This document shows positions 1 to 64,000 of a stretch of DNA of 64,000 nt, piece by piece (the stretch's first letter is position 1; each line of letters starts with the position of its first letter). The notes beneath the pieces were generated by a model. It saw only the letters and a list, made by a program, of their open reading frames with translations. It had not been told where the DNA came from and searched no databases. The translations under genes and the position numbers were made by a program. The DNA comes from a phage. The DNA is taken from NCBI GenBank assembly GCA_025812035.1, contig GCA_025812035.1_4719.1; one strand, given 5' to 3'.

Positions 1-188
1 ACACCCATCGGTTTCCACGACGTAAGGAGATCCTGATACAGCATCGGATGGACGTTATTAATCGCTGTGAATTTATCATCGAAAAGACTCACGCTTGGAT
101 GTTCGGCATTCGCAAGCTCAAAATAAATTCTTTCGAGCAATGCCTTTACCGCATCGCGTGTCTTATCAATCGGGCCAACAGAAGCCAT
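1..188 (-). CDS. hypothetical protein, N-terminal part only (gene runs off the window start)
   Basis: ATG at 186..188 on minus strand, open to position 1; same strand as neighbours. Confidence 0.4.
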   Translation of the reverse strand, partial: MASVGPIDKTRDAVKALLERIYFELANAEHPSVSLFDDKFTAINNVHPMLYQDLLTSWKPMG

Positions 189-202
189 TTAAATTATCCT
201 CG

Positions 203-469
203 TTAAAAAGTACCCATGACGGATAGGGCAACATGGTCTTTGTTCGCACGTGCTTGTATCGACATATCGAGACCGTTTTTCTTAATATGCCAACGTGCTA
301 CCAGTTCCGGCTGGTCAACAGAATACAGCCCTTCTCGATGTTGATTCAACCATTTAGCAATCGGATGCAATTTATCAGGATTAACCACACCCAATTCCAA
401 GCCACCCGGGGTTAATGGTTTAGAATAAAAGTCAAGTGCGTTCCGTAAAAAGTCATCCTCGATACTCAT
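203..469 (-). CDS. hypothetical protein (88 aa)
   Basis: complete ORF in minus-strand array; start overlaps stop of upstream small ORF (ATGA). Confidence 0.5.
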   Translation of the reverse strand: MSIEDDFLRNALDFYSKPLTPGGLELGVVNPDKLHPIAKWLNQHREGLYSVDQPELVARWHIKKNGLDMSIQARANKDHVALSVMGTF

Positions 470-582
470 CGTAGCATACCTACCATGCCAATTATGGCAA
501 ACAGTATACCAACAGCGCTATATGCAAGCAGTGCTTTAGCAACCCAAGATTTTATTTCAGCACACTCTTCATGGTTCACCAT
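466..582 (-). CDS. small membrane protein (38 aa, hydrophobic C-terminal helix), not in ORF track
   Basis: ATG 580..582 preceded by GAGGTG; translation MVNHEECAEIKSWVAKALLAYSAVGILFAIIGMVGMLR; stop overlaps next start. Confidence 0.4.
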   Translation of the reverse strand: MVNHEECAEIKSWVAKALLAYSAVGILFAIIGMVGMLR

Positions 583-658
583 TTTTTTCACCTCGTTTGG
601 TTATTGTCTGATCTCATACCTTTACCTAAGCGTACCCCGCCATTAAGACGGGGGCTTA

Positions 659-1033
659 TCACCAGAGACGATTACCTTCCTCATCCCACCACGCGATTGC
701 TTGCGTCGACTCAAATGAGTTAGGACGTAATACCATACCCTTACGGTCAACGATTAACCGCAATTCGGTACCGAACCATTCAATCGAGATAAACAAACCT
801 TGACGAATGATTGCTTGATAACCTGATAGCCGGTCAAAGAGTCGTTGAAAGAGTTCATCGTGTTCGCACGACGTTAACGCTTCTGAATAACGTTGCATCG
901 ATCTTGCATCAGTAGGTAAACGTGTTTTACAGTTCCACCACGACACAGCGTACATCAATGCGGCGTTACGCAACCGTAACGATTGAACCGGCGTTAGTTG
1001 CCGTCCTTCAACATCATCGATAATGACATACAT
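659..1033 (-). CDS. hypothetical protein (124 aa)
   Basis: complete ORF in minus-strand array. Confidence 0.5.
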   Translation of the reverse strand: MYVIIDDVEGRQLTPVQSLRLRNAALMYAVSWWNCKTRLPTDARSMQRYSEALTSCEHDELFQRLFDRLSGYQAIIRQGLFISIEWFGTELRLIVDRKGMVLRPNSFESTQAIAWWDEEGNRLW

Positions 1034-1039
1034 TGCGTC

Positions 1040-1228
1040 TTATTCCGCGTTTGTTTCCTTAACATGGACACATTCCGCATCGATAGTCACACCGGTAGAA
1101 CGATTGGTCTCGTTGGTATAATCGAATCCGCTGTTGAACAACATTGCGAACGTGTTATTATCCATACGAGCAAAGGTCTCCGCAATACGATCGGGATGAA
1201 AATCGGTGCGGTTGATGGTCGATTTCAC
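1040..1228 (-). CDS. hypothetical protein (62 aa), GTG start
   Basis: AGGAG 6 nt upstream of GTG at 1226..1228; overlapping plus ORF 998..1243 judged spurious. Confidence 0.35.
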   Translation of the reverse strand: MKSTINRTDFHPDRIAETFARMDNNTFAMLFNSGFDYTNETNRSTGVTIDAECVHVKETNAE

Positions 1229-1267
1229 AAAAAACTCCTGTAAACAATTTAATTATTGGTATTAAGA

Positions 1268-1753
1268 TTAAAGCAGGATCTGCGGACAGCAGCATGATTC
1301 GTAACCACCTTCATGCGGTAACGTATTGCTGGTGTCAGGCCAGACAAGCTGAATACCTGCAACTTTCTTACCGTATCGGGCGGCAGCAGCTATCGCATAC
1401 ACTTCATTGAAGGATTCAATATCCTCAATTTCGCGTACGTCGAGACGCAACGTTTCGCCCGTACCCTTCAAAGTCAGATTGCCATCGAACGCGCCTAACG
1501 GGATGGTCTTTGCTTTCACCATGAAGTTACCCAGCTTGTTGATTGCTGAACCGAGGGCTGGGCAGTAACCGGATACGAAGATTTCCGGCATCCCATGTTC
1601 GGTTAGACCAACAGTATACATAAAGCCAGGCTCGTCGCTTCCCTCATCAGGAGCGACACTGATAATAGCCCACTGCTTTTTCTCGATATATTCTTCGACA
1701 AAATCGTCCAGTTTTGAAAAATTGTTTTCATTAAGTTTAACTGTGTTACTCAT
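1268..1753 (-). CDS. hypothetical protein (161 aa)
   Basis: complete ORF, minus-strand array. Confidence 0.55.
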   Translation of the reverse strand: MSNTVKLNENNFSKLDDFVEEYIEKKQWAIISVAPDEGSDEPGFMYTVGLTEHGMPEIFVSGYCPALGSAINKLGNFMVKAKTIPLGAFDGNLTLKGTGETLRLDVREIEDIESFNEVYAIAAAARYGKKVAGIQLVWPDTSNTLPHEGGYESCCCPQILL

Positions 1754-2027
1754 GTTCTTTATCCTTTAATGCGTTTTCTAACCAGCGGACATAACTTTCA
1801 CGATAAACATGAATATGTCTTTTACCGTCGCGAAAGTTAGGGTCAATAAGATGAATCGCAGCGTGGGTTGAGGCAGCCGCATGCTGCAAATGTTTTCGTG
1901 TTAATCGTCCACGTTTTACCCAGCGTTGAATATACCGCGCATCTGCTGCGAGACAGGTACGTTCATCGATGAAAGGTACCAATACCTGAACGATACTACC
2001 GTAATACACCATCGAACTGTTGAACAT
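1746..2027 (-). CDS. hypothetical protein (93 aa)
   Basis: complete ORF, minus-strand array. Confidence 0.45.
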   Translation of the reverse strand: MFNSSMVYYGSIVQVLVPFIDERTCLAADARYIQRWVKRGRLTRKHLQHAAASTHAAIHLIDPNFRDGKRHIHVYRESYVRWLENALKDKEHE

Positions 2028-2057
2028 CTGCGTCTCCGTGCAAATGGATGAAGCTGA

Positions 2058-2363
2058 TTAGTGAAGAATTACCGTTTGCATCCGTCTCTCGTATTCGGAT
2101 TGCAACTCGTCATAACGACGATTAACTCTTTCAATAGCATCGTCTATATCTTCGAGGGAGAAGTCTTTTGTTCTTCCGCGTGACGATTCTAGTCGATATA
2201 TAAAAGCATCGCGCATACCTTCAGCGGCGGCAAGTTCACACATCGCGTGATGCTTATCTTCATGGAATATGATGACTGGCTTATCGTATTCACTTGCAGT
2301 AAAGTAGTTACGAATTTCAGCCAATCGTTCCTCTGAGATTGTTACACTGATATTTTCGCTCAT
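2058..2363 (-). CDS. hypothetical protein (101 aa)
   Basis: complete ORF, minus-strand array. Confidence 0.5.
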   Translation of the reverse strand: MSENISVTISEERLAEIRNYFTASEYDKPVIIFHEDKHHAMCELAAAEGMRDAFIYRLESSRGRTKDFSLEDIDDAIERVNRRYDELQSEYERRMQTVILH

Positions 2364-2375
2364 CTTGTATCCCTC

Positions 2376-2708
2376 TTAAAGTTTTAACGTATTGACGCCG
2401 CTTATAAAGGCGTTGATTTCATTGTCGATGTTACCAGTTTGTTCGATAATCTTCTCCACCATCAATCTTGGTTTGTTGTAAGCGATACTTACAGCATCAG
2501 GGCCATTTCCATACATGCTCGCGACGTAAATTCGAAGTTCTTTTAAACGATCAAGTAACAACTGTGTGATATCCAGAACTTCTTCTGTGGCGGTCCGTGT
2601 GTTGCTTTCGCGTAACTTGTGCTCTAACAGCGATGTCGCGGCATCGAGCATGGATGTGTATTTACGATAGTTATAAATATCAATTATAGCTGTCTGATTC
2701 ATATACAC
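2376..2708 (-). CDS. hypothetical protein (110 aa)
   Basis: complete ORF, minus-strand array. Confidence 0.5.
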   Translation of the reverse strand: MYMNQTAIIDIYNYRKYTSMLDAATSLLEHKLRESNTRTATEEVLDITQLLLDRLKELRIYVASMYGNGPDAVSIAYNKPRLMVEKIIEQTGNIDNEINAFISGVNTLKL

Positions 2709-2713
2709 GTTAT

Positions 2714-3082
2714 TTATTTATCGGGGTCTGGAAAATAGTAAAATCGCCAATGCAAAATAGAAATCGCATTTCTTATTTGATTCGCACGAACACAGCGTCC
2801 GAGAAAGGATTTGTAGCAAGAATCGCAATCCATAAACAACTCGTGGCTCGATTTCATCAAAACCACGATGTCTCTTATATACGAATTGCAGTACTCGATA
2901 AACGGATCTGTATCGTACGTATATTTCCTCGCACTACCTATCCCCAACTCTCTATTTAACTCACGACAATTTATCATGAGCTTCACATAACGGATAAGCC
3001 GAACGAAGTCACGTAAATTACGATTAAACCAATATCGATACCAAAATGACTGTATGCCCCAAACAGTTCTATTTAACTTCAT
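2714..3082 (-). CDS. hypothetical protein (122 aa)
   Basis: complete ORF, minus-strand array. Confidence 0.5.
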   Translation of the reverse strand: MKLNRTVWGIQSFWYRYWFNRNLRDFVRLIRYVKLMINCRELNRELGIGSARKYTYDTDPFIEYCNSYIRDIVVLMKSSHELFMDCDSCYKSFLGRCVRANQIRNAISILHWRFYYFPDPDK

Positions 3083-3710
3083 TGATACCCTCTATTAGTT
3101 GTACGGCAACTTCTCTTTCGGTGTTATAAAAGAACTTGCGATGGAACTGAACAAGAAGTTTTTCGAATTTACATTGAACGATCTTTTTACGTTCGATGTG
3201 ACCCAGGGAGAGCAAAGCACCCATGCAACGTACTGCTTGTTCGAGAACTTGTTTCGCGGTATCGTGATCGTCAGGCAACGGTAAATCTTCCTCATCATCT
3301 TTAGCGATAAGGCGTCTGATGATGTTATCAATACGTATCTCATCACCGTTAATAAAAGCCCCCTTCTCCCAGTCATCGAATCGTTGATGGATTCGACGTT
3401 GTAAGTTGGCCCTGTCTTCCATTAACTCTTTCAACTGGTTTTCTAAGTTGAATACGGTACGGCGATCTGTTTCAGTGAATCTTTCCGACTCTTTGTACCA
3501 CCAATCATTACGTGCCAGTAAATCATTGACACGCGATACCATCCGACGACATTCACCAACAAGTCCATCACCATTCGGTAGCTCTGTACCGAAATAGCAT
3601 TTGTATTTATAACGCATAACACGGATTAAATGTTTTGCTAGAAAACCTTGTTTTTCCAGTTTCTTCTTCAGTTGCGTGTATTTCTCTTCTTTTGTTTCCA
3701 TTAATTCCAT
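3069..3710 (-). CDS. hypothetical protein (213 aa)
   Basis: complete ORF, minus-strand array. Confidence 0.55.
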   Translation of the reverse strand: MELMETKEEKYTQLKKKLEKQGFLAKHLIRVMRYKYKCYFGTELPNGDGLVGECRRMVSRVNDLLARNDWWYKESERFTETDRRTVFNLENQLKELMEDRANLQRRIHQRFDDWEKGAFINGDEIRIDNIIRRLIAKDDEEDLPLPDDHDTAKQVLEQAVRCMGALLSLGHIERKKIVQCKFEKLLVQFHRKFFYNTEREVAVQLIEGINEVK

Positions 3711-4099
3711 GATGTTGTACCTCGTTCAGCAATCAGGAGGGTCGTGGTTGTGCTTTTCACTAATCTATTAAAGTCTTGATATATCCGCCTGAGGGATGAT
3801 TTCAAATCGCAATAACGACTGAAATAAGCCTTCAGGTCATCTTTTGTCACCGTCTCCGTATTTATTTTCGTAGAAACACCGAGATCGATAAACTCTTTTC
3901 TTAATTGGGATAATTCGTCAAGAAGTCGATGATGGCTTAGATAAATAATAGATTTATCGGATAATAACTCGCCGGTTATCCGGCTCTGGCGTTCATCGAG
4001 ATATTGGAGCCGCCATTCAATTCGCTTGCGTAATTTATCAAGTAAATCAACAAAAGCGGTATAGCTGTTAACGGCTAGGTTAACTTGACTCGCTATCAT
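3701..4099 (-). CDS. hypothetical protein (132 aa)
   Basis: complete ORF, minus-strand array. Confidence 0.5.
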   Translation of the reverse strand: MIASQVNLAVNSYTAFVDLLDKLRKRIEWRLQYLDERQSRITGELLSDKSIIYLSHHRLLDELSQLRKEFIDLGVSTKINTETVTKDDLKAYFSRYCDLKSSLRRIYQDFNRLVKSTTTTLLIAERGTTSWN

Positions 4100-4446
4100 T
4101 CCACATTCTCCGTTATATGCTTTAAACTGTTACGTATACTTCTCAATCGATGGTTAAATCCGGAACGATAACATTTCCGTTCAAACCGTGCCGCTCGCGA
4201 TTTATTCGCCTGATGAAGCTGTTCGTTCACCTGCGACGCTATACGTAAACGCTCTAATAAAGACCTCAGCCGAACGACAACCAACGGCTGTTCTTTCACC
4301 TTCTCTAGTTTGAGTAAATTGTCAACACGAAACTTTATTTCGATAATCTGATTCCTGTTTTTGCGGTACTGATGAATATACCAACATCGACGAAAATAGG
4401 CGATGCTAAACATAGGGTAGGTCCTTTTCAACGCCACCTCCAACAA
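4096..4446 (-). CDS. hypothetical protein (116 aa)
   Basis: complete ORF, minus-strand array. Confidence 0.5.
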   Translation of the reverse strand: MLEVALKRTYPMFSIAYFRRCWYIHQYRKNRNQIIEIKFRVDNLLKLEKVKEQPLVVVRLRSLLERLRIASQVNEQLHQANKSRAARFERKCYRSGFNHRLRSIRNSLKHITENVE

Positions 4447-4657
4447 TAAAACGGATTAGGTGCTTTATGGTATTTATAAATACCCACTTTCTTCCGTCTG
4501 CCTTTACCCGGTCCTCGTTTAATACGTTTGTTATAAACACGACCCAAATATCGAGTGACGATAGATCGGGATAAATACATCGGATCGATATAATCCAGAG
4601 TACCCGCTTCTGTTTCTTCGAGACATTGCATACGTAACTCCTCTTTCCTCTAAGAAG

Positions 4658-4864
4658 TCAATCCAGCATAAGCCATGGCATCGCTTTCGCGATAGAATCC
4701 ACCGCAGCATTTGCTATCCTTCGTTCAGTCATTGGCACCACGTGCGCAACGAACCGTTTCCCTTTATTGCAACCTTTCTTGTGTTTTCCTTTGACTAAAC
4801 GAACACCGATCATGTCGTTGATAACATGATTTAGTATGTAGCGCTGTAGAGAATTAATCATCAC
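4658..4864 (-). CDS. hypothetical protein (68 aa)
   Basis: complete ORF, minus-strand array. Confidence 0.35.
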   Translation of the reverse strand: MMINSLQRYILNHVINDMIGVRLVKGKHKKGCNKGKRFVAHVVPMTERRIANAAVDSIAKAMPWLMLD

Positions 4865-5012
4865 TTTTACTCCAGGCAGAGAAGACCCTCGGTTTTAGTT
4901 CTATCTGTCCGCATATCCAGGTGTATCTCCATTTACCTTTACGAGGACCTTTCTTATTTTTAACGCCTATCAGAATACGATAGGGATATGACCAAGTCAT
5001 TCTAAACCCCCC

Positions 5013-5306
5013 TTAATGCAGCCGCTTCTCGAAGTCAGTTTTAAGAAGCACCACTCTTTCATCGATGGTATCCAACGCTTTCAGTAATGATTTACGCTGT
5101 TCCTTTGTAAGCATCTCCGTCTTAAGACGCTTGTTAATTGTTACTTTAAGCTGCACCGCTAGAGTCTGAACAAGCACGCTATCAGCTTCTATCTCGTAAC
5201 TATTTTCTGGCGGTGATAGCACCTCGCTAACGCCAGCGAGATAACAACCTATAACGGTCATTCGTCTATCCATTGCTTCCAGCAACTCAGAACTTACTTC
5301 ATCCAC
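5013..5306 (-). CDS. hypothetical protein (97 aa)
   Basis: complete ORF, minus-strand array. Confidence 0.45.
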   Translation of the reverse strand: MDEVSSELLEAMDRRMTVIGCYLAGVSEVLSPPENSYEIEADSVLVQTLAVQLKVTINKRLKTEMLTKEQRKSLLKALDTIDERVVLLKTDFEKRLH

Positions 5307-5375
5307 GATAACCCTCCGCGAGTTTCTCTATTTCGTTCTGTGTTGCGGGTGGATACACCCACCCGCATCGTTAAT

Positions 5376-6395
5376 TTACACCGCCACCTTAGCCTTGATA
5401 GCCGGATGCGATTGATATCCAACGAACACAAAGTCTTCGTAACGGTAATCCGTAATACTTTCCGGTTTACGTACGATCGTTAGCTTCGGTAATGGATACG
5501 GCTCACGACTGAGCTGCTCTTTAACCTGTTCGAAGTGGTTGTGATAGATGTGACAATCTCCACCAGTCCACACGAACTCACCGACGTCCATATTCAGCTG
5601 TTGGGCAAGCATATGCGTTAACAACGAATATGAGGCGATGTTAAAGCTCCAACCCAAGAGCGTGTCGCACGAACGCTGATAAAGCTGACAGGATAAAGCA
5701 CGTGTTGGTACGTTATGTGTGTTCAACCAAAGTTCTATTTCACTACGTCGTACATCATCCATAACCCACTGGGTTCTTAGTACGTCGTTGCGTCGGACAT
5801 AATCAACGCGTTCATCGATCGTGAGTTCGTGGGTATAGAACTGATAGAAACTGTGGCACGGGGCGAGGTGCATGTCGTCTAAATCGCCTACGTTCCACGC
5901 GCTAACGATGATCCGTCGAGAATCAGGATCTTCTTTAAGCTGACGCATCACGTTTGCAATCTGATCGTGATGTTTAACATACACGAGGTGTTTTAGCATA
6001 CCGTCGTTAAGAATACCACAATACTCGTAACCGCGTTGCATCAACTCGCGAGTACGTTCTGTATCGTGCGGAACAACCACTTTGTAGTCAATCCATTCCC
6101 GCCATTGGCTACCGTAAATCGGTCCTAGATTCCCTTCTTCGTCAGCCCACTCATTCCAAATACGAACACCGTTATCTTGAAGATAAGCAACGTTTGTATC
6201 ACCATTAAGAAACCAGAGCAGTTCGTGGATAACGCTCTTAAGGTGAATCTTCTTAGTGGTTACCAGCGGGAATCCTTTCTTCAAGTCAAAACGCATTTGA
6301 CGTCCGAATACCGAACGGGTACCAGTACCTGTGCGGTCGGCTTTATCGCGACCATTATCCATGATGTCTTGCAAAAGGTCCAAATACTGTTTCAT
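5376..6395 (-). CDS. thyA: thymidylate synthase (ThyA type) with two in-frame insertions
   Basis: N-terminus [46 protein letters not shown], catalytic LAPCH, C-terminal LPKL..KPESI; 339 aa versus about 264 aa for E. coli ThyA. Confidence 0.9.
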
Positions 6396-6604
6396 TTTAA
6401 TCCTCTAAGTGTTTTAACTAGTTCCTGTAATTTGTAATGATATTTAGAATCGCTTAACGTGTAGCAGCAACCACGTAACACGTTATACGCGAAATCAGCT
6501 TGTAAACCACGAACCTTCGGATCCGATGATAGGTTCAATGACGCATCATCAAAAATCCACGCTTCAATGTTCCTCTTAGATTCCTTCGTTAACATCGTTC
6601 TCAC
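6392..6604 (-). CDS. hypothetical protein (70 aa)
   Basis: complete ORF, stop/start overlap with thyA. Confidence 0.4.
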
Positions 6605-6666
6605 CTCGTAGTAAAAGTAAATAGGATTTGTCGAGACGCCCTAATTACTTACAACGTAGGTTCTCC

Positions 6667-7551
6667 TCAATAACGGCCGTAGCGTTCCTCGAGCCGTTCT
6701 GGTTTTCTCAGAAGGCTATCTTTAAGCGGTACGACGTCGATATCAACACTCTCTGAGTAATAGCCGTTAGAACTACCATACCAACGGATGACAACACAGC
6801 CCTTCGCAGTGCGGATATGGTAGAATGTCCATTGTGTACGTTCGCTATAATAGCCGTAGTCATCGGTTCTTTCCTCGGTTCTTTCTTCAGCACTGAGTAT
6901 CTTTTCACCGATGATATCGTTAATATCGCCCTCAATGTCTTCAAGATACACCTCTTCGCAGCAATCCTGCTGATGACAGAATTCGACAACGTTTCCATCG
7001 CCGCGATAGAAAAGAAGGGCGATACCGTTTCGTAATTGCTCGCTCGTTACATCAGACACGCAATGCAAACTTTTATCGTCGGTTATCACCAAGACATTGT
7101 TGATTACATGCCCGGCAAGCGCTCCAATCTTATTTACCGTAACAATCGGACGAACCGGTTCAGATTGAACGATAGGAATACGGACACAACCAATTAAGGC
7201 CATCCGTCCTTTCGTTGGTCTAACCGCAAGATAAGGTGATTTTCTTGGGTGGTTATGTAGTCGTATTTCTACTTCGTTGAATTTAATCCCGTATGAACAC
7301 AGAAAATAATTGAATAGTTTACGGAATTCCTCGGTTGCTTCTTGCAACGTGATGTTATTTACTGTGAGTTTATGTCCCCTAAACACCCGGGTTAAATCGA
7401 TAACATCCAGTGTTTTGAAATATATTTCCGTAAGGGGATGACCCGTGTATTCCAGGCAAGTAATTGTTCTTTGAACCACGATTTTAGGCGGTGCGCCTTT
7501 AAAACGTTTCAGGTATTTAACGCGATAACGGGTATGATCTGACGTTAACAT
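6667..7551 (-). CDS. hypothetical protein (294 aa; start moved to internal ATG)
   Basis: ATG at 7549..7551 preceded by GGAGAGGAG; the longer track ORF would run through the terminator hairpin at 7627..7647. Confidence 0.55.
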   Translation of the reverse strand: MLTSDHTRYRVKYLKRFKGAPPKIVVQRTITCLEYTGHPLTEIYFKTLDVIDLTRVFRGHKLTVNNITLQEATEEFRKLFNYFLCSYGIKFNEVEIRLHNHPRKSPYLAVRPTKGRMALIGCVRIPIVQSEPVRPIVTVNKIGALAGHVINNVLVITDDKSLHCVSDVTSEQLRNGIALLFYRGDGNVVEFCHQQDCCEEVYLEDIEGDINDIIGEKILSAEERTEERTDDYGYYSERTQWTFYHIRTAKGCVVIRWYGSSNGYYSESVDIDVVPLKDSLLRKPERLEERYGRY

Positions 7552-7614
7552 TTTAATCTCCTCTCCTGGCTTCAGAGAATTCTCAAAATCCGTTAGTTTT
7601 GATAGACGGGATAA

Positions 7615-7647
7615 GACGGCATAAAAGCCTCCCGTATTGGGAGGCTC
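7615..7647 (-). terminator. GC hairpin followed by TTTATGCCG
   Basis: stem AGCCTCCC/GGGAGGCT, then TTTATGCCGTC on the minus strand. Confidence 0.5.
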
Positions 7648-7658
7648 CATTAATCGGC

Positions 7659-8207
7659 TTATTTCACAAGGACAGCGAATTCGAGAACGTAAATAGCTTC
7701 ATCGTCCATCGGATTTGTCGTGGTATAACCAACGAAGCAATAACCCATAAGCGAGATAAACTCGCTAAGTTTATCGATGACTGATGCCTCGATACGATCG
7801 TCAACAGACAGACGACATTTACGGGTTATGCTACATCCGCGAGGAACGCCAGATAATACGGATAGGAAATGCACGATCCGGTTATTGGTTGTGAACTGTG
7901 CATAATCGTCGTAGTGTTTAAGGTCTTTCATCGTAACCTCTACCGCCACACGGCGATCGGGTGCTACGTATTCAGAGTACGCATACGATGCGATCGTACG
8001 ACGATCTTCAGTTAGGTAAGTATTCCCATCAGGATGATAGCTTTCGATTGTTCCGTCTTCATAGGTGATGGTTACAACAGGTGCGCCGTATTCGTCGCGA
8101 CCGAAATCAACTTTACATTTGTCCGAAAGCGGTAGAACCGTACAAGGCTTTGCATTGTTCTCATCAGGGAGATCGTAACCACTCATCATTTTCAAGAACA
8201 TAGACAT
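7659..8207 (-). CDS. hypothetical protein (182 aa), paralog of 8294..8827
   Basis: shares NNAKP and TIA(S/T)YAYS segments and overall length with the adjacent ORF. Confidence 0.55.
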   Translation of the reverse strand: MSMFLKMMSGYDLPDENNAKPCTVLPLSDKCKVDFGRDEYGAPVVTITYEDGTIESYHPDGNTYLTEDRRTIASYAYSEYVAPDRRVAVEVTMKDLKHYDDYAQFTTNNRIVHFLSVLSGVPRGCSITRKCRLSVDDRIEASVIDKLSEFISLMGYCFVGYTTTNPMDDEAIYVLEFAVLVK

Positions 8208-8293
8208 AATAGAACCTCATGATAATAGATAATAGAAATGATAGATAGTACAACAAATTGAGGGGGTATTATCCCACCCCCTCGTAGGGATTG

Positions 8294-8827
8294 CTACTTA
8301 ACGATCGCGATGATTTTGCCGCCCGCACCGGCGTAATATGCCGTTAACTTACCAGTAAACAACTCTTGTAAAAGACGATTTACGTGACTAACAAAGTTAG
8401 GATTGTCTGATTTTACAAAATCGATGTTTCGCGTTTGTTTTATATCACGATCGATTAAGCGTATTTCCAACAACGCACAAATAAGGCGATCGTCGAGTTT
8501 ACCACTCGTATCCAGCACTTCCCCATACTTCGTAGCACGGACGTCCGCATACATACGGTCAACATCATCCTTCCCAAAACCACAGGAATAGGCGTACGTT
8601 GCGATGGTATTACCATTGTCCATCACGTAAACGTTACCGCCTGGGTAATCGATAAATCGTTGATCCTTATCACCATGAGCGACGAACTCCAGTGTCGGTC
8701 TACCCATCGAATCACGGTTGAATTCAATTGTGGTCAAGCGATCTGGTACCACATGCAACGTAAACGGTTTTGCGTTGTTACGATCGCTAGTATCGCAGTT
8801 AGCCATTACTTTTACAATAACACTCAT
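8294..8827 (-). CDS. hypothetical protein (177 aa), paralog of 7659..8207
   Basis: tandem duplicate of neighbour. Confidence 0.55.
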   Translation of the reverse strand: MSVIVKVMANCDTSDRNNAKPFTLHVVPDRLTTIEFNRDSMGRPTLEFVAHGDKDQRFIDYPGGNVYVMDNGNTIATYAYSCGFGKDDVDRMYADVRATKYGEVLDTSGKLDDRLICALLEIRLIDRDIKQTRNIDFVKSDNPNFVSHVNRLLQELFTGKLTAYYAGAGGKIIAIVK

Positions 8828-8901
8828 GTTTTATTCCTTAGTAGTCCTAGTAGTAGTATTGAGGAATTTCACCTCATTAGATAGTCTATTTTGGTAATGT
8901 T

Positions 8902-9201
8902 TTACTGAAACAAGACATTAAATTCGACGAGATACCCATCGGATCTATCACCACGATATCTGTTGCAGAAAACACCGAATTTCATCAAGAACTCACATAA
9001 CTCTTCGGCTTTGTATAGCGGAATACGATTTTCGTCGAGCAGAGGGCACTTATGGCTAACCCGCTCCGACGAATCAACGCAACACAAATAAAGAAGGAAT
9101 CGAACAATAGCTCGGTTCTTAGTGAAGCTCTCGAATTCACCTGCGGTTCTGAACTCATCGAGGAGCTTTGTCGTTTTCTTCAATCGTTCACGATCAAGCA
9201 T
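8902..9201 (-). CDS. hypothetical protein (99 aa)
   Basis: complete ORF, minus-strand array. Confidence 0.45.
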   Translation of the reverse strand: MLDRERLKKTTKLLDEFRTAGEFESFTKNRAIVRFLLYLCCVDSSERVSHKCPLLDENRIPLYKAEELCEFLMKFGVFCNRYRGDRSDGYLVEFNVLFQ

Positions 9202-9213
9202 GTTAACCTCAAT

Positions 9214-9256
9214 ACGAACATAACCCTCCTCCTTCCCTTACGGGTTGGAGGAGGGG
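9214..9256 (-). terminator. GC hairpin followed by TTATGTTCG
   Basis: stem ACCCTCCTCC/GGAGGAGGGG. Confidence 0.45.
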
Positions 9257-9264
9257 ATATGCTG

Positions 9265-9579
9265 TTATTCTGTTTTCGGTGTTGAACCGTTCTTCTTGAA
9301 GTCGGATTCGTATTTCACGTTAGAATCGAGAACCTCACGAACGGTTTTATCCGTACAACCACGAGCGATGTATGCATTAAGATCGTCACGTAATTTACGC
9401 ATCGTTGTTTTATCCGCATCAGAAACATCTGACTTGGTAAGACGGAATGCGATTGCGTCGCGAATCTTATTCAGCATTGCTGGGTTATTACGCTGTTCTG
9501 TAAATACCGCTTTGATGAATTTATCGCTATCTTTCGAAGCGATGGCGGCATCAAGAATCTCAATATGCTTTTCAGACAT
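9265..9579 (-). CDS. hypothetical protein (104 aa)
   Basis: complete ORF, minus-strand array. Confidence 0.5.
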   Translation of the reverse strand: MSEKHIEILDAAIASKDSDKFIKAVFTEQRNNPAMLNKIRDAIAFRLTKSDVSDADKTTMRKLRDDLNAYIARGCTDKTVREVLDSNVKYESDFKKNGSTPKTE

Positions 9580-9630
9580 CTTCTTTCCTTTATTAAACGA
9601 TCATCGTCATATTCATTGCGCGTGACGTCA

Positions 9631-10860
9631 TCACTTCAGAAGCTTAGACGCCGCCATGCTACGTGCCTTCGCAACGTCATACGCATCCATGATCGCGTCG
9701 CCGATAGCGGTATGACGAATCAACGGAATACCCATGTCTGGATACTCTTTGGTGCCTAAGATGGATACTGGTTTGTCTTGATACGCGGCAAGCATCGAAC
9801 GGATATCCTGAACCTGGTTATACCGACAAACTGGCTTAAAGCCTGCTTTACGGAACCAATGCTCTAATTGAGGCCAATCTGTTTCACCGCGAGCAAGATA
9901 ATAGAAGGTATCTTTACCGTAGTATTCGGTCATCTCATCACGGATATTGTTAACAAATGCATTTACTGTAGCAATGGCTTCTTTATAGTCCATCACTCCG
10001 TCATGCTGAAAACAATAGTCGCGCGCTTCCTTCGGTGCTTTGGTTTGCCACCATTCTACCGTGGACTTACTAATATCACCGCCATCAGCGATTTGACCGT
10101 AAACGTCAGGGAAGATATCTATACGTGGGCCGTTAATAACAGATTCTGGATTAGCCAGATCGAAGAACAAGATGCCGATTTCCAGCAATACCCCGTTCTT
10201 TTCTAGACTGAGATTCTCCACATCCAGGCAAAACGCAGGTTTCTCTACCGCTGAAAAATCAAAATATTCTTCGAGACGCGGCGTTGGTTCGGCGGCGAAA
10301 AACGTCTCATGAATGAACTGGGCGAATGTCTTATTCATTGCTACTAAGTCAATGCCCAATTTACTTAGCAGAGGTATAATCGCGTGGTCATTCTGCTGTA
10401 TCACCACCCACTCTCGGCTTTTGATAGAACGACCAATTGAGTAAAAGAGATGAACGATGTCTAACGGTTTGTACGGAGCCTCAAAAGTTGTTCCCTGGAA
10501 CGACTCAGCCAGCGCCTTATGCGTTTCTTCACGATGATTCATCAGTTGGAGAATAGCGCGGCGCAGATAATACCGTAATGTTATCTCGTGAAGGTGTGAT
10601 ATATCTTCCTGAAATAACGTCATGAAACCGTGGTATGTATAATGCTCGCCTCTTTTAATTTCGTCGAAGAGTTCTTTGTTCCCCTTTATTTCTTCTGGTG
10701 TTACCTGTTTGATTTGATCGTGGATAATGTTGAGCAGGTCACTGCCGTGTACCTTAAACAGTTTTTCAACGCTAAAATCGGGTAATGTCGCAATTGCTGC
10801 GTACATTAATGTTTCTGCGGGATTAAGTTCTTTATTGTCAATTGTGATGGTTAAAGCCAT
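9631..10860 (-). CDS. DnaQ-like (DEDDh) 3'-5' exonuclease domain protein
   Basis: C-terminal half has FCLDVEN (Exo I D-x-E) and HTAIGDAIMDAY (Exo III H-x4-D); start set at ATG 10858..10860 preceded by GAGG. Confidence 0.6.
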   Translation of the reverse strand: MALTITIDNKELNPAETLMYAAIATLPDFSVEKLFKVHGSDLLNIIHDQIKQVTPEEIKGNKELFDEIKRGEHYTYHGFMTLFQEDISHLHEITLRYYLRRAILQLMNHREETHKALAESFQGTTFEAPYKPLDIVHLFYSIGRSIKSREWVVIQQNDHAIIPLLSKLGIDLVAMNKTFAQFIHETFFAAEPTPRLEEYFDFSAVEKPAFCLDVENLSLEKNGVLLEIGILFFDLANPESVINGPRIDIFPDVYGQIADGGDISKSTVEWWQTKAPKEARDYCFQHDGVMDYKEAIATVNAFVNNIRDEMTEYYGKDTFYYLARGETDWPQLEHWFRKAGFKPVCRYNQVQDIRSMLAAYQDKPVSILGTKEYPDMGIPLIRHTAIGDAIMDAYDVAKARSMAASKLLK

Positions 10861-10885
10861 TTTATTATACCTCATCGAAATCAAA

Positions 10886-11227
10886 TTAGTTAAATTCAGG
10901 TTTATCAGCAGCCAGACCAAGTCCAGCCAGTATTACGTAATCATACCAAGCTTTTACTTTCGCTTTCGCATCATCTAAACTATCTGCGTTGATGTGCGGA
11001 AACTCATCGTTGACTGGGAAAGGTAAATCGCAGTCGTAGCTTGTATAGTCTTTCCAACCTTTCCATTCGATAGTTAGAGGACCAAAAACGGTCTCAGCAA
11101 CAACATGGTTATAGCGACAGTTTTCACATGGCGGGTGCTCTTCCGACCAAACAAGCTCATGTCGCGCTAAAAGTTGTTGTACGACCGATAATGGTTGCTC
11201 TTCATTAAGTTCGATACTGTCTATCAA
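10886..11227 (-). CDS. hypothetical protein (113 aa)
   Basis: complete ORF, minus-strand array. Confidence 0.45.
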   Translation of the reverse strand: MIDSIELNEEQPLSVVQQLLARHELVWSEEHPPCENCRYNHVVAETVFGPLTIEWKGWKDYTSYDCDLPFPVNDEFPHINADSLDDAKAKVKAWYDYVILAGLGLAADKPEFN

Positions 11228-11820
11228 CGTATACCCTCCTTTTCTTTATCGTAATTACTACAAATATTGACAAACGCAGTATTATCAGACAGCATGCTGA
11301 CCATCTGACGGATTGCGGCCAACGGTTCAAGTTTAGGATTGATTGATTCACCGGTCAACGCGCTTATTGCCCGTGTGATCTCAACCAAATCGACGTTCGG
11401 GTCGTTATCATCAATAATGAGCAGACTCTTCGCTGGTTTCTGACGACGTTTGATGATTAACAAATACGTGATGAGATTCTCACGCCAAGCGTCAGAATCC
11501 AGATTGCGTATTACGGTTAACGCACGACGCTCTTCCGCCCATGATGGTTTCTCACGGATAACAGGCATGTAAGATAATTGCTCAGCAAGCCCTTTCAAGC
11601 TGACGCGGTTGGTGCCACCAGGATGCTCACTAATCCGCAGCATCTCGGTTAACAGACGGACATATGCGGCTGTTGTAGAAACACCCCGCAGCGGCAGGAA
11701 CAAATTATGTCCCGGAACCCCATCGTGACTCAGCGGTGCGATATACGCCATGAATCGCCGAATATCATCGTCGGTCTGTTCTCCAGCAACGAACTTAAAC
11801 GCTTCACGTAAAACGCTCAC
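11224..11820 (-). CDS. hypothetical protein (198 aa)
   Basis: complete ORF, minus-strand array. Confidence 0.5.
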   Translation of the reverse strand: MSVLREAFKFVAGEQTDDDIRRFMAYIAPLSHDGVPGHNLFLPLRGVSTTAAYVRLLTEMLRISEHPGGTNRVSLKGLAEQLSYMPVIREKPSWAEERRALTVIRNLDSDAWRENLITYLLIIKRRQKPAKSLLIIDDNDPNVDLVEITRAISALTGESINPKLEPLAAIRQMVSMLSDNTAFVNICSNYDKEKEGIR

Positions 11821-12106
11821 TATGAAGTCTCCTTAATGTTTCTTGCATACGTAGTCTCTTCGGCAGATATAGACGTTTGTATAGATCAACTAACAGATAA
11901 CGCATAACGGAAGCAACCACCAGGTATTCACCTTCGGCTTCCGAATAGCGTATCATGTTAATTGGGTAATTCAAATAAGAATAAGAAAAGAGATCATCGT
12001 TGGTGAGGCGATGATCTTCAAGATACTGGCGAAACAATTCTGCTAAGGCATCGTACTCCATTCCGTAGTAACACAACGATACCTGTCTTACCGACAGTCG
12101 TTTCAT
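11804..12106 (-). CDS. hypothetical protein (100 aa)
   Basis: complete ORF, minus-strand array. Confidence 0.4.
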   Translation of the reverse strand: MKRLSVRQVSLCYYGMEYDALAELFRQYLEDHRLTNDDLFSYSYLNYPINMIRYSEAEGEYLVVASVMRYLLVDLYKRLYLPKRLRMQETLRRLHSERFT

Positions 12107-13059
12107 GCTGGGTTACCTTTTAGTTTTTCACGTATCATGTCAACAACGCGTGAGGGATCAGAAATAACATTGGTGATAAGATGATCGATAGGCAGGTCGA
12201 GAACGATTTTCTCCAGCTGGAAAGTCGTATCGTTACAGCGCACACCGTAGAACATTCCTTCTTTAAACACAACCTCGTATGAAATGGGGAGCTGGTTGAT
12301 GATGGTGTTGGCATAGTCACCCAACCACATCGACCCTGCCATCAGATGCACACAAATCAAATGGCTCATACGCACATCCTTGTTCTTCTTGTTAGCATCT
12401 CCGGTTTTCGACATGGTGACCAGAAGCTCACCGATCTTACTCAACAAACCGTCATATACCCCAAAGAACTTAATCAGTTGTTGGGCACCTAACGATATAA
12501 ATGTTTCTCGTGGTAAAACACAACACACCTGCGGTAACGTTCCAACCCCATAAACGCAACTGTGTGGTGATAATGGAAGCAAATCAGCAACCGCATCCTT
12601 GATGTTGTTATACTCAACGATATCGTTGAACGGTGAAAGACCTTTCGTAACCGGTTTATCAATCGCTACATCGAACTCCGCGAACGTCCATGCTGCTTTA
12701 CGAGGTTCCCCTTTCTGGTATGGTGGAGCCAGTACAGCAACAACACGAAGCCGGTATTCGTTGGTATCGCGTAGCTTAAGTTGAATGCCTTCACCGTCGC
12801 CTTTGCGCACGAGCGTGTAGCGGCTTGCGCAACCGTCGCAGACCACCGTTGGTTCATGTTGGCCGTATGCGGCAAGCATCGGTTTACTAAGATCTTTATC
12901 GCAACGACTGCAGCGATGATCCTGTTCCTGGTAACTGATTTTCACACCGAGACTCCCTTTATTAATGCAATACGCGATCTGCTGGAATTGTCGAAGCGTT
13001 GCTGGCAGACAGATCCGTCGCTTTACGATCAGGACTGAATCGACGAGCGTTCTCTTCAT
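12103..13059 (-). CDS. hypothetical protein (start uncertain; possibly internal ATG near 12882)
   Basis: ORF overlaps upstream gene by 98 nt if longest start is used. Confidence 0.5.
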   Translation of the reverse strand: MKRTLVDSVLIVKRRICLPATLRQFQQIAYCINKGSLGVKISYQEQDHRCSRCDKDLSKPMLAAYGQHEPTVVCDGCASRYTLVRKGDGEGIQLKLRDTNEYRLRVVAVLAPPYQKGEPRKAAWTFAEFDVAIDKPVTKGLSPFNDIVEYNNIKDAVADLLPLSPHSCVYGVGTLPQVCCVLPRETFISLGAQQLIKFFGVYDGLLSKIGELLVTMSKTGDANKKNKDVRMSHLICVHLMAGSMWLGDYANTIINQLPISYEVVFKEGMFYGVRCNDTTFQLEKIVLDLPIDHLITNVISDPSRVVDMIREKLKGNPA

Positions 13060-13918
13060 GATAGTTGACGGGGTTATCCTGTTTTAACAGTTCCATTGCT
13101 TCATCAAACGCCAACTCACGAAATCCTCTTGGATAGAGGAACAGAGGCTCATCAACATCCAGCCCTTTAACAAACCCATGCGACAGCCAGACACTACCAT
13201 CAGCACTGTAGAGAACCGGCTCAACATCGTAATCCAAAACGTATTGATACCAGTAATTAAACAGTTGGGCGATCCACCGATTACGTAATAAGTAATCGAT
13301 CACAATCGCACTACGCACGCTATGACACCAGCCGATCTTACCATCAACTTTCTGCAACAACGTACCGTCGTTTGCTTGATGAATAACCGCATTAAATAAC
13401 CACGCAAGATCGGTTGCGAAAAGCGCCGCTTCTTGAATATCGTTAATGTAGCGCACGGGTATCGTCAGATGGGTGCGGTAATGCGCCATCGCCTCTTCGT
13501 AGTTGTCTCCATCGATGCAGAGAATACCGTTTGGCGATAGATGTCCTTGATTCAACGACTGGTTGATGTAAAGATCGGTAATCTCGTTAATATGTTCGAC
13601 GGTACCCAAGGTTAACTCGGACATAAAACGACCGATATCAACAGACATTGATGTACCGGAAACAAACGGATTAGCCGGGTGAGTTGTATTCGAGAAAATA
13701 ATTGACCAAACCGCTTCGTGTTTTTCATCCGACGGGACGAACGAAATATGCCGTTCTGCGCTATCGTCATCAACAGCTACCTTTACTGTTTTCAAACAGC
13801 TGGTACAAACATAGCACGTGTTCGGCAGTGGCATATCCGAAAACATATCGTAACGAATTGATGCGAGAGAAATATCATATCCACAATGGGGGCATGTGTT
13901 ATCGATAAGCGTTTTCAT
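12962..13918 (-). CDS. hypothetical protein (318 aa) with N-terminal Cys pairs (CPHCG..CYVCTSC)
   Basis: complete ORF; possible zinc-ribbon at N-terminus. Confidence 0.5.
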   Translation of the reverse strand: MKTLIDNTCPHCGYDISLASIRYDMFSDMPLPNTCYVCTSCLKTVKVAVDDDSAERHISFVPSDEKHEAVWSIIFSNTTHPANPFVSGTSMSVDIGRFMSELTLGTVEHINEITDLYINQSLNQGHLSPNGILCIDGDNYEEAMAHYRTHLTIPVRYINDIQEAALFATDLAWLFNAVIHQANDGTLLQKVDGKIGWCHSVRSAIVIDYLLRNRWIAQLFNYWYQYVLDYDVEPVLYSADGSVWLSHGFVKGLDVDEPLFLYPRGFRELAFDEAMELLKQDNPVNYHEENARRFSPDRKATDLSASNASTIPADRVLH

Positions 13919-14184
13919 TGTTGAATTCCTTTTGATAAAAATAACTGGATATCGGTAAGCTGGTCTTCAGGAACATCATCGGCGGCAGTTAGAACCTTAG
14001 GGCCGTGTTCGCTGAGGTAAGCTTCCTGTTGAAGATGATAAAGTCGATTGGCTTCTTGGAACTCACTGTCCGTCATGTAAACCAACTTAAACTTCGAGCG
14101 TTTATTCGGATTATATTTCTTATTACGTTTCTTTGGTTTCTTCGCCATAATAGCCTCGTGAAGGTGGATGGGTTTACCATCCAC
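13915..14184 (-). CDS. hypothetical basic protein (89 aa)
   Basis: complete ORF; Lys/Arg-rich N-terminal segment. Confidence 0.4.
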   Translation of the reverse strand: MDGKPIHLHEAIMAKKPKKRNKKYNPNKRSKFKLVYMTDSEFQEANRLYHLQQEAYLSEHGPKVLTAADDVPEDQLTDIQLFLSKGIQQ

Positions 14185-14195
14185 CTTCCTCCATG

Positions 14196-14717
14196 TTAAA
14201 GTGCGTTCATCTCTTCAGGTGTACGTACAGTACGAGTGCTGGGATCGACCATTGCTGGCACGCCTGCCGGACATTTACGGACATCGATTCGCATCTCCGG
14301 TTCAATCGGACGAACGCGATAGGTTTTGCCGTCGTCGGTTAACACCGAAATCGTCAACGCCTGGTTCAGCTCATTAACGAAATTCACTAAACGCTGTTGT
14401 CCACCCTTCGTCCAGAAGTTAAGATCGGTTTCACCGTTGAAATAACTGATTCCTTCAGCTGTTCCAATCGTGATTTTAACGATGCCTGGATAATCACGAA
14501 GAAGGGGTGCTTGATAGCCTTCGTCTTCCGTATCCAATTTTACCCATGCGCCTCCTGTGGATAAGCAGTTAACTTCCAGGGCGGTTGGCGCACTAACTTC
14601 TGCTGATGACCAGGTATACATCGTGCCTAGTTTAGCGTGTCCGGTTTCCAGTTCGCTGTAATCCCAAGCATGTGCTGATGCTGTAATAAAGAAAGCCGCA
14701 AGAAATAACTTTTTCAT
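14196..14717 (-). CDS. secreted or periplasmic protein with signal peptide
   Basis: N-terminus MKKLFLAAFFITASAHA followed by W; typical signal peptidase I site. Confidence 0.55.
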   Translation of the reverse strand: MKKLFLAAFFITASAHAWDYSELETGHAKLGTMYTWSSAEVSAPTALEVNCLSTGGAWVKLDTEDEGYQAPLLRDYPGIVKITIGTAEGISYFNGETDLNFWTKGGQQRLVNFVNELNQALTISVLTDDGKTYRVRPIEPEMRIDVRKCPAGVPAMVDPSTRTVRTPEEMNAL

Positions 14718-14772
14718 TCTTTTCTATTCCTATTAAAAGTGACCGATTTCTGTGGTCAGGATTGCTAATAAA

Positions 14773-15234
14773 TTAATTCCGGTTTTGTTTCCGTATCGCA
14801 CGGTTACGTTTACGTTCTTGGTCCTTGACTGTACCAAGAAACTGCTTTAATTCTGACGGTTTGATCGTGCCCTCGCGCACCACACCGTTTTGTTCGATAT
14901 GGTACGACCAATAACCAACTTCAGCCGTTAAGGTTAACGTTGTCGGCTGTTCATCGGGTAACGATCGGGGTGAGAAAATAAAGAGTAATTCAAAAGGTGT
15001 TTCTCGGCTGATGATAGGACGGATACTAACATCAAGACCCTCCCATCGCTGAGGTTTAAATATTCCTCCAGCAGCAATGATTGTCTCCGAGCGTTGATCT
15101 ACAAGCTCGGCTAATTCACGATCATCGTTGAAATAAATATCGTGAAGAATATCTGTGTCGATAAAAAACCCGCGTTCCAAATCGTGACGAACAATGGAAT
15201 TCTTCATTCTGCTGCCTTTGTTGTTTGTTTTCAT
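14773..15234 (-). CDS. hypothetical protein (153 aa)
   Basis: complete ORF, minus-strand array. Confidence 0.5.
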   Translation of the reverse strand: MKTNNKGSRMKNSIVRHDLERGFFIDTDILHDIYFNDDRELAELVDQRSETIIAAGGIFKPQRWEGLDVSIRPIISRETPFELLFIFSPRSLPDEQPTTLTLTAEVGYWSYHIEQNGVVREGTIKPSELKQFLGTVKDQERKRNRAIRKQNRN

Positions 15235-15283
15235 GTCCTATACGAACACGAAAAACCGTTAATTTTTACCATAACCACGTGCG

Positions 15284-15559
15284 TTAAAATTCCACACCAC
15301 GACCTGTCATCGACGAAGGAACCGCGCGATAATAGAAGTAGATGTAATGGTCACGATGGCTAAAATAGTTTTTGCAAGCATAGAACTCTCCGGATCCAAT
15401 GAATGATTTAATACGTGTAACTTGAGGGTGTCGTGCGATTAACGCCTGTATGACGATTTCCATTTGGTGTGCACTCAAACCAGGTCGAGCTGCAACATGA
15501 TAATGAAGCTCCCTAAGAAATCGTTTCCAGGGGTCGGATTGGGTCGATGATCGAGACAT
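15284..15559 (-). CDS. hypothetical protein (91 aa)
   Basis: complete ORF; GGAG RBS upstream. Confidence 0.4.
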   Translation of the reverse strand: MSRSSTQSDPWKRFLRELHYHVAARPGLSAHQMEIVIQALIARHPQVTRIKSFIGSGEFYACKNYFSHRDHYIYFYYRAVPSSMTGRGVEF

Positions 15560-15588
15560 CTTTATCTCCTTAACGGTTGCTGGTAACG

Positions 15589-15617
15589 CGGCATAAACCC
15601 TCCCCGAAGGGAGGGTG
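15589..15617 (-). terminator. GC hairpin followed by TTTATGCCG
   Basis: stem CCCTCC/GGAGGG, then TTTATGCCGCG. Confidence 0.5.
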
Positions 15618-15625
15618 ATTAACGA

Positions 15626-16183
15626 TTACTCCATCCATACTTCTTCGTCGTAATGATTTTCTATCGCATTACGCCAAAAACGCACGGTGTCTAAACTAAT
15701 CGGTGCATAAAAGTGCTGGTCGACGCCTACATTAAGTCCGTTGGCTTTCGCTAACATACAGCGATGAATATGTCCGAATAGATTGAAGTAGCCTGGGTTT
15801 CTTTCGCTGGGTTTATGGCAGAGCCAGTAGGATTCGTCATTGCTGATTGGCAACACCAACGGATGTTCATAAACCGCAGCAAACCCCATACCGAGCAGTT
15901 TATCACGCCAAGCTTCGAAGCTTAACCCTGTTGCTCTGCATGCGTCTTCGTCCCAATTCCCCAACACCAATTGAACCTGGATATCAGAACGAATGGCTTC
16001 CACGAACTCAAACTTACCCCAATCACCCAAATGCCATAAGACACTGTTCTTTGGAAGATTGTTGATGGCTTTCAGCATATGCTGGTTCATATCAGCGACG
16101 CTTGCAAACGGGCGACGTGAATACTTCCAGGTACGCTCGCTATCAAAATGGGTATCCGACGTAAAGAAGATGGGTGGGGTCAT
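15626..16183 (-). CDS. calcineurin-like metallophosphoesterase
   Basis: motifs SDTHF (D-x-H), GDWG, GNWD, GHIH. Confidence 0.6.
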   Translation of the reverse strand: MTPPIFFTSDTHFDSERTWKYSRRPFASVADMNQHMLKAINNLPKNSVLWHLGDWGKFEFVEAIRSDIQVQLVLGNWDEDACRATGLSFEAWRDKLLGMGFAAVYEHPLVLPISNDESYWLCHKPSERNPGYFNLFGHIHRCMLAKANGLNVGVDQHFYAPISLDTVRFWRNAIENHYDEEVWME

Positions 16184-16662
16184 TGATCTAATTGCTCCAG
16201 AAACGCACGTCCCGATTTACTTGCTCGTAAATGTTGTTCTGCGGAAGTAAGCAATACGTCAGTTGGTGTATATGCGACGCTACCTTTCCACTCCGTTTTC
16301 AACTTACCCTTTTCGATACTGAACTGAATCAGTTGTTGGGTGCCGAAGTTAAGCGTGTTCGTCGCGGCACTAAATACACCGCCCATCATGCTGTAACCAA
16401 AGACTTTCGCATCTTCTGCGTAAAAGTCATTGTCAATCAATTTGCTCTGAAGCTCAAGTTGGTCGGACGGCAGCAGCCCACCATCAAAGATACTTAAAAT
16501 ACCCGCCAGGCGATAGAGACTCACCTTTCCTGAAACACCTACCACGTAGTTGCCGTACTGTGTTTCCTCCAGTTTGCCAACAACGGTGCGATCGTCGGAG
16601 GTTTTCATCGAAACCTCGATACCGTCCTCAACTTCCGTTAACGTTAAATCAACAATACTCAT
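16180..16662 (-). CDS. hypothetical protein (160 aa)
   Basis: complete ORF, stop/start overlap with neighbour. Confidence 0.5.
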   Translation of the reverse strand: MSIVDLTLTEVEDGIEVSMKTSDDRTVVGKLEETQYGNYVVGVSGKVSLYRLAGILSIFDGGLLPSDQLELQSKLIDNDFYAEDAKVFGYSMMGGVFSAATNTLNFGTQQLIQFSIEKGKLKTEWKGSVAYTPTDVLLTSAEQHLRASKSGRAFLEQLDQ

Positions 16663-16685
16663 TTATTACTCTCCGCGTTCTCGTT

Positions 16686-17372
16686 TTAACACATGATTTC
16701 GCCATGTTTCTTTTCAACATACATATAAACGTCATCCAAATAAGCGATGAGTTTATCACGATTCGCACAAAGCGATTTAATCATTGCAATCTCTCTCATG
16801 TAAAGCTGCTTACCTAATGCCGGATAAGTAATCCAAGCATAGCCGTCAGGGGCAAATTTAGAAATAAGATAATCAGCAGTTTCCTGCAAGGCGAACTCTT
16901 TGCTCATCTGACCGTAACGATGCTCGATTGCACGGATACCAAAACGTTCGCTGTCAAGACGACCCATATCCGCCAAACGAAGAACCTGTGAAGCAACCGA
17001 GCTGCGAGGACCGGAATAGGAGGCGCGATGTTCAGCAATAAGCACGCGTATCTCCTCGATGTCTTCCGGTGTGAAAATATCTTGCTCGTTACGAAGCAAA
17101 ATAACTGACGCACGAATACCACCGATAAGGTGGTGGTATGTTCTGTTTTCGTGGCAAGCAATATCATGCATAAAAGCAGCGGTTAATAAACGACGACGTT
17201 CCGTGGGTCTAATGATACCAACCACGTCAGCAAGTTCATTTGCCAGTTCGACAACCGCGAGTACATGCTCTTCTTGATGCGCAAGATCATTCTTACGAAT
17301 ATTTTCAATTACTTCGGCGCGTGTTTCCTGAGTTAAGAACTTTAAACAATCCAACGAATATAAAGATTTCAT
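16686..17372 (-). CDS. HD-domain phosphohydrolase
   Basis: H..HD..H pattern (AAFMHDIACHEN..HH..D); conserved promoter-like motif 49 nt upstream. Confidence 0.6.
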   Translation of the reverse strand: MKSLYSLDCLKFLTQETRAEVIENIRKNDLAHQEEHVLAVVELANELADVVGIIRPTERRRLLTAAFMHDIACHENRTYHHLIGGIRASVILLRNEQDIFTPEDIEEIRVLIAEHRASYSGPRSSVASQVLRLADMGRLDSERFGIRAIEHRYGQMSKEFALQETADYLISKFAPDGYAWITYPALGKQLYMREIAMIKSLCANRDKLIAYLDDVYMYVEKKHGEIMC

Positions 17373-17420
17373 CGTACGTACCTCTTTGAATCGGTAAATA
17401 TATTAATAAATATTGTTTAC

Positions 17421-17445
17421 TCACGTAAGTAATATAGCCGTGAAA
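17421..17445 (-). promoter_or_regulatory. conserved promoter-like motif (minus-strand sense TTTCACGGCTATATTACTTACGTGA)
   Basis: one of four near-identical copies, 49 nt upstream of the HD hydrolase gene. Confidence 0.45.
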
Positions 17446-17494
17446 GGATTTGCATTGGTCCGTTTCGATGACCATCGTATTTTATGGATTGTCG

Positions 17495-17506
17495 AATGAC
17501 GTCATT
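17495..17506. promoter_or_regulatory. perfect 12-bp palindrome AATGACGTCATT in divergent intergenic region
   Basis: identical site at 48303..48314. Confidence 0.35.
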
Positions 17507-17589
17507 TTTAAAGGGACATCCCCGGCCTCCTCCCCGGGAAAGGTGCGGGGAGGAGTTTTTACATACTTTCTATTAATTCGAGCGCGATT

Positions 17590-19671
17590 ATGTTGGATAG
17601 AATAAATCGTCTAATGAACCGAATAGCGGTTAAAAATCAGAGTAACAACACCGTGCATATCGGGGGTATCGATGCCTGGCGTCTTTCAGATGACATTCAG
17701 AGAATATGGGGTACCTCCCGATTTATGAAACATATGTTTCGTAATTTCTCTTCCAGTGGACTCAGTCTTCACAACTTTTACCTTCCCGATTTCGTTTATA
17801 TTCTTGAAACGATCATCGAGGCAAAGAATACCCGCAGTAACAAACGCATGCTGAAACACCTTATCGAGGTGCTGCTGCAGGAAACATGGCTGCAAAATAC
17901 CACAATCGAGCAACCTGCAATCCTCGATAAAGCGCGCATGAAGAAAATGATGACGCTTTCTTTGTTCGATTATCAAGATGAGTTTATCGACATCTATAAC
18001 CGTAACGTACCTAAATATCGACTGAAAGGATACGTGTGTGCGATGGGTGCCGGTGCCGGTAAAACTATTACCGCCTTGGCCTTAAGTGCCGCCATGAACG
18101 TCGACGTGTTTGTGGTGTGTTGTCCTAAAAATACGATGCGTTCAGCATGGCAATCCGATGTAAACAAAGCCATCGTTGACCCTGCAACAGAAACCGCGTT
18201 CTGGTCAGATACCATGCCACCATCACAACTACAGAAAAGCGATAAGTACTATTTCCTGCATTACGAATCGATGGGCTTATTAAACGATGTAATGATCAAA
18301 CATAAACGTACAGCGAAACGCGTTCTTATTGTTGTTGACGAAAGCCATAACTTCAACGACAAGAACAGTCAACGTTCCCAACGATTGGTTGATCTTGTAC
18401 AGACGATGCGTCAGACCATGAATGCGGATGTGCATGTCTTGTTTATGTCGGGTACGCCTGTTAAGCAGATGGGTTCTGAGATGATCCCGTGTTTAGGTTG
18501 TATTGACCCGATGTTCCAAGGACAGGTGGTCGATAGCTTCAAATCAATTTACGGTTTAACCAGCAGCCGTGCTAACGATATCCTCAGACATCGTCTTGGG
18601 TTCATGATGCACGTTGTACCTAAAGAAGCTTATCGTAAAACCCGCCCGGAAGTTCAGGACGTTTACGTGAAACTTCCTAACGGTAGCGATTATACCATCT
18701 CGAGTATCCGTGACGATATGGCGATATTTGTACGCGATCGGGCTAAGTATTACAAGGATAACTGGGGGCATTACCGAAAGATCTTTGATGACGCCTTGGA
18801 TTATTACCGTAAAACTATCCGTACTGATGGAGAACGTAGAGAGCTGTCTCGATATGAATCGATTGTCGCTCGTTTCCAGAAAGGTTACGATCCTGTCAGA
18901 GACAAAGAAGATGCGATGTTCTGCAACGCGTTTGAAAAACGTTCCATCATGCCGGTTCTTCCTTCCGATTTAAGGATCGCTTTCAAAGACGCCAAGAGCG
19001 TCATCAAGTACGTTGGGTTGAAAATTCAGGGTGAAGCGTTAGCTCGTGTTCTAGGTGCTGCCCGCATTCGGTGTCATGTCGACATGGTGGAGTACATTGA
19101 CTTCGAAGGGTACATCAACAACGCTGAAGCCAAGGTGTTGATCTTCACGTCGTATGTTCAGGTGGTTGAACGTGTCGACACCATGCTTCGCGATGCTGGT
19201 TTCTTACCTGAACCGATTTACGGGAAGACTAACAAGAACATCAACCAGATACTTGCTCGTTTACGTGACGATCCTGACAGCGGTCCCGCTATCGCAACAT
19301 TTGATAGTTTGGCTGAAGGGGTTCCAATGCTGATGTGTAATGTGGGCCTTTTCCTGAACAACCCATGGCGTTCGTCTGATGAAATTCAGGCCATCAGCCG
19401 TCTCGATCGTGTAGGGCAAACGCAACCTGTTCGGATTTATCGTTTCATGTTAGACACAGGAAGTGAGGGTAACGTTTCTACACGTAGTCATGAGATCATG
19501 GAGTTAAGTCGACAGCTTGTTGAAGAAATCACTGGCGTCAAATACGTAGTGAACAAGCAAGATGATGTTAACTTGCAAGAAACGTTAGCGATGGAAGGAT
19601 ACGATCAATACGTTACCGTAAACCCTAAGGAATACGATATTAAACCGCGGTCTGTGTTCTTGGAATGGTGA
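17590..19671 (+). CDS. SNF2-family ATP-dependent helicase
   Basis: Walker A MGAGAGKT, DESH box (VVDESHNF), motif VI QAISRLDRVGQTQPVRIYRF; terminator hairpin directly downstream. Confidence 0.75.
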   Translation: MLDRINRLMNRIAVKNQSNNTVHIGGIDAWRLSDDIQRIWGTSRFMKHMFRNFSSSGLSLHNFYLPDFVYILETIIEAKNTRSNKRMLKHLIEVLLQETWLQNTTIEQPAILDKARMKKMMTLSLFDYQDEFIDIYNRNVPKYRLKGYVCAMGAGAGKTITALALSAAMNVDVFVVCCPKNTMRSAWQSDVNKAIVDPATETAFWSDTMPPSQLQKSDKYYFLHYESMGLLNDVMIKHKRTAKRVLIVVDESHNFNDKNSQRSQRLVDLVQTMRQTMNADVHVLFMSGTPVKQMGSEMIPCLGCIDPMFQGQVVDSFKSIYGLTSSRANDILRHRLGFMMHVVPKEAYRKTRPEVQDVYVKLPNGSDYTISSIRDDMAIFVRDRAKYYKDNWGHYRKIFDDALDYYRKTIRTDGERRELSRYESIVARFQKGYDPVRDKEDAMFCNAFEKRSIMPVLPSDLRIAFKDAKSVIKYVGLKIQGEALARVLGAARIRCHVDMVEYIDFEGYINNAEAKVLIFTSYVQVVERVDTMLRDAGFLPEPIYGKTNKNINQILARLRDDPDSGPAIATFDSLAEGVPMLMCNVGLFLNNPWRSSDEIQAISRLDRVGQTQPVRIYRFMLDTGSEGNVSTRSHEIMELSRQLVEEITGVKYVVNKQDDVNLQETLAMEGYDQYVTVNPKEYDIKPRSVFLEW

Positions 19672-19678
19672 TTAAGAA

Positions 19679-19711
19679 GCTCTGCCTGATGTCAGGCAGA
19701 GCTTTATGCTG
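19679..19711 (+). terminator. hairpin followed by TTTATGCTG after the SNF2 helicase gene
   Basis: stem GCTCTGCCTGA/TCAGGCAGAGC, then TTTATGCTG. Confidence 0.6.
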
Positions 19712-19748
19712 CGTTTACTGCAAAATCGTATGACGTATATACGTCGTA

Positions 19749-21227
19749 ATGATTAAAAATAGGGCAGAACACATGAAACTCAAACAAAGCTGGAAAAACG
19801 AACTCCTTGCATTAGTAAACAGCAAAAACAGTTTACAACTGACATTAGACGACGTAAAATTTGAACTAACCGAACCGGTAAGCGAAGTGCCTGGAACGGT
19901 CGTTGTTACGATCAAACCGAACGATAATAGTCGCTACTTTAACGAGCAGTCTCTGACCTACGTCCGTCGAGACATTGCTAAAAACTTCACCGGGATTCCG
20001 TTACGGGTTATCGTTAAAAAAGATACCGCCGTAAGGGATATCATCAGTACGATTGCTAAACGTTACGGACTGGTATTTGATACCACTGTCGACTTCCTCG
20101 AATCAGAACTGAATAAGCAAATTACTTTCGCAGACACCGGTATTAAAGACGTTACGGTTCCGGTTGCCAATACGTCTTATGTTTGGGCCGGTAATCTTCA
20201 GTTCAATATCGCTAACGATACGTTAAGCTTGATTACTATCATCAAGAAAACCGATCTTACGAATCTGGTTTATCTGGATGGTGTTGAAGCTGACACATCG
20301 GGGTCGTTACTGTTAGCAACCGCAGCACTTGTTAACGAACACGTAAATGAACCGATGGTTGAAAACGAAGATATCGTTAATGAATTCATTAACGTTCTTA
20401 ATGCTCTAGCCAAATATGGTGACATAACCGGCGATGAATTAGATGCCGCCTTACAAGCGTACGATGAAGCAGAAAACAGGAATAAAACCACGGTAATAAC
20501 TCTTGGTGATATCGAGTGCGTTGCAACCGAAAAAGACGATTGGGAAATTGGACATTTACGCGGTCGGATGGTTCTCGCGCTCAAATCCGATAAACAACCG
20601 GAGCTCGATAACACGTTCAGGTTGTTTACGAATGGTGGTGATGTATCGCTAACGTTAAACACAATGAAAGATATAAGTATCGATTGGGGTGATGGGAATA
20701 AAGTAACGTTGGATGCCGAAGAAAGATACGCGCACCACACATATGCCGACAATAACCAATACCAAATCGAAATTGTGTCTCGTACGGACCCAGATGTGCT
20801 GCGACCAAATTATATTTCTGGGAGTGAGATAACCGAAGTAATTCACTGGGCTACTACTTCAACAATAGCTCTGAATTTTGTTGGATGCGATAATTTAGCG
20901 ACTGTTCCAGATGAGATCCCAACTTCGTGGACAACGTTGGACAGCATGTTTGAAAGTTGTACGAATTTGAATGATCCGTCTATCTCTAACTGGAATACAA
21001 GTAACATCACATCAATGAATGGTATGTTCGGCGGATGCACTAAATTTAACCAACCTTTAGCTGCCTGGGATGTCAGCTCGGTAACTGACATTGGTGGTAT
21101 GTTTGTCGGGTGTAGCAGTTTTAACCAAGATTTAAGTGGATGGCGATTACCGTCTGGAGTAAACCACCGCGATTACGATAGTGGTGCTTTCTCGTGGCAG
21201 ACGGAACATAAACCGACGTTCAAGTAA
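19749..21227 (+). CDS. protein with C-terminal DUF285/BspA-type repeats (possible start at ATG 19773)
   Basis: tandem repeats of MF..C..(L/F)N...S.W(N/D)(T/V)S.(I/V)T.M..MF over the last 100 residues. Confidence 0.6.
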   Translation: MIKNRAEHMKLKQSWKNELLALVNSKNSLQLTLDDVKFELTEPVSEVPGTVVVTIKPNDNSRYFNEQSLTYVRRDIAKNFTGIPLRVIVKKDTAVRDIISTIAKRYGLVFDTTVDFLESELNKQITFADTGIKDVTVPVANTSYVWAGNLQFNIANDTLSLITIIKKTDLTNLVYLDGVEADTSGSLLLATAALVNEHVNEPMVENEDIVNEFINVLNALAKYGDITGDELDAALQAYDEAENRNKTTVITLGDIECVATEKDDWEIGHLRGRMVLALKSDKQPELDNTFRLFTNGGDVSLTLNTMKDISIDWGDGNKVTLDAEERYAHHTYADNNQYQIEIVSRTDPDVLRPNYISGSEITEVIHWATTSTIALNFVGCDNLATVPDEIPTSWTTLDSMFESCTNLNDPSISNWNTSNITSMNGMFGGCTKFNQPLAAWDVSSVTDIGGMFVGCSSFNQDLSGWRLPSGVNHRDYDSGAFSWQTEHKPTFK

Positions 21228-21247
21228 AAAAAAAATAGTTAGCATAT

Positions 21248-21288
21248 CTTCCTCCCCGCCCATAACGGGCGGGGAGGAAGGTTTATGC
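21248..21288 (+). terminator. 14-bp perfect GC hairpin between convergent genes, followed by GTTTATGCGC
   Basis: stem CTTCCTCCCCGCCC/GGGCGGGGAGGAAG, loop ATAAC. Confidence 0.6.
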
Positions 21289-21297
21289 GCTTATGAC

Positions 21298-21636
21298 TTA
21301 GAACCAGAGTTCTTTCATGAAGTAGGCTTCCATATCGTAGATAAGCCACTCATCAGGGATTTCTAAAGGATCGTCTTCGGTTAAGGTCAGCATGTGCAGG
21401 GCGAACGCACGCTTAATATCTTCCAGCAGCTTATCGTCACCGTAATCTTCGGGTAGTTTATTATCAACCAACTGGGTTTGTTTATAAACATCACGGAACG
21501 CTTCAGGACTATGTTTGTCCATTGGGAATTGTTCGGCAGCCTGGACCATCGATAACGTCCAGCTCACAACGTTGTAACGTTCGTCGTTAATTCCACTGAA
21601 CTTATCATCGATTAAACAAATTTGTTGTACGTTCAT
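21298..21636 (-). CDS. hypothetical acidic protein (112 aa)
   Basis: complete ORF. Confidence 0.5.
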   Translation of the reverse strand: MNVQQICLIDDKFSGINDERYNVVSWTLSMVQAAEQFPMDKHSPEAFRDVYKQTQLVDNKLPEDYGDDKLLEDIKRAFALHMLTLTEDDPLEIPDEWLIYDMEAYFMKELWF

Positions 21637-22526
21637 TCAATTTCTCCATTCTTATCTTGGTCGCAGTCGCATTCTTCGTTGTTCTTCTTACTTAAACGTA
21701 AGACACCGAGTGCAGCATGCTTGAGTTCTTGCAAGGCGCTTTTCAGCTGACCTTCTTCGTCGAAATCAAAATACTTCTCGTTGTAGCTTAATGCTGGAAT
21801 CATATTTACGAGAGGTTCGATGGCAGGCATCAGCATTTCAATGACGACCTTAGGGTCAACAAAACGTTCAAACCCTTCAGGAAGTTTACTTGCCACAACC
21901 TTATCGTTCTTGATGTAGAATTTGTTCTTGAACAAATCGTCAAGAATAGCGTTTTCTTCATCCGTGCGTTCCGCATAAGGACGATCGATCATCTGAACGA
22001 AAACACCATTCAATGTTTCAGGTACAGATGGATTTTCACGAATCGAAACCCCACCAGGAATCTCAATATCGATCTTCGCCCACTCAACTACCTGATGGTC
22101 TCGCGTGTAGATAACATCTACTTCCCACGCCAGACCGTCAGGACTTTCTACGGTGTAACGTGTTTTCGCTTGACCTTCCGGAGCCATACGCTCAATGGCA
22201 TCAAACATCTCGACCGGAATTTCTACTTCGCTTTCCGTCGCGTCACCTGGACCGCGATACACCTTCGTGGTCATGATGTATTTCGGTTCTTCGTTACCGA
22301 TCTGTATCGCACGTGCGCGCACCTGACCTTTCACACCACCAACGGCTGTGTTATCGAACAACCATTGATGTTGCACCATATGTTCAATTTTCGATGCTAC
22401 TTGACGAAGACGTTCAACGCCATCTTCGGCCAGTTTGCCAAAGAAGACCAGCTCACGTTCCTGCTGTGTCTCACCACTTAACATCATTAAATTGGCGATT
22501 TGTTTCACGCCTCTTACTTTTGACAT
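21633..22526 (-). CDS. hypothetical protein (start moved to ATG 22524..22526)
   Basis: GGAG RBS before internal ATG; longer form would run into hairpin 22544..22561. Confidence 0.5.
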   Translation of the reverse strand: MSKVRGVKQIANLMMLSGETQQERELVFFGKLAEDGVERLRQVASKIEHMVQHQWLFDNTAVGGVKGQVRARAIQIGNEEPKYIMTTKVYRGPGDATESEVEIPVEMFDAIERMAPEGQAKTRYTVESPDGLAWEVDVIYTRDHQVVEWAKIDIEIPGGVSIRENPSVPETLNGVFVQMIDRPYAERTDEENAILDDLFKNKFYIKNDKVVASKLPEGFERFVDPKVVIEMLMPAIEPLVNMIPALSYNEKYFDFDEEGQLKSALQELKHAALGVLRLSKKNNEECDCDQDKNGEIE

Positions 22527-22594
22527 ACATGCTCCGGTTATAAGGGTCTGTTTCCAGACCCCTCGTTGATTTTTGATTTCACCAAACGCTATCG

Positions 22595-24856
22595 TCACAA
22601 TTCGAAATCTTCATCGATAACGCGCTGTGTGAGCACCTTGTCACTGAAGAACTCTACTTTGCGCTGATGGTATTTACGGTGCGCTTCGATAGAGGTACAC
22701 ACCAGATACCAGAACGTTGGCGTCATTCCTTCAAACTTCCCTTTCAGCTGACGCAGTCGCCCCAACACCTGAATGTTACCGGTTCGTGATCCCATCGCTA
22801 ACGTCATGAACGCCATCACCAAATCAGGGAGGTCGATACCTGTCCCCGCCGATTTCACGGTTGTAACGCTGATATCGTTATCCAACAAGACCATGAAATC
22901 TTCTTCAGCGGTATAAGGACCGATCTCTAACTCGGGAATACGTTCACTGAGATAGTGCGACAATGACTTACACATATCAACGGTTGCACAATACACCAGC
23001 ATCTTCATACCTTCCTGATACTGGTTCATGAAACCTTTGATGATAACCGTATAGATAAAGTTGAAATACGCGAGTTTGAGTTGCTTATTCTTCATGATAG
23101 ACTGTTCGAATATCGTGTGTGAATAAGAACCCCCAAAGCCTTTGTATCTGATTTTATCTGTACTACGTAGTCGATACGTCACGGCATTTACCGCAATGTA
23201 TTTCTTGTATTCGCCTTTTGCGAAACGCGCTTCTTTCGGATACATCAAATACAACATCCGCTCGATGAACGGATCATCGGATACCGCTGTTGCCGACAGA
23301 TAAATGATTTCCGGAATATTGGCGTAACACTTGACTTTAAACAAGAAATGCAAGGCTTCGTGACATTCGTCGTGAATCAGTAGACCTATACCCGTCTTTT
23401 CCCAAAACTCAGCGGGATGGAAGGCGTATGGCGCAACGCAGTTATTCTTCTCGTAGTCCGCAATATAACGTTGGAACATGTTCAAGGAGAATAACGCGAT
23501 TTTGAAATCCAGCTCGCCTTGTTCCACCAACGTCTGGAATTCCAGCATGCTGTAACGAGGAATGTCGGGATGCGGTGGATCCTCCTTAGCGTTCCCGCGT
23601 ATCTCAATAACGTCCCCTGGTTCCATTCCGAAGAAGTTCAGCAATGAGCTTCGCCAACCTGGCATATACCGTGGAGAGAGTATGATGCCTGTGCGTACAC
23701 CACGTCGAAACACGATTTCCTGTGACATCGCGGTGTTGTGTGTGACGATGTGGTCTTTAATGACATAAAGGCTTTCGTCATTATCCACCGTGATGCAACG
23801 TGCTTTCGCTTTAACTGTCGGTACGATGCTATCAATCGCTAAACCAGGAAGCCTGTTAACAGGGAGATCGTCTGGAATCTCAACGTCGTCAGGAATAAGC
23901 TTAAGTAAATCGGAATGATAAATTAATGTCTCCATCGTGTAACTATCGATGGGGCATTTATACGCAATTCCTCCTAACTGATACGCCAACTCCCAAACCT
24001 TGGTTGTTATCTGTGAATCAACGGTTCTGACCGCAAGGTGAGCCTGTCCGTTTTCGATTCGCAACTCACAACGACCTTTGACCACCACCTTAAATTCTTC
24101 GAGACCTACGAGTTCTTTCGGTTCGTAAAGTCGGATTCTTATCGGACGGGGTCTGGCAGGTTTATCGTAAAGACATTCCATGATTTCGTCTGTGCTGAGA
24201 ACCTTATCGGGGTCAGTACAACGCCAGAGATGATCGCCACAAGCTTCAACCATTCTACCGTCCTCAAAGAAGATAGCATAAAGCTGAATATTGTCATGAT
24301 CGAAGATCGCTGTAACGTTGGTCGGTAGCCCATTCGCACCAATAACCCGATCCCCTACTTGAAGCTCACCAATCGGCTTCCAACCACCTGGAACCTTTAC
24401 AGGCGTATGAAGCGCTAGCGCTTTGCCACTGCCTGTTTGAGCGGTGTTTAGGCTCATTCTGAAGGGGGTATCCTTACCCCCGTTCATGTACTCCAGCCAT
24501 TCTTGCTGATCTTCTCGCCACGGAAACTTCCATTTCTTTACGAACTCCACTTCCTTACCGGGTACCGGATCATGGTAAACGATCTCCAGCCACTCTTTTC
24601 GGATTCCTCGGGAAAAGATAAAATCCAAAAACGATTTCAACTGTTCGCGGAGTAAGTATACCTCGCTATAATCGCTTCTCGCTGCGGCATACGTGTTTAT
24701 GGTATCGGTAACCATTCTCCGTGTACGAGGGTCACGTCGTTTCCTCAGATGCAAACAACGGTCTCGAAGGTAATGGCCGATAAGATGGGCAAATCGAAGT
24801 CCGTATCCGCTCAGCTTCATGCCATGCGAGAAGACGTCGATACGAGCTAACTTCAT
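22595..24856 (-). CDS. SF2 (DExH-box) helicase precursor containing an in-frame intein in the P-loop
   Basis: Walker A AQTGSGK interrupted, DExH box LLIHDECHEA, motif III LSATA, motif VI QVLGRLRQ; start codon overlaps stop of the beta' C gene. Confidence 0.7.
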   Translation of the reverse strand: MKLARIDVFSHGMKLSGYGLRFAHLIGHYLRDRCLHLRKRRDPRTRRMVTDTINTYAAARSDYSEVYLLREQLKSFLDFIFSRGIRKEWLEIVYHDPVPGKEVEFVKKWKFPWREDQQEWLEYMNGGKDTPFRMSLNTAQTGSGKALALHTPVKVPGGWKPIGELQVGDRVIGANGLPTNVTAIFDHDNIQLYAIFFEDGRMVEACGDHLWRCTDPDKVLSTDEIMECLYDKPARPRPIRIRLYEPKELVGLEEFKVVVKGRCELRIENGQAHLAVRTVDSQITTKVWELAYQLGGIAYKCPIDSYTMETLIYHSDLLKLIPDDVEIPDDLPVNRLPGLAIDSIVPTVKAKARCITVDNDESLYVIKDHIVTHNTAMSQEIVFRRGVRTGIILSPRYMPGWRSSLLNFFGMEPGDVIEIRGNAKEDPPHPDIPRYSMLEFQTLVEQGELDFKIALFSLNMFQRYIADYEKNNCVAPYAFHPAEFWEKTGIGLLIHDECHEALHFLFKVKCYANIPEIIYLSATAVSDDPFIERMLYLMYPKEARFAKGEYKKYIAVNAVTYRLRSTDKIRYKGFGGSYSHTIFEQSIMKNKQLKLAYFNFIYTVIIKGFMNQYQEGMKMLVYCATVDMCKSLSHYLSERIPELEIGPYTAEEDFMVLLDNDISVTTVKSAGTGIDLPDLVMAFMTLAMGSRTGNIQVLGRLRQLKGKFEGMTPTFWYLVCTSIEAHRKYHQRKVEFFSDKVLTQRVIDEDFEL
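23735..24421 (-). other. intein (229 aa, residues A146..N374 of the helicase precursor)
   Basis: inserted between GSGK and T of Walker A; ends ..VTHN followed by Thr; Ala at position 1, DHLW and RCITV segments resemble the class 3 Trp/Cys/Thr arrangement. Confidence 0.55.
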
Positions 24857-26859
24857 AACGTGAATACATCCTCTGGTTTAGGTTCTTTACGCGGTAAAAG
24901 CATGTAGTCGATCGGATGATCCGGCTTCATGGTTGGGATATAACTGTTCGGGTTTTGGAACGCATCCAGCTGCTCTTGGTGGGCGAACTTCATACTCAAG
25001 GAGCGCATGTTCATGTTCTTCTTGAAGGTACTGAAGTATCGTGTTGTTCCCTGTTTCGGCATGCGATAATCTTTCGTGTGTGGCGAACGAATCATGCTAG
25101 CGTAGAGAATAACATCGAGATGCGAGAGGTTCATTCGCAGACGCTGGGCACATAGACGATGCCAATAATACAGCACGTTTGCAACTTCTTCCGGCGTTGC
25201 TTCGTCTTCCGAAAGGAATCCAGCACTGAAAGAACCTTTCCCGAATTTGAATTCACGTTCGATTTCTTTTGCGTATTCCATCATGTTTTTGTGGATTAAC
25301 GGCATCTGGAATAACGTACGTGAATTGTCCCAATGTTTCAAGTCGAAAATCACAATCCCATCGGACGTCACTTCCCAGCTATGGCGTTTGAGATAACGGA
25401 TAAACGCTTTACTCGGCACAACGGGACGCCCACAGAAATCGAAATTGACTTTGAGCTTACGATAGCTTTCATCTTTCCTGTCGTAAATCTCCATATCACA
25501 AAGCGTCATGTTAAACAAACGCTGCGGTATCAGCGAACTGATTTCTTCCGCTTCTGCTACGTCGTACAACATGTTGGCAAGACCTAACTTCATCTTAATC
25601 AACACATGTTTACCTTTCAGCTCACGTGCGAGTTTGATGTCGTTCATGTTCTGGCTGTAGCGAAGGATATGTTGATATTCCGGCGGGATCGGTGCTGTGG
25701 ATACCGTCGACGAACCATCGTGGTGTTTGGTAGAAAGAATGTTCTGTGTTACCTGTTGCGAACAGGTACGCGCTGCACCATCGCCAACATTATCGGTTAA
25801 TGCGAAGTTATGGCTTAATTCACCATAACACGTCGTGCACACCCCGGCTGGATCGGGATGATGGCAATAGTTAACGGAGCGCATACGCACTGTCGTGCCG
25901 ATTAATTCTTTCATATGCGGCTGTATCGCTACCAATGAACCGTCGTCGCGAATAATGAATCGACCGTGGAATCCACGTAGGTCGGTCTCATCACGGATTG
26001 GCATCGGGATGGTCTCTTTACTACCACAATCACCAGGATGGAGTCGTTGTACAACCGCTGTCGCTATCTGAAGTTCACGACCGAAATACTCAGACTTTTT
26101 AATCTGCTCTTTGTTGAACAGCAACGATTTCGCTGCAGAACGGCTTTCTTTCAAGCTGTCGGGAAGAGAGATCAAACCGGCTGCGTATGACCGCATTACC
26201 GGGTCACGGAATATCTCGGAGTTAATATCAGTTAAGAATCCACGCATTCCGATACATTGCAACACCTGCCCGATCGAAACGTGTTCGGTTCTTACCGCAC
26301 GTGCGATAGGGTTAGCATGCAACGTTTTATCGGTGCTTAACACCTTCGTCAGTTTCTTGTATGCGCTTTCGATGCCTTCGCGGGTAGGCTCCGCTTCAGC
26401 GATGATTTTCTTAACTTCAGGGTGTACGGTAATCTGATAAAAATCGTCCGCGCAAATAGTTGTTACGTATTCCTCCAACGCATACGTAAAGAAGTTATAT
26501 ACGTTATTAAACATATCGAACAGTGCTTTCCAGAGAACCTCGCGATTCTCTTGCGGATAAGCATACATGCACTGACGATATGCGGCGCTTTGCAACGCAA
26601 CCGATGAACCAGCGGTAAACTTGCGTTTATCGACCAGGTTCTCTTTTGTCAACGGTGTCTCAGGGTACATGCGATGCACAGACCAATGCATGTAGCTAAA
26701 GAAAATGCGTCGCGCACGCAGTTCATGAACACCATCATCCATCTCGATATACACGCGGTCATTAGGCTGTGCCCACTCGAACACCTCATCAACAGGCCAA
26801 TGCATAAGCTCGCGTGCCCGCACACGGCGTTTCGTGCCGGTCATCTGTGTTGTAGTCAT
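24853..26859 (-). CDS. multisubunit RNA polymerase beta'-like subunit, C-terminal fragment
   Basis: segment VRMRSVNYCHHPDPAGVCTTCYG..ARTCSQQVTQNILSTKHHDGSS parallels E. coli beta' RSVVSCDTDFGVCAHCYG..GEPGTQLTMRTFHIGG. Confidence 0.65.
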   Translation of the reverse strand: MTTTQMTGTKRRVRARELMHWPVDEVFEWAQPNDRVYIEMDDGVHELRARRIFFSYMHWSVHRMYPETPLTKENLVDKRKFTAGSSVALQSAAYRQCMYAYPQENREVLWKALFDMFNNVYNFFTYALEEYVTTICADDFYQITVHPEVKKIIAEAEPTREGIESAYKKLTKVLSTDKTLHANPIARAVRTEHVSIGQVLQCIGMRGFLTDINSEIFRDPVMRSYAAGLISLPDSLKESRSAAKSLLFNKEQIKKSEYFGRELQIATAVVQRLHPGDCGSKETIPMPIRDETDLRGFHGRFIIRDDGSLVAIQPHMKELIGTTVRMRSVNYCHHPDPAGVCTTCYGELSHNFALTDNVGDGAARTCSQQVTQNILSTKHHDGSSTVSTAPIPPEYQHILRYSQNMNDIKLARELKGKHVLIKMKLGLANMLYDVAEAEEISSLIPQRLFNMTLCDMEIYDRKDESYRKLKVNFDFCGRPVVPSKAFIRYLKRHSWEVTSDGIVIFDLKHWDNSRTLFQMPLIHKNMMEYAKEIEREFKFGKGSFSAGFLSEDEATPEEVANVLYYWHRLCAQRLRMNLSHLDVILYASMIRSPHTKDYRMPKQGTTRYFSTFKKNMNMRSLSMKFAHQEQLDAFQNPNSYIPTMKPDHPIDYMLLPRKEPKPEDVFTL

Positions 26860-27004
26860 TATCGCTTTCCGATTTAAATGGTTTTATCATACGGTTTACC
26901 AATTCCGTTGGAATTTACTATCGCTGTGATAGCATTGGGAATCCCTTCCCTTAGGTTATGTAGGTGTTAATATATCTCCACTACTGACGTAAAGGTCAGC
27001 AGCA

Positions 27005-27490
27005 TTATCCAGCTTTCTGTTGTAAAGCGTATGGATCCATAGCGTCCGACATATCAGCAAAAACGGTGAGAATAAACCCCTTTATCTGTCTCACTTCAGT
27101 GACACGAAATCCTTTATCGTTACGATATACGTTTTCCTCACCAACTAACTTTGGCCGAATAGCATAAACCCCATCAACAAACGGGAATGTCGAATACGGA
27201 TAAACACCAATACGAATGATGTTTGGGTGATCGCCTAGAAGGTCACGTCCGAACTTATCGACTCGACCATAGATCGTTCCATCCGTACCTTCCACTTCAA
27301 TGAGGTTATTTCGAATATCCTGAAATAGCTGCTCTAACGTGTCAGCGGGGTACGTGTATGCGATACCTAACGCAGGATCCTCGATCGTTTTGACACTGAA
27401 TCCGTTAAGCCAAACAATCCGTTCATCTGCCCATGTATCTTTATATATTGTTAATCCATCGCCGTATATGTTGGCGCGTGCTATCTCCAT
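27005..27490 (-). CDS. hypothetical protein (161 aa)
   Basis: complete ORF. Confidence 0.5.
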   Translation of the reverse strand: MEIARANIYGDGLTIYKDTWADERIVWLNGFSVKTIEDPALGIAYTYPADTLEQLFQDIRNNLIEVEGTDGTIYGRVDKFGRDLLGDHPNIIRIGVYPYSTFPFVDGVYAIRPKLVGEENVYRNDKGFRVTEVRQIKGFILTVFADMSDAMDPYALQQKAG

Positions 27491-27651
27491 AATCTCATTT
27501 CCTCTTCTACGTTAGGATAGATGACATGTTGGATATATGTTGCCTTTGCATATATTGCTTTATTTCCGTCAGAAATAACGGAAAAATAAACAACAACATA
27601 AAACCCTCCCACCTCCACGCGGGAGAGGGAGGGCGATTGGTTAATCTTTCG

Positions 27652-28014
27652 TTACTCTATACTGTCTTCTTCTGTATCTTCCTCTTCGGAACCATCGAAC
27701 GTTTTCTGCACTACCGTGGTATCCCAGTTAGCGGCGTAATCGGCCATCGCCTCACGTAACGCTTCTTCACCAGCATCACCAGCCAGGTCAAGTATGACCA
27801 ACCCTTGTGCGACGTTTTGAGCAACGGTATCAATAACGGTAGCATCTTCTTCGAAACTACGTACCGGCTCAATGGTGCCTACGTCAACAGCATAGTTCGT
27901 GGTTGCTGTAAGCACTGCGACTTGTAACGCATTGCTATCCTCATCGTGCAGTGCTGCTTCAATACCGATCGGACGGGCCAGTTCTTGCAGTGTCAATTTG
28001 CGAATTAAGTTCAT
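27652..28014 (-). CDS. hypothetical acidic protein (120 aa)
   Basis: complete ORF. Confidence 0.45.
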   Translation of the reverse strand: MNLIRKLTLQELARPIGIEAALHDEDSNALQVAVLTATTNYAVDVGTIEPVRSFEEDATVIDTVAQNVAQGLVILDLAGDAGEEALREAMADYAANWDTTVVQKTFDGSEEEDTEEDSIE

Positions 28015-28037
28015 TATGTCTTTTCCTCAGGTGAATG

Positions 28038-28388
28038 TTAGCAATCGTTTAAAACTTTTTCAATACGGTGGTTGACGAGTTCATTGAACGACTCTTCAAC
28101 TTGTTCGATAATTTCATCAACATCGATATCCAATTGTTGGGGTTGAATAACGTGCTCTTTCATGGTTTCTAGCCAGTATTCGGCTTTAACCATAACGTTA
28201 GCTACTTGTTCGACCTGGCTGCGTATGTCGATGATCTGGCAGTCTGGATTTTTAATGTCGATGATGTGTCCGTGATGACTGATAAAACCGAGCTTATTCG
28301 ATGCCTTTACCGCATCGCGGGCAAGTTCTTGCAAGATTAAATTATTTACGTAGTTCACTGCTACGGAACGATTTTCTTTATCACTCAT
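28038..28388 (-). CDS. hypothetical protein (116 aa)
   Basis: complete ORF. Confidence 0.45.
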   Translation of the reverse strand: MSDKENRSVAVNYVNNLILQELARDAVKASNKLGFISHHGHIIDIKNPDCQIIDIRSQVEQVANVMVKAEYWLETMKEHVIQPQQLDIDVDEIIEQVEESFNELVNHRIEKVLNDC

Positions 28389-28455
28389 ACCAGGGATCCT
28401 CTTTTAAGTGGTCACATTCTAGTGTTAAGCAGTTAAAATAAACCGTCCCTTTAAT

Positions 28456-28496
28456 CAGCATAAACATCCTCCTCCCACCACATGGGCAGGAGGAGG
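28456..28496 (-). terminator. GC hairpin followed by TTTATGCTG
   Basis: stem CCTCCTCC/GGAGGAGG. Confidence 0.45.
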
Positions 28497-28507
28497 CGTA
28501 ATATACA

Positions 28508-28921
28508 TCAGAAAGGTGTGCGGTTTTTATATTCGAATAGTGTCTGAAGGACGCATCGCGCTAGCGAGTTTTGTAATTCGATACGTCCTTGTTCTCCGAA
28601 CAGATCCAACACCATCATCCCTTTTGCTGTTTTCTCTGCCACTTCTTCACAAATCTGTAAATTGTACATGTCGTCATTACCGAGTTCCTTTCGACCGATC
28701 GAACTGACATGCATCAACTCACCTTTACTATCGCGAACATCGGAGAATGCATCATAGACCGCATCGATGTTCGCAGAACGCGTCAAACCCTCCGCTTCAC
28801 GCCATTCTCGGTATGTATCATCAAGCGTTTGTTCCTCGCTCGAGGTCGTTGATTCACCGTTAGTAGTTGGACGAATCAAATTGGGTGTTATCATTGCTAT
28901 TACGCTATCGTAATGCTCCAT
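28508..28921 (-). CDS. hypothetical protein (137 aa)
   Basis: complete ORF. Confidence 0.45.
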   Translation of the reverse strand: MEHYDSVIAMITPNLIRPTTNGESTTSSEEQTLDDTYREWREAEGLTRSANIDAVYDAFSDVRDSKGELMHVSSIGRKELGNDDMYNLQICEEVAEKTAKGMMVLDLFGEQGRIELQNSLARCVLQTLFEYKNRTPF

Positions 28922-28932
28922 CGTTTACCTCG

Positions 28933-31101
28933 TTAGCTTTCACAGTCATCTGCGTCGATGATTTGTCCGCCAGCAACGTTCAGTTGATGATACAGAATCC
29001 TCAACGCACGGTTACCGCCAATGGGATACTTCTCGAAGTTGGTCGCAATAGGAATCGCTGATGGCTTATCGGTCGCATAGATACTCTCAGTGATGCTATC
29101 CACCTGTTTTGGATTGTTCGCATAGTCCATAAAGACGCTCGCGAACCATCCGCCAGCAAAGGCGGTAACTTCACGATGTTCAGATTCACCGCAGTAACGA
29201 GTCGGTTGCTCTTTACCAGGAGAACTGTATTTATCGCTATTACTGAGTTTCGACGGTAACCCATGTGCTTGAAGTTTAGGGATACCCACCGCCGACCAAT
29301 CGTTCGCCGTTTTCTCCAACATCATGATGTACGTGTCGCCGATCGCAATAGCGTTCTTGGTTGTCCGCCACTGCCCAGAACGCCCACGGTACCGTACAGG
29401 ACCTTTCTTCAACGGGAACTCACGAATCAGATTCTCCATACGTTCTGAACCTGCTGCGATACTGTCTGTCGGGATATAAACCTCCGTACCATGGCGTTGT
29501 ACGTACCGTAAATGATCCCATTTATCCTCATCCGTGATACAGTGTTTCTCAACAACCTGTTCCACGAATTCAGGACTGACGATATAGTAGTAACGCATCA
29601 ATGTGTTCCATGCTGTCTCCAGATCACCGGCATCCATCACCGGTTTCAGCTCACGCATGATCTGGTCACCAACACCGTTGATGTATGGCGCATTAACACG
29701 ACTTAAGCTCATCCTTTTGATTACTGTACTATCGTCGAACATGAAGTCCGCAACATTGCCCCATTGGTCAACCGGCATCTCATCGTCTTCCATGATGTCG
29801 GTTACGACGAATTTATCGCCAGCCATCCCAGTGAATTTAAACCCGATGCCCGGAACAACGTCGTACGTGTATGTGATAGTCACACGCCAATCATCAAGAT
29901 TCTCTTTACGATAATCGCGGGTCGGCAACACATGACGTAGCTGTCCGTTAGGGTTGCGGATATCAATACCGTGTTCAGCATCAGCCAGGTTCAACCACCA
30001 CATCACGGTTTGATGATGGCGTATTGGTGTACCGACACGTTCACGTTCGTACTTACGAACAGCATCCTGAATCCGGGTGTAAAGCAAACCGATCGCGTTC
30101 TCGTATTTCAGGAATTGACGATACGGAGGACGCATCTTCTCTTCCATCATAATCGCACGCTCGCGGGCTTGACGTCCAGAACGACGGTGTCGATCGCTGA
30201 CAACATCAATATCCGTTACACGCGCATTCGGTTCGGCGTAAGTGAGATCATCGTAAACATAATCCACACGCTGAAGATTGCATGTCATCATGTCAACAAC
30301 GCTGAGAATAGGATCTATTTCACGTGTTGCTGCAAGTAACCCATCTTTACGAATACGCTCACCGTTCTCGGGTATCGCTTGATATACCTCGTCATCACCG
30401 TAGAGATTGATTGGGTATCGCGATTTACCTGATGTAATTGTTCGCTTCTCAATACCGGTACTGGTGAAATGCTTCAATACACCACGACGGGCAACACCAC
30501 CATCTTCAATACACTGGTAGAAGCTACCGAAACACACCTTGCAATCGCGACCGTAACCCCACTCGCGTGTTTCTTGATTGATCGCTGGGCTTTCCATCAA
30601 ACGAGAATATCGCGGTACGATCTGGCCTCGACGAAGGGAATGGAACAAATTGGTTGGTCGAAAACGGAAACCGTACTGCTGATGCATGATGTGATGCTCA
30701 GGCACTTCAAGCAATCGTAGTTCATGGCGGTTACCATCCTCTTGGTTTTCATACAGCACGTAATGCATCGTGTTTGTTTTGATGCTGTTTGCTGTATGCC
30801 CCGGCTGAAAACGTGGGATGATATCTATGATGCGAGATTCAACTGGAAACTCTACTGACCACGTGTTCTGTCCGTACTGGTATTCGATCCCCGTCGTCAG
30901 TCTGGACGGCTTCGCATCCTTGATAACTAAGGCTTGACTAAGGTGACCGCCAAACATCGCAGCACGCTGCGCTGAGTTATAATGCAATAGCCCGTTAAGT
31001 CCAGTCCCTACACCAGTATACTCCTGTTTAATGGGGATGATTTTACCTTCAGCGATTGCCTGCTTCACAGATTCATAAAGAGGTTTTTCTTTATAATGCA
31101 T
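28933..31101 (-). CDS. multisubunit RNA polymerase beta-like subunit, C-terminal fragment
   Basis: NSAQRAAM (compare beta GANMQRQA), FTGMAGDKFVV..DEMP (compare KMAGRHGNKGV..EDMP), GESEHREVTAFAGG (compare GEMEVWALEAYGAA); start at ATG 31099..31101 with AGGAAG RBS. Confidence 0.7.
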   Translation of the reverse strand: MHYKEKPLYESVKQAIAEGKIIPIKQEYTGVGTGLNGLLHYNSAQRAAMFGGHLSQALVIKDAKPSRLTTGIEYQYGQNTWSVEFPVESRIIDIIPRFQPGHTANSIKTNTMHYVLYENQEDGNRHELRLLEVPEHHIMHQQYGFRFRPTNLFHSLRRGQIVPRYSRLMESPAINQETREWGYGRDCKVCFGSFYQCIEDGGVARRGVLKHFTSTGIEKRTITSGKSRYPINLYGDDEVYQAIPENGERIRKDGLLAATREIDPILSVVDMMTCNLQRVDYVYDDLTYAEPNARVTDIDVVSDRHRRSGRQARERAIMMEEKMRPPYRQFLKYENAIGLLYTRIQDAVRKYERERVGTPIRHHQTVMWWLNLADAEHGIDIRNPNGQLRHVLPTRDYRKENLDDWRVTITYTYDVVPGIGFKFTGMAGDKFVVTDIMEDDEMPVDQWGNVADFMFDDSTVIKRMSLSRVNAPYINGVGDQIMRELKPVMDAGDLETAWNTLMRYYYIVSPEFVEQVVEKHCITDEDKWDHLRYVQRHGTEVYIPTDSIAAGSERMENLIREFPLKKGPVRYRGRSGQWRTTKNAIAIGDTYIMMLEKTANDWSAVGIPKLQAHGLPSKLSNSDKYSSPGKEQPTRYCGESEHREVTAFAGGWFASVFMDYANNPKQVDSITESIYATDKPSAIPIATNFEKYPIGGNRALRILYHQLNVAGGQIIDADDCES

Positions 31102-31132
31102 AGGACTTCCTATTATCGAATTGAGGTACGTT

Positions 31133-31486
31133 ATGTCTAACACGCCCCTGAACGACTTCCTTAAGACAAACCCCGATGACCTCATCCACGATCTTGATTT
31201 CAGGAACGTTGTTGAGATGCATCTGGAATATTTCAAAAATGCCGGACTGGTCTCTACAATAGACATACCACCCGAACGCGCCTACGAATTCGATGGTAAC
31301 TTTTATGGATTGTGTCGTGTTCTGCTTGGCGAGGGCAGTGAAACAATGCACTGGATCACCATGAGACTCAGTGGTTATCGTGACCCTACGGAATACACCG
31401 CCGATGTTCTAACCATGAAGATTGTCGATGCAAGCGCAATCAACACACTAAAACAGCAATATCGTACAATCCACTACAGCGCTTAA
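31133..31486 (+). CDS. hypothetical protein (plus-strand island)
   Basis: ATG 31133 preceded by GAGGT; followed by hairpin plus TTTATGCCG terminator. Confidence 0.45.
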   Translation: MSNTPLNDFLKTNPDDLIHDLDFRNVVEMHLEYFKNAGLVSTIDIPPERAYEFDGNFYGLCRVLLGEGSETMHWITMRLSGYRDPTEYTADVLTMKIVDASAINTLKQQYRTIHYSA

Positions 31487-31490
31487 GATA

Positions 31491-31531
31491 ACCCTCCCGC
31501 GACGTTAAGCGTAGGGAGGGTATTTATGCCG
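31491..31531 (+). terminator. GC hairpin followed by TATTTATGCCG after plus-strand gene
   Basis: stem ACCCTCCC/GGGAGGGT. Confidence 0.5.
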
Positions 31532-31550
31532 TCGTCTATGGTTTAACGCA

Positions 31551-32831
31551 TCAGAAACGATTTACGGTACGTCCTGTCCACGCATTCAAGATGCTGTTAC
31601 GTTCCATCTCAGCGCGACGACGTAAACCGTTTGGCGTCTGCGGTGCTGGCGGCATCCCCCATCCAGCAGGCTGCATACCCATACCTGGCCAAGCGGCATT
31701 ATTGAACGTCGTACCGTTGCGTTCTGCGACACGGCTCATCAACGCATCAAATGCGCTATTCCCTGCCGGTTGGTTACCGCCACTTTCCCATTGATTAGGT
31801 TGAACCGGAGCGGTTTTACCTAACAGGTTATCGATCACATTGCCCGTTGCACCAGGACGCGACTGCATGCCTTCATGTGCGGCTGCTGATGGGTTTGGCT
31901 TAACCGTCGGCTGTGGACGACTGTTCAGCGTTACACCCATGTTGTATTTCGCTGGCGGAATCTGACCACGATGTTGGTTAATCGGTTCAAAATCCTCGAC
32001 CCAGGTAACATCGCAATAACCATTCTCTTTACCGTCGTACTTGTCACCAAACAGTTTGATGAGATTGTTCAGCGGTTCCATCAACTTAGCGAAGCTGTGG
32101 ATAAGACAATCGAAATAGGGGGCATGTGGATCGCTTGACCCAGCATTATACGTTTCACTGACTTCACCTGCGTGCGGAATAACGTACTCAACCAGGTTTC
32201 TCAACATGTTAAGATCTTTCTTGGAAATCTCAACACCACACCAGTACGTTTTCTTATCTTTCGTGCTGATGTGTTCTTCTTCCATGAACGGGAACGTAAC
32301 TACCGCAACACGGGTCATCTTCTTACCCATATAGGTTGCGCCAGTACGACGAAGATAAATTTTAGACAACGTATACGGCGTGTCACGCTTCAACCAAACG
32401 GTGACCAGTTTACCTAACGTCGTTAACGTTTTATCGCTGGCATCCGCAAGGATGTTGAAGAACTCTTTTTGTTTCGGACCGAAACGTTTTGCTTCTTTAG
32501 GGTTGATTGCGGTTTCAACCATCCAAATCAGCATGGAGCACAGTGTAGCGTTAAAACGAACAACCATCGCACGGCGCAGGAACTGAAGCACTTCCGATTC
32601 ACCGTTCATCACGTCTTCACTTAGCGGATGGAACAACACACGTTCAGCCAACTGATTTCCGGTACGAACTTCGGGAACCGGCATCAGCAACGGCATGCTT
32701 TCCACGGTAGCGGCAACTGCAACAACTTTACCATCCCCATCCGTAAAACGATATTCTAATTCGTGGGCATCGTTCTCAAAATAGTTAACGCTTTGTAGCG
32801 CTTTACGATAAGCTTCAATAAGCTTCGACAT
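31551..32831 (-). CDS. hypothetical protein with Gly/Pro/Gln-rich C-terminal region
   Basis: ATG 32829..32831 preceded by AAGGAAA; low-complexity C-terminus. Confidence 0.5.
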   Translation of the reverse strand: MSKLIEAYRKALQSVNYFENDAHELEYRFTDGDGKVVAVAATVESMPLLMPVPEVRTGNQLAERVLFHPLSEDVMNGESEVLQFLRRAMVVRFNATLCSMLIWMVETAINPKEAKRFGPKQKEFFNILADASDKTLTTLGKLVTVWLKRDTPYTLSKIYLRRTGATYMGKKMTRVAVVTFPFMEEEHISTKDKKTYWCGVEISKKDLNMLRNLVEYVIPHAGEVSETYNAGSSDPHAPYFDCLIHSFAKLMEPLNNLIKLFGDKYDGKENGYCDVTWVEDFEPINQHRGQIPPAKYNMGVTLNSRPQPTVKPNPSAAAHEGMQSRPGATGNVIDNLLGKTAPVQPNQWESGGNQPAGNSAFDALMSRVAERNGTTFNNAAWPGMGMQPAGWGMPPAPQTPNGLRRRAEMERNSILNAWTGRTVNRF

Positions 32832-32888
32832 ATTACATTTCCTTTTTCTTTTTACGTCAACGGTCCCCCTCAACAGGGGACCTATGGA

Positions 32889-34475
32889 TTAGAAGTTGCC
32901 TTTGGTAGTTACCGCATCCACCAAGTTGAACAAATCAACGCTCAGCTTATAAACCTCCTGCTGGCTACGGTTGAGCAGCGGGCTGTATGCGGACGGGTTG
33001 ATGTTCGGCATGGTGTACGGAATCGGCGCAGAGCCATCAACGCTGATCTTGAACTGGCTGTCCAGGAACAGGTTAATCGCACCGCTCACCATAACCGCAT
33101 TCGGGTTGTTACCCAACATGGAGGGTAGGATATTGGTAATCATGTCGGAACGCATTTGTTCAGCAGCACGGTTACAATCGTATCCTTTAATGAACGGTAC
33201 GGCATCGGTAACCGCAACCGCCCACTGACCAGGCATGATACCGAGTTCTGGGTGACCATGGTTGTCCGCGATGAAACGGAACGACTCCAGCATGCGATAT
33301 GTCATCGCAGCAGGCATCATCGCAGCAAGCGATGAGCAGTACAATGTCGGATAATCGATAACGTCCCAGCTCTGGCTATCGGTTGGCATCCAACCAAACT
33401 CGGTGGTTGCTGATGTACCACGACGGGCCTCCACATACGGGAATAGCGTTAAGACATCACGGATATGTTCGCCGAACATCCGTTTCATGTCGGCCCAACT
33501 CATGCTACCACTGAAAGCGAATCCTTCATCACGCATAATTGCACCGAATACGGGATGCGCAACCAACGGTTCTTCACGAACGGCTTGAGCTGCTTCTACG
33601 TAAATATCTTCGTTCTCAGCGCTACCTGGATGAGACCCACTTTCGTACGTCTGGCGGATAGCACCAACATTATCGAACGCCTTCCTTAAATAGATAGTCG
33701 GGATGTTCGTATCAACACTGGCTGGTTTGATTTTCTCCGTTGCGAAACACATCGCCGCTTCCACGCCACGAAAAACCGGTTCGGGTTGTGGTGCGTAGGA
33801 TGTACGATTAACCACATCAGCGTAGGCGGGATCGAACTGCTGCATCACGTTCTGCATGGCTGGGTCCATGAATTGGTTATCAAAACCGCCCTGACCCACC
33901 CAGCGTGCCGTCGATGCATACGTCAGCGTATCCTGAACACGAGTACTGAACTGGACGTTGCGGTTAACGGGGTCATATGCACCGGTCAAAAGGTTCGTTG
34001 CGTCCATCGGGGTTGCACGAACGATTTGCTTACCGAACATATCCGTCGTGGTTGTTTCGGTGACCTGGATTACGTTCGTGAAGAAGAACACCAGTTCGTT
34101 CGGTAGATCGATCGCACGTGTTGTAAACGCATCGAGGCTTACAGAATGGTCGGTGTATCCAGAAATGTAGTGGACACGCTTGGTTCCTGGTGCAAGAGCC
34201 AAGGATTCTTCCACAGCCATCATGAAATGGAAACGGCGTGTACCCCAACCATTCGCAATTTCCGAAACCCCCTCAGGTTCCGCAGACTGTTGCAACAAGC
34301 CGGTCGCAAGCTTATTGATTGCTGATGGTGTTGTTGCCGTACCGAACTTCGTCGTGTTGATAAAGTCTTCGATACTACGCATGCTGTCTGCGTGGAATCG
34401 TAGCGGGCGACGTTGTACATTGTTATACGGTGCGGTTTCAACCATCAGTATTTCACGAACATTCATCGGGATCAT
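32889..34475 (-). CDS. hypothetical protein (528 aa), possibly structural
   Basis: long ORF with strongly biased codon use. Confidence 0.55.
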   Translation of the reverse strand: MIPMNVREILMVETAPYNNVQRRPLRFHADSMRSIEDFINTTKFGTATTPSAINKLATGLLQQSAEPEGVSEIANGWGTRRFHFMMAVEESLALAPGTKRVHYISGYTDHSVSLDAFTTRAIDLPNELVFFFTNVIQVTETTTTDMFGKQIVRATPMDATNLLTGAYDPVNRNVQFSTRVQDTLTYASTARWVGQGGFDNQFMDPAMQNVMQQFDPAYADVVNRTSYAPQPEPVFRGVEAAMCFATEKIKPASVDTNIPTIYLRKAFDNVGAIRQTYESGSHPGSAENEDIYVEAAQAVREEPLVAHPVFGAIMRDEGFAFSGSMSWADMKRMFGEHIRDVLTLFPYVEARRGTSATTEFGWMPTDSQSWDVIDYPTLYCSSLAAMMPAAMTYRMLESFRFIADNHGHPELGIMPGQWAVAVTDAVPFIKGYDCNRAAEQMRSDMITNILPSMLGNNPNAVMVSGAINLFLDSQFKISVDGSAPIPYTMPNINPSAYSPLLNRSQQEVYKLSVDLFNLVDAVTTKGNF

Positions 34476-34476
34476 T

Positions 34477-36063
34477 TTATTTTTTTCCTCTTAAATTTAC
34501 TACGTGTTCATTTAATCGAACAACTAATTGCACAAGCTGCTGACGGATATCTGCTGGACAAAGCATCAACCCTTTACGATCAGCTGGGACTTTCTCAAGA
34601 ATTTCCGGGCCTGCTGCTGAAACATCCCAGTCCCATTCACAAAACGCATCGGCTACCATGTTAATACCGACAACCGGTAAAGTTGTACGTTCATCTTCAT
34701 ACATGGCATGCGGATACAATTTATTGACGGTAATAATCTCCTGTGGTTTTAACTGGTGGATAATCTGATAAACATCGTCACGTTTAACCTGGATACCTAC
34801 GGTCAGCGCGGCCAGTTGAGGAAAGCCCCAATGGTCTAATAAGCAAGCTGCAATTGCTAACGCTTTTGCCTGATGCACGGCTTCAATCGGTGAAAGACTT
34901 CTCGCCGGAAGATGGCTATCAAGCAGCCATTGCGCCAGCGCTCGGCATCCGCGGTTGATTGGTTTTAACTCAACGGTGTCATCGTGTTTAGCGTACGTGT
35001 ACCCATCGTAACGTTTTGCGATACGTGCGTACATGTCCTCAACTTTACCGTAAGGTGCTGTTTCGTCGACGTCGTGAAGCACCCGTTCCATCTGGGTAAG
35101 ATACGCAATATCAAGGATGAGCACGCGCGGTGAACGTTTATCTTTCACCATCAGTGCATCAATCACACCTTGGCTATCTTCATCTTGCGCGTTCCCTCGT
35201 GGGGTTTTCTCGCGAATAGGTCCACTGAAACGTCGTTCCGTACAAAGGTTATTCACGTAGCTAAAGATCAGTGTCACTAGGTGTGTACAGCTCACCAACA
35301 CCCCATCTTTAACAACAGGCTGTACGGCTTGGTCCAAATCACGTACTGCGAGACGTCTGACGATGGCTTGTGAACGCAACCAACCTGGCACTTTCTCCGT
35401 TGACATGTAATCCACTGTCATCGACAACGTGATCTTTTTATCACCCGTCTGTGCACGGATATAGTCTTCCAGTCGGTCGTAAGCAGCGATGTCGTGAATG
35501 CGTGTTTTATACATCAACGACATAGCCACTTCTTCTTTACGTACCGTCCCGTACGTTTTCCCAGCATCGATCAGAAACTCTGCCCAAATCGGCACCATCA
35601 GACGAACGTAGATCGCTAACGCCGTTAACTCAACGTAATCATTTCGTAAATAGGTTTTCTCGGGTATATCGTCCTCGCCTAATGTCGTTTTCATGTCTGG
35701 TGGTAATTTTACCCAGCCTGGGGTATTACACAACGCCAGAATCTCTTCATACACAACCGGTTTGTAGATTTCACCGACAGCGCGGCTCAACTCCTCCATT
35801 TGTTGTTGTGGAGCAATGTAGTTATCCATCGCCTCACGTGCTTTAACGAACCCTTCAAAGATGTCGTCGATGCGACGTGGGTTCTTTTGTTCTATCCAAG
35901 CGAGATACTTGTTAATCTCCCGCATCTGATTGCTGGCCATATCCCCATCGATCTTGATGTAGCCCTGACCTGAAAATTCCACGGTACGTCCATCACGATG
36001 TTTGATGAGATAGTGATCCAGCTTTTCTTTGCCTTGCGTCGTAATGACCGGCACAATGTGCAT
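34477..36063 (-). CDS. hypothetical protein (528 aa)
   Basis: long ORF; conserved promoter-like motif 54 nt upstream. Confidence 0.55.
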   Translation of the reverse strand: MHIVPVITTQGKEKLDHYLIKHRDGRTVEFSGQGYIKIDGDMASNQMREINKYLAWIEQKNPRRIDDIFEGFVKAREAMDNYIAPQQQMEELSRAVGEIYKPVVYEEILALCNTPGWVKLPPDMKTTLGEDDIPEKTYLRNDYVELTALAIYVRLMVPIWAEFLIDAGKTYGTVRKEEVAMSLMYKTRIHDIAAYDRLEDYIRAQTGDKKITLSMTVDYMSTEKVPGWLRSQAIVRRLAVRDLDQAVQPVVKDGVLVSCTHLVTLIFSYVNNLCTERRFSGPIREKTPRGNAQDEDSQGVIDALMVKDKRSPRVLILDIAYLTQMERVLHDVDETAPYGKVEDMYARIAKRYDGYTYAKHDDTVELKPINRGCRALAQWLLDSHLPARSLSPIEAVHQAKALAIAACLLDHWGFPQLAALTVGIQVKRDDVYQIIHQLKPQEIITVNKLYPHAMYEDERTTLPVVGINMVADAFCEWDWDVSAAGPEILEKVPADRKGLMLCPADIRQQLVQLVVRLNEHVVNLRGKK

Positions 36064-36112
36064 AACAACCTCTTTTCGCGGTTCCCTGTTAAAACGTCTT
36101 CAGTGACGTCTA

Positions 36113-36136
36113 CCACAAAGGTAATATAAGCGTGAA
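36113..36136 (-). promoter_or_regulatory. conserved promoter-like motif copy
   Basis: GCTTATATTACCTTTGTGG on minus strand, 54 nt upstream of gene 34477..36063. Confidence 0.4.
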
Positions 36137-36267
36137 TAATTTTGGATTCCTGCTGAGTTATCGCTCAGCATGCAAGGCATCCCGCCGAAGCGAGACACCT
36201 TGCATTAACGGAAAATATTCGCGTTACCTTCTGAATTAATGATTCAGAATGCGATGCTAAAGCGTTA

Positions 36268-37056
36268 TTAGAACGCTAAGCCATCAAAGGCTATAGACGG
36301 ATCGTCGTCGTCATTTGCGCTTGGTGCATCCCAACGGGTATCAGGGGCTGCTGGAGCCGAACTTGATGCGTTAGAGTTACCGTTGTACTGGCCGTTACCA
36401 GCATTACGGTTACCACCGCCGTTGTTATTGTTACGATTATAGCTGTTGTTGCCATTACTTACACTACGGCTTTCACCGTCGAAATTGGTTGCAAGGATGC
36501 TCGGCAACACCGCACGATGAATACGTACGAATTCCAACGCACAAAGCGGAGAAACAATCCCGATCTGTAATGGTTGTCCGGATTCATCGACCAAAGAGTG
36601 GAAACGTGGTGGCTTGAATACGAACTGAATGTTCGGTTTTTGGTACGCTGTTACAGCAATATATACCGAACCATCATCATTCTTACCAACCCATGTTGTA
36701 CTTTCGGTAATCTGCTTTTTCTTACCAGGGTTATTGCGATCGTCGATAACCTTTTCGTTCTTCATCGCAAAGCGTTGACCCGGTTTACCCTTAGCAACTT
36801 GCTCAAGGATCGCAAGTAGGTTATAGAACGCATATGAACTCATGCGCGCCCAGATACTTTCGGCGCGACCCTGTTGGTCTTTACGACCTGTATAAACCGT
36901 GATACGCGGTTGATTTTTAGCAACGCTAATTTTCAATGAGGGGATTGAATTACCGCCCTCAACCTTTTCGTCCGCCCACAGTTTCCAGTTGTTGTCGTCG
37001 TAAGCCGTAGGAATAATGTTTCCTTGTGGTTTACTGCCCGAATTCCAATTGCTCAT
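36268..37056 (-). CDS. hypothetical protein with Asn/Gly-rich linker and acidic C-terminal tip (SSB-like tail)
   Basis: C-terminus ..NNNNGGGNRNAGNGQYNGNSN..DDDDPSIAFDGLAF, similar in architecture to SSB tails ending DDDIPF. Confidence 0.5.
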   Translation of the reverse strand: MSNWNSGSKPQGNIIPTAYDDNNWKLWADEKVEGGNSIPSLKISVAKNQPRITVYTGRKDQQGRAESIWARMSSYAFYNLLAILEQVAKGKPGQRFAMKNEKVIDDRNNPGKKKQITESTTWVGKNDDGSVYIAVTAYQKPNIQFVFKPPRFHSLVDESGQPLQIGIVSPLCALEFVRIHRAVLPSILATNFDGESRSVSNGNNSYNRNNNNGGGNRNAGNGQYNGNSNASSSAPAAPDTRWDAPSANDDDDPSIAFDGLAF

Positions 37057-37129
37057 TTTCAGCCTCGTTACGTAGTGTGAATCAATTTCTGGTTCAGATG
37101 ATAGTTAATATTAGTTAAAAATTACAGCG

Positions 37130-37927
37130 TCAGCGAAACATGTCCAACAGAAAACGTTTTGCAAAGGGGTCGCGTAACTGGTTGACACCGAAGCGTGTAC
37201 GGTCTTCCGTTGTTAATGGATTCCACTGACTCTGTTTCGCAAGGTCTAACAACATCCTTTTTATTTTCACCGGCCCGCTGTTGAATTGTACAGCTTGATC
37301 CCCGAACGTTCCCAACGTCATCTTTGTAAACGGAAGGTTCGCAACCTCTGGACGATCTCCACCAGTAAGTTTGGTCGACCACTGATGTTTTCGTTTCAAG
37401 GTTCCGGTATGGCTTTCTACCAAAATAAGTTCACCAAAACCGGTTCTTGCCAACAAGTCAGAAACATAATGCGTAGTGATATACGATGTCTTGGTTATCG
37501 TAGGTAATTTACAATCCATCGATTCGATATTGGGAAGTCGATCTACAGACGCCATCAACCCACGATAAAGTGTGGCAAGTCCTTTTTGTTTTTCGGTGTG
37601 TGGCTCCTTGTGTATGGCGTGCGGATAGACACGCTTTATTGATGCATAGGTTGGCGCATATATCCGTAAACGAATATGGGGAACGAGTTCATTCACCAAC
37701 TGCCTTAGCTGCAGCAACTCGTTTTGAAAATCCCCCGTTATCATCGATAATGGTAATTTATGCTGTTCAACGTCTTCAAAGCTTTCAACAAAATTGCGTG
37801 CTAAAGTACGCAGGTTGAACAGCCAATCCATCGGTGTTTCTGGCTGTTGCTGCACGGCTGATAATGTTGCTGACGTCCCCACCGATAAAGGATAATCGCC
37901 TAACGTGCGGGCGTACATATCGCTCAT
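37130..37927 (-). CDS. hypothetical protein (start at ATG 37925..37927)
   Basis: AAGGAG RBS before internal ATG. Confidence 0.5.
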   Translation of the reverse strand: MSDMYARTLGDYPLSVGTSATLSAVQQQPETPMDWLFNLRTLARNFVESFEDVEQHKLPLSMITGDFQNELLQLRQLVNELVPHIRLRIYAPTYASIKRVYPHAIHKEPHTEKQKGLATLYRGLMASVDRLPNIESMDCKLPTITKTSYITTHYVSDLLARTGFGELILVESHTGTLKRKHQWSTKLTGGDRPEVANLPFTKMTLGTFGDQAVQFNSGPVKIKRMLLDLAKQSQWNPLTTEDRTRFGVNQLRDPFAKRFLLDMFR

Positions 37928-37946
37928 ACCCCACAACTCCTTCTTA

Positions 37947-39089
37947 TCATGGCAACGTATCAAGCCAAGCAGAAACCTTTAAGGCGTCAACGTTCGGGTA
38001 TTTATTACGGATGCGTTCGACCAACAAACGCTTAACGTTGTCCTTTGTCAAGTCCCCACCTTTCTCAATAACGTTATTGACAAAACTGTTCTTTAATAAC
38101 GACTGGTTGTTTTTGGCATCCGTTTTAATCGACCAGACAAAGCCGGGATACAAAGAAGGGATAGAACGAAACGTTTTCGCTGCGTCGTCTTCCTTATCAC
38201 AGCGTATTCGAATATGATCGCCCTTCTTCAATGAGGCCAATTCCCGTTCCAACACGCGGACGATTTCATCGCCAACAAGACCGTGCAGTTTTATCGTCTT
38301 GTAGATATCTGCTTTCTTGTTCTCGACAAATTCCCACTGATCGTTAAACGATTCGGTTAGCATATAACGAAGGTATCCTTTCGGACCTTCTTCGCCATGC
38401 GCCAAGCGACCAAACGAACCACCAACCATGATACGACCTTTCTGGGATTGTAGGTGAATATGCCCACTTACAATCCATCCCTGGGTCTTCTCTACCATTG
38501 CGTTATACGCATCGCTGCTATGAACACATGTCGCTTTTAATGCTTCTGGTGGAAGCTGATATTCAAACGCGCCGTGCATCAGAATAAAGTCCGGGGATCC
38601 CTTCTCGTCAATAAGTCGGTTCACAGCCGACAACGTCACATCTGGATCGTGGCTATAGTTATCTGGAAGATAAAGCACTTTTAAACCGAAGTCTTCATCA
38701 ACCATGCAGAGATCGTCGTAATAACGGACTTTCGCTCCTATCTCCATAACCTCGTTCTGCTCGACGAACCATTGGCTTTGCTTCTGGTCGTGTAAATTGG
38801 TGCCTTCAAGAAAGATCAAGGTGATATCATGTTCTCTCGCATACCGTAACAACCAGGTACCCCAGGCACGAACAGCAACCACGTCGCTCGTCACAAACGT
38901 CGTAATGCGATCGAAGACATCGCCACTAAATGTAATCACATCGAGTAATGCGGGATCTTCTTTTGTGATGTAGTAACGTAACTGGCTAATCAGGTTTACT
39001 GTTGGTGTTTGACGATGGATAAAATGAATATCCGATAAATTGATTCCTCGTAATACCCCAGGCGTTTTATTTCGACTGAAGTCTCGCAT
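37947..39089 (-). CDS. Mre11/SbcD-like metallophosphoesterase nuclease
   Basis: motifs LSDIHF (D-x-H), SGDVFD (GDxxD), GTNLHD, MHGAFE, SGHIH in the usual order. Confidence 0.5.
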   Translation of the reverse strand: MRDFSRNKTPGVLRGINLSDIHFIHRQTPTVNLISQLRYYITKEDPALLDVITFSGDVFDRITTFVTSDVVAVRAWGTWLLRYAREHDITLIFLEGTNLHDQKQSQWFVEQNEVMEIGAKVRYYDDLCMVDEDFGLKVLYLPDNYSHDPDVTLSAVNRLIDEKGSPDFILMHGAFEYQLPPEALKATCVHSSDAYNAMVEKTQGWIVSGHIHLQSQKGRIMVGGSFGRLAHGEEGPKGYLRYMLTESFNDQWEFVENKKADIYKTIKLHGLVGDEIVRVLERELASLKKGDHIRIRCDKEDDAAKTFRSIPSLYPGFVWSIKTDAKNNQSLLKNSFVNNVIEKGGDLTKDNVKRLLVERIRNKYPNVDALKVSAWLDTLP

Positions 39090-39871
39090 CAGAATTCCTC
39101 TAAGTTGTTGCTACTAATAGTCCCTGTCGTTGACGGTATGTTACCACTACCCATTGACGATGTTGGCGAAGAAGTTCTGGTCAGATTCAATCCGTTTAAT
39201 AGCCCACGCTCTTTTACCGTACGACGCGAACCATCACGAACGTCGTAAAGGGGTACGTTATAATGATCGAAAATCCGAAGCCATTGTACGTAATCAGCGA
39301 CAACATGGTCTTTGCTTTCATTCGGAGCAAAGCGGTCAAGCTGATGGTCGACGTAAGCTTTTGCGCTTTCAGGATTGAAGTTATACTGACGGCGTGCTTT
39401 GTCCACCATCGCAAGGAAACATGTATTGGGGTCACGATTGATATACGAACGCGTCCTGATGAATATAGCTGGTACCGTAAATAACACCTTGTTGTTATTC
39501 CCATCAGCGACAATATTAACAGCACGATGGGGTTGGCCTGCTATCTTACACCAATCGTGAACAATGGTGCTATTACTCAACATCTCCGCGTATTCAGGAT
39601 CCTGCGAAAACATACCTGCGAACGGATACAAGAAATGTTTAACGAACAGCGATTCGGGCAGGATGTTGGGGCGCGTCATCTCCTGTAAACCTTTTCGTAG
39701 AAGCTCGCTGTTGTCTACCAGCTCCTGCCACATGTCCGGTCTTGTTTTCGGGATGGACGGATCCTGAGCACGGCGAATGCGTTCTTCTTCATTTACAACC
39801 ACCACCCCAGCCGGATACCCCAATAAATCCGTTCCTTTGCTAGCATTGTTATTAGTTTGGTGCGCCTTCAT
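39089..39871 (-). CDS. hypothetical protein (260 aa)
   Basis: complete ORF. Confidence 0.5.
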   Translation of the reverse strand: MKAHQTNNNASKGTDLLGYPAGVVVVNEEERIRRAQDPSIPKTRPDMWQELVDNSELLRKGLQEMTRPNILPESLFVKHFLYPFAGMFSQDPEYAEMLSNSTIVHDWCKIAGQPHRAVNIVADGNNNKVLFTVPAIFIRTRSYINRDPNTCFLAMVDKARRQYNFNPESAKAYVDHQLDRFAPNESKDHVVADYVQWLRIFDHYNVPLYDVRDGSRRTVKERGLLNGLNLTRTSSPTSSMGSGNIPSTTGTISSNNLEEF

Positions 39872-40259
39872 TTACTTCCTCCTGCCACTTGACAAAATTA
39901 CCACGCTCGGACCGCAGAACGCCACTCAAATCGTACGACATGCCTTTCTCTGTGACGATCCCTCCAATCTGAAGATCCACACGCTCCGTAGTCGGATCGA
40001 TATACTTGACACGGACTTTCAATTCCACACGATCGTAATAACGCATTAAATAATCGTACAACATCCGGTATGTCGCATCTTCCAATTTGGGTGCGCTGTA
40101 CTGCGATGTTGCAATAAGGTACGGCAGTGAAACGATAGAGCCTTGATAGCAATACGATTGGGAATAATTCGATATTGCAAAATTGGTCATTAACCCGTCC
40201 AACTTCTTACCCGATGCAGTTAAAAAGCTCGACAGTCCTGGTAAAGGATTCGATGCCAT
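39852..40259 (-). CDS. hypothetical protein (135 aa)
   Basis: complete ORF. Confidence 0.45.
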   Translation of the reverse strand: MASNPLPGLSSFLTASGKKLDGLMTNFAISNYSQSYCYQGSIVSLPYLIATSQYSAPKLEDATYRMLYDYLMRYYDRVELKVRVKYIDPTTERVDLQIGGIVTEKGMSYDLSGVLRSERGNFVKWQEEVNEGAPN

Positions 40260-40272
40260 GAGGAACTCCTCT

Positions 40273-40722
40273 TTAAGCGTAATTCATTCCGGCCAATCTA
40301 TCGTAGTTAGGCATGTGTCCTAACTTCAGTTCGATAGGCATGGATACATTGGTGCGCGGCGCGTAAAATGTTCGCGTATGCATATCGATATACCCACAGT
40401 CCAAATAAACAATATCGGACAACTCCGCTGGATGTTTAGGTGCTGGAATCTTTAGTCGATTGTAGCATTCGAGCTGCCACCAAGCATGAAAAAAGTTATT
40501 GTAGGCGTACGATTTACTGTTGGCGACTTTAAGTCCATAGATCACCCATAACGCCGCCATGAAGTTGGTCGCATTAACTCGCATCGGCTGCTCATTATTA
40601 AGCATGTACGTATAGGTAAATAACGGTGTATTGCCGTCACCGAAACGTCCGACCAAGGTAGTGTTTGTGCGTTCGACCTCAAAGGAAAAATGCTGGCTGC
40701 TATTACCATCAAAATGAATCAT
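40273..40722 (-). CDS. hypothetical protein (149 aa)
   Basis: complete ORF. Confidence 0.5.
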   Translation of the reverse strand: MIHFDGNSSQHFSFEVERTNTTLVGRFGDGNTPLFTYTYMLNNEQPMRVNATNFMAALWVIYGLKVANSKSYAYNNFFHAWWQLECYNRLKIPAPKHPAELSDIVYLDCGYIDMHTRTFYAPRTNVSMPIELKLGHMPNYDRLAGMNYA

Positions 40723-40840
40723 TCTGTTCTCCCCAAGCTTTTCATTTCATAGAGTGGTGGAAATTCGTAGAAAGTTACAAAAATAAAAAAGAATGGGCAG
40801 CCCCTCCCCACCCGAAGGTAGGGAGAGACCACAGATATAT

Positions 40841-41305
40841 TTAAACCAAAGCCGCGATAACGTCATTAACGTTACGGCCTCGTAACTCTGCCGCCAAACG
40901 AATAATTTCATCCAGGGAACGGTTTGTACGAATCTTAGCTACTTTCCAATTTTCAGGATACTGTTCGAAGTTAAGTAACCAAGTCATTACCTTTGCTTGT
41001 TCCACACCGTTAAGTTTGATGGTTGTACGCGGATTGGCTTTGAACCACTTCTTGCTCAGCTGTGCCATACGGCGAACAGGATAAGCGTAAGCGCGGGTCC
41101 AGTCTTTGGACAGATTGTCGAGTAATTCACGGTAGCTGCTGTCGTAGTCTTTGTTGATACGACGTAATAACCAGTTGGCGGTCATTTGATAAAGTTTATC
41201 ATCTTCACGTAAACGCATACCTGCTACCGCTAAATAAATGATAAGACCTGCACCCATGATGAGAGACAGGATAAACAGAACTTGGTTTTCTTGTGCTAAA
41301 GTCAT
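40841..41305 (-). CDS. membrane-anchored protein (N-terminal transmembrane helix)
   Basis: N-terminus VLFILSLIMGAGLIIYLAVAG; conserved promoter-like motif upstream. Confidence 0.5.
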   Translation of the reverse strand: MTLAQENQVLFILSLIMGAGLIIYLAVAGMRLREDDKLYQMTANWLLRRINKDYDSSYRELLDNLSKDWTRAYAYPVRRMAQLSKKWFKANPRTTIKLNGVEQAKVMTWLLNFEQYPENWKVAKIRTNRSLDEIIRLAAELRGRNVNDVIAALV

Positions 41306-41390
41306 TTTACTATCCTCGGATTTCGTTAGGATTTGATTTCCAATATAAGGACGATGTGATATGCCTTATACAGTCGATTGATGTTGTACA

Positions 41391-41415
41391 TCACCTAGGT
41401 AATATAGCCGTGAAA
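41391..41415 (-). promoter_or_regulatory. conserved promoter-like motif copy
   Basis: TTTCACGGCTATATTACCTAGGTGA on minus strand, 86 nt upstream of gene 40841..41305. Confidence 0.45.
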
Positions 41416-41424
41416 AATGTTGGA

Positions 41425-42222
41425 TTAACGTGTTCTCCTATCACGGTGGGTATATGACTGAAGACCAATGTCCATATGCGGTAACGTCAATGTCTGCCAG
41501 ATCTGGCGTGCGTAACGATCGAGCGTATGATCGTTGGTAACACAATCAACGGGTTCAATGAGGTGAGTTGTATACTGGCTTTTCTCAGAGAAAGGTTCGA
41601 TGTTGGCCGTATCCCCTAATCCGCTTTTCACCGTGAAGACGAGACGTGTGATTATCATCGCCTTATGTTGCTGTTCGTTATAGCGAAGGCTACGATATAC
41701 CGCATAGCTTCCTCCTTTTAAGCTTCGGGTATAACGAAGATCGGAGGTTGTCTCGGAAATCTGATACAACATCCAATCCAACGTATCTCGCCAGTACGCA
41801 TCATCCACATCAGGAACCGTGATACCGTACCGCGTAGGCAGCAAATCTAAAAGCAGTTTATACAGTCCGCGACGTAAGCCATGCTCTTCTGTTTCCGATA
41901 AACCGTTTCCAACGTAACGTGAGATACGTGTACGTAAATACATACGGATGAACATGTTTGCCATCAGCGATTTCGCGCTACTACTGGTGTCCTCGAAACG
42001 ATCGACGCTGAAACTCGTTTCAATCAACCGTCCATTAAAATACAACGCGGCAACGTACATCGCATTACTGCTATCTCGTTCGATGTTTAAACGACCGCAG
42101 ATGTTGGCTGCATCATTCATGGTAAATTCTAATTTATCATGTTCGATACGGTAAATAATATCTTCTTGGGTTGCCAGGCTCGCGATGCGGCGGTAGCCCG
42201 GAGAAGTGCGTTTTACACTCAT
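41425..42222 (-). CDS. hypothetical protein (265 aa)
   Basis: complete ORF. Confidence 0.5.
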   Translation of the reverse strand: MSVKRTSPGYRRIASLATQEDIIYRIEHDKLEFTMNDAANICGRLNIERDSSNAMYVAALYFNGRLIETSFSVDRFEDTSSSAKSLMANMFIRMYLRTRISRYVGNGLSETEEHGLRRGLYKLLLDLLPTRYGITVPDVDDAYWRDTLDWMLYQISETTSDLRYTRSLKGGSYAVYRSLRYNEQQHKAMIITRLVFTVKSGLGDTANIEPFSEKSQYTTHLIEPVDCVTNDHTLDRYARQIWQTLTLPHMDIGLQSYTHRDRRTR

Positions 42223-42256
42223 GATTGTCCTCGTTTTTCAATTTAAGATTACATAC

Positions 42257-42290
42257 GGCATAAACCCTCCCCGCCTTATGCAGGGAGGGT
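42257..42290 (-). terminator. GC hairpin followed by TTTATGCCG
   Basis: stem CCCTCC/GGAGGG, then TTTATGCCGTATG. Confidence 0.5.
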
Positions 42291-42304
42291 AGCCATTGAA
42301 TGGA

Positions 42305-42943
42305 TTAACCTAATTTACCACCGGCGATGTTGGTGAAATCTTCGCCGTCAGGAACTTGCAATAGAATACGTGCCATGTCCCAGTTGGTTAGTGTGATTGC
42401 TTTATCATCGATACTCAGTTCTGGTAGGTCGAGTTCATGATCGTCAAACTCGTAGGAAATACTCCACGTTTCATCTGTTTTAGGATCGGTTATCAGCACA
42501 CCGTCTGTTACACGCATGTAGTCCGGATGCAGCTCATTACTGAATGTGCTGAACGGATCGGTGTAACATTCAGCATACCCCTCGATCTGCTGACGCTGCG
42601 CCTTCGTACGTAAATCAGGGCACGCCATGATGAGTTGTCGGGATATGCCGTTTGCAGCTCGGAAATCCTCCACGGTGTTACATGGCATAACCACATCGTC
42701 GTGGAAGATGTTCTCCGATTGTCTCAGCAAAGTCTTACGGAGTTCAGCATAGTTTATCTGATTGAATGCGTCGAACGTTGCTAACGATTCAGCGTAAAAA
42801 TGCTTTACGTGTTCGCTTGCGCCGCCGAGACTATTCATCAACTTGTGACCGTACTCCATGAAACTTTTATCGAGACCGGAGGACATTTCTCCGAACCTCA
42901 GTGCACGATAACTGTCTCGTCCACCTGTAAATATTTGCGCCAT
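42305..42943 (-). CDS. hypothetical protein (212 aa)
   Basis: complete ORF. Confidence 0.5.
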   Translation of the reverse strand: MAQIFTGGRDSYRALRFGEMSSGLDKSFMEYGHKLMNSLGGASEHVKHFYAESLATFDAFNQINYAELRKTLLRQSENIFHDDVVMPCNTVEDFRAANGISRQLIMACPDLRTKAQRQQIEGYAECYTDPFSTFSNELHPDYMRVTDGVLITDPKTDETWSISYEFDDHELDLPELSIDDKAITLTNWDMARILLQVPDGEDFTNIAGGKLG

Positions 42944-42958
42944 TACAGGCGTCCTCCT

Positions 42959-43183
42959 TTAGCAATGGTTGTTAGTTGCTTCTATTTCGTCAAGATAAGG
43001 TTCTACGTCATCGCCCTCCACGAATTCGTTGAACCAGCAGTCAATGGTAGAAATAACCGGTGACTGGTGTTCACATTTCTTAGATACCTTAAAAGGTACG
43101 TTATTATCCATCATACCGAGTTCGGGTCGAAAACGCCCGAAATGTTTCGCAGTCCAAATGTCTGGGACGATATGGTTGTTCAT
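42959..43183 (-). CDS. RNA polymerase beta' N-terminal fragment, exon 3 (begins MNNHIVP..)
   Basis: MNNHIVP..ELGMMDNNV parallels beta' MAVHVP..ALMMSTNNI directly after the catalytic DGD; preceded by G at 43184. Confidence 0.6.
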   Translation of the reverse strand: MNNHIVPDIWTAKHFGRFRPELGMMDNNVPFKVSKKCEHQSPVISTIDCWFNEFVEGDDVEPYLDEIEATNNHC

Positions 43184-43574
43184 CGTGGTGTTCAGCATGA
43201 GTCGCTACCTCATACCCGCAGCTTTACCTGCAGCTTCCGGTGTTACCGGAATGTCCAGAATACATCTTATCCATATTCCAAATGGAACGTAGGACTTCCG
43301 CGCTGGATCTCGCTTGAGACCACGTATTCGTTGAACCTGCGTTGTTTCACATTCTTGCAAACAAGAATGCCGTATTGCTACGCAACAACCAGGCTGCTGA
43401 TCGAACATTGTCATGTACGGTAGGCATCCCCGAAGGGACTGTCATTGAAGCCGCGTACATCCGCTACCTTGTTTCTACCTTATCGGTTCCTCTTACGAGG
43501 CGTAGCGGCCTTAGCCCTTCCCAGCAATTCACGGAATCCAAGCTCTTCCTTTCGGAAGGCAGGGCCTATGATTA
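43184..43574 (-). ncRNA. candidate ORF-less self-splicing intron 2 (group I-like)
   Basis: P-like GAAUUGCUGGGAAGGG (43515..43530) and Q-like GAUCAGCAGCC (43392..43402); starts after U, ends with G; several local hairpins; P1 and P7 not resolved by eye. Confidence 0.45.
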
Positions 43575-43587
43575 AGCGTCACCGTCG
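43575..43587 (-). CDS. RNA polymerase beta' micro-exon (13 nt, c-GAC-GGU-GAC-GCU, encodes DGDA)
   Basis: only placement that rebuilds NADF-DGD-A-MNNHIVP in frame with U at both 5' splice sites and G at both intron 3' ends. Confidence 0.5.
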
Positions 43588-45028
43588 CTTACGTGCACCG
43601 ACGTTTATTAACTCATGGTTATCCACTGAAATACGGCGTTAGGGAAATAATCCTTCTTGCCGCGTTTTGAGATTTGCAATGCCATATTACTCGGAGACAA
43701 TCTGTAATGCCATGCTGCTTCATCGATAGAACTAAACTTCTTTGTTTCGCCGTTATCAAAGATGATTTTCAACGCTAGTTTAGGTAAATCGTCTTCCGTT
43801 TCTACTAGTTCGAAAGAATCGATATTCTCTGCCAGCGTTAACGGATCAACAGGTAATATCAGCCAACCAGCACGCTGCAATCCTCCACGTAGACTAATTT
43901 GTTTATTCAACGCAGGGGTAGCCATGCCAACTAACTTAGCAGCCAGCTTGCGGTCTTTAATATAAAGACGATAATCTCCGGTATTATTAATAGCATACAC
44001 ACCAAAGTTATTGAACGATACCTTTCCAGCATCGGAACTAGTAAAGCCTACAAAGTCGTGGCTGTCGGTAGCCACGTCGTATTTAAATGCTAATGGCTTG
44101 TTTCGACTGCCGCTAAGATACTTCTTGGCTGTAGATACCGATATGTTGAGATATCGTCCAATAGCATTCAAACTTTCTAGTTCGATGATTTCTCCTGTCA
44201 ATATGTCCTTTAACCGAACATTACCCATCGGTATTGGTGGTTTACCGACATAACCCAATTCACGATATGCGTGTTTCAAGTTATCTGAATCAGTAGCCCA
44301 TTCCAAATTTTCTAGTCTGTTATCCCAACGCACTCCATTAAGATGATTAGGGACACGACGGATTATACCTGACGTCGGATCTGGGTTAAATGTTTCAAGG
44401 ACGATCTGATGATGGTATTTCACTTTGTTGTTCCTAGTGAAAGCGCGATAGTTGTTTTTGCCCGACTTGGGTGGTTCAGTACGAAACAACACTGTCAGAC
44501 TAGACACATCTACTATCGTACCGTTCTTATTAACAACGATACCATCAAAACCATTAACAGGACGATAATCAGACAAACAATCTTCAGAAATTGCCTGTCC
44601 AACTAAAGGTTCACTCAATTTGACCTCCTTTATAAAAGAAGTCGGTGCACGTAATTATCGACTATATCTTCATCCTCGTTGCGAGGAGTCTCCCGTTTTG
44701 GTCTGTGTTTAACAGAGCCTACTCTACTCGACATCGCGTCTTTCGATAGTCTGTGAGCACACATCTTAACGAACATTCGTGGATTCCTAAGCAGGTGAAC
44801 GTTCTTGTTGAGATGCTTCGCTGCGGATTATTCCCGTCCTACCTCTTTTACCATACCCAGTTCATTACGCTGGCCCTCATCTGTGTCACCACGATGAGTT
44901 GGTGTGTAGTCCGATTACAGAAACTTCCCGTCAATTAGAGAGTTTTAACTACGTTCCTGTTACCAGAAACCCGACTCCGACGATATCAATTAAATCAACG
45001 TAAATTATTGATTTAATTGAAGAAACTG
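43588..45028 (-). mobile_element. group I intron 1 with embedded HNH homing endonuclease gene
   Basis: IGS GAGUCGG (44971..44977) pairs with exon end CCGACUU with terminal U-G; P AAUUGACGGGAAG (44924..44936), Q AAUCCGCAGC (44820..44829), R ACAGACUAUCG (44744..44754), S AAGAUAUAGUCG (44659..44670); 12-bp stem 44641..44652 with 43591..43602 loops out the ORF; ends with G at 43588. Confidence 0.7.
43608..44618 (-). CDS. HNH homing endonuclease (intron-encoded), UUG start
   Basis: HHQIVLETF..NHLNGVRWDNRLENLEWATDSDNLKHA HNH motif; AAGGAGGT RBS before UUG; lies entirely inside intron 1. Confidence 0.75.
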   Translation of the reverse strand: MSEPLVGQAISEDCLSDYRPVNGFDGIVVNKNGTIVDVSSLTVLFRTEPPKSGKNNYRAFTRNNKVKYHHQIVLETFNPDPTSGIIRRVPNHLNGVRWDNRLENLEWATDSDNLKHAYRELGYVGKPPIPMGNVRLKDILTGEIIELESLNAIGRYLNISVSTAKKYLSGSRNKPLAFKYDVATDSHDFVGFTSSDAGKVSFNNFGVYAINNTGDYRLYIKDRKLAAKLVGMATPALNKQISLRGGLQRAGWLILPVDPLTLAENIDSFELVETEDDLPKLALKIIFDNGETKKFSSIDEAAWHYRLSPSNMALQISKRGKKDYFPNAVFQWITMS

Positions 45029-46284
45029 AAGTCGGCATTATAACCTTTCAAGATCATCACGCTTAACCCGATGGTGTTATCCTGCGGATCGCGTTTAACC
45101 TTGGTGATTTCAAGACATTGGTTACTGCTTCGGTCAAGTGATGGATTTCGAACAAAACCACACACAATCCCATCAAACGGTGTATCAGCAATAAGCTCAT
45201 CGTGCAGCTCGCTCATCATCGGATGATAATTACGGACATGTTCCGCAACGAACGCACGTGCTGCTCTTGGTGAATAACCACGATGGAATAACTTGGATTG
45301 GATATGTTCTTTATTGGTTAATGTAAATGGCGCGTATGGGAAATGCAGATGATAATAACGATGGTTCGCTGTTATCGAACTGATTACGGTACGCGTGGTG
45401 AATGGATGTAATGTACCTAATATGTTTTTACGTGTGATACCTTTCTTCTTACCGATGAACTCATCGAAAATCGCCGAGTGGTACTGCAGCAGCTTCAGTT
45501 GTACTTTCGCCATCCAGTTTTCTTTCTTTCTGGCGCTCAAAGGTGTTGTTGGGTGATAGATACTATTCAATGTACCGATAGCATCGATCGCACCTTCCAT
45601 TTTGCTATCTGCATAACGACCGGTTGGTGTATTCTCGATAACGAACATCATGGCGGCAGGAAAACTGATATACTGGCTGAAGAACTTATCGCGATGAATG
45701 CGGGTGAATTCTCGTAGCGTATCAACTTTCTCCGTGTTCTTCGGTCCGCGTAACGTAGGTCCTTTATACAAGATCTCCATGATGCGATCGAAGTTCTGTA
45801 TAAAGCTATTTATCCCACGTCGTATCCCGAATACATCGAATTGCTGCTCCAGATAGTTCTTGAGTTCGATGGGTCGTTTTACGTTTGGACGGTAACTGGC
45901 ATCAATGAGCCACGTCATCGTTTCAAAGCTTTTGATATTCAACTCGCTTGCCAGCACGAGATGGACCAACGGGTTAATAAACGCATCAATTCCTTCAGGA
46001 ACACGCGCCCAAACCGTCGAACGAATCTCTTGTTCTGCTGGGTAGGTTACAACCGTTTTACAGTTTGGACACACCGTGCCAAGCAGCTCACCACGATTGT
46101 AGAAACCACATCCACATTGTGGTGTGATATCCAACGTATCGCTGGAGTAAACACGGGTGATAAAACTGTTTAATTTCTTCTTCTCTTCGACGACTTTTGT
46201 GTCGTAATCATTCAACAAAATAGGCGTAAAAGGAAGTTCTGCGAGCTGTCTATCGAAACTCACGATATCGAGCATGATGGCCAT
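45029..46284 (-). CDS. RNA polymerase beta' N-terminal fragment, exon 1 (ends ..YNADF)
   Basis: zinc finger CGCGFYNRGELLGTVCPNCK and ..NPSL.R...Q.....IGL..ILKGYNADF parallel E. coli beta' up to NADF; unspliced frame stops 5 codons after NADF. Confidence 0.75.
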
Positions 46285-46320
46285 GGGGTATCTCCTACAA
46301 ATGAAAAAGAACGTTAGGAC

Positions 46321-46350
46321 GTATAAGGGAGGGAGGTTGCCCTCCCTCCC
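46321..46350 (-). terminator. 10-bp perfect GC hairpin after the 631-aa gene, followed by TTATAC
   Basis: stem GGGAGGGAGG/CCTCCCTCCC, loop TTGC. Confidence 0.6.
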
Positions 46351-46376
46351 GTCAGATTACATCGAACGTTCTTCCA

Positions 46377-48272
46377 TTAGAACAGGTTGAATGCCCCACC
46401 CATGTTGTTACCACCAACGTTCGGACGATCGCTGCGTGCGTAGATGCTACCGGAGATATTACCCAGACCACGAGCACGTGCTGCCATGTTACCACGAACA
46501 GCGGTACCCGCCAGATGCTGGATATTCTCAGGACGGATGGTGAAGCCAGCTTCAGCAGCTGCTTCAATCAACGCAGCAAGCGCTTGCGGTTCGAAGTCGT
46601 AACGCATTGCCCAACCGGTTTGTTCCCAGCTACCAGACAGAACACGATCGATGATTTCGTGACGAGCGACAACACGCTGAGACATCGACATATCGGTACG
46701 GTCGAAGCTGTCTTCCCATGCTTCTACGGTATCCGGGTTAGTGATGTTCATCATGTACAGATCGTCCATATCGCGAATATCGTGACGGTTACCATCCTGG
46801 TGGTTGTAGTGACCCAGCGGGATACGGTTACCGGTAGCGTAGACCAGCGGTTGACCGTATTGATATTTCTTGCTGAAGCAGCCCAGGGTAGTATCATCGA
46901 AGGCACGGAAGAGTGCTTTGTAACCTTCAGAGACTTCCCGAACATCAGCCTCAACATTACCCGTATAGATCTTCTCAGCCGCCGGGATCATACGCAACAG
47001 CCAGCTGTATTCGCCTTCTTCCGGCACGTCGATAGAAATCAGCAGGGACGGATACAGTACCTGTTGCAGGAACTTGTAAATCTGCTCATTGGTTTGAGTA
47101 GACAGATCCAGCGGTGCGGTAACTTCCGGATCCAGCACCATCGCCAGAGCACCCGGGTTATGCGGACCGATACCACGAGCAGCGTTGCTGATTAAAGACT
47201 GCGCCCATGCCATGCCGCTGTTCAGCGTAGCAATGGTACCAATCAGACCCAATACAAAAGTATTCGGTGTGAATGCGTCCAGCTCCAGCGGGTAAGCGCT
47301 GGTCATCACGTAACGCGGCTGGTATTGTACAGTCGGCGGTACCGGATAACCGTTAACCAGAACAGGACCTTGGTTGAAGGTCGGGTTCTGCGGGCTGTAG
47401 GTCAGGTCGATATAGCCGGTAGTTGCGACCAGACGCTGCTGGCTATCGTAATCGCTCATCGCTTGACGGATGCGGTTAGAGATAGTTACAGTGATGTCGG
47501 AACGCACTGGGTTACCAACGATATCGCTGTCCTGCATACCGCTGGTGTTATACTGAACGCTGCTGATCGGCTGATCGCTTGCCATCATGCCCAGGTTGAA
47601 CTGCGGCAGGCCCAGTTTATCACCGAGACGGATTTCGATTGCGGTTTGGATTGCGTTATCTGCAGCAGACAGCAGGGTGGTTGCCAGGTGTGCAGATTCA
47701 GCGGTGATTTCATTGGTCACCACAGCCAGACCAGCGATACGAACAGTACCATTAGCCTTGCCACCAATAGCCGCATACATTGCCGCCATGACTTCGTTGA
47801 TGAACGTGCCGTTCAGGTTATCAACCCAGGTACGCGGTACCAGAATGTTACCATGCGGACCTTGTTCTTCACGACGCGGCAGCGGAGCCAAACCGGCAAC
47901 CAGCGGAAGCACATAACCGAAGAAGTGGTTATGATCACCAACTTTCGCACCACTCATAACCACCAGGGTCGGATACGGTACACTGTACTGACCAGGATCG
48001 ACAGTCACCATGATGAAGTCGTCTTTAAAGCCTTTATCTTCCAGTTCTTTTTCCATCAGACGACGGAGGTTCAGTACTTGCTCAGAACCGGTGTTACGGC
48101 TAATACGACGACTCAGTGTACGGTTGATCGTACGCATCGTATGAGTCACTTTAGGCTGGCCAGCAAAGTCTGCAGCGGTTTCCAGCGCTTCATCTGCACG
48201 TTGTGCGGTGCGGGTTTCAGCTGCACGAATTTCTACATTATCGTTACCGTTTTTACGTACGTCTAAGCCCAT
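46377..48272 (-). CDS. abundant 631-aa protein; candidate nuclear-shell (chimallin-like) or major structural protein
   Basis: very strong codon bias; disordered N-terminus and Gly-rich C-terminal tail; conserved promoter-like motif upstream and strong GC hairpin downstream. Confidence 0.6.
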   Translation of the reverse strand: MGLDVRKNGNDNVEIRAAETRTAQRADEALETAADFAGQPKVTHTMRTINRTLSRRISRNTGSEQVLNLRRLMEKELEDKGFKDDFIMVTVDPGQYSVPYPTLVVMSGAKVGDHNHFFGYVLPLVAGLAPLPRREEQGPHGNILVPRTWVDNLNGTFINEVMAAMYAAIGGKANGTVRIAGLAVVTNEITAESAHLATTLLSAADNAIQTAIEIRLGDKLGLPQFNLGMMASDQPISSVQYNTSGMQDSDIVGNPVRSDITVTISNRIRQAMSDYDSQQRLVATTGYIDLTYSPQNPTFNQGPVLVNGYPVPPTVQYQPRYVMTSAYPLELDAFTPNTFVLGLIGTIATLNSGMAWAQSLISNAARGIGPHNPGALAMVLDPEVTAPLDLSTQTNEQIYKFLQQVLYPSLLISIDVPEEGEYSWLLRMIPAAEKIYTGNVEADVREVSEGYKALFRAFDDTTLGCFSKKYQYGQPLVYATGNRIPLGHYNHQDGNRHDIRDMDDLYMMNITNPDTVEAWEDSFDRTDMSMSQRVVARHEIIDRVLSGSWEQTGWAMRYDFEPQALAALIEAAAEAGFTIRPENIQHLAGTAVRGNMAARARGLGNISGSIYARSDRPNVGGNNMGGAFNLF

Positions 48273-48302
48273 TTGGGATTCCTCTTTTCTTAAACTTTAT
48301 TA

Positions 48303-48314
48303 AATGACGTCATT
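48303..48314. promoter_or_regulatory. perfect 12-bp palindrome AATGACGTCATT
   Basis: identical to 17495..17506. Confidence 0.35.
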
Positions 48315-48336
48315 GAATCAGCTTCTACTCGCTCAT

Positions 48337-48361
48337 TCACCTAGGTAATATAACCCTGAAA
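48337..48361 (-). promoter_or_regulatory. conserved promoter-like motif copy
   Basis: TTCAGGGTTATATTACCTAGGTGA on minus strand, 65 nt upstream of the 631-aa gene. Confidence 0.45.
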
Positions 48362-48385
48362 TTTTTTTCAATATTGGTGTAACCG

Positions 48386-48410
48386 TATTGAACGATATAA
48401 ACCCCTAGGT
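48386..48410 (+). promoter_or_regulatory. inverted copy of the promoter-like motif facing the plus-strand gene 48527..49621
   Basis: GATATAAACCCCTAGGTGAATG; CCTAGGTGAATG is a perfect inverted repeat of 48338..48349. Confidence 0.35.
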
Positions 48411-48526
48411 GAATGCTGCCGAGAAGCAACATTCTTTCTACATATAATCAGGATATGTCTGTAAACTTTTACTTCTCTTATTGAGAGTAACATCATATCC
48501 GCTTACTACCTTCTTACGGAGTTCGT

Positions 48527-49621
48527 ATGTTTCGTGTTTTAAATAACCTCCCGCGAACATCATCGGGTGTGCAACCCATCCCTCAGAAAGACTATCTGAT
48601 ACGCGAAGTTCAAAGAAACCTACAAACAATCCAGAACCACTATCAGGGTTTTACCTTCGCGGTTCAGAGTGATCACATCCTTGCGTTGCTGCTCGCACAG
48701 CTCCCTATGAGATACGACATCTCTGTACAAACTTACTACGACATGATTCTCGATCTTACACCAGAATTGGGTAATCGTGTTAAGTTGACAACATCGAGAT
48801 ACGCAGGTAAGTTATTCGACGGAGCTTTCTATCCGGGATTGCATGAAGCCATCATCGCAACCGGTGAAAGCCGTCTTATTTCACGGGATGTTCTTGACAA
48901 CTGGCGTAATTGGTCACCGGTTAGAATCGTGACGCACCCGTACGCAAATCTTCGTTACATTCCTCTTCACCGAAAACAGGTTGAAGAAGGACGAGGTTTC
49001 GCGGTCATCATGGTCGATGTACCTTTATTAGCATTACAGTATCGAATGTGGTCTTTGGTCATGGGCCATAACGTCGACGGTAAATGGGTGGTTAAAGAAC
49101 CGGTTACGAGCTTCCTTGCGAGTTTTCCATTGGTTAACGCATTATACTCACACAACGATGTTGTCATACGCAACCGTTGTTTGTGGGTACCTCCGGCTAA
49201 GAATCCACTCAAGTCGCCGATTTACGTTAACGACCTGGATAACGTATTCAGTCAAGTCGTGCTGTCCGTACAACATCATTTATTACGAAGAAGACGAAGC
49301 TACACCGACATGCTTAAACAGATACCGAGTTTATACGGGGATCAGTACCAAGCAACCCGAATGGGCTACACCGTCGATCTTCGACAAACCCGATGGGCAA
49401 GGGATCTAGGCTGTATGTCATTATGGCAGCAGCTCGTCACACTGCAAAACGTATCTGAAAGCGTCGGGTTCAGCAGTCAAATCGATAATGATCTGTACCG
49501 CGCCGCCGACCGGAGTCTGAAAGAAGGTAGCTGGGAATCCTCTCCGTTACCCGGCGATTTGCGGCGTGAAGTTATCGCACAGGTTGCCGACCTCTTAAAA
49601 ATTCTTCCTGCTGGGACATAA
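48527..49621 (+). CDS. hypothetical protein (364 aa, plus-strand island)
   Basis: long ORF; inverted copy of the promoter-like motif upstream; hairpin downstream. Confidence 0.5.
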   Translation: MFRVLNNLPRTSSGVQPIPQKDYLIREVQRNLQTIQNHYQGFTFAVQSDHILALLLAQLPMRYDISVQTYYDMILDLTPELGNRVKLTTSRYAGKLFDGAFYPGLHEAIIATGESRLISRDVLDNWRNWSPVRIVTHPYANLRYIPLHRKQVEEGRGFAVIMVDVPLLALQYRMWSLVMGHNVDGKWVVKEPVTSFLASFPLVNALYSHNDVVIRNRCLWVPPAKNPLKSPIYVNDLDNVFSQVVLSVQHHLLRRRRSYTDMLKQIPSLYGDQYQATRMGYTVDLRQTRWARDLGCMSLWQQLVTLQNVSESVGFSSQIDNDLYRAADRSLKEGSWESSPLPGDLRREVIAQVADLLKILPAGT

Positions 49622-49624
49622 TCA

Positions 49625-49685
49625 CCTCATCCCTTTCCTTGCATCCTCCCAACCCGTAAAGGGAAGGGAGGATGAGGGTATTATG
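49625..49685. terminator. long hairpin between convergent genes
   Basis: CCTCATCC..GGATGAGG outer stem with inner CTCCC/GGGAG; TTATG on both flanks. Confidence 0.45.
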
Positions 49686-51839
49686 TTACTCTGCGGCTTC
49701 TTGCTTCGGTAAATAACTTGCAGCGATATCTTGAGCTAACAATGTATTATTTTTATTCGAGATGAAAATACCGTAACTTTCCATCAACGCGTAATACGAA
49801 CGAACAAGCGTAGAGATCAGTCGACGAATATCCATACCTTGAATAAAGATATCAGGAAGCCCGGAGGCTTCGATCACCGGTAATGGTATCGTTAAATTAC
49901 TTATTGTTTTCTTATCGTTACGTACAATCCAATCGCGGAAACGTTGTTGTAACCCTTTATCCTCCCATGAATCAATCCAATCATTAAGAAGCGTTTTGTT
50001 CTTCGTCGCCAACGGCACACGAACCCCAACATAAGGAGGTTCGGAGCAATGGCCGTACGATTGAGCAAACACCTCTTCCCACATATCGTAAGACTGTTTC
50101 GTTACTGCAACATGTGGTTTCACTTTAACACGTGTTAAGAAATCGGGGTCACCTCGTTTCATTGACTCAACGATTTCGTTTTCTAACGAGATGATATCAT
50201 CAAGAACCAATCGAATACTGATCTTCTCGTTACGTAACAGCTTATCCATGATACCACACATCATCCGCTCAACACGTTGGACGATCATCTTCGGCGCTGA
50301 TGCGTCGCGCATAACTGGGCCTTTCAATTCCAGCTTCGGTGGATTGATAGGAACCCCTTCACGCATGGTCATGTAACCGTAATAGTTTTTACCCATCGAG
50401 GTTAACGACAGGATCAAGAACATATATTCGTTCTTCATTTCCATCACGTACATATGCTCTTTCGCCACACCGATATTACCAGAGCACATCGCCATCAGAT
50501 GAACCGTGATCTGTGTAACCAGATAGATAAGCGTGTTGGCTAAGCGCGTCGAAACTGGATTGATCTCCATATTCCCAAATCGCCACTGAACCCACTCCTG
50601 ACAGGTAAATACCGTTGAGTCGGTATCGGACAACACCCCCACTTCACGGATCGCTGATGGGAAAGCATAAACACCCGCCGGTTGGTTCTCGGTACGCCAG
50701 AACGCCATAATCAAGTCAGCGTAACCTTGAATACGTTGCAACATTAATTTTGTCGTTGCTGCGGTAAGACGATAACCAAGTTCATTTCCTTTTTCTAGCG
50801 CGACGTAAATCGCTTCTCCATTCAAGAACTCCGTGCATTGTGCTGTAATCCATGCGACGGTGTTGTTATCCATGGAAGCAATAATGGCTTTAGCTTCTTC
50901 CATCGTTTCAACAGGTTCGGATGCCAGTTCACATAACGAGTCAAGAAAATGACGAACGAATTCAGGATTAAGCTCACGTAACGAGTACAGGTTATTGCTG
51001 TACATATAGCAAGCGCGTTCCAACGGGGTTAAACCAGTGATTAGCTCCCGGATGACCAATTCTTTCTCTGGGTCGAAAGTGTACCGATGCAAGCATTTCG
51101 ATACGTTAGCCCAAACCTCTTCCGGCGTAGGGTAATGCAGTTTGTATTTTACCATCACCTGCTCAATGGCGTTACGATCGCTATTGCGAACAATGCTTAC
51201 GATGTTTTCAATTGCGATATCACAATCGTAATAATGGAAATTGCCTGCCAGGAAGCGTTCATTGTTCGCATTGGCCGAACCTGAAGCGCAGCGACATGTT
51301 GTTGTTAAACTCGGATGCGCAATCGGATTATAAAACGGATTAAACTTGGACGCCTGTGTTCCCGACAAACTGTTGTTATCTAACTTGGTGTTGGTTTGTC
51401 GTTTATCGTGTAGTTCAGCTTCGTCTTTACGTCCGTGTGCTTGTGCTATCGACATTTGTTTCTTTTGTTTCTTACGCAACTTACCGTTTTCAACCGCAAA
51501 GTCGCTTAGCACGCTGGAACGTGTCTCGCGTGGATAACAGTTAGCCCATACCGGCGTGATAATTAAATTATTTTCTTTAATATCGTTGAAATATTGACTG
51601 AACTTGATGACTTCTTTTTCTCGATTTCCTTCGGTACGCTGTGTTAAAACAAGACAGTCGGGATCAACCATCCCGTATTTTCCGCCAGGACGTACCGTAT
51701 CAAGAACAAACTGCAGCGCTTCCTGCTGCGATATCCCACGCATGCGCATTAAGAACAGGGTATAATCCTGCACCGCTTCTTTGGTCATATCCAACGTACG
51801 ACCGTATCCGTTTTCATCGTAAAAGAACGGATTTTCCAT
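49686..51839 (-). CDS. large hypothetical protein (717 aa) with LSDTDS motif; possible nucleotidyltransferase
   Basis: long ORF; GVLSDTDSTVF resembles polymerase motif C, other motifs not confirmed. Confidence 0.55.
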   Translation of the reverse strand: MENPFFYDENGYGRTLDMTKEAVQDYTLFLMRMRGISQQEALQFVLDTVRPGGKYGMVDPDCLVLTQRTEGNREKEVIKFSQYFNDIKENNLIITPVWANCYPRETRSSVLSDFAVENGKLRKKQKKQMSIAQAHGRKDEAELHDKRQTNTKLDNNSLSGTQASKFNPFYNPIAHPSLTTTCRCASGSANANNERFLAGNFHYYDCDIAIENIVSIVRNSDRNAIEQVMVKYKLHYPTPEEVWANVSKCLHRYTFDPEKELVIRELITGLTPLERACYMYSNNLYSLRELNPEFVRHFLDSLCELASEPVETMEEAKAIIASMDNNTVAWITAQCTEFLNGEAIYVALEKGNELGYRLTAATTKLMLQRIQGYADLIMAFWRTENQPAGVYAFPSAIREVGVLSDTDSTVFTCQEWVQWRFGNMEINPVSTRLANTLIYLVTQITVHLMAMCSGNIGVAKEHMYVMEMKNEYMFLILSLTSMGKNYYGYMTMREGVPINPPKLELKGPVMRDASAPKMIVQRVERMMCGIMDKLLRNEKISIRLVLDDIISLENEIVESMKRGDPDFLTRVKVKPHVAVTKQSYDMWEEVFAQSYGHCSEPPYVGVRVPLATKNKTLLNDWIDSWEDKGLQQRFRDWIVRNDKKTISNLTIPLPVIEASGLPDIFIQGMDIRRLISTLVRSYYALMESYGIFISNKNNTLLAQDIAASYLPKQEAAE

Positions 51840-51901
51840 AAATCCTCCAAAAGTTATTTAGACTGTCTACATCATCTCGTATATCTGTTAAAAAAGAAGG
51901 A

Positions 51902-51941
51902 CGGCATAAAAAGAACCGATCCAGCCGAAGCCAGATCGGTT
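51902..51941 (-). terminator. hairpin followed by TTTTTATGCCG
   Basis: stem ACCGATC/GATCGGT. Confidence 0.45.
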
Positions 51942-52137
51942 TAAATGGATAATAACTGACAGAAAGATATCGATGATGTTCGTGAAACAAGATCTTCTCT
52001 CGTGTACATTGATGCCAGATCAGAGGGAGGTTGTAGCACGAGAGGTGGTTCGCCAAAGAAGGAATAAACACGCGAACCTATCTTAGTTTCACTGATGGCA
52101 CTAACCACTCAAAATATATAGTACTGTATGTAAAAGT

Positions 52138-52551
52138 TTACTGATTAATCAAGTCGTTAGCAACGATCTTGGTGTAACCTGCTTGATTGAGAATTTGATT
52201 AATTTTCGTCACGTCGGTCGCATCCTCAATAATGATGCTGGGTTTATAGATCAACGTCTTAGTAACGATGATTGTACTCTCCTTAATCCAAGGAATCCCT
52301 AAAATTACATACTCGCCATCCGCAGTGATGACCTCAACGTAGTTGTACTTCGTCGGATCGTTCGGTACACTAGATGGGAGTCGGGAATAAATCTGTTGAT
52401 GTATAGCGTCTACATCGCGGCCGTTGCGTACAGCCGTACGATAGTTGTATACGGCACTAATTTCTACTCCGTTGAAGTTAACCCCAAGTTCTGAAGCGTA
52501 CACGTCAAAACTCACAACAGAGCCAATCTTTTCTAAATCAGAAGCTGGCAT
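52138..52551 (-). CDS. hypothetical protein (137 aa)
   Basis: complete ORF. Confidence 0.5.
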   Translation of the reverse strand: MPASDLEKIGSVVSFDVYASELGVNFNGVEISAVYNYRTAVRNGRDVDAIHQQIYSRLPSSVPNDPTKYNYVEVITADGEYVILGIPWIKESTIIVTKTLIYKPSIIIEDATDVTKINQILNQAGYTKIVANDLINQ

Positions 52552-52566
52552 AATAGCACCCTTTAT

Positions 52567-52962
52567 TTAAAAAATGTATTCATATCCGAAAGCCGTCGCT
52601 GACCAAACTCGGATAGATGATAGTGTTCCGCCACGATAAAACGTTTTTGTGAACTCCATATCCTGGACAACACGATAATAGACACGTCCGATGATACGTA
52701 CAATAAGGTATCGCGGTAACGATCGCTCCTCGCAGTACTCATCGATAAAGTCATCGTCGATATCCGATAAGACAACATCTGCGATTTCTTGCAGTAGGTT
52801 CCTCATCAGCATCTGCCTTCCTTCGGTACCCCATCCAGACAAACAGTAATCATCTTCTGCCTGACTATAGATGTCGTTAACCGCCTGTTCGAGCAGCTGC
52901 TCAAGATAGTAGTCATCGCGTTTTATAACGTGGCGACGGCGCTCAATGGCGTATTTTTCCAT
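52567..52962 (-). CDS. hypothetical protein (131 aa)
   Basis: complete ORF. Confidence 0.45.
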   Translation of the reverse strand: MEKYAIERRRHVIKRDDYYLEQLLEQAVNDIYSQAEDDYCLSGWGTEGRQMLMRNLLQEIADVVLSDIDDDFIDEYCEERSLPRYLIVRIIGRVYYRVVQDMEFTKTFYRGGTLSSIRVWSATAFGYEYIF

Positions 52963-53411
52963 CCTGTGTTTCTCTTGTTTGGCGTATGTATTAACGACGC
53001 CACAGTCTTATCTGGATCGTCCCACAACGCACGACGAAAACTGGATACTACCATAACGGTAGGATAGATTTGCACAACCTCCCACCCGTAACGATGCGCG
53101 TTAGTCGTACGTCCGACATTAAACAAACATAGCTGATTTAAGAAACAAAGCTGCATCTTCGTAAACAACATGGTATCTTCGCGTTTAACGTATCCGAGAA
53201 TATAAGCATTCTCGAACGCCTCACGCGACAAGACGGGACGATTAAGATACCGCAACGCTAACACCAGCAACGTCGTTATACGCAACGGATCTTCCGGGTC
53301 ATTCATGCTGTTCAGCTCAGCTTGTAACCAGTCAGGAATAGTAACCGTCAGACGATAGGTATCTGTTCCGCGATCAACCACATTCAACGTTGAAAAAGGC
53401 AACATATCCAT
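52923..53411 (-). CDS. hypothetical protein (162 aa)
   Basis: complete ORF. Confidence 0.45.
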   Translation of the reverse strand: MDMLPFSTLNVVDRGTDTYRLTVTIPDWLQAELNSMNDPEDPLRITTLLVLALRYLNRPVLSREAFENAYILGYVKREDTMLFTKMQLCFLNQLCLFNVGRTTNAHRYGWEVVQIYPTVMVVSSFRRALWDDPDKTVASLIHTPNKRNTGWKNTPLSAVATL

Positions 53412-53949
53412 GAATTCCTTCTATCTCGAGGTTATTCTCGCCTGTCTTCGGTAATAACCCACTGGCTGTTAACATCTGTGTCATCGAGTAGTCAAAACAC
53501 GGAAATATAAGGTTAACGGTTTCCTGGATCGCATCAACATAACTATAAATGGCTTCATAGTACTCACCGTCATGATCCACGCTAACCAGGTTCTGGCACA
53601 GTTCTTCGCTTATCATTTCATATACCGGCGGATAAAACGAATGAAATGGTCGCTGCATACGTAACGACCAGTACTCGTACGTTGTATACTGAAGCACGTC
53701 ATAAGCCGATACGTTAATGCGATCGAAGAAAGCGTACTTGTCCATGTGCTGGTACAGCATCGCCAGCACGGTTTCCAAGCACACTGATATCCGTACACCG
53801 TCATCTTTTCCGTTAAGGAAATTAGGTTTCTGCCGATAGCGTACAAATGCTGACGGCTTTGATTGTACTATTCCACCACCAACCATAACGTCATACTCGT
53901 ATCTAACGTAAAATTGAAATGCCACCAATCTTCTACACGTGGGATCCAC
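53374..53949 (-). CDS. hypothetical protein (191 aa)
   Basis: complete ORF. Confidence 0.45.
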   Translation of the reverse strand: MDPTCRRLVAFQFYVRYEYDVMVGGGIVQSKPSAFVRYRQKPNFLNGKDDGVRISVCLETVLAMLYQHMDKYAFFDRINVSAYDVLQYTTYEYWSLRMQRPFHSFYPPVYEMISEELCQNLVSVDHDGEYYEAIYSYVDAIQETVNLIFPCFDYSMTQMLTASGLLPKTGENNLEIEGIHGYVAFFNVECG

Positions 53950-54353
53950 GTACGAAGGATCTGGTTAACTTCGCTTCGCATTACCGATAAACGACAACGA
54001 AAGTCAAACTTCTCTTCATGACCGTAGTCTTCATGCAAGAAAACTTCATCCAAAACGAACTCAAGTTGCATGTCGACATCGCGACCCGAGATATTTCGTT
54101 TATACAGATACAGTTCAATCGTGTCGTAAAGCAGTGTATGAATATCATAATTTCCGTTCGGTGAGAAGTAAGGTAATCGCTCATCGAACATCGTAAACAG
54201 ATATTCACTGTAGTTTAATAACGGGATGATGTACCGACGTCCTGTCTGTGGTGTGCGAATATGTATCGAAACCTGACTTGGACGCGGAATAACCGACGGC
54301 TTAGAATCGTCTCTCTGAAATTGCTCTAAAGATCGCAACAAAGGTGGCCGCAT
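53868..54353 (-). CDS. hypothetical protein (161 aa)
   Basis: complete ORF. Confidence 0.45.
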   Translation of the reverse strand: MRPPLLRSLEQFQRDDSKPSVIPRPSQVSIHIRTPQTGRRYIIPLLNYSEYLFTMFDERLPYFSPNGNYDIHTLLYDTIELYLYKRNISGRDVDMQLEFVLDEVFLHEDYGHEEKFDFRCRLSVMRSEVNQILRTWIPRVEDWWHFNFTLDTSMTLWLVVE

Positions 54354-54930
54354 TGTAACTCTCCAACGCCCAATTATAAGGCCCTTCTAACATGTGTTCC
54401 CATACGTGAATAAACTCACTACCGAAGACAGGCTCCAGCGCCATGGTAAGATTCGTAAGTTCTGACGCAGCCACGTGGTAAGCATCGACATGCCTATCCA
54501 TCGACGGATCGTCTTCATTGAAAATACGTTCTGTGTCGCCAGCCCGTTCAATAAGTTCGATGATGAGATCTGTCCATGTCTCGTGACACGTCATCGTTTC
54601 CTGTTCTCGACTTAGTATGCCGATGTCTGCGTGAACGCTGGACTCGAACCGGTCTAAAAGGACCCGAAGAACGTGCACCTTGTCGATGTATTTCACCGTT
54701 ATCCAAGAAAGCGGTTGCCATCGACCCAGCATCCATCCGGTACTCGGGAACCCCAAACTCATATAGTACGGGTTGCACGGGACCGAGGACGGAGCGACGT
54801 TGTTTAAATCGTTCCTTAAGGGCAAGGCCCTGTTTAATGTAAACGGGTTCATTGGCGAGTTGTTCTGCTTTTCGTTTTGCGTGAGCCAATCGAAGTTCTT
54901 CCAATTGCCCAAGCCATTCGAATTGTTCAT
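54301..54930 (-). CDS. hypothetical protein; N-terminal 380 nt overlap the upstream ORF in the +1 frame
   Basis: AGGAG RBS before ATG 54928..54930; see frameshift finding. Confidence 0.4.
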   Translation of the reverse strand: MNNSNGLGNWKNFDWLTQNEKQNNSPMNPFTLNRALPLRNDLNNVAPSSVPCNPYYMSLGFPSTGWMLGRWQPLSWITVKYIDKVHVLRVLLDRFESSVHADIGILSREQETMTCHETWTDLIIELIERAGDTERIFNEDDPSMDRHVDAYHVAASELTNLTMALEPVFGSEFIHVWEHMLEGPYNWALESYNAATFVAIFRAISERRF

Positions 54931-55525
54931 CTGTTAGCTCCTGGGGACGTTCAACAACCACACCAGATGGGCAGACATTGATCGTAATGTTAATTGACGG
55001 CATTGCCATCACACGAGGATTACTGTTGCGTACGTGGACAACATGTTCGGTTGCTGATTTACGATCGACGCAATACTCTGTTTCTTGGAACTCAAATGCT
55101 TTTAACGGTGTTGGTTTTGTTTGACGTTTTGGAACACGACCAAGATCAACAATATAGGCGTAATCACAAACACGTTCTATTCCGTAAATACGGTTATCCG
55201 ACCAGTTCTTACCAAACAGCTTGTTGTGATGATAAGATAGATATTCGGTTACCATACCCTGAACAACATCGAAGTCTTCTCGAAATTCAGGCTGGTACCA
55301 AATCGGACCGAGAATATCTGCGAACGATTCATGACGATATCGAGGATCGTGTCGGGTCCAGGTCATTCTCTGGTTAAGGTCGAAATCAACCAACAATTCT
55401 GTTAATTGCAGTTTTTCCTTCGGAGAAAGCTGGCGTTGATGATGCAAACTCAGGCAATCGATAAGCGGTAATGAAACCCACGATGCTAATGTGTACAAAT
55501 CGATCCTGGCTAATCTCTTGGTCAT
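54548..55525 (-). CDS. hypothetical protein; C-terminal 40 aa Arg-rich and probably not native
   Basis: coding-like through ..KERFKQRRSVLGPV then degenerates; overlaps 54301..54930. Confidence 0.4.
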   Translation of the reverse strand: MTKRLARIDLYTLASWVSLPLIDCLSLHHQRQLSPKEKLQLTELLVDFDLNQRMTWTRHDPRYRHESFADILGPIWYQPEFREDFDVVQGMVTEYLSYHHNKLFGKNWSDNRIYGIERVCDYAYIVDLGRVPKRQTKPTPLKAFEFQETEYCVDRKSATEHVVHVRNSNPRVMAMPSINITINVCPSGVVVERPQELTDEQFEWLGQLEELRLAHAKRKAEQLANEPVYIKQGLALKERFKQRRSVLGPVQPVLYEFGVPEYRMDAGSMATAFLDNGEIHRQGARSSGPFRPVRVQRSRRHRHTKSRTGNDDVSRDMDRSHHRTY

Positions 55526-55616
55526 ACTCTTTTCCTAAGTCCCCATTGTTTATACACACGATATCTGGGAATAGTTAAAATATACGGCGTATAGCGAAAC
55601 AGGAGAGTTTCTGACG

Positions 55617-55937
55617 TCATTTTCTCCCTCTTCGAATACCACCGATACCTCTTCGATCCAAGACGTCCCATGCACGTTTTATTTCATCCTCCGTTGCTCT
55701 GGTATCTGGAGGGACAACCATAACACAATCGTGGAATGGCCAGTGCGTCGGTCTAGGGTCAGCAAATAGATTATCCCATTCAAGCGTCCATGATTGCTTT
55801 GAACGATTATAGTAGATCGTAAGGTACGTATTAGTGTACGCTGGGTAACCACGCATAACTTCAACATCTTTACGATCCTGCCGTTCCTGATTCCAATCGT
55901 TAAATCGTTTTCTTATTTTATCCCATCGCTTTCCCAT
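55617..55937 (-). CDS. hypothetical protein (start at ATG 55935..55937)
   Basis: AGGAG RBS before internal ATG; longer form would include the terminator hairpin. Confidence 0.45.
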   Translation of the reverse strand: MGKRWDKIRKRFNDWNQERQDRKDVEVMRGYPAYTNTYLTIYYNRSKQSWTLEWDNLFADPRPTHWPFHDCVMVVPPDTRATEDEIKRAWDVLDRRGIGGIRRGRK

Positions 55938-55950
55938 GCTTTCTCCTACA

Positions 55951-55982
55951 CGGCATAAAAGCCTGCCCCGAAGGACAGGCTC
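55951..55982 (-). terminator. GC hairpin followed by TTTTATGCCG
   Basis: stem AGCCTG/CAGGCT with GC-rich interior. Confidence 0.5.
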
Positions 55983-55990
55983 GATAGAAC

Positions 55991-56191
55991 TTAACGACCA
56001 TCCAATTTCAACGAAGGATGGTTGACGATATGTGCGTGTTTTGCTGGGTCGTATGGCAGATATGGAAAATAACCATGCCATTCACGACCTTGGCATTTCG
56101 TACACACGAACTGACCACCGCTCCGTTGATTCTCGTAAGCGAGTTCAGTACTATCAACATGACCGCAACGTTCGCAGATAAACAGCGACAT
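55991..56191 (-). CDS. small zinc-ribbon protein (66 aa)
   Basis: CERCG..(18)..CTKCQG Cys pairs. Confidence 0.4.
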   Translation of the reverse strand: MSLFICERCGHVDSTELAYENQRSGGQFVCTKCQGREWHGYFPYLPYDPAKHAHIVNHPSLKLDGR

Positions 56192-56228
56192 AACGCATCC
56201 CCATTCACTTGAACCTTTCGGTTCTGCA

Positions 56229-57209
56229 TTAGAATAGCAAGAAACCGCTGTTCTTCGCTTCCGCTACAGTTTCGTCACCAACTTTCGGTGCCTGTTGACG
56301 CGCGTTACGATGTTCAATGTAACGTTTCGCTTCGTCAGCGATTTGTTTGATAATACCCCCTAAACGATCGGTACTTAAAACAAACGACGTCGCTTCACGG
56401 ATTGGGCTGCTGTCAGGCACAAAACCGTCACAACTGTAAATAGCGTTAACACCCATGACTTTTGTCGCGTCTTTCGGATAAAGCGTACAGAAAGCAATGG
56501 GGCTATCGTTCTCTTTTGTCCAATCGTATCCCATGAACGTATTCAGTTCGGTGATCGTTGGTTCCAAACCGGTAACACGTGGATGGTTCAAGAAGTTTTC
56601 CAGGTCAGCGCTGTCAAGACGACGGTTCTCACCAGAAAACAGAACACAAAGCTGGCTAATAACAACCTGCACGTCCAGGTTGACATCCTGCTCCGATTTC
56701 CCATTTTCGCCATTCATGTGATAGCTGACGATCACCGGACGTTTCAACCCTTCTGCGGCTGCCATCAGTCCTTTAAAGGTGCGGTCTGCGTTGATCGTCT
56801 GACGCTCATCATCGAACGAGGCAACGATGCAACATACCACACGTTCACCGCGTTCCAGCAGGTTAGCAACCAACGCAGGACCTGCAACAGAACCCGAACC
56901 ACCGCTTAAACTAAAGACCACGATATTAAATTTACCTGGCGTATGTTTGTTGAGAATACCTGGGATTTGTGAACAGATCAGTTCAGCGTTCTCGTCACGC
57001 TTCTTACCCGAACCGTCTAACTCGCGGCCTGCTGCATCTTTAAAGATGTAAATATGATCATCGTCCAGTGTGCTATCGCGTAGGTTAGCACGGCTGGTAT
57101 CGACATACGTCATGCTGTGTAATCCTTTCGCGACTTCGCCTTCAAACGCTGAGCCGATTTCGCCACCACAACCGCCGACAGCCCAAATATGTACTTGGTT
57201 CTCTTGCAT
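56229..57209 (-). CDS. phuZ: PhuZ-like phage tubulin (tubulin/FtsZ GTPase fold)
   Basis: N-terminal AVGGCGGEIGSA nucleotide-binding segment and SLSGGSGSVAGP tubulin signature (GGGTGSG-like); length 326 aa. Confidence 0.75.
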   Translation of the reverse strand: MQENQVHIWAVGGCGGEIGSAFEGEVAKGLHSMTYVDTSRANLRDSTLDDDHIYIFKDAAGRELDGSGKKRDENAELICSQIPGILNKHTPGKFNIVVFSLSGGSGSVAGPALVANLLERGERVVCCIVASFDDERQTINADRTFKGLMAAAEGLKRPVIVSYHMNGENGKSEQDVNLDVQVVISQLCVLFSGENRRLDSADLENFLNHPRVTGLEPTITELNTFMGYDWTKENDSPIAFCTLYPKDATKVMGVNAIYSCDGFVPDSSPIREATSFVLSTDRLGGIIKQIADEAKRYIEHRNARQQAPKVGDETVAEAKNSGFLLF

Positions 57210-57273
57210 GTGAACTCCTAACTTAGTATGTATTTAACGCACAATGAATCTTTCTTTACTAAAGGGGTGACCC

Positions 57274-58116
57274 ATGGGTGCTATTGACTACAGTGTAGAT
57301 CGTATCTGTCGTACAATACCGGCAGATATCCTACAGTATTGCTATATCGATCGTTACGACTGGCGTAACCGATATCCACGTTCCGTCGAAGACATCATTA
57401 CCGATTGGGTAATTCGTAAACGGGTTATCGGCGACATTGATATCTACGGGGGACTACAAACCGTTGTTCCCCTTGATGATGCAGGTGTTACTATCGAAGA
57501 AGTCACCATTAACTGTTATGTTTTCCATATTCCATTGGAAGCCACACAGGGACGTTATATCACGTCCGCATTATCCATTATTTCAGGGAGTGTGAACAAC
57601 TACGGTATAAACTATAACGGTCAATGGGGCGCTTTCAACCAAACCCAGTTCCAACGACAGCTTTGCGGATGGAACCCTGCAAGCAACACATTACAGCAAG
57701 GGATGAACGCATTCGGTCCCATGAACGTTCTTAGTACAGCGAACGTTGATATCATCGCTCCTAACACCATCATGGTGAACAACGTCACGCCTGTGCAGTT
57801 TCCACTGAGTCTACGTTGTTTCCTTGCCCACGATCCGGAACTCACCAACCTCAGCATGGAGGTTTGGAACGACTTCTACAAACTCTGTTTATATGCCACA
57901 CAAAGTGACATTTACAACAGAACCGTTATCCGTCTTGATAGAGGTGTTACCGCACAAGGACAAGAAGTCGGTGCATTCAAGGAATACATCGACCGCTTTG
58001 CTGACGCTGAAAACACGTATCAAGAATTCCTGAACGAAACGTGGGCAGGTGTTGCCGCATGGAACGATCCACAAACTAAACGTCGCGCTATTCGTTTGCA
58101 AACCGGTTACTTCTGA
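57274..58116 (+). CDS. hypothetical protein (280 aa, plus-strand island)
   Basis: ATG preceded by AAAGGGGTGA; hairpin downstream. Confidence 0.5.
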   Translation: MGAIDYSVDRICRTIPADILQYCYIDRYDWRNRYPRSVEDIITDWVIRKRVIGDIDIYGGLQTVVPLDDAGVTIEEVTINCYVFHIPLEATQGRYITSALSIISGSVNNYGINYNGQWGAFNQTQFQRQLCGWNPASNTLQQGMNAFGPMNVLSTANVDIIAPNTIMVNNVTPVQFPLSLRCFLAHDPELTNLSMEVWNDFYKLCLYATQSDIYNRTVIRLDRGVTAQGQEVGAFKEYIDRFADAENTYQEFLNETWAGVAAWNDPQTKRRAIRLQTGYF

Positions 58117-58643
58117 TTAGCTACCGCTTCCTCCCTCGGTGTTTTCGAGGGAGGTATTTGCCGTTTGAATACTTTCAGCATGTTCGCAAATTTAGCCGCG
58201 ATGACACAGGCCGAAGCCGATAGTTTATTGCTGAAGATAAGATCGTCCGGCAAACAATCGAAATGAATACCGTATTCGGTCTTTGTCTCTTCAACAATCA
58301 ACGACAACGCTGGTCTTGTCTTCTTAATGTCGGTGGTATACAAACGTAAGAACGTTTCACCGTCTTCGCTATCCGTTAAACGATAAGCGTTTCCAGAAAA
58401 CTCAACGTGTGGTGTAACGATATATTGAACACGATCGTCGGCAGGATGGATATTTAACCAACGTGTCATATCGCTGCTACTCACATTTTGCATATTTACT
58501 ACGGTAAAAGCAAATAGCGTATCGTTTTGTTTGGAATAATGCAACACATATGCCGCATCTTTCTTTCCGTGAATCCCTTCAATATACTCTATTAACGTAT
58601 AGCCTGATTTATATAGCTTTACTTGCGGTTTCTCGTTCATCAT
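58107..58643 (-). CDS. hypothetical protein (start at ATGATG overlapping upstream stop)
   Basis: ATGA overlap with 58640..58939. Confidence 0.5.
   Translation of the reverse strand: MMNEKPQVKLYKSGYTLIEYIEGIHGKKDAAYVLHYSKQNDTLFAFTVVNMQNVSSSDMTRWLNIHPADDRVQYIVTPHVEFSGNAYRLTDSEDGETFLRLYTTDIKKTRPALSLIVEETKTEYGIHFDCLPDDLIFSNKLSASACVIAAKFANMLKVFKRQIPPSKTPREEAVANQK
58130..58163 (+). terminator. GC hairpin followed by TATTTGCCG after plus-strand gene
   Basis: stem CCTCCCTCG/CGAGGGAGG. Confidence 0.5.
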
Positions 58644-58939
58644 AACAACCCTTCCCGTTTCATCGCAGCACGCATACTTGCGTAAAGCGCATTCTTCATT
58701 GCACCTGGACGCAACGGATAACAAATCTCATATCGACGTCCTTGTTTCACAGCAATTTTCCTTCCATTCAAAAACAGCGTGCCATTATCCAGCAGCAACT
58801 CACCTTGTAGTACCATGAGTCCTGCTTTAACGTGACGTCCTTCTTCTTTAGTTAAGACCTTATAACCGTGTTTATCCAGTAACCACAATTCGTAGATACC
58901 GTGCGCAGCCTTCGGCATTACTTTCTTCTTCGTCGTCAT
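58640..58939 (-). CDS. hypothetical protein (99 aa)
   Basis: complete ORF. Confidence 0.45.
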   Translation of the reverse strand: MTTKKKVMPKAAHGIYELWLLDKHGYKVLTKEEGRHVKAGLMVLQGELLLDNGTLFLNGRKIAVKQGRRYEICYPLRPGAMKNALYASMRAAMKREGLL

Positions 58940-58951
58940 GGAAGATCCTCC

Positions 58952-59326
58952 TTAAACCCCTTGTCGGACCATCACCAACCGGAGCATGTTGTATTCCAAT
59001 GTAGCGCTTTCTAATTCGAATTCATATCGATACCAGAAATTCGGTTCTAATTGACCTACAACACATTTACGAACTTCGGTCTGCACCTTCCTTGACAATC
59101 CCTGTAATAGTTGCGTTATCTCCGGCTTGAAGTAATACGCCAAACCTAACTGGTCAGAATAAAACAGGCCACAATCAAAGATGGCCTGTAAAATAACATA
59201 TTCAACCATCAGGTGTCGCGCGTCAGGTTCAGGAAACGGCGAACGTAAAGCGAGGTCTAACACATCGACGATTGGGCCGACATAAACGGCGGCACGGTAC
59301 TCACGAATAACACTGATGTTATCCAT
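58952..59326 (-). CDS. hypothetical protein (124 aa)
   Basis: complete ORF. Confidence 0.45.
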   Translation of the reverse strand: MDNISVIREYRAAVYVGPIVDVLDLALRSPFPEPDARHLMVEYVILQAIFDCGLFYSDQLGLAYYFKPEITQLLQGLSRKVQTEVRKCVVGQLEPNFWYRYEFELESATLEYNMLRLVMVRQGV

Positions 59327-59339
59327 GGTAGCCTATTCG

Positions 59340-60164
59340 TTAACTGTCGCTTTCCGACGTATCGATGTAGTTGAAAATACGATCCCGTAAACACTCGTAA
59401 CGAGGCAACGCGCTAAGAATGATCATCTTCAGCTGCATCGCGATCGATGTACGTTCTTCGTCCGATGCGTCGTCTCCCCATTTACCCGGCATAACCTGAA
59501 TGGGTTCGTTCGGATCATGCGGAAATATAAAACTTAACAACAGATAATCCGTGCGGAACTCCCACACTTCCCGACCGTCGTTATCGGTTTCTTTACGCAA
59601 TGTGAAGAGTTGACGTTCGGTGGTTGGATCCAACATCAATGGTCGACCACGGACGATCTCCAGTTTACGCGGACTGACGAACGTTGTACGTTCCGGAAGG
59701 TACTTTTCAACATCGTCTGTATCCAGCAAGAACAAAATGATATCGTCGAAATACTTCGGTGCGTACGTGTGTATCGGTTCACCGTCGGTATACGAAGAGA
59801 TCTCTTGAAGTATCGGCGTCTTATACGAGAAGTTCTGGCACGAACCACGAGTGATCGGTAAGGTGTTCCACTGATGCTCTGTAGACAATTCAACAGGCAC
59901 CAACGGATAGTCATCAATGAACACCACACACGTTGTGCTGACGGGTATTCTTCCATCGTTGCCTGGTTCAAAAACCAAACGTATCTTACCGGTAATTAAC
60001 GCCATCTCATCCGGCATTAAATGGCTTGCTGAACGGGCGAGTCTGAAACCGCTCGCCTGTTTATAAGGTTCGGGTTTATATCCACGTACGATAAGAGAGA
60101 TATCCGCAAGTTCAACGCTCACGAATGCGTTTTCGGTATCTTCATTGTTCGTCGTTAACGTCAT
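59340..60164 (-). CDS. hypothetical protein (274 aa)
   Basis: complete ORF. Confidence 0.5.
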   Translation of the reverse strand: MTLTTNNEDTENAFVSVELADISLIVRGYKPEPYKQASGFRLARSASHLMPDEMALITGKIRLVFEPGNDGRIPVSTTCVVFIDDYPLVPVELSTEHQWNTLPITRGSCQNFSYKTPILQEISSYTDGEPIHTYAPKYFDDIILFLLDTDDVEKYLPERTTFVSPRKLEIVRGRPLMLDPTTERQLFTLRKETDNDGREVWEFRTDYLLLSFIFPHDPNEPIQVMPGKWGDDASDEERTSIAMQLKMIILSALPRYECLRDRIFNYIDTSESDS

Positions 60165-61179
60165 TGTTCATTTTCTCCGTTACAACAAATCGTTCAAGTT
60201 CACGTAATAAACGCTCTTTTAACGCAGGATCAACTTCCGGAGCATGTTTATCACGATACCATTCTGTCCCGTTGTATTGCAGGCTAACATGCCATGTTCC
60301 TAACGGGCTTTCCTCTGCAGCAGCGATGAAATTCTTAACACCGGTTTTGGTAGGATACTCCATGATAGGAACAGCCTGCTTCAGATCCATTACAGTAAGA
60401 TCCTGGAAGTTATAATCCAGGAGCGTTAACGCACGATTCTTGCGTAACAGTAACCCGCAATCCAAGATAGTGAAATCGATACCCCAGAAACGTAACTTGC
60501 CTCCAACCCCAACAGGAGTATGGCCACGATAAACCGCAAGATAAATTTCACCTTTATCGGTTTCTTTGTTGTATCCGGCAATGAAAGCCGCTGTGATTAA
60601 TGGTTGGTGTCCTTTTGCTAAGAAGACGGGGTGGTTTTGATACAACCAGTCACTACGAATCAGATCGGTAACCTGACCTAAACGTGCGGTTGGTACCATC
60701 GTTGATCCTAAAGTCTCATCAACAGGAATCTGATAATACTCGAACAGAACACCGTCGACTTCTTCGGTAGCGTAAGGGGTACGTGCGGGATCGTTAAGCA
60801 GCTTACGGAGTTTTGTGTCGATTTCATTAACGCGATTATCATGTTCTTTCTCACGGCTACCGATCACAAAAGCAACAAGATTGCGTACGCTAACAAAAAC
60901 ATCATCTTTTTCCGTGTCACTGAGATCAGCTTCATCAGGCATTGTTGTCCAATGTAGTGGTCCTTCAACAACCTTAAGCCATTTATCTTCGCGTTCAGGA
61001 TAAACAAAAGGCTTATGCACAGGAACACTGGTGTGCTGAACACGTAATAACAGATTGCATAACGACGGTAATGTTTTCTCTAAAGGTGGGACAATACCTG
61101 ATGTAACGGAAATAACGTAGCGATTAAGAACAAGAGAAGCTGAATAGGTAATGTTATCTAATCCTGGTAATTGATCCAT
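60142..61179 (-). CDS. hypothetical protein (345 aa)
   Basis: complete ORF; AAGGA RBS; 300-nt AT-rich leader upstream. Confidence 0.5.
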   Translation of the reverse strand: MDQLPGLDNITYSASLVLNRYVISVTSGIVPPLEKTLPSLCNLLLRVQHTSVPVHKPFVYPEREDKWLKVVEGPLHWTTMPDEADLSDTEKDDVFVSVRNLVAFVIGSREKEHDNRVNEIDTKLRKLLNDPARTPYATEEVDGVLFEYYQIPVDETLGSTMVPTARLGQVTDLIRSDWLYQNHPVFLAKGHQPLITAAFIAGYNKETDKGEIYLAVYRGHTPVGVGGKLRFWGIDFTILDCGLLLRKNRALTLLDYNFQDLTVMDLKQAVPIMEYPTKTGVKNFIAAAEESPLGTWHVSLQYNGTEWYRDKHAPEVDPALKERLLRELERFVVTEKMNNDVNDEQ

Positions 61180-61433
61180 GATAGAAATCCTTAGTATGTT
61201 TGATATGTTGTTTAATTGACATATTAAGTTTAAAAGAGGTTATGTTTTACGTATGGTTAATAAAGTATTCTTATCTCTATTAAGTTACGTTCTATCTAAA
61301 GATAGTAAACTGATATAATGCTCCCCACCGCCCCATTCTCCCAAGTAATACTGGCCTACCGGCCCTCTCCTTTTTAAGGGAGAGAGTAAGCATTCAGTAT
61401 TGCTCAAATGAATAAGCAAAACAGTATAAACTT

Positions 61434-61456
61434 ACCGTCTTGAGATTTCAAGACGG
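61434..61456 (-). terminator. hairpin followed by U-rich tract
   Basis: stem CCGTCTTG/CAAGACGG. Confidence 0.45.
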
Positions 61457-61481
61457 CGTAGTAACTATTTGTCTCTTTAGG

Positions 61482-61820
61482 CTAACAACCTATTTCTGCG
61501 TAAACCTTCAACGATTCGAATACATCTTCCTTCTTTATCATCGTCTTGTATAAACGTGATTGAGCAATGATCTTTATCCATTGTTGAGGATCGTGTAAGT
61601 TCACATTTTCAAAACAAGGTGAGGTATTAGCTCCATCGAGTCGGATATACCCTAAGAGCAATCCATCATGATGACCTCGACGGATTTCGATGTGTGGTTT
61701 GAAGAAGATACGATTGTCTGGTGGATACCAGCTTACAGTGTAGTAATGGTTTCCTGAAACAACGGTTTCATGAACGGTTTTTGTTTCGCCGTCAATAGCC
61801 GCGTTTACGCCGGGAATCAT
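61482..61820 (-). CDS. hypothetical protein (start at ATG 61818..61820)
   Basis: start overlaps stop of upstream gene; terminator hairpin 61434..61456 downstream. Confidence 0.45.
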   Translation of the reverse strand: MIPGVNAAIDGETKTVHETVVSGNHYYTVSWYPPDNRIFFKPHIEIRRGHHDGLLLGYIRLDGANTSPCFENVNLHDPQQWIKIIAQSRLYKTMIKKEDVFESLKVYAEIGC

Positions 61821-62419
61821 TAATTTTTGAAGCATGGGACATAAACCTCCATCAACATCGCATAAAGCGCACCGAGCCCATGCAGGACTCGGTCGGGGGC
61901 GAAGGTTGGCGTGTAACACACTTGTTCGGTTGGTGCTTGTTGACGAAAATCTAACGGATCTCCATTGATAAGCATCTGTAGAAGATCAACATCATCTTGC
62001 AGCGTATCTTCATCGATGTATGCATCAACACAAAGCAGTCGGTGTAGCTGCTCTGGTTTAATTGAAATACCCACAACCATGCAGTTGTTGTAGGTGGCGT
62101 TGTCCAGAAAGAAGTGAATGACGCCTGCTTGAGGATCGCCGCCGTAGTGTAGCCAACGCGTAAAGCCAGCTGACATCATCCACAACGGATTGTGTTGCAG
62201 TGCACTGACGACGCGGGTCTCGAATTCCAAACCAAACTTCTGGAAGATCGCACCCATCTGGAAACGATCTTCATCGAGACGGTAACGGAATATACAGGCA
62301 TCGGATCCTGTTGAGTTGTCGTACACCGAAAGAAACCCGCGATGGATTTCCACGGTAACATTGTTGTCGTCAAGCGTGGCACTTGCAGTGCCGTTAGAAA
62401 AGGTTGGAACAAAGCTCAT
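61820..62419 (-). CDS. hypothetical protein (199 aa)
   Basis: complete ORF. Confidence 0.5.
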   Translation of the reverse strand: MSFVPTFSNGTASATLDDNNVTVEIHRGFLSVYDNSTGSDACIFRYRLDEDRFQMGAIFQKFGLEFETRVVSALQHNPLWMMSAGFTRWLHYGGDPQAGVIHFFLDNATYNNCMVVGISIKPEQLHRLLCVDAYIDEDTLQDDVDLLQMLINGDPLDFRQQAPTEQVCYTPTFAPDRVLHGLGALYAMLMEVYVPCFKN

Positions 62420-62967
62420 CTTGTAATCCTTAATTTACCTGAATGAATTATCGTTGATGGGTCCACGATGCGACCGTATTTCGCGCTACGTAATACACGA
62501 TGCCCAAAGAAGTCAGCGGTTTCCAAAACAACCGTATAACAACCGAGTTGATGTTGGTGTCCCCAAAACCGTTCAATGGGAATCCAGCAGGGCGTCATGC
62601 CCTTGTGTCGCCAATCCGTAACGCAACCGAATTCAGCAAACTGTTCAGTAAACCACTCATCAATATCGGTATCCGTAAAGAGAAACACGTGGTCTTTAAC
62701 CAGATAAGCAAACCCCGGATAAAAAAGCTGAGGGTCATCCGGGTCACGAAGATAAACACGAAGTTTATCTAGCGTACCCTCGATAACGATTGTATCGGGT
62801 AATCCTGGTGGTGTGAACCGAAGTTGGAAGTTATCCTCGTTTGCCGAGGCGTTAACCAAATACCCCAATTGAAGGGGTCGATGCAATTCGAAAAGGTTGA
62901 ACGTTAATGCATATTCGATATACTCTAATCCTATATTCATGTCTGACCTATGTGGTATGGATGACAA
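62416..62967 (-). CDS. hypothetical protein (183 aa)
   Basis: complete ORF. Confidence 0.5.
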   Translation of the reverse strand: MSSIPHRSDMNIGLEYIEYALTFNLFELHRPLQLGYLVNASANEDNFQLRFTPPGLPDTIVIEGTLDKLRVYLRDPDDPQLFYPGFAYLVKDHVFLFTDTDIDEWFTEQFAEFGCVTDWRHKGMTPCWIPIERFWGHQHQLGCYTVVLETADFFGHRVLRSAKYGRIVDPSTIIHSGKLRITR

Positions 62968-63078
62968 CGCTTTGCCTTCCGCGAGTGTAATCAGGAAGGT
63001 AATGTAGGTTTATTTTAATCTCCATTTCGCGATGATATGACAGTCTTTATTACGTTTACCATCTGAGGGAGCATGCTC

Positions 63079-64000
63079 ATGTCTTCTATTTTACAGGTGT
63101 TTAATGCGCATGCGGAAGGCATTGACATCGACGAGTATTTTGTTAATCAGGTTATCCGTTACGCGACGCGCTTCCGTACGCAAGACCAAGAACACATGCG
63201 TTTTTTCGGTGGGGTTCTGTTAGGCGTGCAAAAAATCCGGTTCACAACAAAACATAACGATATGTGGTTTTCCGACGTCTTGATGATGGATGAAGAAAGC
63301 TTACGACGCGATTTGAGTAAACTGCCCTTTTACAATACGCAGACCAACCGCGTTGCATCGAATGCGTTTAATCTAAGTTGCTGTTGGTTGCTCTATGCGA
63401 TTTTCCATAGCAAACGAATCAAAAAAGAAAAGGTTCGTGAAGCCGGGATGCTTGCAGCAATGCAAGTCCTTCATTATAAATTCATTTGTGGTTTGGTAGC
63501 ACGACGTTACCCTTATAACGCCGATCCGGCTATTGCCATTAAGGCGTACGATGAGTTGACACTCAAATCGGGTATCAAACGCATGAATAGCTGGAACGAG
63601 TACATCGATGAGCGCTGTAATGCCATCATCGCGCGTAATAGTACACATTTCAGTCGCTGGTCAACCCTGGAACCTGACAGTGTCGCCGAACGATTCGTGC
63701 GTGATGTGAATACCGGAATCCGTAAAGTTATCAACCGTATCACCGATACGTACTACGCGATGTATGAAGAAGGTAAGAAAATCGGCACGTCTTCTCAAAC
63801 CGTAGAGTTGGACGATGGTCTCGCTGTCCGCGATATTAAACGTAACGAAACCACGTATCGTCAATACCTGTTCGAAATCGCTTATGATCGAACAAGTTTC
63901 GTTAAACGCGAACTCATGGTTGTCATCCTCGACGTACATCATACCACCAATCTCCTATCCCTTGAGCGAGCATTAAGCTACATCAGTGCTAACGTAGAAC
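63079..64000 (+). CDS. hypothetical protein, N-terminal 307 codons (gene runs off window end); not in ORF track
   Basis: ATG 63079 preceded by GAGGGAGC; open frame to position 64000; three short antisense track ORFs here are in different frames. Confidence 0.5.
   Translation, partial: MSSILQVFNAHAEGIDIDEYFVNQVIRYATRFRTQDQEHMRFFGGVLLGVQKIRFTTKHNDMWFSDVLMMDEESLRRDLSKLPFYNTQTNRVASNAFNLSCCWLLYAIFHSKRIKKEKVREAGMLAAMQVLHYKFICGLVARRYPYNADPAIAIKAYDELTLKSGIKRMNSWNEYIDERCNAIIARNSTHFSRWSTLEPDSVAERFVRDVNTGIRKVINRITDTYYAMYEEGKKIGTSSQTVELDDGLAVRDIKRNETTYRQYLFEIAYDRTSFVKRELMVVILDVHHTTNLLSLERALSYISANVE

What the first reader, a model, noticed from the sequence alone, without database searches (positions are those of the whole stretch)
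42959..46284. RNA polymerase beta' gene split inside the catalytic NADFDGD loop by two introns flanking a 13-nt micro-exon
The beta' N-terminal ORF (46284..45029) matches bacterial beta' from the zinc finger to ..YNADF and then hits a stop 5 codons later. The codons GAC GGT GAC GCT (DGDA) lie 1.44 kb downstream at 43587..43575, immediately after the HNH endonuclease ORF, and the continuation MNNHIVP..ELGMMDNNV (compare E. coli MAVHVP..ALMMSTNNI) begins at 43183. Joining exon 1 (ends ..gac uU), the micro-exon (c gac ggu gac gcU) and exon 3 (aug aac..) restores NADFDGDAMNNHIVP in frame, with U before each 5' splice site and G ending each intron. Two self-splicing introns 13 nt apart, targeted to the metal-binding loop of the polymerase, would be an unusual arrangement.
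Basis: partly seen in the sequence, partly recalled or inferred. Interest (0 to 1): 0.9.

Follow-up and report, generated by a model that had tools for sequence, protein, structure and literature searches.

The report
Two self-splicing introns, 13-base exon

Summary
The window is 98% identical to Escherichia phage Goslar.

**Gene layout (minus strand):**
- Exon 1, 46284..45029, ends ..NADF.
- Intron 1, 45028..43588, is a group I intron carrying an HNH/NUMOD1 endonuclease ORF.
- The micro-exon cgacggtgacgct lies at 43587..43575.
- Intron 2, 43574..43184, has no ORF.
- Exon 3 is 43183..42959.

**Evidence:**
- Joining the exons gives a 497-aa protein colinear with phiKZ gp55 (PDB 7OGP), the beta'-N subunit of the non-virion RNA polymerase.
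- Intron 1 has an Rfam hit (47.8 bits), a 7-bp P1 and a 5-bp P10. Its guide sequence covaries with synonymous exon changes.
- Intron 2 gets no Rfam hit in the window. It still has the full group I core, including the P7 pseudoknot, supported by covariation: 25 of 93 pairs show compensatory changes.
- Nineteen Goslar-like genomes show four insertion sites within about 30 nt, in seven combinations.
- Relatives empty at site 1 or site 2 read ..gat ttc gat ggt gac gct atg aac.. exactly as predicted.

**Not shown:** RNA-level splicing.

**Novelty:** the kind is known. Phage Twort has a 23-nt exon between two group I introns, and mitochondria have mini-exons. This is a new, unannotated member.

The parts
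45029..46284 (-). Exon 1 of the nvRNAP beta'-N gene (phiKZ gp55 homologue), codons 1-418 plus 2 nt of the Phe codon. Ends ..aau gcc gac uU.
   Evidence: Aligns to PDB 7OGP chain A. Pfam PF00623, 36.8 bits.
43588..45028 (-). Intron 1 (1441 nt), a group I intron with its endonuclease ORF in a 3' extension. Ends ..guaaG.
   Evidence: The Rfam RF00028 core hit covers 45019..44642 (47.8 bits, E 1.7e-10). An ORF-less 376-379-nt version sits at the same site in L003 and L018.
44971..44982 (-). Internal guide sequence of intron 1. CGUCG (44982..44978) forms P10 with the first 5 nt of the micro-exon. GAGUCGG (44977..44971) forms P1 with exon 1 ccgacuU (45035..45029), with a U.G wobble at the splice site.
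   Evidence: In L003 and L018 the exon is cagauuU and the guide is GGAUCUG, giving two fully compensatory changes.
43608..44618 (-). Intron-encoded HNH homing endonuclease ORF (336 aa). TTG start preceded by aaaggagg.
   Evidence: Pfam HNH_3 31.1 bits (cutoff 24.8). NUMOD1 24.0 bits (cutoff 22.8). Weak I-HmuI NUMOD-like match. Annotated as HNH endonuclease in Goslar.
44641..44652 (-). 5' arm (ACGUGCACCGAC) of a perfect 12-bp stem that closes the ORF-containing loop and brings the 3' splice site back to the core.
   Evidence: The stem and ORF are absent together in the ORF-less intron 1 of L003 (..GUCGAUAACAG|).
43591..43602 (-). 3' arm (GUCGGUGCACGU) of the same 12-bp stem, 3 nt before the 3' splice site.
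43575..43587 (-). 13-nt micro-exon c gac ggu gac gcU. It supplies the last base of Phe and the codons for Asp-Gly-Asp-Ala of NADFDGDA.
   Evidence: Conserved with synonymous changes in L003 and L020 (cgacggggaugcu). Contiguous with its flanks where a site is empty (L016, L018, L019, L030).
43184..43574 (-). Intron 2 (391 nt), an ORF-less group I intron. Starts uaaucauaGGC.. and ends ..accacG. Core helices: P3 43536..43530 / 43302..43296; P4 43526..43521 / 43400..43395; P7 43329..43324 / 43263..43258; guide GGC 43566..43564.
   Evidence: Manual core assignment, reproduced by the Rfam alignment of the L003 copy. Covariation. Model R1 cross-hits Rfam-validated introns. The orthologue L022 i2' scores 25 bits in Rfam.
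43337..43392 (-). Variable P6 extension of intron 2 (56 nt here). Goslar and L003 carry a different 20-nt hairpin in its place.
   Evidence: The long form is also in L024.
42959..43183 (-). Exon 3, aug aac aac cau.. (MNNHIVPD..NNHC*), 74 codons plus stop.
   Evidence: Annotated in Goslar as a separate 79-aa hypothetical protein.

Best explanation
The single gene for the N-terminal beta'-like subunit of the phage's non-virion RNA polymerase (the homologue of phiKZ gp55, next to the chimallin gene) is interrupted inside the NADFDGD Mg-binding loop by two independent, unrelated group I introns.

**Proposed mechanism**
- The pre-mRNA is transcribed as one unit.
- Each intron folds into its own ribozyme and removes itself by the two guanosine-initiated transesterifications.
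- Intron 1 recognises its 5' exon through a 7-bp P1 (ccgacuU/GAGUCGG). It aligns the micro-exon through a 5-bp P10 (CGUCG/cgacg).
- Intron 2 needs only the last 3 nt of the micro-exon (gcU/GGC, extended by 2 intron-side pairs). It aligns exon 3 through a 4-bp P10 (UCAU/auga).
- The 13-nt exon therefore carries both recognition elements without overlap, and the two reactions can occur in either order.
- Ligation yields mRNA for a 497-aa protein with an intact NADFDGDAMNNH.

**Mobility**
- Intron 1 carries an I-HmuI-like HNH/NUMOD1 homing endonuclease. Its ORF sits in a loop closed by a 12-bp stem just before the 3' splice site.
- Intron 2 has no ORF. It probably spreads by co-conversion with its neighbour.

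**Shown versus inferred**
- Shown: anatomy, homology, covariation, and empty-site alleles.
- Inferred: the splicing chemistry, the order of splicing, endonuclease activity, and hitch-hiking.
For: - **Identity of the locus.** The window is 98.3% identical to Goslar, whose annotation already marks part of intron 1 as Intron_gpI.
- **Restored protein.** It matches 7OGP chain A at E 1.7e-74, colinear through ..lkgynadfdgdamnnhivpd... Uninterrupted homologues P0002 and P0003 are 65% and 62% identical.
- **Intron 1.**
  - Rfam gives 47.8 bits, E 1.7e-10.
  - P1 and P10 are verified.
  - The guide sequence covaries with synonymous exon changes in L003 and L018.
  - ORF-less versions end ..AACAG|cgacgg at the same 3' splice site.
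- **Intron 2.**
  - Unconstrained folding recovers the nested P3/P4/P6/P8 topology.
  - The Rfam alignment of the L003 copy uses the same P3, J3/4, P4, P6, J6/7 and P7 as the manual assignment (16.7 bits, E 0.059 for the targeted stretch).
  - L022 i2', at the same site, scores 25 bits over the full model (E 0.021).
  - A model of the intron 2 core hits two Rfam-validated introns in register: L011 (54.8 bits in Rfam) and L006 (87.8 bits in Rfam), at E about 1e-4.
  - On six family members, 95.4% of cells pair, against 37-45% when partners are slid. 25 of 93 pairs carry changes on both sides, including 3 of 6 in the P7 pseudoknot. No shuffle out of 500 reaches these values.
- **Empty sites**.
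  - L016 reads ataatgctgatttcgatggggacgctatgaacaac.
  - L019 reads gactttgacggtgacgcgatgaacaac.
  - L030 has intron 2 alone after gatttcgatggtgacgcT.
  - L018 has intron 1 alone before cgacggggacgcgatg.
- **Spliced protein on record.** The exact Goslar spliced 497-aa protein exists as a called gene on a Logan contig (P0077).
- **Conservation.** Intron cores differ at 9 of 705 positions between the window and L003, against 22 of 194 four-fold degenerate exon sites (Fisher p = 2.6e-9).
Against: - No RNA data. Splicing is not observed.
- Intron 2 gives no Rfam hit in the window even at E <= 10. No intron 2 family member reaches the gathering score.
- Intron 1 is 2 bits below the Rfam gathering score.
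- Intron 2's P1 has only three exon base pairs.
- Intron 2 starts with an in-frame UAA, and a GAGG lies 9 nt before an upstream AUG (43198). A split expression (423 aa + 79 aa) is therefore formally possible.
- Low intron divergence could reflect recent homing rather than selection on the ribozyme.
- The contig carrying P0077 could not be fetched, so it may be an intron-less genome rather than a transcript.
Confidence: 0.9

Rival explanations
1. Only intron 1 splices. The 391-nt element is a splicing-dead intron relic, and the subunit is made as two polypeptides: 423 aa ending ..NADFDGDA* at the UAA that opens the element, plus a 74-79-aa piece started at AUG 43198 or 43183. The two pieces then assemble. 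Jumbo-phage RNA polymerases are already split into several chains.
For: - An in-frame UAA lies directly after gcu. A GAGG lies 9 nt upstream of AUG 43198.
- Goslar annotators called a separate 79-aa ORF.
- Intron 2 has no Rfam hit in the window.
- Split RNAP genes, possibly derived from intron activity, are discussed for jumbo phages (PMC7598289).
Against: - The ribozyme core is intact and shows compensatory changes, including in the P7 helix.
- U at the 5' splice site and G at the 3' end are retained.
- The GAGG and the upstream AUG lie inside the conserved P9.2 hairpin. They are absent from the orthologue L022 i2' and from intron B (..GAAGUAGCGAUUCAUACUG..), which have no start signal before exon 3.
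- The intron is about 8 times more conserved than neutral exon sites.
- Relatives with site 2 empty make one continuous chain.
Confidence: 0.05
2. The locus is a decaying pseudogene. The DGDA-coding 13-mer is a remnant, and polymerase function is supplied from elsewhere.
For: The gene is annotated in fragments, as hypothetical proteins.
Against: - tblastn of the spliced protein finds only this locus in Goslar, in two places that correspond to exon 1 and exon 3.
- The gene sits in the conserved position next to chimallin in all relatives.
- Between the window and L003 there are 43 synonymous and 4 non-synonymous codon differences, and the micro-exon changes are synonymous.
- From my own knowledge, not tested here: Goslar is a viable laboratory phage.
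Confidence: 0.02
3. The tandem arrangement is used for regulation. A fraction of transcripts skips the micro-exon (5' splice site of intron 1 joined to the 3' splice site of intron 2), giving a frameshifted, inactive product and so tuning polymerase levels. Exon skipping of this type is seen for the 23-nt exon of Twort orf142.
For: Exon skipping by tandem group I introns is documented in Twort and in engineered Tetrahymena pairs (PMC10136302). Here, skipping would join ..gacuu to augaac.. and shift the frame.
Against: - In Twort, the two introns flanking the skipped exon are highly similar (PMC10136302).
- In the engineered system, distinct P1/P10 elements suppress skipping.
- Introns 1 and 2 here are unrelated in sequence and have different guide sequences: CGUCGGAGUCGG versus UCAUAGGC.
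- Intron 1 and intron 2 each occur alone in relatives, so the pairing is not obligatory.
Confidence: 0.05

Closest known systems
Staphylococcus phage Twort orf142: three group I introns, with a 23-nt exon between introns 2 and 3 (Landthaler & Shub 1999, as summarised in PMC10136302)
   Same: A phage protein-coding gene with tandem self-splicing group I introns flanking a very short exon. The short exon has to carry the P10 partner of the upstream intron and the P1 partner of the downstream one.
   Different: The exon here is 13 nt (12 nt in the distant relative L011), against 23 nt in Twort. The two introns are unrelated to each other, whereas the Twort pair is highly similar and skips the exon. 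The target is the catalytic loop of an RNA polymerase. Splicing here is not experimentally shown.
Group I introns with HNH endonucleases in chimallivirus RNA polymerase genes: phiKZ gp72 and gp179, PhiPA3 gp210 and the intron in gp65-66 (PMC11620839, PMC12676376, PMC11077065)
   Same: Same phage family, same class of host gene (multisubunit RNAP subunits), and the same type of intron-encoded HNH endonuclease.
   Different: Those are single introns in other subunits or positions. The beta'-N catalytic-loop site, the second ORF-less intron, the micro-exon, and the multi-site polymorphism are not described in the papers I could search.
Mini-exons between organellar group I/II introns (exons shorter than about 4 codons 'occur regularly in mitochondrial genes', PMC10352661)
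   Same: Exons of a few codons flanked by self-splicing introns. They are routinely missed by gene callers, exactly as in the Goslar annotation.
   Different: Those are organellar, often protein-assisted introns. This is a lytic bacteriophage gene whose product is needed within minutes of infection.
I-HmuI / I-BasI-type nicking HNH endonucleases of SPO1, SP82 and Bastille DNA polymerase introns
   Same: HNH_3 plus NUMOD-type DNA-binding modules encoded inside a phage group I intron.
   Different: Only domain-level similarity was tested. The cleavage site, and whether it nicks or cuts both strands, are unknown.

Membership tests
Group I intron (intron 1, 45028..43588) | Conserved catalytic core (P3-P8 and P4-P6 domains, P7) recognisable by the family covariance model | tested here: met
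   RF00028 full-length match at 45019..44642, 47.8 bits, E 1.7e-10. This is 2.2 bits below the curated gathering score of 50, so it was not reported at the gathering threshold. The same element is annotated Intron_gpI in Goslar.
Group I intron (intron 1) | 5' exon ends in U paired with G of an internal guide sequence (P1). The 3' exon pairs with the adjacent part of the guide (P10). | tested here: met
   P1 is ccgacuU/GAGUCGG (6 Watson-Crick pairs plus the U.G wobble). P10 is CGUCG/cgacg. The two guide segments are contiguous. There are two compensatory guide/exon changes in L003 and L018.
Group I intron (intron 1) | Intron ends in G (omega-G) | tested here: met
   The intron ends ..guaaG|cgacgg in the window, and ..aacaG|cgacgg in the ORF-less copies.
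Group I intron (intron 2, 43574..43184) | Conserved catalytic core recognisable by the family covariance model | tested here: inconclusive
   - No RF00028 hit in the window at E <= 10.
- The L003 copy gives 16.7 bits over model positions 50-157 (E 0.059 for the targeted stretch).
- The L022 orthologue gives 25 bits over the full model (E 0.021).
- All are below the gathering score of 50.
- A bona fide-looking intron in L010 is also missed, so the model's sensitivity is limited.
Group I intron (intron 2) | Helices P3, P4, P5, P6, P7 (pseudoknot), P8 and P9 in canonical order, supported by covariation | tested here: met
   Alignment A5 of six family members gives 95.4% paired cells against 37-45% in the slid controls. 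25 of 93 pairs change on both sides, and no shuffle out of 500 matches this. P7 reads GAAUAC/GUAUUC, GAGUA/UACUC and GAUCAU/AUGAUC in the three variants. The core model R1 hits Rfam-validated introns in L011 and L006. Caveat: the structure was derived from one of the sequences, and the sequences are related.
Group I intron (intron 2) | U.G wobble at the 5' splice site in P1; P10; terminal G | tested here: met
   - The exon gcU pairs with GGC (43566..43564).
- Two intron-side pairs extend P1. One is compensatory in intron B (A-U to C-G).
- P10 is UCAU/auga.
- The intron ends ..accacG.
- The exon part of P1 is only 3 bp, which is weak.
- The L022 orthologue has C instead of U at position -1.
Group I intron (both) | Precise excision that restores the host reading frame | tested here: met
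   Tested at the DNA-comparative level only. Alleles empty at site 1 (L016, L019, L030) and at site 2 (L016, L018, L019) read the predicted junctions. The exact spliced 497-aa Goslar protein is on record as P0077.
Group I intron (both) | Guanosine-dependent self-splicing | not testable with these tools
   Needs in vitro transcription and splicing, or RNA from infected cells.
HNH homing endonuclease (ORF 44618..43608) | HNH nuclease motif plus DNA-binding modules, encoded within an intron | tested here: met
   HNH_3 31.1 bits (cutoff 24.8). NUMOD1 24.0 bits (cutoff 22.8). I-HmuI NUMOD-like 16.9 bits, below its cutoff. The ORF lies in a stem-closed loop of intron 1. Nuclease activity and target site were not tested.
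Jumbo-phage nvRNAP beta'-N subunit (phiKZ gp55 family) | Colinear homology to gp55, including the Zn-binding Cys motif and NADFDGD | tested here: met
   7OGP chain A: E 1.7e-74, query 21-476 against chain 41-495. PF00623: 36.8 bits (cutoff 25.3). Located directly downstream of chimallin, as gp55 is downstream of gp54.

The most novel reading that the evidence does not exclude
The catalytic loop of this gene is a battleground where at least four intron lineages compete for about 30 nt of DNA.

- Each insertion destroys or shifts the recognition site of a neighbour's homing endonuclease, giving immunity.
- ORF-less introns (intron 2, intron B) hitch-hike by co-conversion with an endonuclease-bearing neighbour 13 nt away.
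- The smallest allowed spacing (12-13 nt) is set by the need to fit the upstream intron's P10 and the downstream intron's P1 on one exon.

The seven occupancy states seen in 19 near-identical genomes would then be a snapshot of ongoing interference competition between co-infecting Goslar-like phages. This would resemble the PhiPA3/phiKZ case, but with several elements stacked at one site.
Probability: 0.35. Interest if true: 0.7.

Novelty: new member of a known kind. Interest (0 to 1): 0.5.

Why it matters
1. **Annotation.** In Goslar (NC_048170), a widely used model nucleus-forming phage, the catalytic nvRNAP subunit is annotated as a truncated 423-aa protein plus a 79-aa hypothetical protein, and the DGD codons belong to no gene. 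Knock-down, proteomic and structural work on this subunit needs the 497-aa model. The same unannotated interruptions occur in isolated phages (pEa_SNUABM_54, KpGz_1) and in many metagenomic chimalliviruses.
2. **Limits of standard screens.** A standard Rfam screen misses one of the two introns. Mini-exons, familiar from mitochondria, also have to be looked for in phage genomes.
3. **A natural series for experiments.** The Goslar-like population offers alleles with 13-, 18- and 26-nt exons between introns, introns with and without endonuclease genes, and empty sites. With these one can test the minimal exon context for group I splicing, co-conversion of ORF-less introns, and intron-mediated competition between co-infecting phages.

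Tried and rejected
- **Rfam at gathering threshold, whole window:** nothing. Both introns fall below the cutoff, so this negative result says little.
- **blastn of intron 2 against the phage collection:** only Goslar, plus a 42-nt chance-level match.
- **Internal repeats of intron 1 or intron 2 in the window:** none beyond the 12-bp stem. The two introns are not copies of each other.
- **Longer P1 for intron 2:** I looked for GG[CU]GU[CU]-type guides and found none. An extended pairing across a 2x2 internal loop is not supported, because L003 breaks it.
- **Alternative junctions for intron 2** (DGD|TMNNH and the other in-frame options): rejected.
- **First constrained fold of intron 2:** it mispaired P2 with P8. 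Two scripts had indexing errors. The structure was then written helix by helix.
- **MAFFT alignment of intron A with intron 2:** reliable only in the 3' domain, so intron A was left out of the covariation count.
- **Fully intron-less allele:** no match in IMG/VR, JGI metagenomes, complete E. coli genomes or plasmids.
- **Contig encoding P0077:** Two look-ups through neighbouring window proteins returned only long contigs, all intron-containing.
- **AR9 genome paper:** not in the held library.


Full report
**What the window is.** The region is 98.3% identical to Escherichia phage vB_EcoM_Goslar, a nucleus-forming jumbo phage. The minus strand carries, in order:
- the chimallin gene (48272..46377);
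- an ORF of 423 codons (46284..45013) annotated in RefSeq as 'RNA polymerase beta subunit';
- a stretch that Goslar's authors marked Intron_gpI;
- an HNH endonuclease ORF (44618..43608);
- a 79-codon 'hypothetical protein' (43198..42959).

In phiKZ the gene next to chimallin (gp54) is gp55, the N-terminal beta'-like subunit of the non-virion RNA polymerase.

**Checking the observation.**
- The 423-codon ORF follows beta'-like sequence to ..ILKGYNADF, then reads SFFN and stops.
- cgacggtgacgct lies at 43587..43575, and atgaacaac.. begins at 43183.
- Concatenating 46284..45029, 43587..43575 and 43183..42959 gives 1494 nt and a 497-aa protein containing YNADFDGDAMNNHIVPD.
- That protein aligns in one block, without a gap at either junction, to the solved phiKZ gp55 chain (7OGP_A, E 1.7e-74..LKAPNADFDGDQLNLTLMPD..).
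- It also aligns to uninterrupted metagenomic homologues of 65% and 62% identity (P0002 ..YNADFDGDAMNHH.., P0003 ..YNADFDGDEMNNH..).
- Within the 1845 nt separating exon 1 from exon 3 there is only one DGD-coding site on this strand, and it is the micro-exon.

**Intron 1 (45028..43588).**
- Rfam's group I model matches 45019..44642 over its full length (47.8 bits, E 1.7e-10). This is just under the gathering score of 50, which is why the default scan was empty.
- The guide sequence is one contiguous 12-mer, CGUCG-GAGUCGG (44982..44971). GAGUCGG pairs with the last seven bases of exon 1 (ccgacuU, with U.G at the splice site). CGUCG pairs with the first five bases of the micro-exon.
- In two relatives (L003, L018) the exon carries synonymous changes (gcc gac to gca gau). 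Their guide reads GGAUCUG, which restores all seven pairs through two double changes.
- The endonuclease ORF is not in the core. It follows P7' and sits in a loop closed by a perfect 12-bp stem (44652..44641 with 43602..43591), ending 3 nt before the terminal G.
- Relatives have an ORF-less intron 1 of 376-379 nt. It lacks both stem and ORF and ends ..GUCGAUAACAG|cgacgg at the same splice site.
- The ORF encodes HNH_3 and NUMOD1 domains above Pfam's cutoffs, with a weak I-HmuI-like module. It has its own Shine-Dalgarno (aaaggagg) and a TTG start.

**Intron 2 (43574..43184).** This is the weak point of a database-only reading, because Rfam finds nothing here even at E <= 10. The sequence nevertheless has the group I core in canonical order:
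- P3: UUCCGUG/CGCGGAA
- J3/4: AAU
- P4: UGCUGG/UCAGCA
- P5, with a large extension
- P6: GC..GU
- J6/7: UCAAC
- P7: GAAUAC/GUAUUC, as a pseudoknot
- an extra hairpin after P7
- P8, followed by three 3' hairpins and a terminal G

Supporting evidence:
- Unconstrained folding already returns the nested part of this topology.
- When the shorter-P6 copy in L003 is scanned alone, Rfam aligns it in exactly this register (16.7 bits, E 0.059).
- The copy at the same site in L022 scores 25 bits over the whole model.
- A covariance model built only from the intron 2 core hits two introns in distant phages that Rfam validates strongly. L006 scores 87.8 bits and L011 scores 54.8 bits in Rfam; the hits are in register at E about 1e-4.
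- The best evidence is covariation. The Goslar-like population contains diverged relatives of intron 2 (intron B and i2'). On the six-sequence alignment, 95.4% of pair cells are standard pairs, against 37-45% when partners are slid. 25 of 93 pairs change on both sides, and no shuffle out of 500 reaches these values.
- P7 itself reads GAAUAC/GUAUUC, GAGUA/UACUC and GAUCAU/AUGAUC in the three lineages.
- Between the window and Goslar, the only large difference is a swap of the peripheral P6 hairpin, 56 nt against 20 nt. That is how structured RNAs typically vary.

Caveats: the structure was derived from one member, the sequences are related, and the exon part of P1 is only gcU/GGC. That P1 is extended by two intron-side pairs, one of which is compensated in intron B. 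P10 is UCAU/auga.

**Empty sites: the nearest thing to a cDNA.** I retrieved 19 distinct Goslar-like genomes: the window, Goslar, and 17 assemblies from gut and other metagenomes and isolate projects. They show four insertion sites within about 30 nt:
- site A: aaa ggg U|au
- site B: aau gcU|gac
- site 1: gac uU|c gac
- site 2: gac gcU|aug

They occur in seven combinations:

| Combination | Genomes |
|---|---|
| 1(+HNH)+2 | 6 |
| A+1+2 | 4 |
| B only | 5 |
| A+1 | 1 |
| B+2' | 1 |
| A(+a different 323-aa ORF) | 1 |
| A(+ORF)+2 | 1 |

- Where site 1 or site 2 is unoccupied, the DNA reads exactly the predicted ligation product. L016 reads at aat gct gat ttc gat ggg gac gct atg aac aac. L019 reads gac ttt gac ggt gac gcg atg aac.
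- L030 has intron 2 alone and L018 has intron 1 alone, so each intron stands on its own.
- L003 has three introns separated by two 13-nt exons (ataatgcagattt and cgacggggatgct). Splicing all three gives a 497-aa protein differing from the window's at four residues.
- All five differences in codons 414-422 are synonymous.
- The exact spliced protein of Goslar is on record as a called gene (P0077) on an 8.8-kb Logan contig. I could not fetch that contig, so it is either an intron-less genome or an assembled spliced transcript.

**Selection.** Between the window and L003, 22 of 194 four-fold degenerate exon sites differ, but only 9 of 705 positions in the two intron cores do (p = 2.6e-9). Either the ribozymes are under strong constraint or the introns spread recently by homing. 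Both readings fit active elements rather than relics.

**How it most likely works.**
- One pre-mRNA is made, and both ribozymes fold independently.
- The 13-nt exon carries intron 1's P10 partner in its first five bases and intron 2's P1 partner in its last three. The two reactions therefore do not compete and can occur in either order.
- Exon skipping would join gacuu to augaac and shift the frame. It is unlikely to be frequent, because the introns are unrelated and have different guide sequences. Reports on Twort and on engineered Tetrahymena pairs link skipping to similar introns and shared splice-site elements (PMC10136302).
- The observed spacings between co-resident introns are 13, 13, 18 and 26 nt, and 12 nt in the distant relative L011.
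- The 5-nt (B+1) and 8-nt (A+B) combinations were never seen. This fits a lower limit set by P10 plus P1, but with 19 related genomes it is only a suggestion.
- Intron 2 has no endonuclease gene. Its frequent association with the HNH-bearing intron 1, 13 nt away, suggests hitch-hiking by co-conversion (inference; compare trans-homing in T4, PMC2790892).

**Wider distribution.** The same loop is interrupted in many other chimalliviruses:
- DFDG|D in L006 (Rfam 87.8 bits), L008, L010 and Erwinia phage pEa_SNUABM_54;
- NAD| in L009;
- DFDGD| in L004;
- just before ADFDGD in phage KpGz_1.

L011, only about 31% identical at the protein level, has two Rfam-validated introns (54.8 and 68.3 bits) flanking a 12-nt exon, gatttcgacggt (DFDG). 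The downstream intron has a perfect 6-bp P1, gacggU/GCCGUC. Micro-exons in this loop have therefore arisen more than once.

**Comparison with what is known.**
- Group I introns with HNH endonucleases in chimallivirus RNAP genes are established: phiKZ gp72 and gp179, PhiPA3 gp210, PhiPA3 gp65-66.
- Insertion at active-site codons is the expected pattern for homing elements.
- Tandem group I introns around a 23-nt exon are known in Twort.
- Mini-exons shorter than four codons are routine in mitochondria.
- I found no description of the Goslar beta'-N introns, the second intron, the micro-exon or the site polymorphism. I searched the Goslar genome paper, the Goslar cell-biology paper, the core-genome paper and recent reviews.

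The finding is therefore a correct, previously unannotated member of a known kind. Its features of interest are a very short exon that encodes the catalytic aspartates and a rich natural polymorphism.

**Verdict.**
- Observation: confirmed.
- Interpretation: supported, confidence 0.9.
- Splicing: not yet shown at the RNA level.
- Novelty: new member of a known kind.
- Interest: 0.5.

Noticed in passing
L003:1468-2590 (Logan SRR5130533); same layout in L020, L025, L029: A relative with 99% protein identity has three group I introns in the loop: A (366 nt), ORF-less intron 1 (376 nt) and intron 2 (355 nt). They are separated by two 13-nt exons, ataatgcagattt and cgacggggatgct. Splicing all three restores the 497-aa protein.
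   Followed up: yes
L015-L034 (Goslar-like assemblies), region homologous to window 43150..45080: There are four insertion sites within about 30 nt and seven occupancy combinations among 19 distinct genomes. None of the fetched genomes was free of introns. Combinations that would leave 5-nt (B+1) or 8-nt (A+B) exons were not seen.
   Followed up: partly
L011:5228-5937 (ENA ERZ27249479, a distant chimallivirus): An independent case: two Rfam-validated group I introns (54.8 and 68.3 bits) flank a 12-nt exon gatttcgacggt (DFDG). An IS605-type OrfB/TnpB gene lies about 1 kb downstream (L011:7019-8251).
   Followed up: partly
L022:4386-4403 and 4404-4760: The intron 2 orthologue in L022 follows an 18-nt exon, and its 5' exon ends in C (gaugcC|agagcc..). 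This gives a C-G pair instead of the canonical U.G at the splice site. Bases 4-6 of the intron repeat the exon's GCC.
   Followed up: no
L019:4393-4742 (intron B) compared with window 43184..43574 (intron 2): Intron B is a clear homologue of intron 2, but it sits 18 nt upstream, again directly after an Ala codon gcU. The shared 3-nt exon recognition (gcU/GGC) suggests the intron moved between two nearby GCU sites.
   Followed up: partly
L016:3354-4734 and L030: Intron A occurs with a different 323-aa ORF (faint I-HmuI NUMOD-like hit) inserted near its 5' end. Two different endonuclease genes therefore serve introns in the same loop.
   Followed up: no
window codons 414-422 (about 45045..45029 and 43587..43575) compared with L003: Five of the 43 synonymous codon differences between the window and L003 fall in the nine codons around the insertion sites. 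This looks like co-conversion tracts or selection on endonuclease or guide-sequence recognition.
   Followed up: partly
window 43337..43392 compared with L001:5928-5947 (approximate): The P6 extension of intron 2 is a 56-nt hairpin in the window (and in L024) but an unrelated 20-nt hairpin in Goslar and L003. The latter is almost identical to P6 of the L006 intron from a distant phage (AUCAGCAGCGAAGCUCC..GGAGAACGUUCAACGA).
   Followed up: partly
Protein cluster of P0001: Fragments of this gene are deposited as 'hypothetical protein' of Salmonella enterica, E. coli, Shigella and Enterobacter hormaechei, on contigs of about 240 kb. Goslar-like phage genomes are therefore common passengers, through carriage or contamination, in enterobacterial isolate assemblies.
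   Followed up: no
L014 (Erwinia phage pEa_SNUABM_54, MW879341: 228189-229564 approximate) and L013 (phage KpGz_1, MN871444): Isolated, deposited phages carry unannotated insertions in the same loop. In pEa_SNUABM_54 the insertion is at DFDG|D and includes a 334-aa ORF. In KpGz_1 an insertion of about 470 nt lies just before ADFDGD. Their beta'-N genes are annotated as fragments or not at all.
   Followed up: partly
window 43198..42959; Goslar gp185: The annotated 79-aa 'hypothetical protein' is exon 3 plus five codons read from the 3' end of intron 2. Its ATG and the GAGG upstream lie in the P9.2 hairpin and are not conserved in intron 2 relatives.
   Followed up: yes

What the first reader, a model, noticed from the sequence alone, without database searches (positions are those of the whole stretch)
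43184..43574. Second, ORF-less intron of about 390 nt immediately after the micro-exon
The interval between the DGDA micro-exon and the MNNHIVP exon has no long ORF but contains group I-like P (GAAUUGCUGGGAAGGG) and Q (GAUCAGCAGCC) elements and several stable hairpins (for example CCGCUAC/GUAGCGG and UUCCGGUGUUACCGGAA). Its P1 and P7 pairings could not be resolved by eye, so its class is uncertain.
Basis: inference. Interest (0 to 1): 0.7.

Follow-up and report, generated by a model that had tools for sequence, protein, structure and literature searches.

The report
Unannotated second self-splicing intron
The 391 bases are a genuine but unannotated self-splicing (group I) intron that, together with a neighbouring intron, leaves only a 13-base mini-exon encoding the catalytic aspartates of a giant phage's own RNA polymerase.

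Summary
Confirmed. The window is a Goslar-like E. coli jumbo phage (98% identity). [quoted passage not shown]

It reads: exon 1 (…KGYNADF) / intron 1 with an HNH endonuclease / 13-nt micro-exon C GAC GGU GAC GCU / intron 2 (43574..43184, minus strand, 391 nt) / exon 3 (MNNHIVP…).

- **Exact boundaries.** A natural relative (L135) has no intron at this site and reads GAC GGU GAC GCG AUG AAC. The spliced protein aligns without a break to phiKZ gp55 (PDB 7OGP, E = 1.7e-74).
- **Group I fold.** It has a U·G pair at the 5' splice site, P2–P9.2, the P3/P7 pseudoknot and a terminal G. Across eight homologues, 97.8% of cells pair and 32 of 102 pairs change on both sides (13.5 ± 2.6 in shuffles).
- **Rfam.** The group I model misses intron 2 itself but hits its 71–86%-identical relatives at 26–28 bits.
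- **No conserved ORF.**

Relatives carry one, two or three introns within about 40 nt, and the same intron lineage sits at two sites 18 nt apart. It is a new member of a known kind (phiKZ gp55 intron; Twort orf142 tandem introns). Splicing itself was not tested.

The parts
45029..46284 (-). Exon 1 of the nvRNAP beta'-N gene (phiKZ gp55 homologue). It ends ...AAU GCC GAC UU (…KGYNAD + the first two bases of F).
   Evidence: ORF; sequence. Intron 1's guide sequence pairs with CCGACUU, placing the splice site after U45029. The RefSeq Goslar annotation ends this CDS in the intron.
43588..45028 (-). Intron 1: a group I intron (1441 nt) carrying an HNH/NUMOD1 homing-endonuclease ORF. It ends with G43588.
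   Evidence: Rfam RF00028 scores 47.8 bits, E = 1.6e-10, at 45019..44642. ORF-less alleles in L006 and L142 end GUCGAUAACAG| directly before CGACGG.
44971..44982 (-). Internal guide sequence of intron 1, 5'-CGUCG·GAGUCGG. GAGUCGG pairs with exon 1 CCGACUU (P1, with U·G at the splice site). CGUCG pairs with the first five bases of the micro-exon, CGACG (P10).
   Evidence: Read. In L006 the exon reads CAGAUUU and the guide reads GGAUCUG, two compensatory changes.
43608..44618 (-). Intron 1 ORF, 336 aa, an I-HmuI-like HNH endonuclease.
   Evidence: Pfam HNH_3 (E = 1.9e-7) and NUMOD1 (E = 4.4e-5). It lies in the loop of a 12-bp stem, 44652..44641 with 43602..43591.
43575..43587 (-). 13-nt micro-exon C GAC GGU GAC GCU. 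It completes the Phe codon and encodes D-G-D-A, the Mg2+-binding aspartates of the NADFDGD motif.
   Evidence: L142 has CGACGGGGAUGCU, with synonymous changes only. It is contiguous with AUGAAC in L135. Pfam RNA_pol_Rpb1_2 spans residues 371-428 of the spliced product.
43184..43574 (-). [quoted passage not shown] The 5' splice site follows U43575 and the terminal G is 43184.
43564..43577 (-). P1 of intron 2: GCU|U (43577..43574) pairs with AGGC (43567..43564). U43575·G43566 is the splice-site wobble. UCAU (43571..43568) can pair with AUGA at the start of exon 3 (P10).
   Evidence: Predicted unaided by RNAalifold. The pair at columns 14/21 changes U-A to A-U in L5_B. P10 is by inspection only.
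43542..43560 (-). P2 hairpin with a GAAA tetraloop.
   Evidence: Four of seven pairs change on both sides.
43530..43536 (-). P3 5' strand UUCCGUG. It pairs with CGCGGAA at 43302..43296 and is followed by J3/4 AAU.
   Evidence: seven pairs, invariant, 100% paired. Rfam makes the same assignment for L5_A and L5_B.
43395..43526 (-). P4 (UGCUGG 43526..43521 with UCAGCA 43400..43395), enclosing P5 (GGGC with GUUC) and a P5 extension of about 100 nt. The extension comprises P5a CCGCUAC/GUAGCGG, a GUAA-capped hairpin, P5b GUACG/CGUAC and a UUCG-capped hairpin.
   Evidence: P5a has three compensatory pairs and P5b has two.
43335..43394 (-). P6 (GC with GU) plus a window-specific 56-nt P6 extension. 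All seven relatives have a 20-nt hairpin here.
43324..43329 (-). P7 5' strand GAAUAC (R element GUUCAACGAAUAC, 43336..43324). It pairs with GUAUUC at 43263..43258 (S element AAGAUGUAUUC, 43268..43258).
   Evidence: three of six pairs covary and the first G-C and A-U pairs are invariant; in 46 family members the first pair is G-C in 42 of 43.
43306..43321 (-). Single hairpin GGUCUC-AAGC-GAGAUC between P7 and P3', at the P7.1/P7.2 position of IA introns.
   Evidence: All six pairs change on both sides.
43269..43295 (-). P8: GUCC with GGAU enclosing GUUCC with GGAAU. The internal loop CCUACG…UAUGG resembles the 11-nt GAAA-tetraloop receptor.
   Evidence: two compensatory pairs. The receptor resemblance is by inspection.
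43195..43251 (-). P9 (UUCCGGU-AAC-ACCGGAA), P9.1 (CUGCAG/CUGCGG) and P9.2 (GUAUGAG-GUAGCGA-CUCAUGC), followed by the tail UGAACACCACG.
   Evidence: The module is shared with T2P, LucasX and L6_X and is widespread in metagenomes.
42959..43183 (-). Exon 3, AUG AAC AAC CAU… (MNNHIVPD… to the stop codon). RefSeq Goslar annotates it as the separate 'hypothetical protein' gp185.

Best explanation

**Proposed mechanism (inferred from the fold).** The RNA folds into the standard group I core. The guide sequence AGGC pairs with GCU|U, so that U43575 forms a wobble pair with G43566. A free guanosine bound at the invariant G-C pair of P7 attacks after U43575. The freed 3' OH of the micro-exon then attacks after the terminal G43184. 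This joins …GAC GGU GAC GCU to AUG AAC… and restores NADFDGDAMNNH.

**Role of the micro-exon.** Intron 1 is removed in the same way. Its guide sequence holds the end of exon 1 and the first five bases of the micro-exon. The 13-nt micro-exon therefore serves as P10 for the upstream ribozyme and as P1 for the downstream one.

**Spread (inferred).** Intron 2 has no endonuclease of its own. It most likely spreads by co-conversion with the HNH intron 13 nt away, or by rare ectopic insertion after a GCU.

**What is shown and what is not.** The boundaries, the fold and the homology are shown here. The chemistry and the mode of spread are inferred.
For: **Boundaries**
- The uninterrupted Goslar-like allele L135 reads GAC UUU GAC GGU GAC GCG AUG AAC AAC CAU, and its exon 1 is 98.4% identical to the window's.
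- Uninterrupted homologues in 201phi2-1 and PhiPA3 are colinear across the junction.
- The spliced 497-aa product aligns at residues 21-476 to phiKZ gp55 (PDB 7OGP_A, E = 1.7e-74). The alignment runs through …lkgynadfdgdamnnhivpd….
- Pfam RNA_pol_Rpb1_2 spans both junctions.
- The micro-exon shows only synonymous changes.

**Fold**
- RNAalifold found P1 to P9.2 on eight homologues without guidance.
- With the P7 pseudoknot added, 97.8% of cells pair. Thirty-two of 102 pairs change on both sides, against 13.5 +/- 2.6 in shuffles (0 of 500) and 1-3 in the slid controls.
- A 3'-half covariance model recovers 48 full-length relatives in 100 metagenome loci. In these, 93.2% of cells pair and 36 of 41 pairs are compensatory.
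- The same model also hits the Rfam-positive T2P intron of the phiKZ group at 51.7 bits.

**Family membership**
- Rfam RF00028 aligns the homologues L5_B and L5_A over the full model, at 28.0 and 26.4 bits (E = 4.8e-5 and 1.4e-4). Its P1-P9 assignments match mine.

**No conserved ORF**.
Against: - Rfam RF00028 gives no hit on intron 2 itself, even at E <= 10. The relatives score below the 50-bit gathering threshold.
- P1 uses only three exon bases and P10 only three or four, so splice-site recognition looks weak.
- P3, P4 and P9.1 never vary, so they are uninformative.
- The 5'-half covariation rests on three lineages only.
- One homologue, L5_B, has C rather than U at the splice site.
- No cDNA, proteomic or in vitro splicing data were available.
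Confidence: 0.9

Rival explanations
1. One composite intron: 45028..43184 is removed in a single splicing event (obligatory exon skipping), and the DGDA stretch is not an exon.
For: Exon skipping by tandem group I introns is documented for Twort orf142 and for Coxiella 23S rRNA (PMC10136302). The Rfam hit covers only intron 1's core.
Against: - Skipping would join GAC UU to AUG A…, which reads GAC UUA UGA. That is a frameshift and a stop, and it loses the catalytic DGD.
- Intron 1's guide sequence CGUCG pairs with the first bases of the micro-exon.
- The alleles L006, L142 and L130 have intron 1 without its ORF, ending exactly before CGACGG.
- L135 has DGDA contiguous with MNNH.
- The micro-exon shows only synonymous changes.
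Confidence: 0.03
2. A decayed, splicing-dead relic. The gene would be permanently split: gp247 and gp185 are made as separate polypeptides and the catalytic loop is supplied otherwise or lost.
For: RefSeq annotates separate CDSs. Rfam does not recognise intron 2. P1 is short.
Against: - Thirty-two compensatory pairs across the lineages show ongoing selection on the fold.
- U at -1, the terminal G and the first two P7 pairs are conserved.
- The NADFDGD aspartates are needed for RNA polymerase catalysis (established knowledge). In this gene they are encoded only in the micro-exon.
- The exon 3 ORF has no independent context: its ATG-proximal codons continue the gp55 alignment.
Confidence: 0.04
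3. A real group I intron that is not autonomous. Efficient excision in vivo would need a protein cofactor, prior removal of intron 1, or co-folding with intron 1.
For: P1 (3+1 bp) and P10 are very short. The micro-exon is shared with intron 1's P10. There is only one hairpin where IA introns have P7.1 and P7.2.
Against: In L005 and L006 the same intron works beside quite different upstream neighbours, and L135 carries its L5_A-type paralogue as the gene's only intron. A specific partner is therefore not required. The complete core is present.
Confidence: 0.12
4. A different kind of intervening element: a group II intron, an intein-like coding insert or a translational bypass.
For: None found.
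Against: - No Rfam family of any kind, group II included, gives a meaningful match in this interval; the only hit there at E <= 10 is a 10.2-bit chance-level match to PhotoRC-I.
- There is no conserved ORF.
- The group I helices covary.
- At 391 nt and with stops in all frames, read-through or bypass is excluded.
Confidence: 0.01

Closest known systems
Group I intron in phiKZ nvRNAP gp55 (PHIKZ055 + PHIKZ056.1, with endonuclease gp56), seen here in the Phikzvirus phage T2P
   Same: - It sits in the same gene, in the same few codons around NADFDGD.
- It has the same P (AAUUGCUGGGA) and Q (AAUCAGCAGCC) elements.
- It shares the P9-P9.2 tail; my 3'-half model hits T2P at 51.7 bits.
- Introns in phiKZ gp55 are reported in the literature (PMC11512511).
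   Different: - T2P has a single intron, inserted 20 nt upstream (…LKAPN|ADFDGD).
- It scores 80.4 bits with Rfam.
- It has two hairpins between P7 and P3'.
- It has the canonical P7, GACUA/UAGUC.
- It has no micro-exon.
Staphylococcus phage Twort orf142, introns 2 and 3 (subgroup IA2), flanking a 23-nt exon
   Same: Tandem phage group I introns separated by a very short exon within one protein-coding gene (PMC10136302).
   Different: - The exon here is 13 nt and encodes the catalytic residues.
- In the window the two introns are unrelated in sequence, and one carries an HNH gene. The L005 allele, with two paralogous introns, is closer to Twort.
- Exon skipping here would be lethal to the product.
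- Splicing was not tested here.
PhiPA3 gp210 intron in a virion RNAP subunit gene
   Same: A group I intron with an HNH endonuclease in an RNA polymerase gene of a nucleus-forming jumbo phage (PMC11620839). It is a model for what intron 1's endonuclease may do.
   Different: It lies in a different RNAP gene. It is a single intron that carries the endonuclease, whereas intron 2 has no ORF.
[quoted passage not shown]
   Same: [quoted passage not shown]
   Different: They occur in rRNA or in a different gene, and the exons are longer or of unreported size. No population of alleles with one to three introns has been described for them.

Membership tests
Group I intron | The 5' splice site follows a U that forms a U·G wobble with the internal guide sequence in P1 | tested here: met
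   U43575·G43566. Alignment columns 13/22 are U·G in 7 of 8 homologues and C-G in 1. The neighbouring pair changes U-A to A-U.
Group I intron | The intron ends with a guanosine (omega G) | tested here: met
   G43184. A terminal G is present in all eight homologues.
Group I intron | Core of P3-P8 and P4-P6 domains, with the P3/P7 pseudoknot | tested here: met
   All helices are present. 97.8% of cells pair and 32 of 102 pairs are compensatory (0 of 500 shuffles reach this). P7 has three covarying pairs. The 3' half is confirmed on 46 distinct sequences.
Group I intron | Conserved P, Q, R and S sequence elements, and a G-C pair in P7 that binds guanosine | tested here: met
   P is AAUUGCUGGGAA, Q is AUCAGCAGC, R is GUUCAACGAAUAC and S is AAGAUGUAUUC. 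The first P7 pair is G-C in 8 of 8 homologues and in 42 of 43 family members. The third P7 pair is A-U instead of the usual C-G.
Group I intron | Score at or above the Rfam RF00028 gathering threshold (50 bits) | tested here: not met
   There is no hit on intron 2 at E <= 10. The homologues L5_B and L5_A score 28.0 and 26.4 bits. This is a detection threshold, not a structural criterion.
Group I intron | Guanosine-dependent self-splicing | not testable with these tools
   This needs an in vitro transcript plus GTP and Mg2+, or cDNA from infected cells.
Subgroup IA (IA2, the usual phage type) | Extra helices P7.1 and P7.2 between P7 and P3' | tested here: inconclusive
   There is one well-supported hairpin (43321..43306, all six pairs compensatory) where two are expected. 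The relatives T2P and intron 1 have 49-55 nt here. No subgroup-specific models were available.
Mobile group I intron with its own homing endonuclease | An endonuclease ORF in a peripheral loop | tested here: not met
   No ORF is conserved among the eight homologues. The HNH ORF belongs to intron 1.
Group II intron | Six-domain fold with domain V; Rfam group II models | tested here: not met
   No Rfam family of any kind, group II included, gives a meaningful match in this interval.
Tandem group I introns flanking a mini-exon (Twort orf142 type) | Two independent group I ribozymes separated by a short coding exon | tested here: met
   Intron 1 scores 47.8 bits with RF00028 and has its own P1 and P10. 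Intron 2 is as described above. The exon between them is 13 nt.
Tandem group I introns flanking a mini-exon (Twort orf142 type) | Alternative exon-skipping splicing | not testable with these tools
   This needs RT-PCR. Skipping would give GAC UUA UGA, a premature stop.

The most novel reading that the evidence does not exclude
The NADFDGD-coding stretch of this polymerase gene may be a battleground in which an ORF-less intron lineage moves on its own between neighbouring sites.

**Observations**
- The same lineage (71-86% identical) sits after YNA(GCU)| in L005 and L135, and after DGDA(GCU)| in the window, Goslar, L005 and L006.
- The two sites are 18 nt apart, have unrelated 3' exons, and share only …A(C/U)GCU with the 3-nt P1.
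- Unoccupied sites carry GCC, GCA or GCG instead of GCU.

**Reading**
This pattern is what reverse splicing, or another guide-sequence-directed ectopic insertion, would produce. Repeated insertion could then build arrays of up to three ribozymes with 13-nt micro-exons. Such arrays might shield the catalytic-site DNA from rival homing endonucleases.
Probability: 0.25. Interest if true: 0.7.

Novelty: new member of a known kind. Interest (0 to 1): 0.55.

Why it matters
**Annotation.** The public Goslar records split this essential polymerase subunit into three unrelated-looking CDSs and miss the 13-nt exon that carries the catalytic aspartates. The true product is a 497-aa protein that needs two splicing events.

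**RNA biology.** A 13-nt exon serving two ribozymes at once is shorter than the 23-nt and 34-nt exons cited for tandem group I introns (PMC10136302). Relatives with three ribozymes within about 40 nt are extreme cases for co-transcriptional folding and for splice-site fidelity.

**Evolution.** Near-identical phages carry one, two or three introns, and the same intron lineage occupies two sites. [quoted passage not shown] It could also be used to test intron-based competition among nucleus-forming phages (PMC11620839).

Tried and rejected
- **Rfam.** I ran it at the gathering threshold, at E <= 10 on 2.3 kb and on 471 nt, and at E <= 0.05 on the whole window. It finds only intron 1. It is not sensitive enough for intron 2, probably because of the roughly 100-nt P5 extension, the long P6 and the variant P7.
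- **15-nt scan of IMG/VR** with TTCCGUGAAUUGCUG.
- **blastn of intron 2 against GenBank phages** found only Goslar.
- **My first P3 guess,** GGAUUCCG with CGGAA(G)UCC. I dropped it for UUCCGUG/CGCGGAA plus P8 GUCC/GGAU, which RNAalifold, covariation and Rfam's alignment of the relatives all support.
- **An extension of P7 by C-G across a bulged U.** It is not kept in L5_A or L5_B.
- **A longer P1 using micro-exon bases -6..-9.** It clashes with P2 and is broken in L142.
- **The 69-aa sense ORF inside the intron.** It is not conserved.
- **P10.** It could not be scored on the alignment because its register shifts between lineages.
- **The Twort orf142 paper (PMC22036)** is not held, so I took the exon sizes from PMC10136302.

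Full report
**Source and gene.** The window is 98.3% identical to Escherichia phage vB_EcoM_Goslar, a nucleus-forming jumbo phage. On the minus strand, directly after the nuclear-shell (chimallin) gene, lies a 423-codon ORF that ends …LKGYNADFSFFN*. RefSeq calls it 'RNA polymerase beta subunit'. It annotates an Rfam group I hit after it, then an HNH endonuclease, then a 79-aa 'hypothetical protein' beginning MLNTTMNNHIVP.

**The observation.** One hairpin was quoted in plus-strand orientation. The interval has no conserved ORF: its 69-aa sense ORF is missing or altered in the homologues. The interval folds better than shuffled sequence (z = -3.7).

**Exon structure.**
- Exon 1 must end GAC UU at 45029.
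- Intron 1's internal guide, 5'-CGUCG·GAGUCGG (44982..44971), pairs with CCGACUU through a terminal U·G. It also pairs with CGACG, the five bases that follow G43588.
- The next 13 bases, C GAC GGU GAC GCU (43587..43575), complete Phe and encode DGDA.
- After 391 bases that end in G43184 comes AUG AAC AAC CAU (MNNH).
- The joined 497-aa protein matches Pfam RNA_pol_Rpb1_2 across both junctions.
- It aligns at residues 21-476 with phiKZ gp55 in the solved nvRNAP structure (7OGP_A, E = 1.7e-74). There, lkgynadfdgdamnnhivpd lies against LKAPNADFDGDQLNLTLMPD.
- Uninterrupted homologues in 201phi2-1, PhiPA3 and many others are colinear over the same stretch.

**Natural alleles fix the boundaries.** Scans of IMG/VR and of metagenomes gave five more Goslar-like genomes whose exons are 96-98% identical.

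| Allele | Arrangement at this locus |
|---|---|
| L135 | No intron at the finding's site; reads GAC UUU GAC GGU GAC GCG AUG AAC AAC CAU |
| L006, L142, L130 | Intron 1 without its HNH ORF and without the 12-bp stem that encloses the ORF in the window. It ends GUCGAUAACAG| directly before CGACGG, then the micro-exon and intron 2. A third intron lies further upstream, leaving a second 13-nt micro-exon AUAAUGCAGAUUU |
| L142 | Micro-exon CGACGGGGAUGCU, with synonymous changes only |
| L005 | No HNH intron. A paralogue of intron 2 (L5_A, 71-79% identical) follows YNA(GCU)|, then an 18-nt micro-exon GAC UUU GAC GGU GAU GCC, then an 85-86%-identical copy at the finding's site (L5_B) |

These alleles exclude the single-intron reading.

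**The fold.** RNAalifold on eight homologues with short exon flanks (alignment A2) predicted, without guidance, P1 with the splice-site U·G, P2, P3 (UUCCGUG/CGCGGAA), P4, P5 with a large extension, P6, one hairpin between P7 and P3', P8, P9, P9.1 and P9.2.

I then added the P7 pseudoknot, GAAUAC 43329..43324 with GUAUUC 43263..43258. With it:
- 97.8% of cells pair.
- 32 of 102 pairs change on both sides, against 13.5 ± 2.6 in shuffles (0 of 500) and 1-3 when the partners are slid.
- P7 itself has three compensatory pairs, and its first two pairs are invariant.

P3, P4 and P9.1 never vary, so they neither support nor contradict the fold. The window's P6 carries a private 56-nt extension where all relatives have a 20-nt hairpin. 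This is a clean swap of a peripheral element.

**Relation to recognised group I introns.**
- Rfam RF00028 does not report intron 2 itself.
- It does align L5_B and L5_A end to end, at 28.0 and 26.4 bits (E = 4.8e-5 and 1.4e-4), with the same helix assignments as mine.
- T2P (a Phikzvirus) and LucasX carry Rfam-positive introns (80.4 and 54.7 bits) in the same gene. They are inserted at LKAPN|ADF and LKA|PNADF, and they have the same P and Q sequences and the same 3' tail.
- A covariance model of the 3' half of the intron-2 lineage (R1) hits T2P (51.7 bits) and the third intron of L006 (64 bits).
- R1 also gives 48 full-length matches in 100 metagenome loci. In these, 93.2% of cells pair and 36 of 41 pairs are compensatory.
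- In that wider family the third P7 pair is usually C-G. Intron 2's A-U is a minority state and may partly explain the Rfam miss.
- At least one relative sits in a DNA-polymerase-like gene.

**Mechanism.** I infer ordinary two-step group I splicing: attack by an exogenous G after U43575, then exon ligation after G43184. The micro-exon acts as P10 partner for intron 1 and as P1 partner for intron 2. These two roles use different bases, CGACG and GCU, so the two ribozymes can act independently and in either order. Skipping the micro-exon would give GAC UUA UGA, a premature stop.

Having no endonuclease, intron 2 probably travels by co-conversion with the I-HmuI-like HNH intron 13 nt away. The concept of collaborative or co-conversion spread is described in PMC3984707.

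**Unexplained or weak points.**
- P1 involves only GCU, and P10 only three or four pairs.
- L5_B has C-G instead of U·G at the splice site.
- The subgroup is only IA-like.
- No expression data were available.

**Literature.** Introns in RNAP genes of phiKZ-like phages are known: phiKZ gp55 and gp180, PhiPA3 gp65-66 and gp210 (PMC11512511, PMC11077065, PMC11620839). Tandem group I introns around short exons are known from Twort (23 nt) and Coxiella (34 nt) (PMC10136302), and a small exon is reported in phiNIT1 (PMC11878797). In the held library I found no description of a second intron or a micro-exon in the Goslar gene.

**Verdict.** The finding is correct. The element is an unannotated group I intron, a new member of a known kind, in an unusually crowded intron hot spot.

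Noticed in passing
L006 5244..6365; L142 427..1553 (minus strand); L130: Three group I introns lie within about 40 nt of coding sequence, separated by two 13-nt micro-exons (AUAAUGCAGAUUU and CGACGGUGACGCU). The extra upstream intron has P1 GGGU/GCCC and P10 CAUUA/UAAUG, and scores 30.3 bits with Rfam.
   Followed up: partly
L005 5252..5976: Two paralogous ORF-less introns flank an 18-nt micro-exon encoding DFDGDA. The downstream copy has C, not U, at the 5' splice site (GCC|A paired with UGGC). That would be a C-G pair where group I introns almost always have U·G.
   Followed up: partly
L005 and L135 (site YNA|DF) versus window 43575/43574 (site DGDA|MN): The same intron lineage occupies two sites 18 nt apart that share only …A(C/U)GCU| upstream. 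The Ala codon is GCU (once GCC) where an intron follows, and GCC, GCA or GCG where none does.
   Followed up: partly
window 43392..43337: A 56-nt P6 extension is unique to this window. Goslar and the six other relatives have an unrelated 20-nt hairpin at the same spot, while the flanks are otherwise almost identical. No source for the 56 nt was found among the fetched loci.
   Followed up: partly
window 44652..44641 and 43602..43591: A perfect 12-bp stem (ACGUGCACCGAC with GUCGGUGCACGU) brackets the HNH ORF of intron 1. ORF-less alleles lack both the stem and the ORF, as if the whole hairpin with its gene were one insertion module.
   Followed up: partly
window 44977..44971 versus L006 about 5672..5680: Intron 1's guide sequence has co-evolved with synonymous exon changes: CCGACUU/GAGUCGG in the window against CAGAUUU/GGAUCUG in L006 and L142.
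   Followed up: yes
window 43293..43288 and 43275..43271; L2 at 43553..43550: P8 carries CCUACG…UAUGG, one base away from the classic 11-nt GAAA-tetraloop receptor CCUAAG…UAUGG, and the P2 loop is GAAA. This suggests an L2-P8 tertiary contact. L5_A lacks the motif.
   Followed up: no
Forty-eight of the first 100 loci hold a full 3'-half match to the intron-2 model, including one in a DNA-polymerase-like gene (L166). This is a large intron family that is poorly covered by Rfam.
   Followed up: partly
L001 (RefSeq NC_048170) 3017..6305: The Goslar reference annotates gp247, HNH gp186 and gp185 as separate CDSs with no join. The polymerase subunit is therefore truncated in the databases, and its catalytic DGD is unannotated.
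   Followed up: yes
L002 1720..1833 (Pseudomonas phage T2P): A 37-codon CDS annotated as 'HNH homing endonuclease' lies inside the T2P intron upstream of the ribozyme core. It is probably a remnant of the phiKZ gp56-type gene.
   Followed up: no

What the first reader, a model, noticed from the sequence alone, without database searches (positions are those of the whole stretch)
43588..45028. Intron 1 is a canonical group I intron with an HNH homing endonuclease looped out near its 3' end
Seen in sequence on the minus strand: an internal guide GAGUCGG (44971..44977) pairs with the exon end CCGACUU with the terminal U-G wobble; P (AAUUGACGGGAAG), Q (AAUCCGCAGC), R (ACAGACUAUCG) and S (AAGAUAUAGUCG) elements occur in the right order, giving a classical P7 GACUA/UAGUC. 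A perfect 12-bp stem (44641..44652 with 43591..43602) brackets the 1011-nt HNH ORF, which has its own AAGGAGGT RBS and a UUG start; the intron ends in G at 43588.
Basis: partly seen in the sequence, partly recalled or inferred. Interest (0 to 1): 0.75.

Follow-up and report, generated by a model that had tools for sequence, protein, structure and literature searches.

The report
Group I intron with HNH endonuclease
This is a real self-splicing-type (group I) intron carrying a homing-endonuclease gene, sitting in the active-site codons of a jumbo phage's own RNA polymerase gene; it is an ordinary, partly annotated kind of element, but it lies 13 bases from a second, unannotated intron in a spot where sister phages carry different sets of introns.

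Summary
The window comes from a close relative (97.6% nt) of Escherichia phage Goslar, a nucleus-forming jumbo phage. On the minus strand, 45028..43588 is a 1441-nt group I intron of the IA type. It interrupts the homologue of phiKZ gp55 (non-virion RNA polymerase beta'-N) inside the universal NADFDGD motif.

- **Sequence support:** Rfam RF00028 matches full length at 47.8 bits (E 2.8e-10), 2.2 bits below the gathering score. A contiguous 12-nt guide pairs with both exon ends, giving P1 with a U.G wobble and a 5-bp P10.
- **Comparative support:** Six distinct sister sequences keep 99.7% of 114 modelled pairs. Five pairs show double compensatory changes, two of them in P1.
- **Boundaries:** One sister phage lacks the intron and reads GACTTTGACGGTGAT without a break. 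Another has the ribozyme without the ORF and without the stem.
- **The ORF:** It is an I-HmuI-like HNH/NUMOD endonuclease (dN/dS 0.064), closed off by a perfect 14-bp stem.

Goslar's GenBank record already marks an "Intron_gpI" feature and an HNH gene, but it does not join the exons. A 13-nt micro-exon follows intron 1, then a second, unannotated group I intron (43574..43184). Intron insertion sites at this motif vary among related phages. The kind is known, and interest is modest.

The parts
45029..46284 (-). Exon 1 of the non-virion RNA polymerase beta'-N gene (phiKZ gp55 / 201phi2-1 gp107 homologue). It ends ...GGT TAT AAT GCC GAC TT.
   Evidence: The ORF list shows it read through to 45013 as a 423-aa ORF ending SFFN*. 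It lies next to chimallin. It aligns with 201phi2-1 gp107 at 32% identity, E 7e-82.
43588..45028 (-). Intron 1: a 1441-nt group I intron of the IA type, including the ORF-bearing 3' stem-loop.
   Evidence: Rfam RF00028 47.8 bits, E 2.8e-10. Covariation on alignment A1. An intron-less allele in L007 and an ORF-less allele in L008.
45029..45035 (-). 5' strand of P1: the last 7 exon bases, CCGACUU. The U at 45029 forms the U.G wobble at the 5' splice site.
   Evidence: The U.G pair is kept in 6 of 6 sequences, and two other P1 pairs change on both sides.
44971..44982 (-). Internal guide sequence CGUCG-GAGUCGG. The 3' part (44977..44971) pairs with exon 1 (P1). The 5' part (44982..44978) pairs with the first 5 bases of the next exon (P10).
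   Evidence: helices 1 and 3: 100% paired. The guide complements the ligated exon junction CCGACUU|CGACG at 11 Watson-Crick pairs plus 1 wobble.
44987..45019 (-). A 12-bp hairpin in the P1 loop (P1 extension), CAAUUAAAUCAA/UUGAUUUAAUUG. It contains the in-frame stop (45015..45013) that ends translation of unspliced RNA.
   Evidence: Inverted repeat I2, MFE fold. Rfam aligns its P1 here.
44953..44970 (-). P2: GUUUCUG GUAA CAGGAAC, 7 bp with a GNRA loop.
   Evidence: helix 4: two pairs vary on one side only, all remain paired.
44659..44942 (-). Catalytic core. P3 CUCUC/GGGAG; P4 UG(A)CGGG/UCCGCA; P5 with P5b/P5c arms; P6/P6a/P6b; P7 C(A)GACUA/UAGUCG; P7.1 and P7.2 between P7 and the P3 3' strand; P8 UCCUCG/CGAGGA.
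   Evidence: Rfam alignment, coordinates, pair counts. Compensatory changes occur in P5b, P6a and P7.2.
44641..44654 (-). 5' arm of the 14-bp stem (P9-like) that closes off the ORF: UUACGUGCACCGAC.
   Evidence: It is 100% conserved in the lineage whose ORF is only 82.8% identical, and absent together with the ORF in L008.
43589..43602 (-). 3' arm of the stem, GUCGGUGCACGUAA, directly followed by the terminal G.
44623..44630 (-). Shine-Dalgarno sequence AAGGAGGU, 4 nt upstream of the UUG start.
   Evidence: GGAGG and the UUG start are kept in the diverged lineage.
43608..44618 (-). ORF for an HNH homing endonuclease (336 aa) with HNH_3, NUMOD1 and I-HmuI NUMOD-like domains.
   Evidence: Pfam. 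dN/dS 0.064 against the L009 variant. Foldseek match to I-HmuI 1u3e, E 2.3e-7. 23% identity over 92% of its length to PhiPA3 gp210.
43588..43588 (-). Terminal G (omega-G) of intron 1; the 3' splice site is 43588|43587.
   Evidence: All variants end ...AG|CGACGG.
43575..43587 (-). 13-nt micro-exon CGACGGUGACGCU. It completes the Phe codon and encodes D-G-D-A, supplying two of the three aspartates of the NADFDGD motif.
   Evidence: L007 reads GACTTTGACGGTGATGCC without a break.
43184..43574 (-). Intron 2: 391 nt, ORF-less and group-I-like, with P AAUUGCUGGGAA, Q AUCAGCAGC, R UUCAACGAAUACG and S AAGAUGUAUUC. Its P1 hairpin is GCU|UA-AUCA-UAGGC, and it ends in G at 43184.
   Evidence: Rfam does not detect it in the window. 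Sister copies score 23-28 bits. Alignment A2 is 98.8% paired with 18 pairs changed on both sides.
42959..43183 (-). Exon 3: ATG AAC AAC CAT... (MNNHIVPD...), through the stop codon.
   Evidence: It is annotated in Goslar as a separate 79-aa hypothetical protein, gp185.

Best explanation
Window 45028..43588 (minus strand) is a mobile group I intron of the IA type. [quoted passage not shown]

What the sequences show:
- The pre-mRNA can form P1 between the last 7 exon bases (CCGACUU) and the guide GAGUCGG, with U.G at the cleavage site.
- The core P3-P8 is present with the classical P/Q/R/S elements and a P7 carrying a bulged A.
- The adjacent guide bases CGUCG can hold the next exon (P10).
- A terminal G sits at 43588.
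- A 14-bp stem ties the two ends of a 1038-nt loop together, so the terminal G lies only about 35 nt, through the stem, from P7.
- That loop holds an independently translated gene (Shine-Dalgarno sequence plus UUG start) for an I-HmuI-like HNH/NUMOD endonuclease.

What I infer from the established group I and I-HmuI/gp210 mechanisms:
- A free guanosine attacks after U45029. The freed exon then attacks after G43588, joining GAC TT to C GAC GGT GAC GCT.
- The endonuclease nicks intron-less copies of this site in co-infecting relatives. Repair from the intron-bearing genome then copies the intron in, or the nick simply harms the competitor.

A functional polymerase subunit also needs a second, ORF-less group I intron (43574..43184) to be removed, 13 nt downstream. 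Together the two splicing events give ...NADF|DGDA|MNNHIVPD....
For: - Rfam: RF00028 matches full length, 47.8 bits, E 2.8e-10. The same element scores 46.5-47.3 bits in L008 and L010.
- Prior annotation: Goslar's records annotate Intron_gpI and an HNH endonuclease at the equivalent position.
- Splice sites: joining recreates NADFDGD. The spliced product aligns without a gap to intron-less 201phi2-1 gp107 and passes the Pfam RNA_pol_Rpb1_2 cut-off, 36.8 against 15.7 bits unspliced.
- Structure: 114 modelled pairs are 99.7% paired in 6 distinct sequences. Five pairs show double compensatory changes (2 in P1, 1 each in P5b, P6a, P7.2). 0 of 500 shuffles reach this, and slid controls give 35-39% paired with 0-1 compensatory pairs.
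- Natural variants: L007 lacks the intron precisely. L008 has the ribozyme without the ORF or the stem. The architectures are tabulated.
- Stem: 0 of 3000 shuffles give such a stem. It is unchanged in a lineage whose ORF has dS of about 1.
- ORF: HNH_3 at 31.1 bits and NUMOD1 at 24.0 bits, both above cut-off. His/Asn residues are invariant. dN/dS is 0.064. The only significant PDB fold match is I-HmuI. The closest full-length phage relative, PhiPA3 gp210, is a proven nicking intron endonuclease (PMC11620839).
Against: - No experimental evidence of splicing or DNA cleavage exists for this element.
- The Rfam score is 2.2 bits below the curated gathering score, and the default scan returns nothing.
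- The comparative set is small (6 distinct, closely related sequences), and I drew the structure from one of them, which inflates the 'percent paired' measure.
- Parts of the P5 extension are not resolved, and MFE folding does not recover the P3/P7 core.
- The endonuclease model has only moderate confidence (pLDDT 68.8).
- Long-read transcriptomics of phiKZ did not detect splicing of its predicted introns (PMC10914365), so prediction alone has failed to be confirmed in a related phage.
- No fully intron-less Goslar-like allele was found, so ongoing homing has no observed empty target apart from L007.
Confidence: 0.9

Rival explanations
1. One long intron runs from 45028 to 43184. On this reading, CGACGGUGACGCU is an internal intron sequence and there is no micro-exon.
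For: Rfam reports only one group I hit in the window. The stretch 43574..43184 gives no hit even at E<10.
Against: - Joining 45029 directly to 43183 gives GAC TT+A TGA, a frameshift and a stop, and it deletes the DGD codons.
- L007 reads DFDGDA without a break between two introns.
- P10 (CGACG/CGUCG) and the terminal G are at 43588.
- The downstream element has its own P1, P3, P4, P7 and P9 helices, with 18 pairs changed on both sides. Sister copies score 23-28 bits on RF00028.
Confidence: 0.02
2. The element is a decayed intron that no longer splices. The gene is genuinely split, and the phage makes a 423-aa protein and a separate 79-aa protein, as the GenBank records annotate.
For: Goslar's records list exon 1 and gp185 as separate CDSs. 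phiKZ long-read data did not show splicing of its predicted introns (PMC10914365).
Against: - The unspliced product lacks the two downstream aspartates of the NADFDGD triad that beta' subunits need, and it fails the Pfam cut-off.
- Every helix is kept, with compensatory changes, across lineages that have diverged by up to 8% in the core.
- Exon and guide have co-varied, which is expected only if P1 is still in use.
Confidence: 0.04
3. The HNH gene is a free-standing endonuclease gene lying between two separate RNA elements, not part of the intron. On this reading the ribozyme ends near 44640.
For: The Rfam hit and Goslar's ncRNA feature stop at 44642, before the ORF. The ORF has its own ribosome-binding site. 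The ORF is far more diverged than the ribozyme, so it behaves as a separate module.
Against: - There is no exon sequence between 44640 and 43588. The DGD codons come only after 43588.
- The 14-bp stem joins the two sides of the ORF and places the terminal G next to the core.
- In the ORF-less L008 the ribozyme runs straight into ...GAUAACAG|CGACGG, so in ORF-bearing genomes the ORF lies inside the intron's boundaries.
Confidence: 0.03

Closest known systems
The annotated Intron_gpI feature and HNH endonuclease gp186 of Escherichia phage vB_EcoM_Goslar (NC_048170 / MK327938)
   Same: It is the same element at the same place. The core is 98.9% identical and the ORF 99.7% identical at the protein level.
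   Different: The record marks only the 377-nt Rfam hit. It does not include the ORF and 3' stem in the intron, does not join the exons, lists exon 3 as a hypothetical protein, and does not annotate intron 2. The Goslar genome paper contains no mention of introns. The window's intron 2 also has a P6 arm 36 nt longer than Goslar's.
PhiPA3 gp210 intron in a virion RNA polymerase beta subunit gene (Birkholz et al. 2024, PMC11620839)
   Same: It is also a putative group I intron in an RNA polymerase subunit gene of a nucleus-forming jumbo phage, inserted at conserved acidic residues. It encodes an HNH endonuclease that is the closest full-length phage relative of this ORF (23% identity, 92% coverage, E 4e-9).
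   Different: It lies in a different gene (virion beta subunit, not non-virion beta'-N) and a different host. Nicking and interference competition are proven for gp210 and untested here. In the window, a second intron lies 13 nt from intron 1.
The phiKZ gp55/gp56 intron (phiKZ-like phages T2P, U5, U1B)
   Same: It interrupts the same gene (nvRNAP beta'-N) at the same motif and is a group I intron (RF00028 80.4 bits). Its 3' tail is homologous to the tails of the Goslar-like introns A, B and 2.
   Different: It is inserted at AAT|GCG (N|A), 8 nt upstream of the intron 1 site. Its P4 is UGCUGG/UCAGCA. In T2P the endonuclease is a 38-aa remnant located 5' of the core.
I-HmuI / I-BasI introns in the DNA polymerase genes of Bacillus phages SPO1 and Bastille
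   Same: These are also phage group I introns that encode an elongated HNH plus NUMOD nicking endonuclease. I-HmuI is the only significant structural match of the ORF model (1u3e, E 2.3e-7).
   Different: The host gene differs, and there is no detectable sequence similarity to I-HmuI by phmmer. The position of the ORF in those introns was not checked here.
Multi-intron phage genes (Twort orf142; Bastillevirinae DNA polymerase, terminase and RNR genes, PMC11878797)
   Same: Several group I introns sit in one essential gene. A small exon between two introns and exon skipping are reported for phiNIT1 and SIOphi (PMC11878797).
   Different: Here the introns crowd into one motif. Sister phages carry up to three introns within 26 coding bases, with 13-nt exons between them.

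Membership tests
Group I intron (Rfam RF00028) | Covariance-model score at or above the curated gathering score (50 bits) | tested here: not met
   47.8 bits, E 2.8e-10, model positions 1-253. There is no hit at gathering. The shortfall is 2.2 bits, with long insertions in P1, P5, P6 and between P7 and P3.
Group I intron | Conserved core with P3-P8, including P4 (P/Q) and P7 (R/S) and the P3/P7 pseudoknot topology | tested here: met
   Coordinates. All core helices are 96.7-100% paired in 6 sequences.
Group I intron | 5' splice site after a U that forms a U.G wobble with an internal guide sequence (P1) | tested here: met
   U45029.G44977. The U.G pair is present in 6 of 6 sequences, and two P1 pairs change on both sides together with synonymous exon changes.
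Group I intron | Intron ends in G, and the 3' exon can pair with the guide (P10) | tested here: met
   G43588. CGACG (43587..43583) pairs with CGUCG (44982..44978), kept in all sequences.
Group I intron | Guanosine-dependent self-splicing | not testable with these tools
   This needs in vitro transcription and splicing, or cDNA from infected cells.
Subgroup IA | Extra helices P7.1/P7.2 between the P7 5' strand and the P3 3' strand (a criterion recalled from Michel and Westhof 1990) | tested here: met
   A 49-nt insertion at that place folds into UCGA...UCGA and GG(C)UCUGU/ACAGACC. P7.2 has a double compensatory change. No subgroup-specific model was available.
HNH homing endonuclease, I-HmuI type | HNH domain with the catalytic His and Asn residues | tested here: met
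   HNH_3 31.1 bits against a cut-off of 24.8. H92, N104, N113 and H116 are invariant in the alignment of 10 relatives.
HNH homing endonuclease, I-HmuI type | NUMOD-type DNA-binding modules C-terminal to the nuclease | tested here: met
   NUMOD1 24.0 bits against a cut-off of 22.8. I-HmuI_NUMOD-like scores 16.9 bits, below its cut-off.
HNH homing endonuclease, I-HmuI type | Fold similar to I-HmuI | tested here: met
   Foldseek against 1u3e gives E 2.3e-7, probability 1.00, and it is the only hit below 0.001. The model has moderate confidence, pLDDT 68.8.
HNH homing endonuclease, I-HmuI type | Site-specific nicking or cutting of the intron-less allele | not testable with these tools
   This needs purified protein and a synthetic target.
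Mobile (homing) intron | Presence/absence polymorphism at an otherwise conserved site in close relatives | tested here: met
   L007 (99% identical exon 1 protein) lacks intron 1. L008 lacks only the ORF and stem. The direction of change (gain or loss) is not resolved.

The most novel reading that the evidence does not exclude
The active-site codons (G)YNADFDGD(A/Q)M of the non-virion RNA polymerase beta' gene are a contested landing strip. Five different group I intron insertion sites fall within 31 nt across nucleus-forming phages, four of them in Goslar-like phages and one in phiKZ-like phages. One genome carries up to three introns within 26 coding bases, separated by 13-nt exons.

The novel reading is that this pile-up is kept by competition between phages. 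Each resident intron splits the recognition site of a neighbour's endonuclease and so gives immunity. Meanwhile the one intact HNH enzyme (in intron 1) acts as a weapon against co-infecting relatives with a contiguous site, as PhiPA3 gp210 does against phiKZ.
Probability: 0.3. Interest if true: 0.6.

Novelty: new member of a known kind. Interest (0 to 1): 0.35.

Why it matters
**For annotation.** The public records of this phage group list a truncated 423-aa polymerase subunit and a stray 79-aa "hypothetical protein". The real product is a 496-aa subunit made by removing two introns, and its catalytic DGD comes from a 13-nt exon.

**For biology.** Goslar is a main E. coli model for nucleus-forming phages, and its middle and late transcription depends on this polymerase. 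If splicing is needed, it is an obligatory step, and one that can be targeted. In these phages transcription is separated from translation.

**For testing competition.** The natural variants offer a ready-made system: no intron 1, intron 1 without the ORF, and two or three introns. With them one could test whether intron endonucleases and neighbouring introns act as weapons and shields in phage-phage competition, as proposed for PhiPA3 gp210.

None of this changes the view of what group I introns are.

Tried and rejected
- **Rfam at gathering thresholds, whole window:** no hit. Only the E-value mode shows the intron. Intron 2 was never detected in the window, even in a 541-nt search.
- **MFE folding of the ORF-deleted construct:** it recovers P1, the P1 hairpin, P5b, P7.2, P8 and the stem. 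It does not recover the P3/P4/P7 core, as expected for a pseudoknotted ribozyme.
- **Sequence search of the ORF against PDB chains:** nothing meaningful. A fold search was needed.
- **Protein homologue search:** only 10 relatives in 5.8 billion sequences, and only two are close.
- **Search for an intron-less Goslar-like allele:** none in IMG/VR. In JGI metagenomes there were three hits, all unrelated beta' genes: two cellular-type and one distant phage.
- **Search for further copies of the intron 1 core in IMG/VR:** only Goslar and L008.
- **Literature:** no paper in the library describes introns in Goslar's polymerase gene. I could not retrieve the Twort paper.
- **Readings considered and rejected:** a single long intron, a decayed intron with a split gene, and a free-standing HNH gene (see the rival explanations).
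- **Left open:**
  - The CCGACUU at the end of the stem's 5' arm may be a functional mimic of the 5' exon. It persists in lineages whose guide no longer matches it, which argues for a historical footprint.
  - I could not decide whether L008 lost the ORF or the others gained it. The junctions do not fit a clean deletion.
Full report
**Where the window comes from**

The region 42000..46400 is 97.6% identical to Escherichia phage vB_EcoM_Goslar, a nucleus-forming jumbo phage. On the minus strand the order of genes is:
- chimallin (48272..46377);
- a 423-aa ORF (46284..45013);
- the finding itself;
- several small ORFs.

Goslar's two GenBank records already carry an ncRNA feature "Intron_gpI" at the equivalent position, followed by an "HNH endonuclease / NUMOD1 domain protein" CDS. 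They annotate the upstream ORF as a complete CDS and a downstream 79-aa ORF as a hypothetical protein. The Goslar genome paper does not contain the word intron. I found no paper in the library that describes introns in this gene of Goslar.

**Checking the observation**

| Element | Sequence | Window coordinates (minus strand) |
|---|---|---|
| Exon end | CCGACUU | 45035..45029 |
| Guide | GAGUCGG | 44977..44971 |
| P | AAUUGACGGGAAG | 44936..44924 |
| Q | AAUCCGCAGC | 44829..44820 |
| R | ACAGACUAUCG | 44754..44744 |
| S | AAGAUAUAGUCG | 44670..44659 |
| Stem | 14 perfect bp | 44654..44641 with 43602..43589 |
| Ribosome-binding site | AAGGAGGU | 44630..44623 |
| ORF (UUG start) | 1011 nt | 44618..43608 |
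| Terminal G | G | 43588 |

- The stem is 14 perfect bp rather than 12. The repeat tool extends it imperfectly to 22 nt.
- Rfam at gathering thresholds reports nothing in the window. In E-value mode, RF00028 matches 45019..44642 over the whole model (positions 1-253) at 47.8 bits, E 2.8e-10. This is 2.2 bits short of the curated score.
- In 3000 Markov shuffles of the intron, a 12-bp inverted repeat appeared somewhere in 156. None had one bracketing the ORF.
- The intron with the ORF loop replaced by GAAA folds at -144.3 kcal/mol, z = -6.0.

**Splice sites**

Exon 1 ends ...AAT GCC GAC TT, and the sequence after G43588 is C GAC GGT GAC GCT. Joining them gives NADFDGDA, which contains the universal Mg-binding motif of beta' subunits.

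Intron-less homologues read straight through this motif:
- 201phi2-1 gp107 reads ...LKAPNADFDGDQLNMTLLPD, and PhiPA3 gp054 reads ...LKAPNADFDGDQLNLTLMPD.
- Both are annotated as phiKZ gp55 homologues, that is, the non-virion RNA polymerase beta'-N subunit.

Directly 5' of the P1 guide lies CGUCG (44982..44978), which pairs with the first five bases of the next exon. The 12-nt guide CGUCGGAGUCGG is therefore complementary to the ligated junction CCGACUU|CGACG, with a single wobble at the cleavage site.

Rfam's alignment places its P1 on a 12-bp hairpin at 45019..44987. I read that hairpin as an extension in the P1 loop. It holds the stop codon that ends translation of unspliced RNA four codons into the intron.

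**Comparative evidence**

Searches with the exon 1 protein and with the ORF protein brought in ten Goslar-like loci from IMG/VR, ENA, Logan and NCBI. A module-by-module BLAST and direct reading give four architectures:

| Architecture | Loci |
|---|---|
| intron 1 + ORF, then intron 2 | window, Goslar, L009, L012 (L015 shows the same as far as it reaches, but ends inside the ORF) |
| intron A, then intron 1 + ORF, then intron 2 | L010, L011, L013, L014 |
| intron A, then intron 1 without ORF, then intron 2 | L008 |
| intron B, then intron 2', with no intron 1 | L007 |

- L007 reads GAC TTT GAC GGT GAT GCC without a break. This fixes the boundaries of intron 1 to the base.
- L008 ends its intron 1 with ...GAUAUAGUCGAUAACAG|CGACGG. 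The ORF and its 14-bp stem are therefore present or absent as one unit.

I drew a P1-P10 structure by hand and counted it on the six distinct intron 1 sequences (alignment A1). The results were:
- 99.7% of 665 cells are standard pairs.
- 5 pairs change on both sides and 9 on one side only. Two cells are unpaired, both in one metagenome assembly.
- No shuffle out of 500 reaches these values.
- Partners slid by 1-3 columns give 35-39% paired and 0-1 compensatory pairs.

The most telling case is P1. Genomes with exon ...GCC GAC TT have the guide GAGUCGG. Genomes with the synonymous ...GCA GAT TT have GGAUCUG. That gives C:G to A:U and C:G to U:A at two positions, with U.G kept at the splice site in all six.

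The set is small and the sequences are close. I also derived the structure from the window sequence. The percent-paired figure is therefore generous, and the compensatory changes are the stronger evidence.

**Type of intron**

A 49-nt insertion lies between the P7 5' strand and the P3 3' strand. It folds into two hairpins (P7.1 and P7.2), and P7.2 has a compensatory change. From memory of Michel and Westhof's classification, this is the mark of subgroup IA, the usual subgroup in phages. I had no subgroup-specific models to test it.

**The ORF**
- Pfam finds HNH_3 (31.1 bits) and NUMOD1 (24.0 bits), both above their cut-offs. It also finds a weak I-HmuI NUMOD-like match.
- The ORF has very few relatives. 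The only close one (90% aa) sits in the same intron in other Goslar-like contigs.
- Between the two lineages dS is about 1.0 and dN/dS is 0.064, so the protein is under strong purifying selection.
- Over the same comparison the ribozyme core is 96% identical. The 28 stem bases are unchanged, although the untranslated bases just inside the stem have diverged. The ORF thus has a history separate from its ribozyme, and the stem is constrained.
- An AlphaFold model of moderate confidence (pLDDT 68.8) has one significant PDB match, the nicking HNH homing endonuclease I-HmuI (E 2.3e-7).
- The closest full-length phage relative is PhiPA3 gp210 (23% identity over 92%). That enzyme is a proven nicking endonuclease encoded in a putative group I intron of an RNA polymerase gene (PMC11620839).

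**What follows the intron**

After the 13 bases CGACGGUGACGCU the reading frame hits TAA, so a second intervening sequence is required.
- **Boundaries.** I place it at 43574..43184 (391 nt). The exon ends in U43575, the intron ends in G43184, and the next exon starts ATG AAC AAC CAT (MNNHIVPD), matching QLNMTLLPD of the homologues.
- **Core elements.** It has P/Q/R/S-like elements AAUUGCUGGGAA, AUCAGCAGC, UUCAACGAAUACG and AAGAUGUAUUC.
- **P1 and P10.** Its P1 hairpin is GCU|UA-AUCA-UAGGC, with U.G at the splice site. A 4-bp P10 forms between AUGA and UCAU.
- **Detection.** Rfam does not report it in the window. Sister copies and the related intron B score 23-28 bits (E 0.002-0.06).
- **Covariation.** On seven sequences of this family, 58 modelled pairs are 98.8% paired. 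Eighteen pairs change on both sides, including P1, P2, P7 and P9. Slid controls give 0-1.

Removing both introns gives a 496-aa protein (my count from the exon lengths; the BLASTP run lists the query as 497 aa). It aligns without a gap to gp107 through the junction. Its Pfam RNA_pol_Rpb1_2 score is 36.8 bits, against 15.7 bits for the unspliced ORF.

The 13-nt exon serves both introns without overlap. Bases 1-5 form P10 of intron 1, and bases 11-13 form P1 of intron 2.

**The wider picture**

Introns occupy five different sites within 31 nt of this motif:

| Site | Position in the coding sequence | Where seen |
|---|---|---|
| Intron A | GGGT\|AT | L008, L010 and others; RF00028 28-30 bits |
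| phiKZ-type | AAT\|GCG | T2P and relatives; RF00028 80.4 bits |
| Intron B | GCT\|GAC | L007 |
| Intron 1 | GACTT\|C | window, Goslar and others |
| Intron 2 | GC(T/C)\|ATG | all Goslar-like loci examined here |

L008 carries three introns within 26 coding bases, separated by two 13-nt exons. Only intron 1 has an intact endonuclease gene in the Goslar-like phages.

Introns in phiKZ RNA polymerase genes, including gp55/gp56, were predicted long ago (cited in PMC11512511). Multi-intron phage genes with a small internal exon and exon skipping are documented (PMC11878797). The kind is therefore well known. The crowding at one motif and the variety of arrangements among near-identical phages are what stand out.

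**Mechanism, and what is inferred**

The sequences show an RNA that has every structural requirement of a group I ribozyme. They also show an ORF under selection with the domains and fold of a nicking homing endonuclease.

The rest is inferred from the established chemistry of group I introns and from I-HmuI and gp210:
- guanosine attack after U45029;
- exon ligation after G43588;
- nicking of contiguous target sites in co-infecting relatives, followed by gene conversion or damage to the competitor.

A further idea is speculative: that neighbouring introns protect a genome by splitting the endonuclease's recognition site. This rests only on the pattern of arrangements and on the precedent of competing intron endonucleases in SPO1 and SP82.

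**Cautions**
- No splicing or cleavage data exist for this phage.
- phiKZ long-read transcriptomics did not see splicing of its predicted introns (PMC10914365).
- No fully intron-less Goslar-like allele turned up in IMG/VR or JGI metagenomes.

**Verdict**

The finding is correct as written, apart from the stem length (14 bp rather than 12). It describes an element that is already partly flagged in the reference genome's annotation and belongs to a well-known kind. Its added value lies in exact splice sites, the micro-exon, the unannotated second intron, and the natural variants.

Noticed in passing
window 43184..43574 (minus strand): A second, ORF-less group-I-like intron lies 13 nt downstream of intron 1. 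Rfam does not detect it in the window, and it is not annotated in Goslar. It is supported by P/Q/R/S elements, P1/P10 pairings and 18 pairs changed on both sides among 7 relatives.
   Followed up: yes
window ~43333..43392 (minus strand), inside intron 2: The window's intron 2 is 391 nt, against 354-355 nt in Goslar, L008 and L009-L013. The difference is a longer, differently sequenced P6 arm (CCUGGUUGUUGCG...CAUUCUUG-UUU-GCAAGAAUG...AACAACGCAGG), as if a hairpin module had been swapped.
   Followed up: partly
L008 6244..6608 and L010 3210..3575: A third group I intron (intron A) is inserted at GGGT|ATAAT, 13 coding bases upstream of intron 1. L008 therefore has three introns within 26 coding bases. 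Intron A scores 28-30 bits on RF00028.
   Followed up: partly
L007 6240..6600 and 6620..6976: This sister phage lacks intron 1. It has an intron-2-like element (intron B) at AACGCT|GACTTT, plus intron 2'. Intron 2' has C rather than U as the last exon base (GAUGCC|AGAGCC), which gives C-G where a group I intron normally has U.G.
   Followed up: partly
window 44641..44647 versus 45029..45035 (minus strand): The 5' arm of the ORF-closing stem ends in CCGACUU, the same 7 bases as the 5' exon end that pairs with the guide. It persists in lineages whose exon and guide have changed to CAGAUUU/GGAUCUG. It is either a footprint of how the ORF arrived or a decoy substrate.
   Followed up: partly
window 43608..44618 versus L009 4001..5011: The endonuclease ORF is only 82.8% identical in nucleotides between two lineages (dS about 1.0). 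Over the same comparison, the surrounding ribozyme is 96% identical, exon 1 is 98% identical, and the 14-bp stem is identical. The ORF seems to have been exchanged independently of its intron.
   Followed up: partly
window 45013..46284 and 42959..43198; Goslar gp247 and gp185: The public Goslar records annotate exon 1 as a complete 423-aa protein ending SFFN*. They annotate exon 3, read from an upstream in-frame ATG inside intron 2, as a 79-aa hypothetical protein. The spliced 496-aa subunit is not annotated.
   Followed up: yes
L013 (NCBI GCA_008102125.1, contig AAJPOU010000051.1): A 2.3-kb contig in a Salmonella enterica serovar Kentucky assembly carries the three-intron version of this locus. 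This suggests either a Goslar-like phage associated with Salmonella or contamination.
   Followed up: no
L005 2256..2716 (Pseudomonas phage T2P; also U5, U1B, phi9_PA9): phiKZ-like phages have a strong group I intron (RF00028 80.4 bits) in the same gene at AAT|GCG, with a 38-aa remnant of an HNH gene. Its 3' tail (GGGUAUGG...CCAUACUGAA) is homologous to the tails of introns A, B and 2 of the Goslar-like phages.
   Followed up: partly
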